Of a DNA stretch of 64,000 nucleotides, positions 1 through 64,000 are shown one piece after another. Every line of letters begins with the position of its first letter. The first letter of the stretch is position 1. Source of the DNA: Octopus vulgaris (taxonomy: Eukaryota); contig OX597816.1 of the NCBI GenBank assembly GCA_951406725.2, forward strand, positions 82,708,001-82,772,000, given 5' to 3'. The notes beneath the pieces are model-generated. The model was not told the origin of the DNA, did no database searches, and was given only the letters and a program-made list of their open reading frames with translations. The position numbers were made by a program, and so were the translations under genes.

Positions 1-168
1 GTTTTTTTGTTAGACCCTTCCTTTTTTAAGATGATAAGGCATGATTTAAGAGAGATTTGACAGCTGTTTCAAGTATGTCATGCTCCTTAATTAGAGAATT
101 TGTCATATTAAGTATATATATTGAATTGATTGCATTGTGTTTTATTAGTTTACTTTATCTACCTGCAG

Positions 169-216
169 GTTGATGATTCTCCACTAATGAGATGTACCAA
201 AACTAAAAACCAATAG
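169..216 (+). CDS. Possible terminal coding exon (VDDSPLMRCTKTKNQ*); ambiguous
   Basis: Pyrimidine-rich acceptor tttactttatctacctgcag|G at 168/169 followed by 15 codons and TAG. An overlapping cag|gtagat also reads as a donor on the minus strand, so strand is uncertain. No homology recognised. Confidence 0.2.
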   Translation, partial: VDDSPLMRCTKTKNQ

Positions 217-414
217 ATCTGCTTGGGATTGCACAAGTTTGTACTTTTCCAATTATGCTATCAACAACAAGCACAAACCCTGTTGCAAGCATCTAGTCAA
301 TATTTTTTAAAACTCTGCATTCAGCAGAATTATGGATCAGAAGTTATTGGATAATATCTCCAATATTCAAGTTTTTACTCAGCAGCAGTGCCACTCCCCA
401 GCTCGCACAAATAT

Positions 415-590
415 TCTTTTTTACTCTCTTTTACTCGTTTCAGTCATTTGACTGTGGCCATGCTGGAGCACCAACTTTAGTCGAGCAAATCGACCCCAGG
501 ACTTATTCTTTGTAAGCCTATTACTTATTCTATCAGTCTCTTTTGCCGAACTGCTAAGTTACAGGGACATACACAGATACACAAACATAT

Positions 591-633
<43 letters not shown>

Positions 634-783
634 TACGACGGGCTTCTTTCAGTTTCCGTCTACCAAATCCACTCACAAGGCTTTGGTCGGCCTGAGACTA
701 TAGCAGGTGCCACGCAGTGGGACTGAACCCGGAACCATGTGGTTGGCAAGCAAGCTACTTATCACACAGCCACTCCTATGCCT
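415..783 (-). mobile_element. tRNA-derived SINE, family A (dominant SINE of this window)
   Basis: Reverse complement of the copy at 13775-14190: head with A/B-box-like motifs, central (TA)n/(CA)n, tail ...gcatggccacagtcaaatgactgaaacgagtaaaagag. Confidence 0.9.
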
Positions 784-984
784 ATGTTCCAAGTTTGTTA
801 TATGTGGCAAGAAACATCTGTCTAAACTGAACAAAACTGGCAAGTATCCGTAAAACTTATAAGGCAGACTATTCAAACCAAGCAATTTGTTATTCACACA
901 ACCAGTTGCTGCTATCAGTCTTTGCAACACTTGATGTCCTCTGTTGAATAATAGTAATATTGAAAATTTCTAATCTAAGCATAC

Positions 985-1200
985 AGTGACAAAATTTTGG
1001 GAAAGAGAATTCTTACTGGTATTAACACCAGTATTTGACTGGTACTTTATTTTATTGCCCATGGAAGAATAAAAAGCAAAGCTCATTTTGAGGGATTCAA
1101 AGAATTCAGAAATGTAAAGGAACATAACAAAATGCTGTAAAGACAGTGAATTCATTGCTGTACTGGCTGATTCTGCCAGTTCACTGTTTAATAACAACAA
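985..1200 (-). mobile_element. SINE family B, degenerate
   Basis: Matches family B motifs (ctggcagaatc, tttgc..tt.at.ctt, aagtaccagt) on the minus strand. Confidence 0.7.
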
Positions 1201-1574
1201 CCACAGTAATTTTTAAACTCCAAGTTTAGCACTGAAAAATTAAAAGCAGAGAAATTCAATACCTTTTCACAATGGCAATCTTGACATGAAGTAAATAATG
1301 TAAAGTCTTAACAGGAAATTGAAACTGAATCTCATATACATTATAGAGAAATCACTACATAGAGAGGGGCTTAGTCATTCTTCAGCCACACCATCACCTA
1401 TCACCATCAGTTAACTGGAGGCAAGAATGATTTCAGCATCACTAGTCAATAGGCAAACAGATGTTAATGTGAACAAGATTGTGTAAGTGTGATTCATACC
1501 AGTATTGCTTATTGCTATTTGGGAAAAGTACATGTGTACAAATATCTATCAGACCATACTCCCCCCACCCTCAC

Positions 1575-1725
1575 ACAATGGACTAGTAGTTAATGTGTTG
1601 GCTTTATGATCCATAGAGCCATAGGTTTGATTCTGGAACCAGGCAGTGTGTACTATCTTGGAGTAAAGCACTTCATTTTCACAGTGTTCCAGTTTACTCA
1701 ACTGAAATGAATAACAGTTGAGTGC
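1575..1725 (+). mobile_element. tRNA-derived SINE family D head, degenerate
   Basis: tggactagtagttaa...ggtttgattc head followed by agcacttcattttcacagtgttccagtttactcaactgaaatga, as in the copies at 17244 and 37215. Confidence 0.55.
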
Positions 1726-2084
1726 TTGTGCAGTGCTTTTGCACTTCATCTGTTCTATCCTAGATGTTGTGTTAGGTCAAGGGTAGGAGGGCCAAGGTGG
1801 GGGCATGTATCTATGACTGCTCACATCAACACAGGCACCTACCTAAAAGAATCAGTGAATGCATAATACATACTGGCACGTTATATGAGATTTTTATACA
1901 CACACACACACACACAATTCATATTGATTCTACTTTCAGTATTGAGTTATTAAGTCTGCCTCTCAGTAAATATTCTGATGTTATTCTCAAACATGCTTTA
2001 AAATATTGACCCTAAATTGATTATACATGCACACATTTTTATACATACATACACATTTTATAATCATTTAAATACTGGTGATAT

Positions 2085-2370
2085 AGTAATCTTTGTTCCT
2101 TAATCTTGGTTGTTATACTTATAATATTTCAGCCACTATACCCTCTATCCTTCTTCAGGTATGTCATATTTGGTAAGGTTCTTAAAATTTCAAACTAAAC
2201 CATTTATTAAGCTCACAGGGACAGACTGTTTTCATGCTACTGTCTATATCAGGGATATTATAGTATTAGTTATTCTTATATGTTGCTAGATCATTATATT
2301 GGACCAGTGACTTATCCAGGGATCAAATTTATTCCCTGGGTCACTCTGCTTAGAAACTGAAAAGAAACTA
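2085..2370 (-). mobile_element. Short retroelement (family F) ending in a decayed type I hammerhead-like motif
   Basis: Minus strand reads ...gacatac CTGAAGA A GGATAGAGGGTATAGTGGCT GAAA TATTATAAGTATAAC (about 2113-2165); homologous to 3095-3292 (+). Confidence 0.55.
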
Positions 2371-2394
2371 AATCTGTCATGAACCTACAAGATC

Positions 2395-2655
2395 ATAAAG
2401 CTGGAGTTTATCTCGGTTCCTATTGTGTATAAGCAACTGAAGGAATACCATAATTCCTATCTGGACAGGATGTCAGTCTGTAGCAGGATAAACCCCAACC
2501 AGCTGCTGCTGGTACTCATCTTCAGCTGAATGATCTAAGCAACAAGAAGTAAAAGGTCTTGTTCAAGGACACACTGCACTTCTGGATTGGGAGTCAAACC
2601 CATAATCTTGTAATCAAGAGCCCAGTTGCCTAACCATTAGACCATGCACCTTCTC
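2395..2655 (-). mobile_element. tRNA-derived SINE family D
   Basis: Minus-strand head gtgcatggtctaatggttagg...gggtttgactccc, then gtgtccttgaacaagacc; tail motif ctggacaggatgtcagtctgtagcagg shared with 38850-39150. Confidence 0.7.
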
Positions 2656-3094
2656 TATCAAACAGTCTCTTTCTTTCTCACGTCATTATCATTTATTAAC
2701 ATCCACATTTCCAAGCTTGCATGGAGCAGACAGAATTTTTTGAGGCAGATTTTTTTCCAAGGCTAGATGCACTTCTTGTCACCAACCCTTACCCAATTCC
2801 AAACAAGGTAATATTTCCCCATGACCATATAGGTTTTCCATGAAAGGCTAAATGAACAACATTGCTTGTATGAGGGTGAGGGTCATTTACAACCATTGTG
2901 TGATGGTTAGACAAAGGTACACACACACAAAGAGCTTCTTTCAGTTTCTGCCTAACAAATCTACATAGTTTTGGTCAGCCCAAGGCTATAATATAATATT
3001 TTCCTAAGGTGCCATGGAGGAGGACTGACCACATGACCATGTGTTTGGAAAGCAGACTTACTTAATCATACAGACACACTCGTGCCTAATATAT

Positions 3095-3292
3095 ATACCA
3101 TCTAATTCAAACTGAACGAGCAAATGACATTATAAGAAAGGGAAATAGCTAAGATGAAAATATCTGTGGTATGGACAATGAAACGAGAACATCAATTCTA
3201 TAGATTTAATAAAATTCCTAGAATGTTATGGAGTATGGCAGGCATTTGAAGAAGAGTGGACAGTATAAGGGCTGAAATGCTCTGACTAATAA
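3095..3292 (+). mobile_element. Family F copy with decayed hammerhead-like 3' motif
   Basis: ...gcat TTGAAGA A GAGTGGACAGTATAAGGGCT GAAA TGCTCTGAC; upstream aaatatc..g.tatggaca..gagaaca..ttaataaa aligns with the reverse complement of about 2120-2300. Confidence 0.45.
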
Positions 3293-3294
3293 TC

Positions 3295-3745
3295 AGGCAT
3301 GGCTGTGTGGTTAAGAAGTTCACATAGCAAAGTTTCATGTTCAGTCCCAATCAACGGTATCTTGGTTTTCTTCTGTTACAGCCATGAACAGACCAATATC
3401 CTGTGAGGGAGCTTGACAGACAGAAATACCATATATCTATATGACACACACAAGGTTGTTTGTTATGACAGATCGGAGAATGATTACTGGTTTTGCATCT
3501 ATAAAGCATTTAGCTGTATAGATGACACATTAGACTCAAATGGCCGGAGGCATGAGAGATATGTGTGTCTCACTGCTTGACAATTGATGATGGTTTGTTT
3601 ACATCCCTATAATTCAGAGGTTCACCAAAAAGAAACTGGTAGAATAAGTACCAGACTTATGAAAATGGTACTGGGGTCAATTTGATCAAATAAACCTTTC
3701 AAGCTAGTGTACCCAAGTATGGCTGAAATCCAATGATTAGCCGGT
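3295..3745 (+). mobile_element. SINE family A, diverged
   Basis: caggcatggctgtgtggttaagaag...gttcagtccc head; agaataagtaccagac tail. Confidence 0.75.
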
Positions 3746-4119
3746 ATATGATAATGGTAATTCTTCACGTCACTCACTGTCAAGTATCAGGTAATGCTCA
3801 TCGAGGGTCTTGGTTGTTTGAGCATTTCAGTCTCACAATCACCTGTTGTAATACTGTGACTGTTCTGGGCAGTTTCAACAATTTTCAGTAGGAAGGCCAG
3901 TTTATATTGGTCTAGTCTATATATGTGAGGGTTTGTATGTTTATGTAATTTATATTCTATTCTGTTTTCTTTGATAATTTAAATCTGTTTTGCTCATTTC
4001 TTTTGGCAGACTGTGTCCTATGACAGTTTTATAATTAGATTCAGTTACAAAATAAAGCTGTAATAATTAATTAAAAAAAGTCTGTAAAACTCATTTCACT
4101 TTCAAGAATTAAATATATA

Positions 4120-4835
4120 TTTATTTTTCACTCGTTTCAGCCATTGGACTGTGGCCATGCTGGGGCATCGCTTTGAAGGGTCTAGTAAAGGCCTGGCCAA
4201 CTCGAATTACATTGTGGGTCACTTTAAACACAGAAAGTTTTTGAGGGCCGCTTGTATACTGACAGAATTGAAAGCATTTTGCTTTCTCATGCTATTATTA
4301 CAATAATGAATGAACGATCGTTGATTCAACATGAAATATTATTGTTGCAAAAACAGTAGTATCTTTCTTTTCTTTACTTTTCATTACAACCTTTAATTTT
4401 TTATAAAAATTTTAAAATGTTTCTTTAAAGGTGGTGCTCCAAACACAGTCAAATGACTGAAACAAGTAAAAGAGTAAATAAACCTATTTCAAGAAAGTAT
4501 CAAGTATCATGATAAAAGTCTGTGGGGCGCATGCGGCCCGCGGGCCTCAGGTTGGTCAGCCCTGGTCAAGTAGAACAAATCGACCCCTGACCTCATTTTT
4601 TTAAAAAGACGTACTATTCTTTAGGTCCTTTTGGTTGAACCGCCAATTTGGGTTGGGGCGTAAACAAACCAACACCGCCTGTCAAGAGGTAGTCACACAC
4701 ACGCACATGACGAGCTTCTTTCAGTTTCTACCTAATAAGCCCTCTCACAGGGATTTGGGTCAGCTCGGGGCTATTGTAGAACACTAGCCCATCTGCTGGG
4801 GAACCAAACTTCTTACGGTGTAGCTATGTCTGCGC
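4120..4835 (-). mobile_element. SINE family A interrupted by a hAT MITE
   Basis: Tail at 4120-4187 resumes at 4565 (gaacaaatcgacccc...) and continues to the head near 4835. Confidence 0.75.
4188..4564. mobile_element. Non-autonomous hAT (Charlie-like) MITE
   Basis: Imperfect 14-bp TIRs aaggcctggccaac / gttggtcagccctg; 8-bp TSD gtctagta (4180-4187) / gtcaagta (4565-4572); subterminal gcggcccgcgggcc palindrome. Confidence 0.8.
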
Positions 4836-6100
4836 CCATAAACTTTGGGGATGCTATTTCCACAATGTTATCCCTATGCACATCGTGTGAGTGTGTGATT
4901 GTGTGTTAGTTATTCAACATTATCAAAGTTTCATATTTATATTTCCAGCCAACGATGGTGTAGAATACCGCTACACCTTTCCATCAATAACCACTAATCA
5001 CCTTGACAATCCTCCCAAATTCTGCAGAGAAAGGGATTGTCACATGACGATGATGATGAGTAATATCAGCAGTTAAGTAAATCATATCAGAATGTTTCGT
5101 ATTGGCACATCTTGACTCAGATTTTATATATAAGCACAAGTCTTCAGTCTCAACAGGAGTGGTTTTAATAAACATCCTATCCTATACGTAATACGATGTC
5201 CTGCCTGAAGCTATTTCAATCATAAATATCCTGTCTTCTTTATAGGCACAATGCACCCAGAACAACATTCCCTAAAGAGCCTTTAAGCATGATTTGATGA
5301 GGATTTGGCTACTATTTCTAGCAGGTCGAGCGGCCATGTACAGGCTTCCTCGTTAAAGGTTGATATTTGAGTGTCTATCAGAGACCATATGCCTTTGGTA
5401 TGTTGCAAAGGAATAGTCAGTTGAAAACTGAAATCGCTTCAGTCAAAATCACGTGCTTTCGTCAACTTGTATATCGTTTTTTCTTTTAAATAAACCTGGA
5501 GCCTTATTTTCGCAAGCTATGGCGGCAATGACGGATGTGCTGAGGCCGCTAATGCGGATTCTGTTAGATTTTGAACACTGACAAACACACGGCATCGAAT
5601 TAAATATGGGGTAAACTATATAAAACGAGCTTTCTATCTCCACATTCTAGACTAGCCACAAACAATGCTATTTAGGCGATCGATAACAGGGGGTATAAAG
5701 CTACACACACACACATAATGATTTAGTTAACACGTACACGAAAGAGAGAGAGAGAAAGGGGGGAGAGAGTGTGTGCAGCTTTCAGTAAACAAAACTATAA
5801 ACAACCCTATTAGAGAAAATAAATTAAACCCAAATCGAAGGCAAAGCTAGTGTGAACAGGCCTATTGCAATAATCGACCTTCCCACTCCAGCTTCCTCAT
5901 CTCCAAAGCAACAAAGGTCCCAAAGCTGGTAAAACAAGGTCGTAGGATGAAGATCGATGGCGAATAACAGAATAACAGATTGCTTGTGAAGAGGCAAAGG
6001 AACAAATGATTTAAAGGGACAGCTATGGAACCGTTTAGACAGAGCTGTAGCTAGCTAGCTAGCAAGATAGACAGATGGCACGTGTGTGTGTGTGTGTATG
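4200..6100. promoter_or_regulatory. CpG-retaining, promoter-like region
   Basis: Visibly more CpG than the flanks; YY1-like ATGGCGGC at about 5519; contains the candidate first exon 5879-5900. Confidence 0.4.
5879..5900 (-). CDS. Candidate alternative first coding exon (MRKLEWE + G, phase 1)
   Basis: gagATGAGGAAGCTGGAGTGGGAAG|gtcgat, 22 nt; pyrimidine-rich UTR-like sequence upstream; the donor is weak. Confidence 0.3.
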
Positions 6101-6468
6101 TGTGGGTAGGGGAAATAAGAGGAATGATATAGTAGTTGTTTAGTTACAGGTTAACACTGGTGGAACAAACCTATGATTAGACTTTCCAAGCGTGACCAAC
6201 ATGTCTATTCAGTCATAGCAATATATCCAGGAATACACTATTCAATGTATGCTGTCAAGCAAGTCGAACGGTCACAGAAGGGGCTCCCTTGTTAATTTGG
6301 AATAAACCTGGTTAGACTGATGGATAAATAGGGTGGATACATACAGCATATCAGAGATATATAACATAGCCTGAGGGATATGAAATACTGAGGAATAGAT
6401 GAGTAAATAATTAGATAAAAAGTCAATTACTGAAGAGTAGTTTGTATAACTAGATGAAGATAGAAATA

Positions 6469-6542
<74 letters not shown>

Positions 6543-6590
6543 GTGTACACACACGCACACGTATATATATATATATACACACACACACAC
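6469..6590. repeat. (CTAT)n plus (TA)/(CA) microsatellite
   Basis: Direct inspection. Confidence 0.95.
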
Positions 6591-7539
6591 CAAAACAAAA
6601 AAAAAACATATTCTATTAAGTTGCATAAATTGATAGAGCTGCTATAATAATAACAACAACAATAATAAAAAAAACCCCAGAAAAACAAAGCAAATGAAAC
6701 TGACTTTCTTCAGAATTAGATTTTTCACCTAAATTTTCATTTAACGATAATTTATGTAAAAACACACACACACATACATACACACACAATTTATACAGAG
6801 GAAGAAAGGGACTGTGAAAAAAAAAAAATGTGACATATAGAAAGATATAGGAGGGTAGATAGAGTGAATGGAGAGAAATGCTGCTTAAAACCACAAATGT
6901 AGATGTACAAGATGGTGAGTATATGTGCAGTGCACATACAAGTGCACCTGCACATGTATGTAATCAATATGTAACATATTTCTAATCAACGATGGCGCTT
7001 CTATGTGGTCACTCAAATGAAATAACAGCAAAATTCTCCCTCAAAATACACAGGTCTATTTTAAAAAAAGGGAGGGGCACAGTGCTTGAGAGGATAGGAT
7101 GGCCATGGGTGGAATGTCTTTGATTGCAGGTCTCTCAGTCACAGATGACAGAGTTATATGTGTTCATTTTCATGTTTAATCACACAACCACCCATCATTA
7201 TCATGTTATGTTTATTTTTCCATGTTGATATGAGTTGGATGTACTGTCACATTCCAAATCAATTTTGAAGTAATTAACTCTCCTGATTGCTGAAGAGTTA
7301 CATCCATTTGTACACTACATTTTGGCACAGTCTCAAATGGCTAGATGCACTTCATAACATCAACTACTTTATGCATCTATTGGGTGCACCAGGACTACAG
7401 AGGTAAGCATATGTATCATCATCATCATCATTTAACGTCTGTCTTCCATGCTAGCATGGGTTGGACCACCCCTTATATATATATATATATTGGCTAAACT
7501 GGCAACATATGACCATCCTCAAATACACCAATATATATA

Positions 7540-7830
7540 TCATCATCATCGTTTAACGTCCGCTTTCCATGCTAGCATGGGTTGGACGATTTGACTGAGG
7601 ACTGGGGAACCAGATGGCTGCACCAGGCTTCAATCTTGATCTGGCAAAATTTTTACAGCTGGATGCCCTTCCTAACGCCAACCACTCCAAGAGTGTAGTG
7701 GGTGCTTTTACGTGCACGGGGCCAGTCAGGCGGTACTGGCAATGACCTCGCTCAAACCTTTTACATATGCCACCAGCAAAGGTGCCAGTAAGGTGATGCT
7801 GGCAATGATCATACTCGAATGGCGTCTATT
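7540..7830 (-). mobile_element. RTE LINE 3'-UTR fragment (family C)
   Basis: catcatcatcgtttaacgtccgctttccatgctagcatgggttggac...ctggatgcccttcctaacgccaacc, the same end as the RT-bearing copy 16404-17243. Confidence 0.85.
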
Positions 7831-8089
7831 ACAAAAAACAAACTATATTCTTTATTCTAATATACTGAGCTTTTCATTGTATGACTGGTGATAGACACCA
7901 GCATCAATCTTGCTTATACTAGCACTAGTTGGAGGGAATCTATTGAAGCAGTACTATTTATATATATAAGGGTGTGGGTATGTAAATATAGGAAGTTGCA
8001 TCCAGTCATCAAATACTACTCCACAGTGAAGAGAAAAACAAACTTTAGTTCAAATATGTTCATAACATATTTTCCCTTATGCATATGTG

Positions 8090-8490
8090 TGTTTGTGGCT
8101 GTGTAGTAAATAGCTTGCTTACAAACCACATGGCTCCGGGTTCAGTCCCACTGTGTAGTATCTTGGGCAAATGTCTTCTACTATAACCTTGGGCCGACCA
8201 AAGCCTTGTGAGTGGATTTGGTAGATGGAAGCTGAAAGAAGCCCGTTGTCATCATCATCATCATCATGTATATATATATATGTATGTTTGTGTGTCTGTA
8301 TCCCCACCATTGCTTGACAACTGATGCTGGTGTGTTTACTTCCCCGTAACTTAGCGGTTTGGCAAAATAGACTGATAGAATAAGTACTAGGCTTACAAAG
8401 AATTAGTTCTGGGATCGATTTGTTTGACTAAAGGCGGTGCTCCAGCATGGCTGCAGTCAAATGACTGAAACAAATAAAGAGAGAGAAAGA
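8090..8490 (+). mobile_element. SINE family A
   Basis: Near full-length match to 13775-14190. Confidence 0.9.
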
Positions 8491-9133
8491 AAAAAAAAAG
8501 TAAGTGTCACCATCATGCAAGTAGTGTCCTTTATTTCAAGCATCCATGACAACATGTCTAACTGAAGAAGTATTGGCAACAGGAAAGGCAGTCAGCTGTA
8601 GGAAATTTGTCTCAATAAATTTTGTTTGCACCATGTAAGCATGGAAAAGTGGATGTTAAACCGATGATGATGATAATGATTAAATGGGGAGGAGCCTTAT
8701 ACTTCTCAGAAGCAAGGAACAACAATGAAAACTTTTCTGGGTGGTGGAGTAGGTATATTATTAATAGAGATAAAATAATTAAGGTAATCAGAGTGTGCGA
8801 TAAAATAATTATGTTCAGGCCAGCTATAGACAACACAAAGGTAACCTTTATCTTTGCACGTGTGCTACAATCAGAGAGTGTTCATAAAGAGAAGAATCAC
8901 TTCTATGAAACCTTCCTGTAGATCATCATGAATGACAGAGACCTTAGCATCATGGTCGCATTAGCATAGCTAGAGTGTGTGCCACCTGAGACGGCCCTTC
9001 TGCTTGCCACCCCTGGACCCCACAGAAAACCACATATTACCTGTAGCAGACCCAAAAGTACTGCCCCTTTAAAAGTGCCACAGGGGCGGACTGCTCCCTT
9101 CCAGCTACACTAGTGCATGGTTGGTAATTTTAA

Positions 9134-9351
9134 CCTCTTAGCATTTAAACCAGTCATATCCAGCCCAAATATACACCTGTTTCATGTTCTAACCAGCTAG
9201 ATCCAGCCAATCACACCTACCCTTCAATGCTACTACAAAATATACAATCTCATCATCAAAATTTCGAAGCAACAAAATAATGCTTGATTAATTAAAAACA
9301 ATGTGAATGAAAAGGTATTACATTTGACAGAATAATCTGAATGCTAAAGGG
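9134..9351. mobile_element. piggyBac-type MITE
   Basis: ttaa|cctcttagcattta ... tgaatgctaaaggg|ttat: CCC-type TIRs with a TTAA-like TSD. Confidence 0.7.
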
Positions 9352-9879
9352 TTATATAGGCATCTTGGGCAACATCATAATGGTTTCACTAGTGTATATG
9401 ATGGCTATGGACATAGTACCCAAAAAATGAGGAGGGGTCAAGCCTACAGGGATTTTAATGATGCAAATGACCTAACCATTAGCAAAACTAACTTCAGAAA
9501 ACTGTGTAGCCACTTGATTGCATACCAATCAATTGAACATACATGCTGTTTTAACATCCACTTTTCCATGTCTGCATGTATCAGACAGAATTTAAGACAA
9601 ATTTTTCACAGCTGGATGCCCTTCATGTCACCAATTTGCTTCCAAGCAGGGTAATATTTCCCCGAGGTCAAACATGCTTTTGAAAATACTGGAAATGAAT
9701 GACAGGCTTCTTTCAGTTTCTGTTTACTAAATCCATTCACAAAGCTTTAATTGGCCTAGGGTTATTGCAGAAGATATTCACCCAAGCTGTCATACTGTGG
9801 GACTGAGTCCAAAACTATGTGTTGAAAAAGCAAACGTCTCAGTCACACATAAGTATATACATGCAATTTAGAATGTTAA

Positions 9880-10350
9880 AGGACTCAAGACTTGTCAAAC
9901 CAAGTGAAATAGAATTTGTGACTGTTGCCAGTGTCATGTAAATAGCACCTGTGAAATCGTGATCGTAGCCACTGGCAGTAGCATGATCTTTGAATGTTGG
10001 GCCTCAAGGAGGCGAGGGATGGTTTGGTGAAGCACAGTCTTCGAATGTTTGGTCTCACAGAGGTGATGACAAGTGATCAAGACCTTTGCTGTGCTTGGGA
10101 AGACTTGCCAAACTAAGTGAAATCATAGTTGTGGCTGTTGCCAGTGTCATGTAAATGGCACCCATACTAGTGGCACATAAAAAGCACCCATTACACTCTT
10201 GGAGTAGTTGGCGTTAGGAAGGGCATCCAGCCATAGAAACCATGTCAAATCAGACTGGAACATGGTGCAGCTCCCTGGCTTACCAGTTCCAGTAAAACTG
10301 TCTAACCCATGCCAGCATGGAAAGCAGATGTTAAATGACAATGATGATGA
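9880..10350 (+). mobile_element. RTE LINE 3'-UTR fragment (family C) with internal duplications
   Basis: Ends ...catgccagcatggaaagcagatgttaaatgacaatgatgatg; gttgccagtgtcatgtaaat occurs twice. Confidence 0.8.
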
Positions 10351-11144
10351 GTGATTGAAATCCTGGCCATGCCCATGATATTTATCAGACAAAGGCAACC
10401 TTTTTCAAGAAATGGGCCACATAGACATGGCTCATCATCAGATGGGCCCCACTACCAAAACAATTCAAGGTAATTTTTCATTTGCATGCCATTCAGAAAG
10501 TTCTGTAGGACACAGTTCACCCATGATTGATATGTATTATGTCATCATGCCAGACCCTCAGTGATCACTTCCACTATTAAAAGTGAAAGTGGTTGTAATA
10601 GACAAAAGGAAACTGTGAGTGGTTCCTCATGTCCAAACAATAAAGTGAAGCTGATTCGGGGAGTGGTGGGGGTGAGAGACAAAGAGTATGGAATCAACTT
10701 CATTATTTGACTGGTACTTATGCTGTTGTGACTGACAGTCAATTTAAAACTTACTAAATGCAGGCAGGAAGAAAAGCCATGCAGCATCAAGGATCAATTT
10801 ACATAACCACTTGAGGGAGTGATGCACTCTCTCATGATCTTTGGACATGAAGAAACTTCCATCAAGAGCTCAGAATAACAAGAGGTCAATGAAATAATTC
10901 TGTGTGTGTGTGTGCTTGTATACATATGCCCTTGTGAAGGCTTGTAGCATGTTCAGTATCTGTATTCATTAGCACACACACATATATACATATTCATATA
11001 AGCAAAGAATCTTCTCAAATTCTAGCCAACTATATACACTGGAGGCAGCCACCCTGGGTGAAGGAGTTGGATTTTAAGTTTTCATTTATCTGAGCACTAC
11101 TCTGTGGATATCTGCACAACACTTGCTTTGTGTTCTCCAGTACA

Positions 11145-11179
<35 letters not shown>

Positions 11180-11204
11180 TGTGTGTGTGTATCTTTTGTC
11201 ATTT

Positions 11205-11590
11205 TTTTAATCTTTTACATGTATCAGTCATTAGACTGTGGCCATGCTGGGGCACTGCCTTGAAGAACTTTTGGTCAAATGAATCAACCCCAGTACTTTT
11301 TTAAAGCCTAGTACTTATTCTATCAATCACTTTTTGCTGAACCACTAAGTTACAGGATTGTAAACACACCAACACCAGTTGTTAAGCAGTTGTGGGGGTC
11401 AAGCACAGACAAAAAACACCACACACACACATGGGCTTCTTTCAGTTTCCATATAACAAATCCACTCACAAGGCTTTGGTTGGCCCAAGGCAATAGCAGA
11501 AAACACTTGTCCAAAGTACCATGCAGTGGGACTGAACCTGGAACCATATTGCTGGGAAGCAAACTTCTTACCACACTGCCATGTGCAGGC
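11205..11590 (-). mobile_element. SINE family A
   Basis: Full reverse-complement match. Confidence 0.9.
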
Positions 11591-12760
11591 ATTACTAGGT
11601 GGTTAAGTACTGTTATAAACCCACTTCAAAACATCCAAAATGGAATCTCATTGAACTGATGGCATTTTTGTATTACTGCAGGAGGAATAAATTTGTAAAT
11701 GATCAATGTTTGGAATCCGTAATAGCAGATTTTTGGTCAAAATGTGAAAATTTTGGCAATTTGTTTAGTTTCTATTTTTTCCTAACCACATATATTGCCC
11801 AAAAATATTTTTACTAAAAGATAATTTGAATGTTAAAGAATGAGTTTATTTTGGCAAGGAAGATACTGCACTGGATTGTGTTTTTCTTTTTCTTTCTCCC
11901 AATGGACTTTAAGTATAGAGGAAAGAATTCATAGAAGCTTTGTGGTAATTTAGAACTACACAGCGTGGGGAAAATTATGCTGATTTATTACATGGAAATT
12001 CTGAAACACTGAAAGATTAGTGCTGCATTCAAACATGTACATGCTGATGAGTTACAAGAACAGCTGGTGATGGAAGGACTTTGATTGATGTGTATGAGGT
12101 GGTTTAAAGATGTATTGTGGAAAGGAATACAGTTTTATAGATAATATAAATGGAAAAAATTCTTGAGTGATACATAAACTTGCTTAAATACTGTCCACTA
12201 ACGATGATAATGCCAAAAAGGATCTGACAAAAATCAATCATCTTGTAATTGTAGCAAAATTCACAAACAAGAAATTTAAGGTAAAAATATTAGAGATGGC
12301 ATGGTTTTTTTTTTCAAAATCATCATTAACATCTCTTAGCTCTCTCACAATTGGATCCACAAATTATTGATGCAGAATTATTGACCTAGTGTATAGAACA
12401 GGAAAAACAAACTGAACAAGAAATTAATGAAGCAAAGAAAGTGCAATCCATCACTGCTAGTTTTTTACAAACCTGAAATTCAAGGAGTGGTCCATACACA
12501 AGCATGCATGAATTAGAGAACACCCTCCCAACAAGAAGTGAAATGAGTGATATAATTGAGAAGACAGAATTGTTGTAATCAGAAACACCCATCCCATTTG
12601 AATGACAAGAAAAAAAATATCTGAACTTTTCCAGTTGATAAATCTAACATGAATAAAGGCTGGGTATTTTGCTTGTGCTTTACAGCAATGATGAATTTTA
12701 ATCACAAGTCAAAACTAAACTAGGGTAAAAAAAGAAAAAGGAAAATGTAAAGAGGGTCTG
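11590..12760 (+). pseudogene. Highly decayed DNA-transposase-like coding remnant (hAT-like, unclassified)
   Basis: Broken frames give LSTNDDNAKKDLTKINHLVIVAKFTNKKFKVK..IRDGM and SGPYTSMHELENTL...KTELL*..RNTHP...ELFQL. These resemble the PTNN-x-x-AER / GGPFTS / TEL-Y-R-TH motifs I recall from invertebrate transposon-derived ORFs. Confidence 0.4.
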
Positions 12761-12852
12761 AAAAAGTCCATCATCAACAGCTGATCTCTATTTTGAGTTT
12801 AAAACATATGTAACAAGTGTACAAAAATTTTATGTCAATATATTCACTGAAC

Positions 12853-13075
12853 AAGGTGGCAAGCCAGCAGAATCATTAGCGTGCCAGGCAAAATGCTTAG
12901 TGACATTTTGTCAGTCTTCATGTACTGAGTTCAAATTCCATTGAGGTCAACTTTGCCTCTCATCCTTTCAGAGTTGATTAAATAAGTACCAGTTGAGTAC
13001 TGGGGTTGATGTAATTGACTTAACCCCTCCCCTGAAATTGTTGGCCTTATGCCAAGATTTGAAATCAATATAATC
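12853..13075 (+). mobile_element. SINE family B (central domain resembles the Meta-SINE domain)
   Basis: aaggtggcaagccagcagaatc...gagttcaaattcc..gaggtcaactttgcctctcatcctttcagagttgattaaataagtaccagtt. Confidence 0.85.
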
Positions 13076-13249
13076 ATTGAACACTGCCACTCCCAAACTA
13101 AAAGATTATAGACTTTATTATTTTTAATTAAATATGGGTGGAGAGAGGAAACAGAATAAGAATAAAAATTAACATTGTATCTTCTGGTGTTTAAAATATA
13201 CAAAATAATTCTATGATCAACCATTTAGTTAGCAGTTTTATATATATAT

Positions 13250-13535
13250 GTTGAAGCATGGAATAAATTACGCATGTCAGTCGTCAACTATCAGGACACT
13301 ATCCTTCTGAAATTCCATGCTTTCTGCAATCTGTCAACACACGATTCCTGACATGATTACATATATTTCCATCTCTATGGCTCTTTCACTATGAATTTTG
13401 CCATGCTTTATCATATGTACTCTGCATGTAGTTTTGGTTATTGATATTATGTTCTTTCTTGCCTTACTACTGTTTTGTCACCCGTTTTACCCTTTCCTGA
13501 TGAATTATAGGCACTTGAGCATTGTATAGAATAAA
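13250..13535 (+). mobile_element. CR1-like LINE 3' end, diverged
   Basis: gaagcatggaataaa...gcacttgagcattgtata matches the 3' ends of the LINEs at 33613 and 57365. Confidence 0.65.
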
Positions 13536-13774
13536 CTTGTTACGACATATGTGAGTGATTGTGCATGTGTTCCTCACACAGTTGCTATGTCATGTGAATG
13601 ACAAATTTACAGCAATGTGAAATTCCAGTTTGGCATTCAGAAAGGAAAAAGTAGATACTGGAGCTCAATGCAGTCCTTGGACTCATCGTGGCCTTTCAAA
13701 CTGTTCATCCAATGCCAACAAGGAACCTGGACATTAAAAGATGATGATGAATGATATATATATAAATATATATA

Positions 13775-14190
13775 GGCGCAGGAGTGGCCGTGTGGTAAGT
13801 AGCTTGCTTACTAACCACATGATTCCGGGTTCAGTCCCACTGTGTGGCACCTTGGGCAAGTGTCTTCTACTATAGCCTCGGGCCGACCAAAGCCTTGTGA
13901 GTGGATTTGGTAGACGGAAACTGAAAGAAGCCTGTCGTATATATGTATATATATATATATATATATATGTGTGCGTGTATGTTTGTGTGTCTGTGTTTGT
14001 CGCCCTAGGATTGCTTGACAACCGATGCTGGTATGTTTATGTCCCCGTCACTTAGCAGTTCGGTAAAAGAGACTGATAGAATAAGTACTGGGCTTACAAA
14101 GAATAAGTCCCGGGGTCGAGTTGCTCGACTAAAGGCGGTGCTCCAGCATGGCCGCAGTCAAATGACTGAAACAAGTAAAAGAGTAAAGAG
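13775..14190 (+). mobile_element. SINE family A, young full-length reference copy
   Basis: A-box-like TGGCCGTGTGG (13785-13795), B-box-like GGTTCAGTCCC (13828-13838), central (TA)/(TG) tract, agtaaaagagtaaagag tail; many CpGs intact. Confidence 0.92.
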
Positions 14191-15554
14191 TATATATATT
14201 ACTATAGAAAGAGAGAGAGAGAGGCACCTGTGCTGGTAACATGTAAAAGGGCACCTGTACCAGTGACATGTAAAAGACACTCAATAAACTCTGTAAAGTG
14301 GTTGGTATTATAAAGAGTATTCAGCTATAGAAACCAAGCTGAAATAGATGACTGGAGACTGGTGCAGCTCTCCAGCTTATCAGCTCAGGTCAAACCCATG
14401 CAAGTATGGAAAATGGACATTAAAATGATGATGGTGATATATGTATGTATGTATGTGCATGACTTAGTGGTTAGGGTGTTGCTTATGACACTTGTTACCT
14501 TTTCAGTTTCTGTGATCTTTTGAAGCTTCTAAGATAGTGTTTCTCTTCATTTCCTTTGCCTTATTTACACTTTGATTTATGTATATTCAAACAAACCCTT
14601 ACATCTACATACATGGAAAACTATTAGTAACATCTACTTTTTTCGAGTACAAGACAAAGTGGGAGTTTGTACGTGGTTACTCAAATTCTTAAAAACAGTA
14701 GTGAAATATCTGCCAGTCTAATACTTTACTCTTTAAAAGAAAATGAAGGATATATGGTTTGGAAATAGGAAAGAATGGTCATAGCCGGAATGCTTTGATC
14801 ATAGGTTTGCTTAGGAATTGTGCTAGGGTTAAACATTACCAGTTATGAAGGAACAGAACAGAAATTAATCTGGCAGGAAAATTTTCATTAAACTGGAAGA
14901 CATTAAGCGAACAAATACAATATATTATCACAAGTCACACACACATACATACATATAAAATGTGGATTGTTATATACATTCACAGGATCTGTTAAAATAT
15001 CAAATGTATGTGAACATGTTAATATATAATTAGTGTTTCAGTAAAATTGAACAAAGAAAAACCAAAGCGGATCTACATCTGCTTATGAAAGGTTATTGGT
15101 GAAATAAGGACGAAGGTTAGAATAATTAAATCTATTAAGAGAGCATGCGTGTATGTGTCGTTAGCAGGATTATAAACTGGCTGTAGTGAGATAACAGTAA
15201 TGGTTTTTAATGCTGGTAGAGGGTGACAAATTGTGGCGGGTGGGAATAGTCAATTAAGTCGATAATAATGTAACCATTGTCAGATTCGGTAGAGTGTAAG
15301 AGAAAGTGTCTCGCGATACTTAGTAACGCCTATTTATGTTTTGAATACAAATTCTGTCAGGGTCAACTTTGCCTTCATCCTTCCGGGGGTGGTGGGGCGG
15401 GTGTGTTGATAAATATGCATCAATCCAGTATTGAGGTTAATACAATGAACTATAACCTTCTCTGTAAATTTGGCCTTGTAACAGTTTCAGAAAGTGAATG
15501 TTATCAATACATATAATATGCTGCATGTCTTTTTGTATATACATATATATATTT

Positions 15555-16000
15555 TTTTATTTGTTTCTGTCATTTGATTGCAGCCATGCTGGAGCAGCAC
15601 CTTTAGTCGAACAAATCGACCCCAGGACTTATTCTTTGTAAGCCTAGTACTTATTCTATTGTCCCTTTTGCAGAACTGCTAAGTTGTGGGGATGTAAACA
15701 CACCAACATCGGTTGTCAAGTGAAGGTAGGGGGGGCCAACACAGACACACAAACATACATATCATCATCATTTAACGTCTGTTGGACAGTTTGACTGGGC
15801 TGGCACACTGGAAGGCTGCACTATATATATATATGACAGGCTTCTTTCAGTTTCTGTCTACCAAATCCACTCACAAGGCTTTGGTCAGCCCGAGGATCTA
15901 GTAGAAGACAATTACCCAAGGTGACACGCAGTGGGACTGAACCTGGAACCATGTGGTTGGTAAGCAACCTACTTACCACACAGCCACTCCTGCTCCTATA
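15555..16000 (-). mobile_element. SINE family A with a family C fragment in its central microsatellite
   Basis: Reverse-complement match; catcatcatttaacgtc insert at about 15760-15820. Confidence 0.85.
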
Positions 16001-16403
16001 CTTTTTTTGTGAGTAACACTTTAGTGTTTGAGGCTGTTGAATTTGTTCCACTTTATAATACTTATACTTTCTAAATCATTCAACATGAGCTGGAGTCGTT
16101 CTGTTTATTTTTTTGTATTTATCTCATAATGCTTAATGAAAATTTTCTAAATTATCCAATAGTGTTTCTACACTCTTGCTATAACAGCATCTTTACTTAG
16201 TTATTCTGTTTGTCTTTTGTACATTCAGCTTCATTCTCTTATCTTTGGTAGATGGAAACTGAAAGAAGCCCACCATATGTATGTGTTACTCATGTGGGTA
16301 GCTAGGAATGTATGTATATTTATGTAATACATATACATTTATATATATATATATGTATATACATATGTATGTGTGTGTGTATATATATATATATATGCAT
16401 CTA

Positions 16404-17243
16404 TCATCATCATCATTTAATGTCTGCTTTCCATGCTAGCATAGGTTGGATAGTTTGATTGAGGACTGGTAAGCCAGGAGACTGCACCAGGCTCCAATCT
16501 GATCCAGCAAGGTTTCTACAGCTGGATGCCCTTCCTAACGCCAACCTCTCTGAGTGGGTGCTTTATATGTGCCACCAGCACATAGGCCAGTCAGCCAGCA
16601 CTGGCATCAACTATGCTCAAATAGTTCTTTTTACATGTCACCGGTGTGGGAACCAGTCAGGTGGCACTGGTATCGGGCATGACTATGATTTTACTTGACT
16701 CAGCAGGTCTTCTCAAGCACAGCATATTGTCCGACGATTGAAGGGTACTTTTAAATGGGCTGGCTATGCGACATTGGCATCAGCCATGGCTATGATCTCA
16801 CTTGACTTGCGAGGTCTTCTTAATCACAACATCTCCCCAAAGGTCTCGGTTTCTTGTCATTGCTTCTGTGGGGCCCAACGTTCGAAGGTTGTGCTTCACC
16901 ATCTCATACTATGTCTTCCACTGTTAGGGTGTGATACTTCTTCACACAGCTGTCCTCATTCATATGCAACACATGACCATGCAGCGCAGTGGTCTATCTT
17001 GTACACCACATCTGATGCTTCTTATGTCCAACTTTTCTCTCAGGGTTCTTACACTGTCATATGCACACTGGCATTACACATCCAGTGGAGCATACTAGCT
17101 TCATTTCTTTCAAGCCTACGCATGTCTTTCAGCAGTCACAGCCCATGTTTCACTGCCGTATAGCATGGCTGTTCACACACATGCATCATACAGTGTACCT
17201 TTGACTCTGTGCGAGAGGCCCTTTATTACCAGAAGAAGTAGGA
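16404..17243 (-). mobile_element. 5'-truncated RTE-clade LINE (RT C-terminus plus long 3' UTR, (GAT)n tail)
   Basis: Minus strand: KGLSHRVKGTLYDACV*TAMLYGSETWAVT...RRLERNEASMLHWMCN...GHVLHMNEDSCVKK (YGSETW and GHV-x-M RTE motifs), with frameshifts. Confidence 0.88.
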
Positions 17244-17480
17244 GTGTAAGTGGCTGAGCATTCAACAGATACACATACCCTTAATGTAGTTCTCAGGGAG
17301 ATTCAGCGTGACGGAATCTGACCGGGCTGGCACTTCAAAATACAGATAGTTCCCATTTTAGCTAGCTGAGTGGACTGGAGCAACGTGAAATAAAGTTTCT
17401 TGCTCAAAGACACGACGTGCCGCTGGCAACCAAACTGACGACCTTACGATTGTGAAATGCCTTAGTCACAAAGCCACGTA
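17244..17480 (-). mobile_element. SINE family D
   Basis: Matches 37215-37520 (ttctcagggagattca, gctgagtggactggagcaacgtgaaataaag, cttgctcaa.gacac). Confidence 0.75.
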
Positions 17481-17809
17481 TAGAAAGGAATAAACAAGAA
17501 GTGATTATGTTTTTCACAAGCAGAATTTGTGACATAATAATACCAACAGCCAAGTTTTCTTGACTAGGAGATAAAAAGATAATAATTAACCATGTGGAGA
17601 AATACGTAAAGTTAAATCCCTTCAGCTATACACTGATACTTATTTTAAGGACATCGAATTGATGAAAGAAAGGCTTGAGTTGGTTCCGGCATGATTTGTA
17701 ACAAGAACAATGAGGTACTGATCCTATTAAGCGACGCATCTAGCTCCACCGAAATGACAAGCTGCTCATCCACTCCCATACACACGGAATTGAGCAGGCT
17801 ACAAGACTC

Positions 17810-18290
17810 CTGAAGAAGTCTTCATGCGGTCATTTTGCCTGCTAGAAATGACAGAAATAAATCTTGCTCAAATTTATCCTTGCCATCTTAAGAAATGGGA
17901 AGGACACATTGGCTAATGTAGTCTTAGATACACTATACCTAAAAAAAAAAAAAAGACAGGTTGGTCATAACCAGAATGCCTTTGATTATATCAATCAGGG
18001 CTGACTCGGAATTTTGACAACTTAATTTTCTTAGCAAGGACGATGAAAGAATTGAAAAAAACCCCGCAAAACATGAAAGTAAACACGAATTAGGGAACCA
18101 TTACATTATCGTAGAGCTTGCTAGAAATAGTAGCCAAATTACTGTCAAATCACACCCGACAATCTTAGAAAAGGCCATGTATAATGAGGAAATCGGCTCC
18201 AAACACAGGGGGTGGGGGATGGTCATGGCTGAAAACTTTTGAACATATGATCAAGGTTGAGCTGAGGGTTAAACATTAACCTCAACAACT
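17810..18290 (+). mobile_element. Two copies of dispersed family E (SINE-like, (AAC)n tail)
   Basis: ctgctagaaat..cagccaaat..ctcaaatcacacc...ggacacattgg.taatgtagtc...ggtcatggctggaatgcctttgatc. Other copies: + near 6990, 14660, 24800, 27480; - near 1, 5190, 25585, 28290, 48545/49360, 49510, 49900. Confidence 0.75.
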
Positions 18291-20905
18291 AGCATTAGTG
18301 TCACTGTGTCAGCAAAAGCCAATATAGTAAAATGAAGAAAGCCAAGTTTTGTGATAGAGAGGAAATAAAAAGTTGACTTCTCTAAGGCGGGCTCTTAAAT
18401 CATTAATATTTCTTTATGTAGCCTATCAATAAACCACACTTCGCAAGAGAACAAAACACAAGCTAGAACCTGATGTAACCGTTGATAAAATTTTATAACT
18501 GAAAATATTCTCGTGTGCTGTGGGAAGAGAGTTCTGATGAAGAAGGGCTCAAATCGGAAAGGTCTTTTCTCAGGGCACACATACTGTTCTCATTTTACGA
18601 ATTCTTGAGAAAATTGTCGAATTTCAACTTCAAGTTTTAAAGATAACAAAGTAAAGTAGAAAAGAACGGAGGCACACCTATGGTCGGTAATACTTGGAAT
18701 TGTCAACAAGATTAATACAAGACGAAATATTTCCTCTTTCAAATTATTCTTTAGATCTAGGTTAGATCGAGCAAAACTATTCTGTCTTTAGGCACGGTGA
18801 AAGTAACTTTTCTTTTCGGTCTTAGAATACGCTGTCTTATTAAAACTAATAAAGCAAAGCCATTGTTTTTTCAAGTCAGAAGAAAGAAAAAAAATCGATT
18901 AAATATTGTATAATACTGATACTTATTACATCGACCTTGGAACGATAAAAGGCATTGTCGACTCCAGAGAAGATTTCAAGATCTTTTACAGCCCTAATTA
19001 ATTTCTTATATTGACATAAGTTCACAAATACACAATCACTTGGAACGGCCCTAGAATATATTTGTTAACTGTTTAATGGATAAAGAGAAAAGACAAACCC
19101 CTCGTGAAATCTGAACAACCATATGCTAACAGTTTGTTAGTAATTAAGGCATAAACTGTCGTTTACAATACATAAGAATTCAAATTTAGAGAGGAGAGAG
19201 AAAGATGACAGTAAGCCTTTCTCAAATGCCACTAGATCACATGCGAGGGCGTTAGACACCATCTGCTGTCCTGTAATTTCATTACAATGGCACAGCACCA
19301 AACGAAAGGGCTAACACACCCTTAAATAACAACAGCAACAAGTCAGAATATAAAATGAGTTTGTATTGTAAACGAGTTGTTGCTTTTGCGACCTTGAGGC
19401 ATAAAGTAATAATGTCCACCTGATATATGAAAGTACCTGAGACTACACACACACACAATCTGTGATGTGTAACAGCGGAAATAATAGTGATTATATCAAT
19501 CTTTCATCTATCGCTATTCCATTAAAATATTAACTTCAATAGCTTTCCAGAAACGACAAATTTCTCAAAAAATATATACAAGTGATAAACAGCTACATTG
19601 GCGCAATACTACAAATATTAAGCGACGATCGACACCAGGTGTTGTTAGCTCCGGGTTTGCTTCGATGAAGCAGATCAAAAACATTAAAACACAAACTAAT
19701 GTGGCAGAGGTAAAAAAATACGCACACCACCCGTTTTCGGCGTAACCTTAACTCTAAACACCGGGTGTACATATTCTTTACTTTCGCCAACTAATGTATT
19801 CTTCCTGCTTTTTTTAGAGGGTTGGATGCAATTTTAGTGGTCCCCTCGCTAGTTTGAATCAACACCAGTGTATGTATCTTACACGTGTGTGTGTGTGTAT
19901 AAACATCTGGTATTCATTTTATCGATCCTAGACGAGAAAATGATAGGGTCGACACAGCAGGGTTTAAATGATAAGTCTGCATCAGCGGAATTTGAACTCA
20001 GATTGCAGAGCAGACGAAAATGAAATTGTAGCGATAGCGATATGACAGTATATTGACAGTAGTGTATGAAACTCAGCTTTAATAAAATAACAAGGCAATC
20101 TTCAGTGAAAGTAAAAGTAATTATATCATAAAATATATCGTGTGGGTGGAGAAAAACGCATGATCAAAAACAATTTATATAAAAAAAAGAAGAAAAATTA
20201 CTCGAAAATTACAATCATAATCCAACATTATTTTACTGGTTTTAGACAAACAAGCACCGATTTCTTAATTTTGTATCATTGAGGAAATTAATGATTTCAA
20301 CTAAGAGACCCTTCCCTATTTTGTATGTGCCAATGCTAAAACTCATTATTACTAGACTTATTTGTTTATAATGTTTCAGTTAGAAAACCACCCTTTATTA
20401 TCCAACTGCATAGCTAACACACTTCAATATATACCCCATAGGTACTAAACATGTGTGGGACCTATTATTCAATATCCAGAATTTTCTGAAAAAGCAGATA
20501 CAATGAAATCAAAGTGTAATATTCAAAAAGCAAGCCAAACAATTCTTCCGATTATTTAAGTTAGGATTTAAAAAAAAAAAAAATGTGGTATTTTATGAAG
20601 AAATTTCTCACACGGTCTCAATCTTTTCAGCTCTGTGAAACTATTGCCGTCTTCTTGTTTCTATGTCTCTAAGTTAGATATCTGAATTCCAAGAATAAAA
20701 TGAAAAAATATCCCGAAAAAATTAGGTCCTAGACATATTGGGTTAAACGGCCTCAAGAGGTGGTGCCGATAAATGTGTGAACATCCAAATCTACATTCAC
20801 ATATACAAATATATGAACATACATCTGTATAAATACATTACATACACGAGTATTTTTCCATAAGTATATGTATACAGTTATATACACATGTATAAATGAA
20901 CTGTG

Positions 20906-20956
<51 letters not shown>

Positions 20957-22895
20957 GTATGTATGTATGTATATACACACACAGAGTTCATTTATACATG
21001 TGGGTGTGTATATGTAAACATACATAAACATAATTGTATATAAAGAATTTTTACACATGCACTTACAGAATACTGAAGAAGACTTATTATAATGCTAGAA
21101 TGGCATGTAATTAGGAAAAGAAAACAAACTATATTCGTTTTCAATAATTACATCCTGTTGATGGCAGGAAGAACGAAAGTAGGGGACAAGTCCGTTTAAT
21201 GAGGACGTCAATATTGTTATGAATCATTACTCATGCTGTAGAAAATCTGGCCATCATGATTTAAGAAAAGAGAAGAAAATGTGAAAACGGGTACAAATGA
21301 AATAGAGAAAAATAAAAGAAATCACACACACACAAATAAATAATAGCCGGTAGTAGTTCATTTAAGAACATGGTTAATTGCATGGCATTACTAATTAGAA
21401 CTTTCAGAGATAATTGAAATTATAATTAATCTTAGAATAACAACGTTTTGTGAAATGGATTAAAAAGATTGTCTTCACAAATTATAGTGGTGAATATATT
21501 TGTACGTCGGTATGCATGTGTGTATATTACACACATACAGATAAATACATATATAGACACTTAAATGTACATATAAACATACATATACGTATACACACAC
21601 CTTCCATTACAAGGGTAAATGAAGAAAATTGTAACGGAATCAGATTGTAATCAAATTTTTTATAGTAAAACTATTTTGAAAAATGAAGAGACACCAGATG
21701 ATCGAAGGAATACAATAAAATATATACACAATATAAATATGAGTATATATGAGTAGATCTACCAAAGCTTTTCTCTCTCCCTGTTTAAGGCATTGCTAAT
21801 TTGACAATTCTAAGTTGAAGTTAAAGAGCGGATGAAAGTAAGAGCTCGATTTCGGCTATTCAACATCTAAAATTAAATTCTAAAACACGATCGAAGCAGC
21901 AATGCCTGTAGAAACAATACATAAGTTCTATATAAAACGAAGTACAATATGTAATTTGAAATACACAAACTGAACGGTGAATGTGTTTTGAAGCCATTAA
22001 CACAGAATGAAAAGTATTACACACTCACATACAAATTTATTACATACGTTTGTGTATTATGAGTTGACCACAATATTGTGTGTGTGTATATATATTTGTA
22101 TACACACACATACATATATGTTCATTCCGACAGGTATATTTTACATAACAATAAAGACTTCAGTTTTGATTTTTAAAAGGAAGATTACACAACCATATAA
22201 GTATTACTACATTGATTTTGACCGGGACTTCAAGTTTCGCCTAACGGCTTGTTCAACTCACTTTTAATATTGATTCTTCCTACGACTAAATGTTCTTTTT
22301 TTTTTTGTAATATCACCCCACCCATGTTAACATGTGTAATTACACTTTATATAGAGTGTATGGAAGATGGTGAGATTATAAACCTTTTTTAAAACTAACA
22401 CACATTCATGTATGTCCACCCCAATTTCTCAAGAAGCACCAGCTCAATAAATAAGATATAAAAAAAAACTTGAAGATCAAACCAGAATGAATTCGAAGTT
22501 TTTTTTTTTTTTAAATGGGAAAGAATGAAAGACAGACAGGACCAAAATTGGTTAATGTTGGTCTTGTTGGAAGAAATTATAAAGAAAATAGCCCAAAGAA
22601 AAGACTAAGACAATTCGAAAAGCAACACCCAACCTTCCAGGAAACATACTGGACTGTCTCAAGAATTATCAAGATAAACAATTTAAACGTTTTAGTTATG
22701 ATGAGAGCTTTAACAAAATCAAGGATCATATTAAAATTGTAGTGAAAATGTTACGACTACAGCTGTAATATTTAGAAACTCAGTTATAAACGTATATATA
22801 TATGTATATGTATGTATATATATAAGTAAACATATCTATCGCTATACACCTCTTTTTCTTCATTTATGTATATATGTATATATCTATATAGCTAC

Positions 22896-22938
22896 CTTGT
22901 TTGTTGTCTGTTCTACTTAACTTGTCTGGATCGGCCAT
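22896..22938 (-). CDS. Candidate first coding exon (MADPDKLSRTDNKQ + G, phase 1)
   Basis: Kozak-like caaaATGG, 43 coding nt, donor CAAG|gtagct; non-repetitive peptide downstream of UTR-like low-complexity sequence in a CpG-rich zone. Confidence 0.5.
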
Positions 22939-23580
22939 TTTGCAAGTGTTTTCTCTCACCCACCTCTTACTTCTCCTCTTTCTTTTCCCTTCTGCTTTTG
23001 TTGGTGTTGTTGTGTAAAGAGAGATGATGGTGGAGGTGTTAACACTGTCAATTGCAATAGTGAGGGTGTGTGGTGGTAGCAACGAGTAGTAGTGTAGTGA
23101 AAGCTATGGTGATGGTGGTGGTGGTGGTGGCGGTGTGTAGAGCAGTGATAAGAGAGGTGGCAGGAGAGTGTAGTATAGTGATAGGAGTGATGATGGTGGC
23201 GGTGGGTATTAGTAGATTCTTATGATGGTGGCGGCGGTAGTGTTAATTATGGAGGTAGTATTTATGATAATGATAGTAGTGTTGGTGCTGATGATGTTGT
23301 TCGTGAAGGTTGGAGGCGAGCAGTAATGGTAGTACTAGTGGTCGGTGTGATAGTATGAATTACGGAGGCAGGAGAAAGACAGATAGTTAGAGAGAGAAAG
23401 AGGAGGAGAGAAAAAAGATAGAGAGAATACGAAAAAGAGAAAAAGGAACAATTGAGAAAGTGAGAAGGAAAAGCAAGAAAATATAGAGCGAGACTTAGAG
23501 AGATGTGACAATGTGTTTCAAAATTCCTCTATTTTCAATTCTCTATACTACCCTCTCTCTCTCTCTCTACACACACACAC

Positions 23581-23637
<57 letters not shown>

Positions 23638-23643
23638 AATTTA

Positions 23644-23679
<36 letters not shown>

Positions 23680-23692
23680 AATTTATATACAT

Positions 23693-23723
<31 letters not shown>

Positions 23724-23798
23724 GAAGATAGATAGATAGATATAGATATATAATACTCACACACATTTATATATATATATAGAGAGAGAGAGAGTGTG

Positions 23799-23844
<46 letters not shown>

Positions 23845-24293
23845 AAGAGAGGTGAAAAATTTCTTTACAGTAGCTAATACATATACCTGTATCTGAGTTT
23901 GTGTGTGTGTGTATGAACGTATGTATGAAGAACAGTAGAAAGAGCTAAAGAGCATAAAAAGAAGCAACAGAGGAGAAAAAAGGGTAAGGCGAGAGAGAGA
24001 GCGAGATAGTGCACGTGTATGTATTTAATAATCCCTTTTCTGTCATACACTCTCTCGCTCTACATACATACATAGAAATCGAGAGATTGCGACACAATCA
24101 CAAACATATGCTTTTTCTATTCTCCCGTGTCTTTAAATTTATTTATATATCAATTTCACTTTCACTACACACACACTCACACACACACACTAATTATTTA
24201 GAGAGAGTGTACAGGAAAATAATTTGCAGCACAAATGTATTCTCTAAGTGTGAAAGACACACATATGTATACATATATAATATTTATATACAC

Positions 24294-24339
<46 letters not shown>

Positions 24340-25779
24340 CATACGCGCGCGCACACACGTGTGTGTTTTTTGCGCGTGTGTGTGTATATTTCAGTGGTTG
24401 GTTGATCGTAATCAAAATTCAGAGTTGCATCGATACACCAAAATTGAAAGCAATCTGAGCAAAATTAAAGGCGGTTGAGAAACACGAGATCCCATCATCT
24501 CAAGTATAACTCTGAGTATCGCGAGTTACGTGATCAACGTTACTCGAGCCGCACAGTATATGGAGTAATAACCGTAACAAAAAGTAAAAGAAAAGAGAGA
24601 GAGGGGGGGGGGTAATATGAAAAGTAAAGGAAATCAACGAAAATGAGAAAACGTGGAAGAAAGAACGGAGAGGAAGTAGAAAAAATGCGAAGAGAGCAGG
24701 TTGTGTAACGGTTGTTCTGCTGTCACTTCAAGAAAATCGTCGCTACTTATATATATATATATGGCTTAGATATGACTACTTCCGTCACCACCGCTATTGC
24801 ATGTTAACGCGGTTCGACTTACGTAGTCAGTTGGCCTGTTAGAAATAGCAGCAAAATATCCCTCGAATTGCGGCATACTGTCTTACTGGAACGCCAGAGT
24901 TAGATGATATTAGTTTTAGATCCACTATGTCTGTAAAATAAACAGTGGTATGTATGGGCACGGCTGGAGTACTTTTGGTTTGTGGATCTAGATAGATCTG
25001 CTGGAATTAACGACTGACCTGCGGTTAAACTGCTATTACAAAATTTATCGCCATAATCGTATACTTCGCTGCCAACTGTCACGAATACTACCCTCTTTTT
25101 CTCGCTATCAACATTAACACCATCATGAGCATGTCCCCGCACCACCCCTCACGCACATAACACCAACGATATTGTCACAAACACAATCATCATCATCATC
25201 ATTATCATCAGCTGTAATACCATCAAATATTGACCACCACCACCACCACCAAAACCAGCATTGAGTCTCGTCTGTCGTAGCCCTTTATCATTTTAGGCAT
25301 CTCCATCTCACGCTAACGACTGTAGTAATACTAACGATGGTACATTACTCTTAGTAAAAACTATTATAACGGTTGTTATTATTATTATTATTATTGTAGT
25401 AGTAGTATTGATAGTAGTTGTGGAAATAGTTTATTATGTGTAGCAGTAGAGTTGTGGTTTTAGTAGTAATGGTAGTTGTGGGGGGAGGGGTAGTAGAAAT
25501 GGTAGTACTAGTAATGGTAATAGCAATGATTGTGTTAGTAGAAGCAGAGGCAGTAGAAGGAGTGTTAGTAATGGCAGTTATTTTTCGTTAACCTCATTTT
25601 GGTTTGGATTGGGTTGACTAGACCAAGGACTGAAATCACTTTAGTTGTGACCAATCTGTCTGTTTTAAGGACTACATTATCTAATGTGTCCTTCTTTGTT
25701 TAAGTCAGTTGGGGGAAGGGGCACTGATTTGAGGGAAATTTGGTTGCTATTTCTAGCAAGACTACAGACTAAACAGAAA

Positions 25780-26105
25780 TTGTGATTCTCAACTTTTCCT
25801 ATGCTTTCACATGACTAAGTGCTTGATTAATTTTTGTATCCCTTACAAAAGTAATATCACATTTGGAGATGAAAAGAAAATTTTCAAATAACTAATTAAT
25901 TTTTCTTTAATTGAATCACATAGGAAAGAACATGTTCTTAATATACCAAATAGAACATAGTCAAATTTGAGAGTAAATTAATTTTATTTTCAATAATGAT
26001 TTTAATAAATTTTAATGAAGTATATACTTTCACTCTTAGTTTCACCCATTGAAACTGCATTTTATACCCCCAGAGTGTGTAGGCATCCCAGGTTAAGAAC
26101 TTCTG
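25780..26105. mobile_element. Degenerate hAT-like MITE
   Basis: Ends gtgattctcaac ... ggttaagaacttctg resemble CAGTGxTTCTCAAC TIRs. Confidence 0.45.
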
Positions 26106-26329
26106 TTTAATCATGATAATATTTTATGTTGTTAGTAGTAGTGATTTCTCAGGGTATCAACTTTGAAAGTGTTGAGGGGAGCTAGCTCTGAATGAAGGTA
26201 GTGCCCTTTGTCTTTGTGGGCCTTCTGAGACTCTTGAGATTGATACTGTTAATGTTCAGCTTAGATCAGTCATGAGAAAACTGCAGACCATGAAATGGTA
26301 CACCTAACGAAAAATTATCTTGGATTATT

Positions 26330-27230
26330 TTAGCAGTGTAGCTCTAGCCTGCCTGATGAAGAGCCTTGTCTCATGCGACCCACTTCTTAGAAAAAGTTGC
26401 CCATGCCTGGCTTAGACTGTTATTATCAATGACTGCAGGAAACCATGTACGAGGAGAGAATCTTAGAGAGCTGATGTTCTAGGAACAAATGACCAAGTGT
26501 AGTGGTTAGCAGGGTCTAGTGATGTGAATGATGAGAGGTAGAGGGATGAGTAATGCGTAAGTGGAAGTGACATGAGACAAGCCATCACTAAGGAATTGAG
26601 GCCACTGTGGTAGCTGTAGAGAAGACACAAAGTGGACATAGCACATATGCACCAGAAGTTGGTGTTTGTGAGTGTGATTTTGTGTCAGTTGAGTGGCTTT
26701 TCTTTGGATGCAGGCTAAGATGTCACTGTGTGCAGCATGCAACACCATCATCATTCCAGATGTAGGGGAAGCACTGCATTATGGATCTCAGCTGAAATTA
26801 ATAGAGGGTCAGTCATTGCTGACAGCTAATGAATTAAGAAAGCATAAAAGGTCAAAGATCAAGAGATGCAATCAAAAACCAGGCTTAGTCAAGGAAAGAA
26901 GTGCCTGTGACCTTCACAGATGCACTGAGACTGGTAATATAGCTGATGTTCAATTTCCAACTTTTGAGAGATGGTCATGCCTCTTTGTTTCTTTATGATC
27001 ATCATTGATGTAAATTAAATGAGAATTACCATAGTTACAAGAAGGAATATGATACAGTAGGGTCTCTTTTCGAACAATTTGTAAGCAATAACTCCAAGAG
27101 GTTTTAAGTTTTAAAAGTATGAAGCAGGGGAGGTAACTTCAGTGAAGTCAGCTGAAATTTTTGGAAAATGAAGATGAATTCAGAACTGAATTGTTGATAT
27201 TACTGACAGGAAGCTTTAGGTGTAATCTAG
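26330..27230 (-). mobile_element. Old LINE remnant (CR1/Jockey-type RT C-terminus)
   Basis: Minus-strand fragments LRSIMQCFPYIW, ILACIQRKATQL, NHYTWSFVPRTSAL*DSL. Confidence 0.6.
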
Positions 27231-28779
27231 TGATAGATATATTATGTGCTTTTACACTTTTGCTGGTTTGTTTTACTAGTCTGTGGCCATGCTAGAGCTC
27301 TAATCAATTATAACAACCACAGTATGTAATTTTAGGTGTATTTCTTTGGTTGACTTTTGAAGGATTGACTTGGACCAGATATGAACTAAAAGCTTAAAGG
27401 GATGTAACCAAATATTGCAAGGGTTTTTTGTCTGCTACTCCAATAATTCTGTCATCTAGCACCTTTTATAATACTATTGCAGGGAGCTTCTATGTGTTCG
27501 CCTAGCCTGCTAAAAATACAGTAAGAACTTCAAATCACAAACTTCCTGACTCAAAAATAAAAGAATGAAGTACAGATTGGCTAATGTATCCCTTGATGTA
27601 TTATGTTTGGAAATAAGACATGATGGTCAGTAGGAATGTCTTTCATTCTAGGCCTTGCCCAGAGCTAAATAACAACTAGTCTATTAATTTCTCATTTAGC
27701 TACATAAAGGAATAAACTTATATGATATTCATGTATTTTTAGTTCCTCTTATTTTTTCTCTTTCAAATGGAATGGAGTGAAGTGAATTGGAGTAATTCCA
27801 ATAAAGAACTGAAACTGGCATGTAGTGGGGTGAAGTTTGAAGAAGGATGAGGAAAAAGGAGATGACAGAAGTGGTGAGAAGAAAAGAAAAAAGAAAAACA
27901 AATGAAGAAATGTGAAAGGAGGAGAAGAGCAAGAAGTAAAAGAAATAGTTGGGTTAGTTTTAATACTTTATCAGGAAGAAGAGCTGTGCCCATGATCCCT
28001 TTCAAGGCCTCTGAAACTGGTGTGGGAAGGATGGATGTATTCTTAAACCAGAGACATGATCTGAATGTTTGTAACAGGATGGAAATCTACTAAAGGTGCC
28101 TAAGGGTTTGGTGACAGATATTAAGTCTACTACCCAAGTTGGTCATGGTGGGATTTGAACTCAAAACATTATGAACTGAAACAAATAGTACCTGATGATC
28201 TCATAATTCTACTACTTACTACTCTTGCCTGGTACTTTATTTAGCAACTCTGAAAGGATGAAAATCAAAGTGGATTTTGGTAGGGAGTGTTGTTGTTTTA
28301 TCCCACATCAACCTCGATAGAAATAAGGAAAAAAAAAACCCTATGATCAGAGGCATTCTAGCCATGACCAATCTATCTTTTTCCTATGTGCATGGAACCC
28401 ATGACTACATTATCTGTTAAGTGCTGTTCTAGCATGCTGGAGTTTTATTTCTGAGTTCTCTCATTGCTATTCCTAGCACATTGAGTGGCATCATAGAGGC
28501 TGTCTTGTTGGCTCAAGTGTGGTTAAGTGGGAAGGAAAGGGAAACTCAAGAAGAGGAAGGCAGATATAAGTGAAGAAGCCAAAAATAAAATTTAAAAAAC
28601 AGAATAAAAATCAAATAAACTAATAAATATGCCAAAAGAACAAGTAGAAATTGGAACCTAAAAACAAAAATGAAAGAAAAATAAACCACAAGAAACTAAA
28701 TGAGGTGAAGATGTGATTTGAAACAAAGGCTGAAAATATATGTTGTTTAGAAAACAAAATACTTCAGGAAAACATCTTA

Positions 28780-30660
28780 AGAGGTCATTCAAAAATTTTC
28801 AGTTCAAATTCAAATGAAATCAACTTTTCCTTTTCATCTTTCTGGAGTTGATAGAATAAGTATCTGGGTTGATTTAATCAACTGTTTTTCTCTCTAAAAT
28901 TTTTGGTCTTTTGTTAGAAATCTTTATTATAATTATTATGAGGTCAGTGGGTTGGCAGGATTGTTAGAGAGTCAGGTGAAATGCCTTGGACTACTTATTC
29001 TGCCTCTTAACATTTAGAGTTCAAATCATACTGCAGTCAACTTTGCCTTTCAAGATTTGTGGGGTTCAATGAAATGAAGTACCGATTAAATACTGGAGTT
29101 GATTGTTTTGACTAACACCACCCTCTCAAAACTGTTGGTCTTGTGCCTAAATTAAAAAAAACAAACTATTATTATTGATATTATTATTAAGGCAGTTAAC
29201 TGGCAAAATTGTAGGTATGCCAGGCAAAATGCTTAGTGGCATTTTATTTATCTTCACATTCACAAGTTCAAATTCTGTGTAGGTCAACTTTGCCTTTCAT
29301 TTTTTCAGGGTTGATAAAATAAAGTAACAGTTGGGATAATCAACTTATCTCCACTCTTGAAATTGCTGGTAGTGTGCCAAAATCTGAAGCCAGTATTATT
29401 AAGGTGGAAAAACTGGCAGAATTGTTAACACGTTGGGCGAAATACTTAGCAGTATTTCCCCTGTCATTATGTTCTGAGTTGAAATTCCACGGAGGTCGAC
29501 TTTACCTTTCATCCTTTCAGGGTTGATGAGTTAAGTACCAGTGAAACATGTAATTGACTAGTCCCCTCCCCGCAAAATTTGAGGCCTTGTGCCTCCAGTA
29601 AAAAGGATTATTATTATTATTGTTATTATTATTAAGGTATCAAGCTGGCAGAATTGTCAGCACACGAGGCAAAATGTTTAGCATCATTTTGCCTGTCTTT
29701 ACATTCTGAGTTCAAATTCTGCCGAGGTTGACTTTATCTTTCATACTTTTGTAGTTGATAAAATAAGTACTAGTTGAACACTGGGGTCAATGTAATCAGT
29801 TTCTCTATCCCCTCCCCTGAAATTTGGCCTTGTGCCAAAATGTGAAACCATTATCATTATTATTATTAAGGTGGCAAGCTGGTAGAATCATTAGTGCACT
29901 GGACAAAATGCTTAGTGGTATTTCATCCATTATATTCTGAGTTCAAATTCCACTGAGGTTGACTTTTTCTTTCATCCTTTTGGGGGTCGATAAAATAAGT
30001 ACCAGTTGAGTATAGGGGTTGATGTAATCGACTTACTCCCTCCACCAAACTTGTTGAACTTGTCCCAAAATTTGAAACCATTGTTATTATTATTATTAAG
30101 GCTGCAAACTGGCAGAATTATTGGCATAATGGGTAAAATGCAGATCAGCATTTTGTTCATCTCTTCATTTGGGTTCAGAATCTGCAAAAGCTGACTTTGC
30201 CTTTCATCCTTTTGGGGACGATAAAATGAGTACCAGTTGAGCACTGGGGTCAACATAATTGATTTACCCAACTCTTGAATTTGCTAGACTTGTGCCAAAA
30301 TTTGAAACGAATATCTAGTCATGGTCCTTTCATCCTGTGTTCAAATCCCTCTTTGGTTACCTTTGCTTATCATTCTTCTATGGTCAACAAAGTAGAATAC
30401 CAGTCAAGTACTGAGGTTAATTTAATCAACTGACCCCTTCTCCAAAATTTAAAGGCTTGTGCTTATGATCCAAAAGGAAAAAAACAACAACTTTGTTATA
30501 AGGAATTCAATGGATGACAGAATTAGTTTAGAAAGCTTGGTTAGGTGCAGCTGTACTTACATATCCATATGTTCTGGTTTCAAAAACCCTACTGAGGATG
30601 ACTTGGACTTTCATCTTCCCAGGTTCAATAAGACAGGTACCAGTCAAGCACTGTTCCCTC
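28780..30660 (+). repeat. Head-to-tail array of about 8-9 SINE B copies separated by (ATT)n
   Basis: Unit starts (taagg/tgagg) at about 28939, 29188, 29400, 29633, 29867, 30097 and 30499, plus partial units; period about 230 bp; units are mutually diverged. Confidence 0.9.
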
Positions 30661-30859
30661 TAAGCTATGTGTATGCACATACAGACATACACATTTTTGC
30701 AACCAGCACACACAAAGAAAAAACTTCATTAATGTGCACAAAAAAAGTTTGTTACCCAAAGTGAAGTGGTACTAAGTAACTGATATGGCAGGTAAATACG
30801 GTTTATAATAATGTAAAAAACTAGTATTAATTACATGATATAATATCATAGATGCTGGT

Positions 30860-31250
30860 GTGGTTTTGAGGGAAAAAATTTAATTCTCAACCACATGGTT
30901 CTGGGTTCAGTCCCTTGTGTAGCACCTGTGGCAAGTGTCTTCTATTATAGCCTTGGGCTGACAAGAGCCTTGTGAATGGATTTGGTAGACGGAAACTGAA
31001 AGAAGCCCATCATATATATATGTATGTATGTATTTGTGTGTCTGTGTTTATCCCCCTACCATTGCTTGACATTAATGTTGGTGTGTTTATGTCCCTGTAA
31101 ATAAGTAGTTCAGAAAAAGAGACCAATAGAGTAAGTACTAGGTTTACAAAGAATAAGTCCTGGGGTTGATTTGTTCAACTAAAGGCAGTGATCCAGTATG
31201 ACCGAAACAAGTAAATGACTGAAACAAGTAAAAGAATAGAAAAAATAAAA
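30860..31250 (+). mobile_element. SINE family A
   Basis: Sequence match. Confidence 0.85.
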
Positions 31251-31311
31251 GAATATGTATAAAATAGGAAATTTTTATTGGTAAATCTCTTACTGAGATA
31301 CATTCAGTAAT

Positions 31312-31674
31312 GTAAAGATTATTTGCCAACATAACATGGCATTCGTGGTTTACAATGAATGTTACTGTTATTTAGCCTCAGGAAGCATCATCTCCAGCTG
31401 GCTATATGACACACTATCTGTGTCCTTATATTTTCCAACAAGGGAGTTTAACATCCCTACTCAGCACAAAACAATATCTGTGTATTGTAATTTCTGGGTT
31501 ATTTCCCTTCATCAGCGTAGAATAACTGTTCGGCTAGAGGTGGTGCTGCTAAATTCTTGTTTGAACAGATAGTGTGTCATATAGCCAGCTGGAGACGATA
31601 TTTCCTAGGGCTAAATAACAGTAACAGTCATCCTAAACCAGGACTGCCTCATTATATTGGCAAATAATCTTTAC
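31312..31674. mobile_element. Foldback/MITE-like element with about 110-bp inverted arms
   Basis: gtaaagattatttgccaa...ccagctggctatatgacacactatctgt (31312-31421) versus acagatagtgtgtcatatagccagctgg...ttggcaaataatctttac (31565-31674). Confidence 0.85.
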
Positions 31675-31809
31675 TCTAGAAGTCTGGTGCAGGCTCCTGC
31701 CTGGCCAGTTCCTGTCCAACCATCCAACCCATGCCGGCATGATGATAATGATGATGATGTATATGTTTTAATGTTTAAATGTCTGGTAGTAGTTTCATAC
31801 AATAACACA

Positions 31810-32033
31810 TAATAATCCTTTTCACAAAAGGCACAGGGCCTGAAATTTTGGGGGAGGGGACTAGTTGATTACACCAACCCCAGTGTTTCACTGGTACTTA
31901 ATTTATTGACCCCGAAAGAATGAAAGGCAAAGTCAACCTCAGTGGAATTAGAACTCGGAATGTAAAGATAGATGAACATGCACTAAGCACTTTGCCCAGC
32001 ATGCTAACAGTTCTACCAGTTCACTGCCTTAAT
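31810..32033 (-). mobile_element. SINE family B
   Basis: Reverse-complement match; a second copy lies at 32455-32622. Confidence 0.85.
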
Positions 32034-32070
32034 AATAATAATAGTGGTAATAATAAAAATAATAATAATA

Positions 32071-32422
32071 GCTGCATGCTCCTTTGACCCACAAATAGTC
32101 AAGAAGGAAGATGAAAAGATAGACAGATATACCCCTTTTAAGTACGAAATAACTCGGCTATAAAAAATGAAGAAGGTGAAGATAGTGCCAATTATTGTTG
32201 GATCCTTGGGAACAGTATGAGAAGGCATCAAGAGGAATATAAAGAAAATTGGAATAGAGTAGAACTGTTACAAAAGGTTTGCCTCCTTGGCATGACCAGA
32301 ATAATCAGGAAAGTAATGGATAGCGGAAAAGAATGAATAGCATGGAGCCTGCAGGTAGTAAGCCCGTTATGCATGCAAGACTCCAGGAGCTTCAACAAAA
32401 TGTGTGATAAAGAGAAGAAAAC
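32071..32422 (+). mobile_element. R4/Dong-clade LINE 3' fragment (restriction-like endonuclease C-terminus) in (TAA)n
   Basis: AACSFDPQIVKKEDEKIDRYTPFKYEITRL*KMKKVKIVPIIVGSLGTV*...LLQKVCLLGMTRIIRKVMD; (AAT)n on both sides. Confidence 0.8.
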
Positions 32423-32458
<36 letters not shown>

Positions 32459-32921
32459 CCTTTCCACTAAAGGCACAAAGCCTGAAACTAGTGGACTAGT
32501 TGATTACATCGATCCAATGTTTCACTGCTACTTATCGGCCCTGAAAGGATGAAAGGCAAAGTTGACCCCTGGGGAATTTGAACTCAGAATGTAAATACAG
32601 ACGAAATGCCGCTAAGCATTATAAGGGCAGGCATGGCATTGTATTAAAAAGTTTGCTTTAAGGGTTTCAGGATCAATCCCACTATGTGGTACATTGGGTA
32701 AGTGTCCTCCACTATAAGACTTGGGCAGATGAAACCCCTATGAGTGGATTTGATTGATGGAAACCAAAAGAAGTCTGTCTAATATATATATAAATATATA
32801 TATATAGTTAGGTAAAATTTAGGTAAAACACTTGTAGAATGCTATGCTAGGAATGATATATCACTCTGGGTATATATTATCACACTGAGTGAAATGGCAA
32901 GAGAATTTAACAAAAACCTTA

Positions 32922-33033
32922 TTTAAACAATTACCTGAAGTGGCACATTTTACACCTTGGATGTAAGATAATGATTTCACAGTATCTCATCTATGTAGTA
33001 AAGGTGTAAGAATGTGTCCAACAATTGTTTAAA
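32922..33033. repeat. Small foldback with TTTAAACAATT...AATTGTTTAAA termini
   Basis: Inner arms ggcacattttacacctt / aaggtgtaagaatgtgtcc. Confidence 0.6.
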
Positions 33034-33071
33034 AAAAAAAAATTATGTTGCTAGTTCCATTTTCTGTTATT

Positions 33072-33595
<524 letters not shown>

Positions 33596-33596
33596 A

Positions 33597-33612
<16 letters not shown>

Positions 33613-33640
<28 letters not shown>

Positions 33641-34812
33641 TGTGTACAGTGCTCAGGTGCACTACAACTCATCTAAAGTGTATATATAATCAGGTGTAGT
33701 TTCGGCATGGATTTCGGAAAGCATGAGGGCCTTAAAGGATGCAGTGTCATGGCAGTCAACAACTGATGAAGGCAGTTTATTCCATGCTTCAGCAACTCTG
33801 AGCGTGAAAAAATGTTTCCGAAAGTCATGGGAGCTGTGTTGTTTTCTGACTTTGTAGGCATGTCCACGTGTGTTAGACACATGGAGATCAAAAAGGTGTT
33901 CAGTGTTGTTATTGGTGAGGTGGTTGATAACCTTGTGGGTGTTTACCAAGTCCGTCGCCAGACGCCGGAGCTTCAGTGAATCCATGCCCAGGGAAACAAG
34001 GCGCTCAGAATATGGTAGGTGTCTGATGGAGGGTATGCGTTTGGTTGCACGTCTCTGGACAGATTCCAGGAGGTCAATGTTCTGAGCAAGATAGGGATTC
34101 CAAACTGATGATGCGAATTCCAAGTGTGGTCGTACCATAGCTGTATACAGTTTTAAATAGATGGCTGGAGAGCGGCTAACAAAAGTCTTGCTGAGTGATG
34201 CCAAGACACCCTCGGCCTTCTTGACAATTTTAGAGATATGCTTTGTCCAACGCAAATCACTGCTGACAGTGATGCCTAGGTCACGCTCGCAAGAGGATTT
34301 CTTGATATCAGTGTTGTGGAGGGAGTATGTGGACGCAGGGTTTTTTCTCCCAAAATGCATGGTGGTACACTTGTCCACAGCCAGTTTCAGTTGCCAGTCT
34401 GTGATCCATTGCTGCATTGTGTCTAGGTCTGATTGCAGGAAAGAGTTGTAGACATCAGGATCAGTCCTCTTGATTTCAAGGTACAGCTTGATGTCGTCTG
34501 CATATTTCAATACTGTGGCATTCTTTAAATTGGCATCTATGTCATTAATGTATGCCACAAACAGGAGGGGACCAAGGACAGATCCCTGTGGTACACCCGA
34601 TGACATCTCATATGGTGTAGAGTGCTGTCCTAGAACTGTGACTACCTCCTTTCGGCTGAGGATGAAGGATTTCAACCAGTTAAAAAGGTCATCCCCACAC
34701 CCATTGCAGAGAGTTTCACCATAAGCCTTTTGTGTGGCACAGAGTTGAAAGCCTTAGCAAAGTCAAGGTAGACAACATCCACCCATGAGCCACTGTCAGT
34801 GATCTGAGTAAT
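33613..34812 (-). mobile_element. 5'-truncated CR1-like LINE, reverse transcriptase ORF
   Basis: 337-aa ORF 33662-34675 with GVPQGSVLGPLLF, KYADD, ERDLG and VRPHLEFASSVWNP; upstream frameshifted DVVYLDFAKAFNSVPH; (TTA)n tail. Confidence 0.93.
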
Positions 34813-35132
34813 ATATATATATATATATATATATAAATATATATATATATAAATGTGTGTGTGTGAGTATGGATGTGTATGTGTTCATGTTTTTTGTCTT
34901 AATATTGTTTGGTTGTTTGTAAAGGAGTATTACCATTGTTGTACAAGCCATGTTATTTGTTTCCAATCTTCTACAGAAACACGTCTGGCAATTCAGAAAT
35001 ATTACTTTGCTTGGAAACAGGCGAGGGTTGGCGACAGGAAAGGTATCTGCTCATAGAAAATATATCTCAATGAATATCATCTGACCCAGGCAAGCATAGA
35101 GGAGTAAATATTAAAAGGATAATGATGACGAC

Positions 35133-35174
<42 letters not shown>

Positions 35175-36339
35175 ACAGATATTTAGTTGCACACATACTT
35201 TTGCCACTTGGGGGGAAAAAAAATGCAAATTTTTTGTGCAAACTGAGGACACTTCAGTCTGGTACTCTTGCCCACAAATTGTGGCCTTGTGCCCTGGGTA
35301 TTTGAAAGGGAGGTGGTGCAGTGAATTTTTCATGCCTCAGTCTTATTTGAGAATTTCCTGAGATCTCAGAAATTGTTTGCTTGTATTAAAGTATTAAAGA
35401 CTAATATTCACATTTTGAGGTGCCTTCCCACCAGAAATCAACCACACACAAAAAACAAATACAAACAAATAAACCAAAAAAACTGCTGTAACTTTGTACC
35501 CTTAGTAAATAAAATTCTTGCTTCTGCCAATGTTAAAAATTACTATCACATTTGAAGAATTCATAAAAAGCAGTTTTGAAGCATTTAGTTATGTCCCTTT
35601 AAATTTTGATTTTTTAAAAAAATCATGGCAAAATGACTTCAATATTCCTCCTCCAAGAATGAATCAACTATACCCCACCCACAAACAATGTTCATGTCAG
35701 AAATCATTATTATTTTTATTGATGCGTTATAGACTAAATATCAAAAAATTAATTAGGCCATGGTTCACTACATTTCAATAACCACACCTTCCTAGCTTGC
35801 ATTCAGGTGTTTTGCTTTATGCTGAAATGAAACCCACCATGTTGTTGCCACAGTCAGATGCCCGTGCATGTGTGTTTGGAATAAGGTTGCTTTCTTCATC
35901 TTCTGCTGCTTCGGTTCATCTTGCTCCTGCTCCTCATTTAACACTTCCCCTCTGTCTCCTTCTCTTCATCCTCCTCCTCCTCCTGTGCCTAAGCATTGTC
36001 GTCATTATTTTCGTCATCACCCCTCTGATGCTGCTGCTGTAGTCATTCAAACTGCAACCATCATATTCTTATTTCCATTCAATACACTGTTTAAAAATGA
36101 TCGTCTGCCATTATTGTCACCACCACCATAACCACTGCCGCTGCCACCTCCACCACGACAAAACCAAAACCAATACTAATGCTACCACCTTCACCACAAT
36201 TACCATCATCACAGTCATCATCATCATCATCATCATCATTATTGATATCATTATCATCGTCTTTCTCATTCCTCTTTAACCCAGATAAATTTTTGTAGTT
36301 TTAACCTTTATTTCATTCCAATGAAGAAAGATAAACATC

Positions 36340-36402
36340 TTATATATCTTTATGTGTATATGTATATACACTCACACAATACACACACACACACAACATA
36401 CA

Positions 36403-36452
<50 letters not shown>

Positions 36453-36477
36453 CATACACGCATATATATATACATAC

Positions 36478-36565
<88 letters not shown>

Positions 36566-36727
36566 TATATACATATATACATACATATATATAATTATAT
36601 ATATATATATTATTATGGCAACTGAATAATTGTCACGCATTATATTACAGATAAATTCCTCTATTTACATAATATTGAGGTCTCATTCATTCTTTTGTTG
36701 TCATACTATTACTATTACTATATATAT

Positions 36728-36781
<54 letters not shown>

Positions 36782-36918
36782 TTATTATTACTAAATAGTA
36801 CTGTTATTATCAGAAACCTATTTCTTGAATAATATATATAACTCCTTCTATATAATAAATTATTTACCTGCTATGTATTGAGTACCTTACTTACTGTGGT
36901 TACCCGAATCAACCCGGG

Positions 36919-36965
<47 letters not shown>

Positions 36966-37059
36966 GTATATAATATATATATTTATATATATACATACAT
37001 ATCTATTTATATATATGTATGTGTGTAAATATATATAAATATATTTATATATATGTGTG

Positions 37060-37090
<31 letters not shown>

Positions 37091-37163
37091 CACACAAACA
37101 GTGACATAGGGAGAGAGAGAGAAAGAAAGTGATTATACACACACATATTTCTGTGTATGTGTG

Positions 37164-37194
<31 letters not shown>

Positions 37195-37200
37195 AAACTG
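36340..37200. repeat. (TA)n-dominated microsatellite block with short unique inserts
   Basis: Direct inspection; inserts at about 36612-36720 and 36780-36920. Confidence 0.9.
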
Positions 37201-37214
37201 GCTTCCCAACAGTT

Positions 37215-37520
37215 ATGATGATGAGTGTTCCAGTTGATTCGATCAATGGAACTGCCTGCTTATGAAATTAATGTGCAAGTAGCTGAGCACTCCACACATA
37301 CACGTGCTGCTAATGTAGTTCTCAAGGAGATTCACTCTGACACAGATTGTGTTTAAGACTGGTCCTTTTGAATTGCAGTTACAACTCATTTCTTCCAGCT
37401 GCGTGAACTACAACAATGAAAAATAAAGTGTCTTGCTCAAGGACACAACATGGCATCATGAATCAAACTCACAACCTTCTGATTGTGAGCCAAATACTCT
37501 AGCCACTAAGTCACGTGTAA
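37215..37520 (-). mobile_element. SINE family D, full length with (CAT)n tail
   Basis: Minus-strand head cgtgacttagtggctagag...gagtttgattc; gtgtccttgagcaagacactttattt; ends ggaacactcatcatcat. Confidence 0.8.
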
Positions 37521-37554
37521 GCAATAGAGAGCCAGGTCAATAAAAATTTAAATA

Positions 37555-37840
37555 ATAATAATAATAGTTATAATAACGATAATTCTTTCTAATTTTGGCA
37601 CAAGGCCAGCAATTTTAGACAAAGTCTCTTAGCTGATATCATCAACCCCACTATGTGATTGGTACTTTATTTTTATCAACTCAAAATGGATGAAAGGAGA
37701 AGTTGACTGCAGCTGAATTTGACCACAGCCAGATTAATGGGCCAACAGAAATGTCTTGTTAGCATTTTGCCTGATATGTTAATCATTTCTACATGTTTGC
37801 CACCTTAATAACAGCAACAACAACAACAATAATGATAGTG

Positions 37841-37884
<44 letters not shown>

Positions 37885-38475
37885 CCTTTCTACTATAGGC
37901 ACAAGGTCTGAAATTTCTGGAGAGGGGACTAGTTGATCACATCGACTGCAGTACTCCACTGGTACTCAATTTATCGTCCCCGAAATAAATGAAAGGCAAA
38001 GTCAACCTTGGCAGAATCTAAACTCAGAATGTAAAGATGGACGAAATACAACAACAACAATAATCATAACAATCCATTTTACTATTGGCACAAGACCTGG
38101 AATTTGTGGGAAGAGGCCTTGTTGATTATACTGAATTCAGTGCTCAACTGGTACTTATTTTATCAACCCTGAAAGAATGAAAGGCAAAGTTGACGTCAGC
38201 AGATTTTGAACTCAGAACATAAAACCAGAAGAAATGCTGCTTAGTATTTTGTCTGACATCCAAACATTAATGATAATAATTATTTCTTTATTGCTCACAG
38301 GGAACTAAACATAGAGGGGACAAACAAGGACAGACAAAGGGATTAAGTTGATTACATCAACCCCAGTGCGTAGTTAATACTTTTTTAATCAACCCCGAAA
38401 AGATGAAAGGCAAAGTCGACCTCTGTGGAATTTGAACTCAGAACATAGCGGCAGACATTAATGATAATAATGATT
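37555..38475 (-). repeat. Second tandem array of 4 SINE B copies separated by (AAT)n/(AAC)n
   Basis: Units at about 37580-37810, 37880-38050, 38070-38270 and 38280-38465. Confidence 0.85.
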
Positions 38476-38849
38476 TTATTGTAAACATGAGTCAGAAAAG
38501 GGCTAAAAGAAGAGACAGAAGCAGCAATAACCCAAGCAAAGAAAGATAGCAATGGTAGTCAAAAGTATATTCAGAGAACACAGGTTGTACATTGTAGCCC
38601 AAGAAGATAAAGAAATGAACAGTAAAAGAACTATAAAGGAGAAAGCATACATAGGAATATGAGGAATTTGGGTTGGTGAAATACAAGGAATTTTTGAAGT
38701 ATACACTTTTGAGACAGCTTATAAGCAATATGAGTAGTTTATTCCATGCTTTGACTATTCTGGGTATGAAATAATATTTCTAAAAGTCATGGTTGCTGCA
38801 TTATTATTTTTGATTTTATGAACATGTCTATGGCTATTGTTGTTGTTTG

Positions 38850-39150
38850 TTTCTTCTTGAGCCATGCCTGACTTATAAGGGCCAGTTTCCTGGGTTTCTT
38901 TGGCGTATAGGTTTCCCACCTGGATGGGACACCAGTTTGTTGTAGGTGGGCTACTAGATGCAGTAGGAAAGAATGAGAGAAAATTGTGGTGAAAGAGTCA
39001 GCAAAAATTTGTCATTATCTTCAGCCAGAGCCACATGGAGCTTAGGTGTTTTGCTCATAAAGACACACATCCCCCGGTCTGTGATCTGAACCCGTGATCC
39101 TTCGACCATGAGTCCACTGCTCTAACCACTAAACCATGTGCCTCCACACT
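38850..39150 (-). mobile_element. tRNA-derived SINE (family D variant)
   Basis: Head gtggaggcacatggtttagtggttagagcagtggactc...gggttcagatc. Confidence 0.75.
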
Positions 39151-39559
39151 ATGGCTATTAGAAATACAGAATTCAAAAAGGTGACCCAAATTGTTAGAAA
39201 GATAGTGAATAACCTTATGGAATTTGGTCATGTCAGCTTCTTTTTGCATGTGGTTGGCGTTAGGAAGGGCATCCAGCTGTAGAAACATTGCCAGATCAAA
39301 CTGGGCCTGGTGCAGCCTTCTGGCTTCCCAGACCCCAGTTGAACCGTCCAACCCATGCTAGCATGGAAAGCGGACGCTAAACGATGATGATGATGATGAT
39401 GATGATGATGCCTAAAGAAGCAAGGCATTCAAGATATTGTTAGTGACAGATAAGATGTATTCATGAGGTTGCATGTTTCAGGACAGCTTCCAGTAGATCA
39501 ATATTTTGGACAAGACCAGGATTTCAAACTAGATATGCAAACTATGTGTAGATGTACCA

Positions 39560-40410
39560 TAGCTATACATAACCCTACATAGATAACTGGTGAACTGACA
39601 AAGCTGTTACTGAATGATAAGACACCTTTGAACTTTTTAATCATTTTATAAATGTGGTTTATCCTATGCAGATCATTGTTGACAATAATACCTAGGTAAC
39701 ATTCACCTGTAGATTTTTTATGGTTGGTGTTATGGAGGGAATAGGTAAACTCTGGGCATTTCTACTTAAAATTATTGTAGTACACTTTCTATAGTCAGAT
39801 TCTGTTAACTGAGCAATCCATTGCTGCAATCTGTCCATATTAGATTGTGTGTGAGGTCTATAGCATATAAGGTCTGTTTTTTTTTTTTATAGTAAGATAC
39901 AACTTAATGTTATCTGCATATGTTGACACAACAACATGCTTCAGGCTGACAAAAGAATTTCATTAATATATACAATAAACAATAGGAGACAAAGAATAGA
40001 TCTTTATAGGACTAGATGTTATTGCAAAAGGTGCAGAGTGTTGTTCTAGTATTGTAGCTCTCTCTGTTTGACTGAGAATGACAGCTACAAAGATTAGCCT
40101 GCATGCTCATTACAGAGACCTTTGCCATGATAAAATAAAGGCATTGGCAAAGATAAGATAGATAGCATCAGCCCATGAGCCACTGTCTGTGACTTGGGTG
40201 ATGTCTTCAAAAAATTCTATGAGTTGGATACAGCAGCTGGAGTGGAGGGATAAATCAGAATTGTGAAGGTTGGATAAAGTTGTCTCTCTGACAGAGGACT
40301 TCATCAGTTTAGTGATACAGCTACTGAGACTGACTGGACAATAATTGATAAGGGATGTGTGACTATCCTTTTTGAACATGAAAATAACATTGGCAGTAAT
40401 CGACTGTTTA
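39560..40410 (-). mobile_element. Old CR1-like LINE remnant
   Basis: FKKDSHTSLINYCPVSLSSCITKLMKS...QLIEFFEDITQVTDSGSWADAIYLIFANAF; homologous to 34680-34810. Confidence 0.75.
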
Positions 40411-41143
40411 ACAGTTATTAAGTCAGTAGTGGAAGAGGAATGAAAACTGGTGCACTAGAAAAAGGGAGCTGCATTTAAGAAGCAGCTAAGTTGTGTCATG
40501 AAGACCAGGGGAAGCAGAGTTGCACATATACTCGAGATGCCATTGCAGCATTGCAAGAATAAATTTAAAAAATGTTATGGATGTTGTCAGTGACAGTGAA
40601 GATGGAACATTTGGATTTTCAAAAGAAAAAGTGTTAGTATAGCCTTCAGCAATAAGGTTTGAGCACTCTTTAGGGTCATAAGTAATTTGCTGATTGTGAA
40701 GTGGATTAATTTATACCATGTATGTATGTATATATGTAGGTATGTAAATGTATACATATATTTATGTACATACCTTTATTTATATATGTCTCTCTCTCTC
40801 TGTTTCTCTCCCCCTCTCCCTTTTTCCCTCTCTCCCTCTCTGTTTCTCTCCCTCCCTCTCTTTCTCTCTCTCTCCATACATACATACATGCATGCATGTA
40901 TATCATCCACCTTTCTATGCTTTAGAGAGATGAAATTTGTTAAGGTATATTTTACACTCCTTTATGCTCTTCCTATCACTAACCTCGCCTATTTCTAAGC
41001 CAGATAATATTTCTCCCAGGACTTTGAGCATGAACAGCACAATTATTAGATACCATGGATATTGATACTCAACAATTGTCAGATATGTTTTTTGTGCAAG
41101 TTATAGAGCGGTACAGAAGGTCCAGTCAAAGGGATGAACACAC

Positions 41144-41203
<60 letters not shown>

Positions 41204-41757
41204 AGAAACACATTCACATCTATGCACATACAAATAGATCTTTCAATTTACCTCTACTAAGTATGGTCCTAATGCTTTGGTCAGCTTGTGGTCCAGGGTG
41301 GCATACAGTGAGAATGAACCCATAACCATGATAAGGAGCTCTTTCTAACCACATAGCCATGTTTGTGCATACATACATACATACATGCATGCATACATAC
41401 ATACATACATGCATACATACATACATACATACATACATACACACACATGCATATGCACATGTGCACACACATGCATGCGCATGCACACACACATACACGT
41501 CACCCCCCACTGCACATGCACACATGCATTTCCATGATTGTATTAATTAGGTAAGGTATTACTGGGGGAAAATTTCTAACACTGGATACTCTTTCCTGAC
41601 ATCTAACACTCATGTTTCTAAGGGAGGTAATAATTCCCTCACTCAATATCCTGGTCATGCTTTCACAGAAATTCAGAAATTCATGCAGACATACATACAT
41701 ACATCCATACATACATACATACATACATACGTACATACATACGTACGTACATACATT

Positions 41758-41797
<40 letters not shown>

Positions 41798-41845
41798 TTG
41801 CTATAGTACATATTTATGTATGTATGTATGTATGTATACATATAT

Positions 41846-41908
<63 letters not shown>

Positions 41909-42009
41909 TAGATAGAAACATATTTATCCGGACATGAATGCACGTATGTATGTATGTATGTATGTATGTATGTATGTATGTATGTATGTATGTATGTATG
42001 TATGTATAG

Positions 42010-42392
42010 ATGCAGGCATGGCTGTGTGGTAAGAAGCTTGCTTTCCAACAACATGGTTCCAGGTTCAGTTCCCTGTGTGGTACCTTGGGTAAGTGTTTTC
42101 TACTTTAACCTCAGGCTGACTAAAGCTTTGTGAGTGGATTTGTAGATGATAATTGAAAGAAGCCCATTGTATATATGTATATATTTGTGCATCTGTGTTT
42201 GTCCCCAACACCATCGCTTGACAAGTGATGTTGGTGTGTTTATGTCCCCATAACTTAGCAGTTCACCAAAAGAGACTGATAGAATAAGTACTAGGCTTAC
42301 TAAGAATAAGTCCTAGGGTCAATTTGTTCAACTAAAGGCAGTGCTCCAACACGACCACTGTCAAAAGACAGAAACAAGTAAAAGAATAAAAG
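42010..42392 (+). mobile_element. SINE family A
   Basis: Sequence match. Confidence 0.88.
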
Positions 42393-42598
42393 TATATAAT
42401 ATATCATCATGATCGTCATAATGTGAAGTCCATCTTTAATGCTGGCCCGGGTTGACAGCTGGACATGATCCAATGAACCAGAAGACTGTCTTGAGTTCCA
42501 ATGTCTCTTAAGCATGATCTCTACAGCTGGATGTTCTTCCTAATGCTTTTTTCATGGCACTAATACTTGTGAGGTCACTAAGCATATTACGCACACAC

Positions 42599-42775
<177 letters not shown>

Positions 42776-43313
42776 CTGTGGGTATTGCACATCAATTCTC
42801 TCTACCTACATATAAAATATAGGGTTATAAATGTGGTTAAGTTCCTTTTTGATTTAGGTTTCCTTGAGCACTGAAATCAAATGCATACTTCTACAGAATC
42901 TATTATATTAATTTTGGGATATTTTTGCAAATTCCATTTTAATATGCACCTATATACATGCCTTACCCCTGTATAAGCACAGAAAAATAAGCTTACTAAC
43001 ATAATTGCTTAAAAGGTTCCATCTCCGTATAATATACACATGTGCAGAAATGTATACAAGTGTGTATGTATGTATGTATGTATGTATGTATGTATGTATG
43101 TATGTATGTATGTATGTATGTATGTATGTATGCATGTATGTATGTATGTATGCATGTATGTATCTATCTATCTCTCTATATATATCTATGTATGCATGTA
43201 TTTGAGAGTGTGTATATATACATGTGAGTATGTGTTTCTATGTGTGTGTCTCCTCCTTTTTATGTGTATGTATATGTGTGTATGTATTAATCTGTCTCTC
43301 TGTCTCTCTCTCT

Positions 43314-43358
<45 letters not shown>

Positions 43359-43436
43359 TGCATATGCATATAAACAACCATAAACCTATGGAAGTGCTGG
43401 GATTAAATAAATACATATTCACCTCTCAGACTTCCT

Positions 43437-43510
<74 letters not shown>

Positions 43511-43514
<4 letters not shown>

Positions 43515-44113
43515 GTAGTAGTAGGCAACCATCAGTTTTGAGAGGCCATGGATCTGTACCCAAAGAAATTGTGTCAGATGCTGATGGTGGTGTAGCACCT
43601 GTTGTGGCTTTACAGGCCCACATGGGAGTGGCAGTCATGCATACAGCAACACCATTTGAAGGAGCACTCTACTGGTGCTGCTGATTTTTCCTTCTGTTGA
43701 GTGCACTTTTCTTTGATGGCGAGTACCTGTTTTCCTTCCGTTCTCTTCATTCCCTTTCGCAGTATTTGCGTCCAGTGTGTGAAATCATTTGCAATCTCCT
43801 TCCATCTCAGGATGTCCAGATCAAGTGACTTCATATCTCTCTTACAGACATCTTTGAAACAGATGAGGTCATCCTCGTGCTCTTGTGCCGGTAGCCAATT
43901 CCCCGTACAGGAGGTCTTTTGGGATCCTTCCATCTGTCGAGGCTAAAAGCAAAATCCAAGGTGTGCCAGGTACTCACCAGAGAAATGCTGTTCACAGATA
44001 ATGCAGCACTAACAGTAGACTCTGTAAAGCAAATGCAGCACCTTGTGGACAAACTTTCAAAGGCCTGTCAGGAATTCAGACTGACTATCAGTCTGAATAA
44101 GTAATGGGTCAAA
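43511..44113 (-). mobile_element. RTE-clade LINE fragment with inverted 5' segment
   Basis: 43511 to about 43930 (-): FKDVCKRDMKSL...CMHDCHSHVGL plus (CTA)n tail. About 43927-44113 (+): FHLSRLKAKSKVCQVLTREMLFTDNAAL...ACQEFRLTISLNK (FADD-region RT motif). Confidence 0.85.
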
Positions 44114-44189
44114 GTGTGATATGTGTGTGTATGTGTGTCTGTGTGTATATGTGTGTGTGTGTGTATACACACACACACACAGAGGGAAT

Positions 44190-44571
44190 GAAGCTGATGC
44201 TGGTGTCGTGTACCTAGCACCTGTGCCAGTGACAGGTAAAAAGCACCTTTTGAGTGTTGGGCTTTATGGAGGCAATGACAAATGATCGAGACCCTTGGCA
44301 ATATGACGTGTGTGAGAAGAAGATCCATCAAACCAAATGTAATCATAGTTGTGACAGATACTGGTGTTACACAATTGGCACCTGTGCCAGAGACATGTAA
44401 AAGCACCTATTACACTCTCGGAGTAGCTAGCATCAGGAAGGGCATGCAGCTGTAGAAACCATACCAAATCAAATTGGAGTCTGGTGCAGCCCCACAGCTT
44501 ACCAGCTCTGGTTAGACCAGCCAACCCAAGCCAGCATGTTCAACGGATGTTAAATGATGATGATGATGATG

Positions 44572-44572
<1 letters not shown>
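44190..44572 (+). mobile_element. RTE 3'-UTR fragment (family C)
   Basis: Ends ...ggatgttaaatgatgatgatg. Confidence 0.85.
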
Positions 44573-44615
<43 letters not shown>

Positions 44616-44686
44616 AATACACGCACCTATATGTCCATATTATATATATATACATATATATATGTAATACATACACATATATGTCC

Positions 44687-44727
<41 letters not shown>

Positions 44728-45157
44728 GCATACACACACACACATGTGAAACAACTTCAGAGATTTGTAAGGTGTATATATAGAGGTCTTTAAAGAGTGT
44801 CTTGATGAATCCAAATTATGGCATGAGGCATAAAAAAGAGCAGCTCCGCCTGACTTCTTCACCAGAAACAGTAAAGAAAAGAAACCCAAACATACTGAAA
44901 GGCAGTGCTCTAGCATGGCCATAGCTCCTGGCAAAAACCAGTAAAAAATAAAAGAAAAAAAATGAACAATATATATGAATTTTTTTTGTTTCTTTGTGTC
45001 TATGTTTGTCCCCACCAACACCATTTGATAACAGGTGATGGTTTGTTTACATCCTTGTAACAAAACAGACCTGTACAGTAAGTACCAGACTATAAAAAGT
45101 CCCTACAAGGCTGTGCCCCAGCATGATTGTAGTCTAATAACTGAAAACAACTAAAAG

Positions 45158-45223
<66 letters not shown>

Positions 45224-45751
45224 GTTATCGAACACACATACTCAGTGTATGTGCTTTGCTCATTCATATTTGAATACATACACACACATGTATATATACA
45301 AACACACATACATATATACATGCATGCATATATGCACACACATATACATTCTTACACATATATACAAACACATTCAAAGGAAGTGGGGAGAGAGAGAGAG
45401 AGAGATTGCTAAATGTTTCCTTTACAATAGTAAAGTCTTATCTTCAACACCTCTGCATAGAACTTTAGGTACATGTCACCAGCCATAATCTCTGGCTAAC
45501 CCAAAGTTTATGAGAAAAACCTAATTAGAAGTATGACAGAAAGAATCGTACATGTAATTTAAAATACCTATATCATATTGAGTCCTTCCAAAAATCATAT
45601 TAAGGGTATGTTTGTGAACTGTTCAGCCATTTATGCTATAGCATAGCAGCATGTAGGTAGATTCCATCAATTGAAAAAAGTGGTTCCCTCATCATTGAAA
45701 ACCGACATGCTTTCCATTAGATACAGAGAAAGAGAAATACATACATATTCA

Positions 45752-45852
<101 letters not shown>

Positions 45853-46091
45853 ATAATGTTCAGTAATTATAAGCAATGATATGACAATTGTATATCAATC
45901 AATCAACATCCACTTAAAGAAAGCAAGTAGTATATAGAAAATACAAGAATGTGTTATTTGCTCCAAGAGCTATTAAGAACTTCCTTCTTCTTGTTTTCTT
46001 TCACTTTCTCTCTCTCTTGTTCGTATGAGGCTATATATATGCAAATACTCATTGAGACACGCATGTAAAAACGTATGTATATGTGCATTTC

Positions 46092-46136
<45 letters not shown>

Positions 46137-46236
46137 TCTCCACACACATGTATAGATGTAAGTACATGTATATATATATATATATATATGCATGCATGTA
46201 TGTATGTCCCTGTATGTGCATACATAAATACTATTC

Positions 46237-46274
<38 letters not shown>

Positions 46275-46439
46275 GTATACTCTATCTTCAGTACAAGTAT
46301 TCCTTTTACTCACTCATTAGCCTCTGTTCAGCTTGCATAGCATAGCTGTCTTAACTGTGTTACCAACTATTAATCTCCTTTGGAACCACTTTGCCATTGT
46401 GCATTCTCATTTACTTGCATTTCATTTGGTCATCTTCTC

Positions 46440-46509
<70 letters not shown>

Positions 46510-46605
46510 TGTGCGCGTGTGTGTTTGTGTGTGTACATTATGTACATATATGATGTTGTATGACATGTGTTTAGCTATGGATATAATGCATTCCTAGTCT
46601 CACTC

Positions 46606-46658
<53 letters not shown>

Positions 46659-46756
46659 TATATAAGCATACGCACACACATATATGTATCATTACACAAA
46701 CACATGTATATACACACACACATATATTTCTGTATAAATAGATATGTATGCATGTG

Positions 46757-46806
<50 letters not shown>

Positions 46807-47323
46807 CACATATATGTAATATATAGATATACATATATATGCATATATATTTGCATACATATGCACATGCACACACACATAAACACACATCTATGCATGT
46901 ATACATGCAGACACAAACACGCAGATACACATACACACATTTTAGCCCTCATGTATATGTATATATTTATGTGTGCGCATGTGCATCTGTGTGCATGTGC
47001 ATCTGTGTGTATGTGCATCTATGCGTGTGTGTGTGTGCTTGTGTATATGTGTATACATGCATAAACACACACGCATATATACTTACGCATACATTCTGTT
47101 TAATAATATTTTTCTCTTGTGTCATACTACTTCTGTCATCTCTTTCTTTCGCTGTTGAAAGTCTTTGACATTTCTTATGATTTCAGCTCTTATATGTCAG
47201 AATACAGTTGTGTGTAAGCATTTTCATGAAGCTTAGACATGCATGCATGCACATGCATGAGCACACACACACACACACACATGCACACACACACATGTAC
47301 ATGCAAACACACACTTACAAAAG

Positions 47324-47354
<31 letters not shown>

Positions 47355-47552
47355 GCGTGTGTGTGTGTGTCTGTGTGTATGAATTTGCATATATGTATAT
47401 CTATGCATGCATGTATGTATGCATATATATGTATGTATATACATACGAAGAAGTAAACAAAACAATTATTATACAAAAGAAAAAAAAAAGGAAAAAAAAT
47501 GAACACGTAAATTCAGTTTGCTTCCATAGTACATCTGTAAATTTTGACATAC

Positions 47553-47624
47553 CTCGAGGAATTCTGTATTTCTTGAAGATTTCTTTTTCTCTTGGCATTT
47601 TCCTAATCTTCCAGTTTTGTCTGC
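47553..47624 (-). CDS. 72-nt exon; phase-1 frame RQNWKIRKMPREKEIFKKYRIPR, with a possible start at ATG 47598
   Basis: Acceptor ttttagcgttgcag|G and donor GAG|gtatgt; unique purine-rich sequence among microsatellites; length divisible by 3; two of three frames open. Confidence 0.6.
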
Positions 47625-47797
47625 CTGCAACGCTAAAATGAACCTTTAAAAATATTGTGTATGTATGTATAAAGTCTGTATTTATATATCTATATTTATA
47701 TGGATATATATATGTAATTATATATATATTATCTATATTTGTTTCTTTCTCTGTCTATGTCTATCTATCTTTATATATATGTATATGTATATATATG

Positions 47798-47861
<64 letters not shown>

Positions 47862-48937
47862 ATTAAAATTTGTATTTCTTATTTTGGCAGTAATCTAGGC
47901 AAACTCTTCTCTCTTCACTGCCTGTTTCCTAGACTTCTGCACTGAAATATATTAGGTTTCTGGCTTCCCTCTCCTCTATCATTTATATTGATTAAGTTAT
48001 CTTGCATTTCCTTCCCTGCTGCTAGATTGTAAAAAAAAAACAAAAACAACAACAACAAAAACAAAAACAAAAAAAAATCAAAAACAAACCAACAAGAACA
48101 AAAATTCCAACTACAACAAAACAAAATAAAACAAAAAAGGTATGATTTCCATTTGCTGGCGTTCTCTTACAGCCAGCCACACTCTACTCCTCCTATTGGA
48201 AATTCCATTTCAGCAGCTGTTTCTTCATTGTCTAATGATCATAGAATTATGTGTCAGCGTTGAATTTATGTTTAGATGTTCTGTTTCAGTAGTTCACAGA
48301 TTTTACATTTAGTTGCTGCATGCTGCTGCTGTGCCAGTGTTTAATTTAGAATTTCTGTTCAGCTTTTGTGTCCTTTGTTGTTCAACATAGTGTTTGCATT
48401 TATTTAGCTGCTGTGTGATGTATCTGTTATTTCATTAATGAGCAGTTTGTATTTAGCTGCAAAAATGTTACCAATATAATTCTTAGTTTGTGTTTAGCTG
48501 CTAGTAGCTATTGTCAATATAAATTTAGTGTTTAGTTTCTGTGTGTCTGTTGTTGTTTAATCCCAGGTGAGCACTGACCAGATAACCTAATGATCAAAGA
48601 CATTCCAGCTATGAACATTCCATCTATTTTCCTTTTTATTCAGATATAGTGTATCAAGTAACCTAGTGGTTAGGGTATGGAGTGATTGTGAGGTTGTAGG
48701 TTCAGTTCTCACACTCATTGGCACGTTGTATCATTGAGTATGTCACTTCAATTCATGTTGCTTTAGTTCACTCAGATGAAAAGGAATATCAACCACCACA
48801 ACTGAGATTAGCATCCCATTCGGTGAAGAGTCTTGGAAATCCAGACAAGCGCCATCTTCACGAACCTGTATGGTCAAGTTAAATATATATGTATGTACAT
48901 ACATATATATCTATATATCTATATCTATATATATCTA

Positions 48938-49012
<75 letters not shown>

Positions 49013-52000
49013 GTTTATATATATATATATATATGTGTGTATATATATATATGTATGTATATATGTATATATGTGTGTGTGTATATATGTTTATATATAT
49101 ATGTATGTATATAAATATGTATATGTGTGTGTATATATATATGTATGTACACACACACACATACATACACACATATATATATATATACCTATCCTTTATC
49201 TTTTACTTGTTTCAGTCATTAAACTGCATCCTTGAAGAAGTTTTTACTTAAAGGAATTGACCTCAGTACTTTTTACTTTTTAAGCCTGTTACTTACTCTG
49301 TTGATCTCTTTTGCTGAAGTGCTAAGTTGTGGTGACGTAAACACACCAGGCCTGTACCAATATATAGTGTATCTAAAATTAAATAATCCAGAGTATCCTT
49401 CCTCCTTTGAAATGGTAGGGTGTAATTCAGTGGAGATTTAGCTGCTATTTCTTGCAGATTGAACGACTATCTAGAGGTGCCCTCATTAACATGTTACTTG
49501 ATAATGATGGGTTGGTTTTGCTGAATGAGCTAATCTATGATTGAAGGCATTCCTCTCATGACCATCCCATCTCACCATTACGTCAGGTAAACGATACCAA
49601 AGACAAAATTACTGAATGTCTCCTTTCTATTTTAAGACAGTAAAGTTTGAGTTGAGGAAGGTGTAGCTGCTATTTCTTGCCAGTCAACTGACCACATAGA
49701 GGCTTCCTTGTTGGTTCATGGATCTTGTGCTTAGAGCATCTGGGTTTCCCAAGTGGTTACTCATCTAAGTATTGTAACCAGGCCTGACATTAGCTGGTTT
49801 CCATGATCAGACAATGATTGTAGCATCATTATATTTAGTTACTGGGGGATGTTGATATAACATTGGTGTTTAGCTGCTGTCTGTTGTTGTAGTTGCTACA
49901 GTTGTTGTTTAACTCTGGTCAACAATGATTGAGTAAGTCATCAATCAAAAACACTGTAGCTGTGACTATCTAGTGTTGTGTTATATTTTAGCCTACAATG
50001 ACCAGTATAGTTTTCTCTTTTTAAAAAAAAAAAATGAATGATTTGAGGGGAATTTGGCTGCTATTTCTAGCGAGTCAATCGACAACAAGAGACTGTCTTG
50101 TTGGACTGAGTTGGTGCTGTTAGTTGCTGATGATGGGTTTGGTATTTATTGTTAATATAAAGTTATATTAAACATTATAGGACACCAGTATGAAATAGAG
50201 AACTTTAATTGGCTCACTCAGTGACCAGAACCATCATTTAACTTTGTAGACACCGCAAAATTATTCACCATCTTTACAGCAACAAACTTGGCAATCTCTT
50301 TGGATTCAATACCTTTTCCACCTGTGGATATTCTTGCAAAAAAAAAAAAAATAATGCAGAACCTATGACGTTTGAAAATATTTTTTCACACCTGGAATTG
50401 TTAAAAATGGAAGAAACTATCTGCATTTGGTGTTGACTGTCAGGACACTGCATCTTCAAAAATGCCATGCTTTGCCAAAACTACTCCAGATTTACCTTTG
50501 CATTCTTTCCTCTATATAGTTATTTTATTGTTCACTTTCCTGTCTTTATGTGTTTTATCCTGTGCATCATGCTTGTTTCTTTGGCTTTCATTGTTGTCTT
50601 ACATTACTTGACTTATTGCTGCCTTCCGTTACCTCTTCTACCCTTTTCCTAAACACTCTCTACAATAAGGTCATTATTACTATTTTTTTAAATACCTTCT
50701 GGATTCTGAGATAAGGCTGACTTTGCTTTTCATCCGTCCCAAGTCGGTAAATGCTTTACTAGTGATATATTGATATTAATTCAGCACTCGTACACTTTTA
50801 CGCCATCACACCTTTTCACCATTATCTGTCACAAATCCACCTTTTTTACCTCAAGGCACAGAGAGCTCAGCAGACAGCAGCAACTTATATACACAGACAT
50901 ACATATAAATTCACTCACACACACCTACACATGCAGTACTGACACCCAACATGAGAAATAACAGCTATATTTCCTGTTAAAATTATGAATTTTAATGGGG
51001 GATATAATTGTTATTTCTAGCATGTTGGGTGGACATTATAAAACATGTACTGTTAATATCTAGTATACTAAGAAGAAGAGCAGCTATATCTGTGTATTAC
51101 CCTACAGCTATATTCCTGGTTAAAAGTATAAATTTCATGATAAATTTTGTTGTTAAAAATCAAAGTTTATCACAAAATTTATGATTTTAACTGGGATAGC
51201 TGCTGTTTGTAGCACATGGTCATCAAAATTCATGTATTTATGTGTGTGTGCATTTGTGTGTATGTGTGCATGCAAGTGTGTGTGTTTGTGTGTGTTGGCA
51301 CATATATGCAAGTATGTGTATGAATTGCTGCTGTTCTGCTGAGCTCTCTGTGGCTTGAGATGCAAAGGTAGTTTCATGGTGGCAAAAGAGGCAGGTGGTC
51401 TGAAAGTGCATGAGCACTATTTATTTAACTGATTAATAATAATTTGGCCTTGTTCCCATGTACAAGATCAATGTATGTTTAGTTAGTTGGATGTTGGTTG
51501 TAATGAATGGTTTGTGTTCAGTTGTTTATTGTTGTAAATCCATTTATGGTGTTATTTTTTGCCAAGTTTAGGACCACTTTTTGACATGCAATATATATGC
51601 TGTAGTGTAGCAGTCTTGGTATGTCATATACTCTCCATTGTACAAGCCTGTTTTTGCATATCTGTAGATTCAGGTAGCAGCCACAACAGAGAGGGCAACG
51701 TGAATTTAGTCTGAATGTGACATCTGCTGATCCTCTTGCATATATTATTGGTACCGTGCATTCATCACACAGTTGAGGGATACTGGCAGCATTGATACTG
51801 CTGCTATTTTTCTATGTATGTAGGTTTTTTTTTTATCCTTGTCTGGGATGTGTGGGAGAAATAATGTTTTTAGGACAGTGTTTTTATAGTGGTTGGGAAC
51901 GTTGTAGATGTGTCTGTAGGTGTGGAGAATTTTTTAAACCTTATCTTTTACTTGTTTTAGTCACTGGTCTACGGCCATGCTGGGGGTACTGCTTTGAAGG

Positions 52001-52167
52001 GTTTTAGCTGCACCAATTGACCTCAATATATATATTTTTTTGATTCTGGTACTTATTACTTATTCTATTGGTTCAAACTACTAAGAGATGTAAACATACC
52101 AACACAGATTGCAAATCAAACGATGTTGGGGACAGACATGGTCAAAGATACCCCTCTCATATATATA

Positions 52168-52599
52168 CAAGCAGGTGCTGAAAGGTTCCTGGCTTTGGGT
52201 AAAAGAAAATACCAGAGGATCGGTAAATTACAATTTTATTCATCATATTCCCCTTTCAGATTCACACACTTATTGCAGAGGTCTTTCAGTTTTTCTAAAC
52301 CCTGAAAAAGAACTTGGAAAGTTGGACCCTTACCAGGTCTTTCACAATATACTTAAAGCCAGCTGGCAGAAATGTTCAAATGCCCAGTGAAATGGTTAGC
52401 GGTATTTCATCTGTCTTTATGTTCTGAGTTCAAATTCTGCCGAGGTCAACTTTGCCTTTCATCCTTTCAAGGTTGATAAATGAAGTACCAGTTGCATACT
52501 GGGGTTGATCTAATCGACTGTTCCCCCACCAAATTTTGGGCCTTTTGCCTAGAGTAGAAAAGAATATGCTTAAAGCCAGGAACTTTTCAGCACCCCTCA
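52168..52599. mobile_element. mariner-type MITE interrupted by SINE B
   Basis: TIRs ggtgctgaaaggttcctggcttt / aaagccaggaacttttcagcacc in (TA)n context. Confidence 0.8.
52361..52562 (+). mobile_element. SINE B with 15-bp TSD
   Basis: aatatacttaaagcc (52346-52360) / aatatgcttaaagcc (52563-52577). Confidence 0.85.
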
Positions 52600-52613
52600 A
52601 ATATGTATGTATG

Positions 52614-52660
<47 letters not shown>

Positions 52661-52665
<5 letters not shown>

Positions 52666-53886
52666 AGGTATTTGAGGGCATACCTTTTTTGGGTCATTGT
52701 TGCATTTTTTGCTGACTCTGTATAATCTTTGTTTCAGAAAATAATAATGGCAGACCCTCAGCTTACTGAAGAAATGAAGAGGTATAATGTTATTGTGGTT
52801 ATAAAGGCTGAGCATAGTGATTTAGAAATATCTCGAGTTTTCAGATCCTTCATCTACAAAGTTTGTAAGGAACTAGAGACTGAAGATGGAAACATATCAC
52901 CAGTATCAAAGCATAAAAGCATTCTAAATGCTCTGAAATCATCAGCAAGTTCAAGAAACCATTGATTATAATCCCAGAAAGTCCATGAGGTCAATTGCAA
53001 AAGATCTCTATGTGTCAGAAGGAACAGTCAGAAATGCTGTCTGCGAAGACATCAGATATAAGTCTTATAGGATGAAGAAAGGTCAATTTGTCCAAAACAG
53101 CAAAAGAAAACCACTACATCAGATTTAAAAGGCTCTTAAACTGAAAAATCCAGCAGAAGAAGATTTGATTTGGTTTTTCTCTAATGAGAAAAACTTTGAC
53201 CAAGATCAAAAAGTTAATGGAAGAAATGACAGACGGTTATGTGCAGACCCTTCTGAAGTTCCAAGTGTTATGCATACAAAATTTCCTGCAACTGTCATGG
53301 TTTTAGGGGTTGTTAGCAATGAAGGACATATGATGCCTCCTTACTTCTTTCCACAAAGCCTTAGAATTAACTCTGCTGCCTATATTGAGGTCCTGGAAAT
53401 AATTGTTAAGCCCTGGATAGGCAGTGTATGCAATGGAAGGCCATATATGTTTCAGTAATACTCTGTACTATCACACATGGCTCTAGTAACACAGAAATGG
53501 ATGGCTGAAAATTTTCATGATCACATAACCCCTAACATTTGACCTCCTAATTCCCCAGATCTCAATACATTGGACTGTTACATGTGGAGCGTTGTTGAGA
53601 GAGAGGTCAATAAACACGCCCATAACACCAAAGATTCTTTGAAAGCTGCCATAGTCCAAGTAATGTCCAAAATGAACCAGGACCACTTGATTTGAGATTG
53701 TAGATGATTTAGATCTCATATAGAAGTAGTTGTTGAAGCTGAAGGTGGCTTTGTTGAATAACGTTATAGAAAAGAAGGTTTATTTTTATCCTCATAGCAT
53801 ATTTTGATAAATAAAGTTATCATCTGTTATTATATATCTGTCTTTTCATAAACATAAACCTGTCCTCAAATATATTATGTACCCTG
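52661..53886 (+). mobile_element. Tc1/mariner superfamily transposon, DD37D (maT) type; transposase pseudogene
   Basis: WFFSNEKNF..RNDR, VMVLGVVSNEG, FQ*Y(D)S..H, (W)PPNSPDLNTLD with 37 residues between the 2nd and 3rd catalytic positions; TIR acataa..atttgagg.ca at both ends, right end ...accctg|ta; stops and frameshifts. Confidence 0.9.
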
Positions 53887-53904
53887 TATTTATATATATA
53901 TATA

Positions 53905-54160
53905 GGTGGCACATAAAAAGCACCATTTGAGCATGGCCGTTGCCAGTACTGCCTGACTGGCCCTTGTGCCGGTGGCACGTAAAAAGCACCAACTACACTC
54001 TTGGAGTGGTTGGTGTTAGGAAGGGCATCCAGCTGTAGAAACTCTGCCAGATCAGATTGGAGTCTGGTGCAGCCATCTGGTTCGCCAGACCTTAGTCAAA
54101 TCATCCAACCCATGCTAGCATGGAAAGTGGATGTTAAACGATGATGATGATGATGATGAT
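53905..54160 (+). mobile_element. RTE 3'-UTR fragment (family C)
   Basis: Ends ...gatgttaaacgatgatgatg. Confidence 0.88.
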
Positions 54161-54279
54161 ATATATAAATATATATATATAGTTAATCCAAACAAGAAAA
54201 CACAAAAAAACACAGCAACGCGAGGACGTGAAACAAATAAAGTATTATTGGACACTCAGGAAAGAAGGGAAGAAGGAGG

Positions 54280-54314
54280 GTTTAACGTTTCGAGCGGAGC
54301 TCTTCGTCGGAAAC
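54280..54314 (-). ncRNA. Minimal type I hammerhead-like motif with CCGACGA core, inside a CpG-intact insert (54181-54388)
   Basis: GUUU-CCGACGA-A-GAGC-UCC-GCUC-GAA-ACGU-U-AAAC: helix I GUUU/AAAC, helix II GAGC/GCUC, palindromic helix III. Confidence 0.6.
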
Positions 54315-54479
54315 AAAAGAGAAGGAAAGATCCCGAGAAGGGAAGACAGAGGAAAAAAAATTGCTGGCGGTGCTCACGAGGTCACATGTATATATATATG
54401 TATGTATGTGTGTGTGTGTGTGTGTAAGCAAAGTAGCTAGTTGTAAAATCTCAAGAAGAGATCAGAGTAGCAACTACAC

Positions 54480-54745
54480 TAACCAGTAAAGTTAACTGCC
54501 ACATCAAAGTGGCTGTTCCACATTACTACTAGTTTAACCCCAGGCAGATCTACTGCCAGCTGGTTATCGGTGCATCACTGCTCCCTGTACATACATAGAA
54601 GATGTTCACTTCCCTGCTAGCAATATATATGTATGTACAAGGTACAGTGCTGCACTGATAACCAGCTGGCAGACGATCTGCCTAGGGTTAAACTAGTAGT
54701 AACATGGAACAGCCACTTTGATGTGGCAATTAACTTTACTGGTTA
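54480..54745. mobile_element. Foldback element with about 115-bp inverted arms
   Basis: taaccagtaaagttaactgccacatcaaagtggctgttcca... / ...tggaacagccactttgatgtggcaattaactttactggtta. Confidence 0.88.
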
Positions 54746-55029
54746 TATGTATATGCATATATATATATCGTTAATTTGTTTCAATCATTAGACTGTGGCC
54801 ACACTGGAGCACCACCTTGAATTTTCAGTTTCCATCTACCAAATCCACTTACAAGGCTGAGGCTATAGTAGAAGACACTTGCCCAAGGTGGCACGCAGTA
54901 GGACTGAACCTGGAACCGTGTGGCTGGGAAGCAAGCTTCTTACCACACAGCCATGCCTGCACCTATACATACATACATACATACATACATACATGCATAC
55001 ACACACACACACACACACATACATACATA

Positions 55030-55154
55030 CTCAGTCCCACTGTGTGGCACCTTGGGCAAGTGTCTTCTACTATAGCCTCGGGCTGACCAAAGCCTTGTGA
55101 GTGGATTTGGTAGATGGAAACTGAAAAGAAGCCCGTCGTATATATGTATATATA

Positions 55155-55235
<81 letters not shown>

Positions 55236-55472
55236 GTGTGTGTGTGTGTGTGTGTGTGTGTTTGTGTGTCTGTGTTTGTCCCCCTAGCATTGCTTGACAA
55301 CCGATGCTGGTGTGTTTATGTCCCCGTTACTTAGCGGTTTGGCAAAAGAGACCGATAGAATAAGTACTGGGCTTACAAAAGAATAAGTCCCGGGGTTGAG
55401 TTGCTCGATTAAAAGCAGTGCTCCAGCATGGCTGCAGTCAAATGACTGAAACAAGTAAAAGAGTAAAAGAGT
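55030..55472 (+). mobile_element. SINE family A, head-truncated, back-to-back with a minus copy at 54770-54962
   Basis: Sequence match. Confidence 0.88.
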
Positions 55473-55947
55473 ATACATACATACATACATACATACATAC
55501 ATGCAAGCTTCTTAACCACACAGTCATACCTATACCTATATTGTGTATGCTGTGTTAAGGATTGCTAACATCAGGAACTGCTGAAACAATGAAATGTGCT
55601 TGTCTAAATGAAGTTCTATTTCTAATATTTTACCATTCAGCTTGTGATCTGTGGTGTGGTCCATGGATATGATCTGTATGCAACTGTGATGATGTGATAT
55701 GCACAATTTTCATTCCTTGTAATGTGTTATAATTTGAGCTGGCAGAGAGAGATGGGTAGGTAGAATTGGTATTATCCATGATGGGTGAAGCATATTATTT
55801 TTATGCTAGGTGCAGGCATAGCTGTGTGGTAAGAAGTGCTTCCCAACCACATGGTTCTGGGTTCAGTTCCTCTGTGTGGCCCCTTGGGCCCTGGACTGAA
55901 GAAAGCCTTGTGAGTGGATTTAGTAGATAGAAACTGAAAGAAGTCTG

Positions 55948-55979
<32 letters not shown>

Positions 55980-55981
<2 letters not shown>

Positions 55982-56315
55982 TCATCATGCAGTGTTTTAA
56001 ATCTGAGTGTTGTCCCCGTTAACGGGGGTGGCTTGATCTACTTCAATGCCATAGCAACCAAGGTAGGCAGGTGCAGCCCACCCCAACCTTTGGGCTGACT
56101 GGCTGGTGCCCATTCTCCTTTGCTATCATGAGGCTTTTTTGGAGCTGGATTTTCTACAGAGAGCATACCCTTGCTTACCCCCAACCTCAGTTTCTAGACA
56201 TGAGTAGTCCCGAGACCAAGGCCTCTACCATGATTTTAAAGAAATCTGGTGGAAAACTAGCTCAGGAAAGCAGGGATGCTACTCCCTGAGTCTCCTTTCA
56301 GAGCCCCACCACCTA
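55980..56315 (-). mobile_element. Probable 3' end of a different RTE-like element
   Basis: (CAT)n at the left edge and a ctggatttctacag...cccttgctt...ccaacc motif resembling family C. Confidence 0.4.
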
Positions 56316-56763
56316 CTATATATATATCAGTGGTGTACAGTGACTTCTGAGGCTGGTTGTATAATAAATACTTATTGGTTGAGCCAAATCATTTTGAAAT
56401 TATTTAACCAAGAGAACACATTTAGTTATGTAATATGGCCATGGTTTTGAACCATTTTGCTGTCAAAGACAAATCAGCTGCTTCATCAGGCTACTTGCCA
56501 ATTTTGGGAAAATAATTTATATTCACTTGAGCAGCCTGTTCTGATACTTATTGAACTCTGTACATTAAAAGACTACATCTCGCACACACATTGAACATAC
56601 ACGCATATACATAAACACACATACAATGAAAGACAGCCAAAATTCAACATTGTAAAGAGCCCTAAAAGCACTGAACAAAAACTTAGTGTCTCTTTTCATT
56701 TGTTGGGAGTTGCAAAGATGTGAAATATCGCAACATACAAGAAAATGAAGAAATGTAAACTAC

Positions 56764-56815
56764 ACTTACCTTATGAAAGAAAATTTGAAAGAATGTAAAA
56801 AAAAAATTATACAGA
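56764..56815 (-). other. Candidate recursive splice site (AG|GTAAGT)
   Basis: Minus strand ttttttttttacattctttcaaattttctttcataag|gtaagt; no other AG in the upstream tract; junction 56770/56769. Confidence 0.4.
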
Positions 56816-57219
56816 ATGATTTATACATAAACACACACACACACTCACACACACATCTTTTAATGTGTGTGTTTATATTTATGTGTGTATGTTTCAGTCA
56901 TTAGGAGAAATATTTTGAAAATCCTAAAGAGATCTTATGAAAGTAATTGGACATGTATAAGTGTATGTGTGAATTGTAAATCAGTTTCAACAAAATAGAA
57001 AGATAATTCTAGTAAATAAACACAGGATTAATTAGCTATATTATATTTCTGATTTCAGAAATTTTGAAAATTTGTTCAATACAGAGGATGGTTAATGATA
57101 ATAATTTCAAAACTTATGACAAAGCAAAATAGATATTCCAAAGTCACAGCAACATTTGAGCTGATTAATTAAGAATTATAGGATTGTTAATATGTTTTGG
57201 TCAAAATTTTTACATACAT

Positions 57220-57252
<33 letters not shown>

Positions 57253-57364
57253 TATATATGTGTATGTATGTTTCTGTATAATTATATATATGTAAAGATA
57301 TAGTTTTAATTATTTATATACATCTGCATATATTCATGCATAATAATCATCATCTTGGGGTCTG

Positions 57365-58050
57365 TATCAGGGTGTCTTGGCATCACTCACCAAGTCCTTT
57401 GTGAGCCGCTCTCCAGCTATCTATCTGCGGCTTTATATAGCTGTGGTACGACCTCACCTGGAATTTGCATCAGCGGTCTGGAACCCCTATCTTGCCCAGG
57501 ATATTAATTGTCTGGAAACCGTTCAGCGACGTGCAACCAAGAGAATACCCTCCATCAGGCATTTGCCATATTCTGAACGCCTTACTTCCCTGGGCATGGA
57601 CACATTGAAACTCTGACGTCTGGCAGTTGACTTGGCAGACACCCATAAAATTATTAACCATCTTACAAACAATAACTCTGAGCACCTTTTCAAATTCCAC
57701 CTGTCTAACACCCATGGACATGTTTACAAAGTCAGAAAACAGCACAGCTCCCATGACTTTCGGAAACATTTTTTCACGCTAAGAGTTGCTGAAGCATGGA
57801 ACAGACTGCTGGCATCAGTTTTTAGTTGTCGGAGCACTGCATCCTTCAAAACTTCCATGCTTCCTGAGATTCGCCAACACTACACCTGATTTTCCCCCCT
57901 CCATACACACGAAAGCATGTATCTGACTCATACAGTGTTCGCTTTGCAGACATTTGTACATTACTGCATATACTTTATACGCACTTTTGACAAGTTGTGG
58001 TGCACCTGAGCACTGTATACAATAATTTCATTATTATTATATTATTATAT
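57365..58050 (+). mobile_element. 5'-truncated CR1-like LINE (same family as 33613-34812)
   Basis: ASLTKSFVSRSPAIYLRLY..VRPHLEFASAVWNP...FFTLRVAEAWN; internal TGA; 3' UTR and (ATT)n tail. Confidence 0.92.
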
Positions 58051-58190
58051 CATAATTTGACATTTATCATTTCAATGGTAGCATGGGTTGGACAGATCAC
58101 ATAAGCGTCTAGCCATTTGGTGCAGTCCTACATTATCTAACTTGTAGTAACAAAGAAAATATAAATTATTTTTTGATCATATATATATTA

Positions 58191-58925
58191 ATTGCAGCAT
58201 GGAAGGAGTTTGTAAGCCATTTAAGAAACATACAAAAGCCGTTCGATTCACTTCAACATTTAAGTTTAATTTATCAAAATATTTTCATTGCTTTAAGACC
58301 ACGACCTGTTCACTGACAAAAATCCATGCAGTGAACAAGTCGGGGTTTTAAAGCGACGAAAATATTTTGACAAATTAAACGTAAATGTTGAAGTGAATCG
58401 AATGGCTTTTGTGTGTTTTTTAAATGGCTTACAAACACCTTCCAGTCTCTTTTCTCTTTTACTCTTTTACTTGTTTCAGTCATTTGACTGCGGCCATGCT
58501 GGAGCACCGCCTTTGGTCGAGCAAATCAACCCTGGGACTTATTCTTTGGAAGCCCAGTACTTATTCTATCGGTCTATTTTGCCGAACCGCTATGTGACGG
58601 GGACGTAAACACACCAGCATCGGTTGTCAAGCAATGCTAGGGGCACAAACACAGACACACAAACACACACACATACACATATATATATATACATATATAC
58701 GACAGGCTTCTTTCAGTTTCCGTCTACCAAATCCACTCACAAGGCATTGGTCGGCCCGGGGCTATAGCAGACGACACTTGCCCAAGATGCCACGCAGTGG
58801 GACTGAACCCGGAACCATGTGGTTGGTTAGCAAGCTACTTACCACACAGCCACTCCTGCAACTGTTTTCGTTTCAGCACACAATCTCAGATCAAATCACT
58901 TGCTATGCAAGTACACCTCCGTAAT
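58191..58925 (-). mobile_element. Penelope-like foldback element (family G) with GUGAACA hammerhead motif, interrupted by SINE A
   Basis: Arms about 58192-58315 / 58329-58444; the unique extension resumes at 58860-58925; reverse orientation of 62575-62898; flanked by TA repeats. Confidence 0.8.
58447..58859 (-). mobile_element. SINE family A, young copy
   Basis: Near-identical to the reverse complement of 13775-14190. Confidence 0.92.
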
Positions 58926-59016
58926 ATATATTAATTATATTTCTTAAAATCTTATTTATTTATTTTACTAATTTAATTTTATTTCATCTAACCATATTTA
59001 TTTACATTATTCTTGT

Positions 59017-59455
59017 GGAGATGGCTGTGTGGTCAAGATGCTTGCTTTGAACGACGTGGTCTTGGGTTCAGTCCCACTGTGAGGCACCTTGGGTAAATGT
59101 CTTTTACTATAGACCTAGACCAACCAATGTCTTGTGAGTGAATATGGTAGACGGAAACAGTTTGGAAGTCTGCCTCTCATACACATGTATGTATGTATGT
59201 ATGTATGTATGTATGTACGTATGTATGTACGTATGTATGTACGTATGTATGTATGTGTGTGTGTGTTTGATTTGTCACTCACCATCACTTGACATATGGA
59301 GTTGGTTTTTTTTATGTTCCTGTAACCTAGTGGTTCAGCAAAGGAGACTGACAGAAAAAGTGCCAGACTTAAATAATTACTGGGATTGATTTTTTTCAAC
59401 TAAAGCCTTCATGTGGTGCTCCAGCATTGCCATAGTCCAAGGACTTAAGTAAATG
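59017..59455 (+). mobile_element. SINE family A, diverged
   Basis: Sequence match. Confidence 0.8.
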
Positions 59456-60699
59456 AAGATAATGTGTTTTCTTAAAAAAAAACTAGAGTGATGCATAGCA
59501 AAAGCCACATATGGCAGGCAGATTCAAGAGTGCAACGAACAAATATTTTGCAGTATTTGCACATGTTTCTTCATGCTACTAGTTCAATTCCTGACAAGGT
59601 TGACTTTGCCTTTTATTCCTGTAGGGTCAATAAGAATAAATACCTTTCATGAACTGACACAGCTTGCCTCAAATTTCATGGTTTGGTGCCAATGTAAGAA
59701 ATCAATATATTTTTCTAATATATTTTATCTATCTTCCAATTAACCAAACCTAATTATTGCATCATAAATTTTAATAACATTTATCTCTGTTACATGAGAC
59801 ATAATCAAAACCTAAAAAAAAAAAAACGTACTGAAGTTTATTTATAAATTTTAAATTATTAATTTTAACATTCACTATTCATATATTGCCCTCTCTCTTT
59901 TCCACAAATCCCTGAGACTATTCTTGCTTTTTTCTTTTCCCTTTCTTTTCCATTATTCTTCTCCCAGCCCATCACTCATCTGGTACTCTCTCTGCTATTG
60001 CCCCCCTGTTCCTTCCATTATGCTTTAACTTTGGTCAACATGTCACCTTCATCGTTCTATTCATTCTTTTTGTCATGGCTGCTCTTTAGCCTTGTGAGTT
60101 ACAAAAGATGACCTTATTAGAGAAAGCACCAAGTACACTCTTTGAAATGGTTGGTGATTTGAGCAGAACCGATAGGATAGAAAAGCAGAACCTGTAGGGT
60201 TGAAAAGACACTTTAGTTTTGCTGGGTGGCAAAATGTATTCAGTACACTCTGTACAACAGTTAGCATTAGGAAGAACATCCAGCCATAGAAACCATGCTA
60301 AAACCAAGACATTAGAGCAAGATGGGGTCCTCCAGTCTATTAGATCCCTGTTTACCTGTTCAACATTGCTTTCACCATATTTCTCTAGATTGTTTAAGAG
60401 CTTCACCTAAAGCATTGATTTAATTCAAAGCAAACACTTGCTATTGAATCAACACATACTGCCACAGTCTAATATTGGAGTATTATACATGACAAGAAAG
60501 GATTCTTGTGAATGAAAGATAGGTAAAAAACTCAGCAAAGCCAGGTTTAAAATTGCTGCTATTATAAACTATCACATCTTTCTAGTTTATGCCCTATGCA
60601 TGGAAAAAAATGATTTGTAGTAAGTCATGCTATTTCAGTAAATTCTGCAGGCCAAATACCTGTTCATGACATTAATATTAAAGGAATGATGATGAGGAA

Positions 60700-62080
60700 G
60701 TAAATTCAAAGTTTAATTATAAAAACAAATGATAACTTACATTGAGATTCTCGCAAATTGAAGGGAAACCAAGCTCAAATGCTGCAAGATATTGGGGGTA
60801 ATTTGACCTATCATTCTGGCTTCACTATTTACATAGCTACCATTAACTATCAAACATATTGATAGGTATTAAACTTTCTATAATTGTTCGATTAAAAGAT
60901 AGTTGGTATGAAATCAGCTTTGTCATGGCTAATAGGTTTAATTTCTGCAGACATTCTGGAAGACACTATTTCTGATTATTAATCACTAACAAAAGGTTAG
61001 ACACTAAAATTTCAATGTTGAGCTTGCTTCCTAGCTACATGGTTTCGGGTTCAGTCCCACTGCGTGGCACTTTGGGTAGGTGTCTTCTGCTATAGCCCCG
61101 AGCCGACCAAAGCTTTGTGATTGAATTCGGCAGGCGGAAGTTACTGCCGTGTGTGTACATGTGCGTGTAGGTGCTTGTGCCTCTCCGAAAGAGAGAGAGA
61201 GGGATATAGGTTAAAATAAAATTTGTTCAGCCTATCCAGTTTCAGTACATATAGAAAGAAGATTGAAAATGAACAATTCAGTCTTGAAGTGATGGGAATT
61301 ATACCTGTAATAATGGAAATTATACTGCCAATAATGCAACATTAATTGTCTGGGTGCAAAAGTTGAGAATGAGTGCTGATTATATTCTACATTAATAGTC
61401 AAAATTAAAACATTTTCACATTAAACTTCTCATTGTGAAATAATAGTCAATGATATGCACTGGACAAATTTTTTTCTTCATGAGACTTAAAGCGTGCTTA
61501 ACAGCGGATTGGTTTAGATGAAGAAATTATGTGCAATAAATATAAGCAATGGTCTTTACTTAGTCAATAAACTTCAAGTCAGTCTCAAAAATAGCATGTC
61601 TTTTTCCCTACATTTTGTGGAGTCCATATTAAAGGGAATTAATAGCATAATTATTTATTAGGATGACATACTCATCTTTGCAGCAACTCAGAACAAATGG
61701 AATCATCAATTAGAAGGAATTATTGCTAGATTGAAAGAAACCAATGCATTGATTAACCTAAATAAATGCATTAATCATTCAGCTGCTTAAGATTAATTTA
61801 ATATTCAGTGGGATCAAATCATCATAAAGTTTAAAAGATAAGATCTGACAGTTTAGTGATACTAACTCAAGAATTTGAGAAATATTTGGAAGTGATAATC
61901 TATTGCTGTCAATTTATACCAAAATATGAAAACATAGTTGAGCTACTTCTTGCAGGAAAAAAGAATGTCTTGTGATGCATGGGAAATACATTAAGAACTG
62001 GTCATTAAAAAGACAAATTTCTTACACAATATTATGTTTTTGGTAACATTCTCAACTGAGTGTTAAATGACTTTTATTAT
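60700..62080 (+). mobile_element. Decayed Ty3/Gypsy LTR-retrotransposon pol remnant (interrupted by a SINE A head at about 61015-61190)
   Basis: IVWVQK.LRMSADY; FSS*DLKRA*QRIGLDEE; AINISNGLYLVNKLQVSLKNS; ILKGINSIIIY*DDILIF (YQDD, about 61656-61667); LINLNKC. Confidence 0.75.
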
Positions 62081-62083
62081 TGA

Positions 62084-62476
62084 CTAGCAGTATCACCCGG
62101 CGTTGCTCGGGTTTGTAAGGGAAATAATTATATAAGCATTTTTAGAGATGTAAAGTATAATAGCCATCTCAATATGGCTAACCACAAAGGGGGAGGGGTG
62201 TTACTGTAGCTTTTTACGTTCTGAGATTTAATAATAAATTTTAGAGAGTTACTTCCCTTATATATGTCAAAAATGGATTAAAAATGGGAAAAATTGATGG
62301 TAAATTTTTTTAAATCGTAGACTCATCGTAGACGCGTGCTAATACCCAGACGGTCTCGATATGAATCACGACTATAAGATACCCGGTTTTGGTTAAACTG
62401 CACCGCAAAATGTGGGAGTAGTTAGGAATCTAAATCGTAGGAGACAGACACACAACCTCACTTTTATATATAAAGA
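62084..62476 (-). mobile_element. Non-autonomous Helitron
   Basis: Minus strand A|TCTTTATATATAAAAG ... hairpin CCCGAGCAACGCCGGG ... CTAG|T; inserted between A and T, no TSD. Confidence 0.88.
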
Positions 62477-62574
62477 TTTCCTCTATTTACATAATATTGA
62501 GGTCTCTTTCTTTCTTTTGTTATCTTACTGTTTTTACCAATATACATATATATATATATATAAATATATATATA

Positions 62575-62898
62575 GTTACAGAGATGTACTTGCATAGCAA
62601 GTGACTTGATCTGAGATCGTGTGCTGGAACGAAAACAGTTGCAGCGTTGAAGGTGTTTATAAGCCATTTAAGAAGCACACAAAAACCGTTAGATTCACTT
62701 CAACATTTAAATTTAATTTGTCAAAATATTTTCGTCGCTTTGAGACCGCGACCTGTTAGCACGATATTTTTGTCAGTGAACAGGTCGCGGTCTCAAAGCG
62801 AGGAAAATATTTTGGCAAATTAAATTTAAATGTTGAAGTGAATCTAACGGTTTTTGTGTGTTTCTTAAATGGCTTACAAACACCTTCCACGCTGCAAT
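62575..62898 (+). mobile_element. Penelope-like foldback element (family G)
   Basis: About 119-bp inverted arms 62639-62757 / 62779-62897 plus a one-sided extension 62575-62638; in (TA)n. Confidence 0.85.
62769..62819 (+). ncRNA. Minimal type I hammerhead ribozyme motif, G3-C8 core variant
   Basis: UUUGUCA-GUGAACA-G-GUCGC-GGUCUCAAA-GCGA(G; C in the sister arm)-GAA-AAUAUU-U-UG(G; A in the sister arm)CAAA. Confidence 0.65.
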
Positions 62899-63262
62899 AT
62901 ATATATACACACATATATATATATGTATGTATGTATGTATGTGTGTATATGTGTATGCATGTATGTGTGTGTGTGTGCGTGTCTGTGCTTGTGATTGTCC
63001 TCCACCACTGCTTGACAACGAATGTTGGTTTGTTTACATCGCTGTCACCTAGTGGTTTGACAAAGGAAACAGATAGAATAAGTACAATGCTTACAAAAAT
63101 AAAACTGGAGCTGATTCATTAAACTACAATTCTTCAAGGCATTGCCCCAGCATGGCCACAGACCAATGGCTGGAAAAAGCAGAAGAATAAAAGAATACAT
63201 TCTCTGCTTTGGTCTTATGTTCAAGGCATGAGAAAGCTTGAGTTTACATGAGAAGGCCTAAC

Positions 63263-63530
63263 AGACCTGGTAGAAACAGCAGCCAAATCTCCCTCAAATC
63301 ACACCTTACTGTCTTATGTATGTATATATATATGAGCCAATGAGGGGGACCTCTACATGGTAGCTAGACCTGGTAGAAATAGCAGCCAAATTTCCCCCAA
63401 ATCACACCTTACTGTCTTATCTATGTATATATGTATGTATGAGCCTATGAGGGAGAACCCCTACATGGCAGCTAGACATGGTAGAAATAGCAGCCAAATC
63501 TCCCTCAAATCACACCTTACTGTCTTATGT
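63263..63530 (+). repeat. Tandem triplication (about 103-108 bp period) of the 5' part of family E
   Basis: agacctggtagaaa.agcagccaaat.tccc.caaatcacaccttactgtcttat at 63263, 63366 and 63474. Confidence 0.88.
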
Positions 63531-64000
63531 ATGTATATATATATATATATATATATACAAGCCACTACGGTTATTTAATGTAAAGTCTTCCTCAAATCAC
63601 GCTCTCGCTATTTGCTCTCTTCCAAGAACATTTTCACTCACTCTTATCTCTTAGCTTCCCATACATTTTACTCATGTATCTATCAGCGTCATAGACAGAA
63701 ACAAATATTACATCGCCATCGCATTCTATTGTCTACCTGTCAACACACAGTGAATTAGTTTCAGTTTATTCGTTGCACACTGTGTGTGTGCGTTTGCGTG
63801 TGCTGTAACCCAAACTAAGAAAAGCATTTGACATATACACCAGAATGTGAGTTTTCTCTAAATTTTGCTTAATTGGGGTTGAAATTTTAAAAACCGGACC
63901 TGGCAAAACCCGATGCATTCTACTCTTAAAAATGCTAGGTAAATTGTAATTGAAGAAATCCTATATTGTAGATTTCTATAACTGACAAAGGGAGGCAGAT

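What the first reader, a model, noticed from the sequence alone, without database searches (positions are those of the whole stretch)
62575..62898. Foldback retroelement carrying a hammerhead ribozyme with a swapped catalytic-core pair (GUGAACA, G3-C8)
Seen: the four arms of the two family G copies give the consensus UUUGUCA-GUGAACA-G-GUCGC-GGUCUCAAA-GCGAC-GAA-AAUAUU-U^UGACAAA. This has a 7-bp helix I, a 5-bp helix II closed before GAAA, a palindromic helix III (AAUAUU) and a UH site. The core is GUGAACA in three arms rather than CUGAnGA. Established: positions 3 and 8 form a Watson-Crick tertiary pair in active hammerheads, so G3+C8 is an exact compensatory swap; minimal type I hammerheads with a palindromic helix III (acting as dimers) and partial inverted repeats typify Penelope-like elements. 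Inference: a non-autonomous Penelope-like/retrozyme-like family whose ribozyme would be missed by CUGAnGA pattern searches. I cannot verify whether it has been described. The right arm of this copy has a C11.1-to-G change and may be inactive.
Basis: partly seen in the sequence, partly recalled or inferred. Interest (0 to 1): 0.85.

Follow-up and report, generated by a model that had tools for sequence, protein, structure and literature searches.

The report
Swapped-core hammerhead in octopus retroelement
A hammerhead self-cutting RNA motif with two paired core letters swapped sits at the end of a jumping-gene family with thousands of copies in what is likely an octopus genome; sister families keep the usual letters, so it is likely a working natural variant, but cutting is untested and this copy is a broken passenger.

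Summary
The motif is real, but the foldback is not its own non-autonomous family. It is a short, 5'-truncated, inverted insertion of a Penelope-like retroelement (family F1: reverse transcriptase, Zn-finger linker, C-terminal GIY-YIG). The one-sided 64-bp tail is the start of that ORF. Of 8,494 genomic arms with this context, at least 7,698 have G3+C8. Two sister families carry C3-G8 at the same place, with compensatory changes in all three helices, so the swap is a true covariation. This copy is predicted dead: the left arm is cut inside the core, the right arm has C11.1>G, and the arms pair with each other. Its 644 near-clones were spread as cargo of a Helitron-like element. Engineered C3G/G8C partly restores cleavage in a lizard element (PMC11167929); eight library searches found no natural G3-C8, but Lunse 2017 was not available. 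Unchecked notes of this scan report G3-C8 cores in phages and protist Penelope elements. Cleavage is untested, and 266 arms with G at position 8 suggest it may be dispensable. New variant of a known kind.

The parts
62575..62638 (-). One-sided 'tail': with the end of the left arm it encodes the first about 30 codons of the parent ORF
   Evidence: Translation matches the in-frame ORF start of full-length copies L240 and L241; homologous to the F2 ORF start
62639..62757 (-). Left arm: pseudo-LTR 3' part, 5'-truncated inside the hammerhead core (homology ends at A6; helix II, GAAA, palindrome and UH site intact)
   Evidence: read from the sequence
62758..62768 (.). Inversion junction, specific to this insertion
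   Evidence: junctions differ among loci L031-L060; the exact junction occurs 644 times as cargo
62769..62819 (+). Minimal type I hammerhead motif with G3 (62776) and C8 (62781), extra G at 62783, C11.1>G defect at 62802, predicted cut after 62812
62820..62898 (+). Rest of the right arm (inverted copy without tail), includes the ORF start codon region
62084..64000 (-). Helitron-like composite carrier, about 1.94 kb, running about 25 bases past the window end; CTAG end at 62084-87 with hairpin 62096-62111; inner shorter unit ends near 62476
   Evidence: shared by 30 of 30 loci; ends; Helitron hallmarks are recalled
58191..58444 (.). Second, independent inverted insertion of the same family; both arms have G3-C8 but decayed helices
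58856..58924 (+). Tail of the second copy, separated from its arm by a roughly 410-bp interspersed repeat
   Evidence: the repeat recurs in the window

Best explanation
The stretch is a short inverted insertion of the 3' end (pseudo-LTR) of a protein-coding Penelope-like retroelement whose hammerhead motif natively has G3-C8 instead of C3-G8; the family motif likely still self-cleaves weakly, while this copy is predicted inactive and was likely spread as cargo of a Helitron-like element. Shown: parent ORF upstream, tail equal to the ORF start, variable inversion junctions, 11-14 bp target duplications, swap fixed in the family, C3-G8 in two sister families. Inferred by analogy with PMC11167929 and PMC4209133: the element's protein nicks AT-rich DNA and starts reverse transcription inside the first codons (giving arm ends with and without tail); early truncation plus inversion gives the foldback; in full-length tandem transcripts two hammerheads pair through the palindromic 6-mer, or fold with help of the element's protein, and cut after U17, about 55 nt upstream of the start codon.
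For: Parent: L093 has a 530-aa 5'-truncated RT plus GIY-YIG frame (PF01541) 1.1 kb upstream of the motif; 7 of 7 young F1 loci with long frames carry the G3-C8 motif about 1 kb after the frame end (L129-131, L145-148); L241 has the motif 92 nt before the in-frame start. Fixation: 287 of 8,494 arms lack G3 and 509 lack C8. Covariation: F2 (54% protein identity) and F3 have C3-G8 at the same position; 6 of 15 pairs change on both sides, 91% of cells pair against 31-52% for slid controls (10 sequences). Within F1, lineage-level changes fall in loop II (4 sites and an indel) and outside the ribozyme; inside helices only U-A>U.G (165 arms). Contigs of 4 runs (4 organism labels) show no variant of 10% or more at G3 or C8. 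Duplications: 12 of 24 insertions have non-simple 11-14 bp duplications, control mean 0.5. Engineered C3G/G8C partly restores cleavage (PMC11167929; PMC8495972).
Against: No cleavage data. 266 arms have G at position 8, nearly all with G3 in the listed places, more than the 243 with A or T there together, and 3 of 9 two-arm loci have it in both arms: mismatched templates apparently still transposed. PMC11167929 found hammerhead mutants do not affect insertion in vitro. The covariation rests on only three families, so each change is about one event, and the structure was drawn from F1. The 165-arm sample was chosen with core-containing patterns, which inflates core conservation. The 6-mer self-duplex is only -0.2 kcal/mol. 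No fully intact full-length F1 copy was seen: L240 and L241 each have a stop, L129 lacks about 70 codons. One of the four runs may be the source of the assembly.
Confidence: 0.75

Rival explanations
1. The motif descends from a hammerhead but no longer cleaves; the fold is kept for another job (protein binding, translation control upstream of the ORF, promoter overlap), and G3-C8 became fixed by drift through a mismatched intermediate.
For: G3.G8 sub-population of 266 arms; the very young sister family F2 has C instead of A at position 9, so cores in this clade may be relaxed; cleavage not needed for insertion in vitro (PMC11167929); low activity of such motifs (PMC4209133).
Against: Drift would not be expected to land on the exact Watson-Crick reversal and fix it in at least 90% of arms while keeping U4-G5-A6, GAAA, the palindrome and the UH site; the G8 arms are a 3% minority.
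Confidence: 0.2
2. A non-autonomous foldback or retrozyme-like family that amplifies as a 324-bp unit, or a MITE with long terminal inverted repeats.
For: 40 of the 40 scored candidates are 99-100% identical over 323-324 bp; many short inverted copies exist.
Against: The identical copies share about 1.9 kb of flanks; independent copies have different centres and a tail on one side only; the arm continues upstream into a coding element; no head-to-tail arrays of the short unit were seen in the 60 loci (one partial 3' duplication, L067).
Confidence: 0.04
3. Chance resemblance of a palindromic repeat to a hammerhead.
For: Rfam finds no hammerhead in F1, F2 or F3 loci.
Against: Canonical-core F3 is missed by Rfam too; position in the pseudo-LTR, extra nucleotide, G10.1-C11.1 and palindrome all match PMC4209133; compensatory changes across families.
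Confidence: 0.01

Closest known systems
Minimal type I hammerheads in pseudo-LTRs of Penelope-like elements (Cervera and de la Pena 2014, PMC4209133; parts 1-2 of 4 read)
   Same: Position in the pseudo-LTR, extra nucleotide between 9 and 10.1, G10.1-C11.1, palindromic 15.2-16.2 region, pairs of motifs on opposite strands.
   Different: Core pair is G3-C8; in the parts read that paper reports only C3-G8 and U3-A8. Its supplementary alignments were not seen.
Poseidon element of Anolis carolinensis, PAc (Frangieh et al. 2024, PMC11167929; parts 1-2 of 4 read)
   Same: Hammerhead at the pseudo-LTR/ORF junction; optional tail inside the first codons; AT-rich targets; its engineered C3G/G8C form has this family's natural core pair.
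   Different: There the swap is a laboratory mutant and the ORF starts in stem II; here the swap is natural, the start codon lies 92 nt after G3, the tail is about 62 nt and the protein has a Zn-finger linker.
Neptune/Nematis-type EN+ Penelope-like elements (as defined in Craig et al. 2021, PMC8557442; introduction and passages read)
   Same: RT then CX2-5CxxC linker then C-terminal GIY-YIG; inverted 5'-truncated copies; one-sided tail; (TA)n targets.
   Different: Clade not tested by a tree with named references; core variant not reported in the passages read.
Natural U3-A8 hammerheads (Perreault et al. 2011, PMC3088659; passages read)
   Same: Natural covariation of the 3-8 pair.
   Different: U3-A8 keeps pyrimidine-purine order; G3-C8 reverses it and needs two transversions.
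Non-LTR retrozymes (Li et al. 2026, 10.64898/2026.07.22.740005; part 1 of 5 read)
   Same: Type I hammerhead related to Penelope pseudo-LTRs.
   Different: Retrozymes are non-coding tandem repeats; these copies are truncated or inverted pieces of a coding element.

Membership tests
Minimal type I hammerhead of Penelope-like elements | Core CUGAnGA with C3-G8 | tested here: not met
   G3 and C8 in at least 7,698 of 8,494 arms; the Watson-Crick pair is kept, its orientation is reversed
Minimal type I hammerhead of Penelope-like elements | GAAA box and UH cleavage site | tested here: met
   G12 160, A13 164, A14 163, A15.1 162, U16.1 163, U17 162 of 165 arms
Minimal type I hammerhead of Penelope-like elements | Helix II closed by G10.1-C11.1, with an extra nucleotide after position 9 | tested here: met
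   met for the family (C11.1 in 148 of 165 arms); not met in this copy's right arm (G at 62802)
Minimal type I hammerhead of Penelope-like elements | Helix I and palindromic helix III with covariation | tested here: met
   both-sided changes in helix I (3 pairs), II (1) and III (1); only three families
Minimal type I hammerhead of Penelope-like elements | Located in the pseudo-LTR | tested here: met
Minimal type I hammerhead of Penelope-like elements | Self-cleavage as dimer or with protein help | not testable with these tools
   needs an in vitro assay
EN+ Penelope-like element (Neptune/Nematis type) | Single ORF with RT and C-terminal GIY-YIG | tested here: met
   PF01541 at aa 420-511 of the L093 frame; RT motifs seen in the translation, but Pfam gave no RT match for this truncated frame
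EN+ Penelope-like element (Neptune/Nematis type) | CX2-5CxxC linker before the endonuclease | tested here: met
   present in F1 and F2
EN+ Penelope-like element (Neptune/Nematis type) | Inverted 5'-truncated copies, one-sided tail, variable target duplication | tested here: met
EN+ Penelope-like element (Neptune/Nematis type) | RT phylogeny within the named clade | not tested
   no named reference sequences among the hits
Non-LTR retrozyme / non-autonomous family | Non-coding tandem units, each with a hammerhead | tested here: not met
   arm joins a coding element; no tandem arrays of the short unit in 60 loci
MITE / foldback DNA transposon | Fixed unit with symmetric ends and constant centre | tested here: not met
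   variable centre and one-sided tail
Helitron (carrier only; hallmarks recalled) | TC...CTAG ends, 3' hairpin, insertion between A and T | tested here: met
   CTAG end found in 28 of 30 loci, all next to A; other end found in 24 of 30, 22 followed by T or GAT, 2 by another unit
Helitron (carrier only; hallmarks recalled) | Autonomous Rep/helicase partner | not tested
   not searched

The most novel reading that the evidence does not exclude
An animal retroelement lineage reversed the 3-8 pair in the catalytic core of a working hammerhead and then spread to more than 7,000 places; the G3.G8 arms are survivors of the mismatched intermediate, and with the C9 core of sister family F2 this shows that protein-assisted Penelope hammerheads tolerate core changes that CUGAnGA searches cannot see, so 'hammerhead-less' Penelope clades may hide swapped cores.
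Probability: 0.25. Interest if true: 0.72.

Novelty: new variant of a known kind. Interest (0 to 1): 0.5.

Why it matters
The C3-G8 pair was proven by an engineered swap; here the swap is fixed in a recently active, high-copy animal retroelement, with canonical sister families in the same genome as controls. If it cleaves, it is comparative evidence that cleavage is selected in Penelope-like elements, whose ribozyme role is open (PMC8557442, PMC11167929), and searches fixed on CUGAnGA undercount these ribozymes. The set F1 (G3-C8), F1 minor (G3.G8), F2 (C3-G8, C9) and F3 (canonical) is a ready-made natural series for one assay. The copy in the window itself is ordinary: a dead fragment hitchhiking on a DNA transposon.

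Tried and rejected
Rfam: no hammerhead among the 150 of 244 matches listed for the window, none at gathering score in L129, L132, L185, L212, none at E up to 10 on one F1 arm; uninformative, because canonical F3 is missed too. Expression and cleavage ends: no RNA holder listed; all four runs laid were contigs, which cannot show ends. G3.G8 as an older intermediate: not supported by age, 22 old-type G8 arms diverge 3.5% against 3.3% for 34 old-type C8 arms, p = 0.91; left open. C3-G8 revertants within F1: none of the 30 of 277 places fetched has the F1 arm; they are family F3. A chimera with a Poseidon-type ORF (L095, and a neighbour in L092): read as nested insertions, not followed. No F1 or F2 coding remnant in the window. 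My strict descriptor missed the F2 motif because of C9 (found by eye). The window_right row was out of register by two bases; its monomer energy was discarded. Literature: searches gave no natural G3-C8; Lunse et al. 2017 and Przybilski and Hammann 2007 are not held, and no supplements were read, so an earlier record there cannot be excluded.

Full report
Observation. The 324-bp stretch consists of 64 unique bases and two inverted arms, 91% alike. A second copy lies at 58191-58444, with its own 69-bp unique piece at 58856-58924 behind an inserted repeat. In this copy the right arm has G at 11.1 (62802) and the left arm is cut inside the core. A transcript of the whole unit folds into one long hairpin of about -200 kcal/mol, which would bury both motifs. 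The genome has 2.8 Gb in 227 contigs; a sister-family protein is 98% identical to a predicted Octopus vulgaris protein, so the host is likely an octopus.

Why this copy is abundant. All 40 scored candidates of the first search were 99-100% identical, but the 30 fetched loci also share the flanks, mostly from window 62083 to about 64026. This carrier has CTAG and a hairpin at one end and TC at the other on the minus strand, sits between A and T, and is sometimes tandem, which I recall as Helitron hallmarks. The exact inversion junction occurs 644 times. So these copies are cargo, not retrotranspositions; 29 of 30 keep the 11.1 defect.

The parent element. The second copy retrieved independent insertions (2,557 candidates, 40 scored, 30 loci fetched, two of them the same place). 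Their centres differ and the unique piece lies on one side. Of 24 insertions with both ends scorable, 12 have non-simple duplications of 11-14 bp (control mean 0.5), 11 lie in simple repeats and 1 shows none. [quoted passage not shown] Seven of seven young loci with long frames carry the G3-C8 motif about 1 kb behind the frame. L241 has the motif 92 nt before an in-frame start whose first codons are the tail. This is the arrangement described for the anole element, where the tail marks internal reverse-transcription starts (PMC11167929, parts 1-2 read), and for inverted Penelope insertions (PMC8557442, passages and introduction). No fully intact full-length F1 copy was seen; young arms diverge about 1% (95 arms).

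The swap. With positions 3 and 8 free the context occurs 8,494 times (control 1); 287 lack G3 and 509 lack C8, so at least 7,698 have both; up to 644 of these are cargo. Sister family F2 (54% protein identity, many open 1,310-1,312-aa frames) has C3-G8 at the same site, but C at position 9. A third family F3, closer to F2, has a canonical core (277 places with one pattern). On ten hand-picked sequences from the three families, 6 of 15 pairs change on both sides, among them 3-8, and 91% of cells pair against 31-52% for slid controls. With three families each change is about one event, so this shows homology and a conserved fold, not a statistic. Within F1, shared changes cluster in loop II and outside the ribozyme, with one U-A to U.G change in helix I (165 arms, chosen partly by core patterns). 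Contigs of four runs under four organism labels show variants of 10% or more in loop II and downstream, one CpG change at 11.1 in one run, and none at G3 or C8; one run may be the assembly's source.

Against a strict need for cleavage. 266 arms have G at position 8, nearly all with G3 in the listed places, more than A and T there together (243). Of 9 two-arm loci with such an arm, 3 have it in both arms and 6 in one; these arms are not older than old G3-C8 arms. Some were therefore probably copied from mismatched templates. The anole study found cleavage unnecessary for insertion in vitro, and minimal motifs cut poorly (PMC4209133, parts 1-2 read).

Mechanism. Shown: anatomy, parent ORF, tail, duplications, fixation, sister cores, carrier. 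Inferred: target-primed reverse transcription with early truncation and inversion made the foldback; in tandem transcripts of full elements the motif likely cuts after U17 as a dimer or with the element's protein, at reduced rate, as the engineered double mutant does (PMC11167929; PMC8495972, one passage). A vestigial or non-catalytic role is the main rival.

Novelty. Natural U3-A8 is published (PMC3088659, passages; PMC4209133). G3-C8 appears only as an engineered variant in what I read (also PMC3884650, passages). Eight searches found no natural case and no octopus hammerhead; Lunse et al. 2017, the likeliest place, is not held, and no supplements were read. PMC6765202 and PMC6155905 were read as passages only. 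Unchecked notes of this scan report G3-C8 cores in phages and in protist Penelope elements; none concerns this genome or sequence. They did not change my reading. Verdict: new variant of a known kind, interest 0.5.

Noticed in passing
L132:6383-6439 and L133-L136 (family F2): A very young Penelope-like family with many open 1,310-1,312-aa frames whose hammerhead has C instead of A at core position 9, identical in the 10 motifs seen.
   Followed up: partly
L149-L178; 266 places in G000: A minority of F1 arms has a mismatched G3.G8 core, in excess over other changes at position 8 and unevenly spread over contigs; origin unexplained (intermediate, source element with a dead core, or conversion from F3).
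   Followed up: partly
window 62084-64000: Young Helitron-like composite, at least 644 copies, carrying the foldback, a fragment of a common interspersed repeat (about 63002-63097) and a roughly 105-bp tandem repeat (63263-63548).
   Followed up: partly
window 61400-62080: Decayed reverse-transcriptase-like frame with a Y*DD-type motif, probably an LTR-retrotransposon remnant (motif recalled).
   Followed up: no
L092:3427-5865 and L095:7300-8400: Another Penelope-like lineage without the Neptune-type linker lies directly upstream of F1 pieces in two loci; in L095 the F1 3' UTR follows its truncated endonuclease region.
   Followed up: partly
window 58446-58858 and copies such as 13778-14187: Common SINE-like repeat inserted between arm and tail of the second copy.
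   Followed up: no
L179-L208 (family F3): Older sister family with a canonical hammerhead core, not detected by Rfam.
   Followed up: partly
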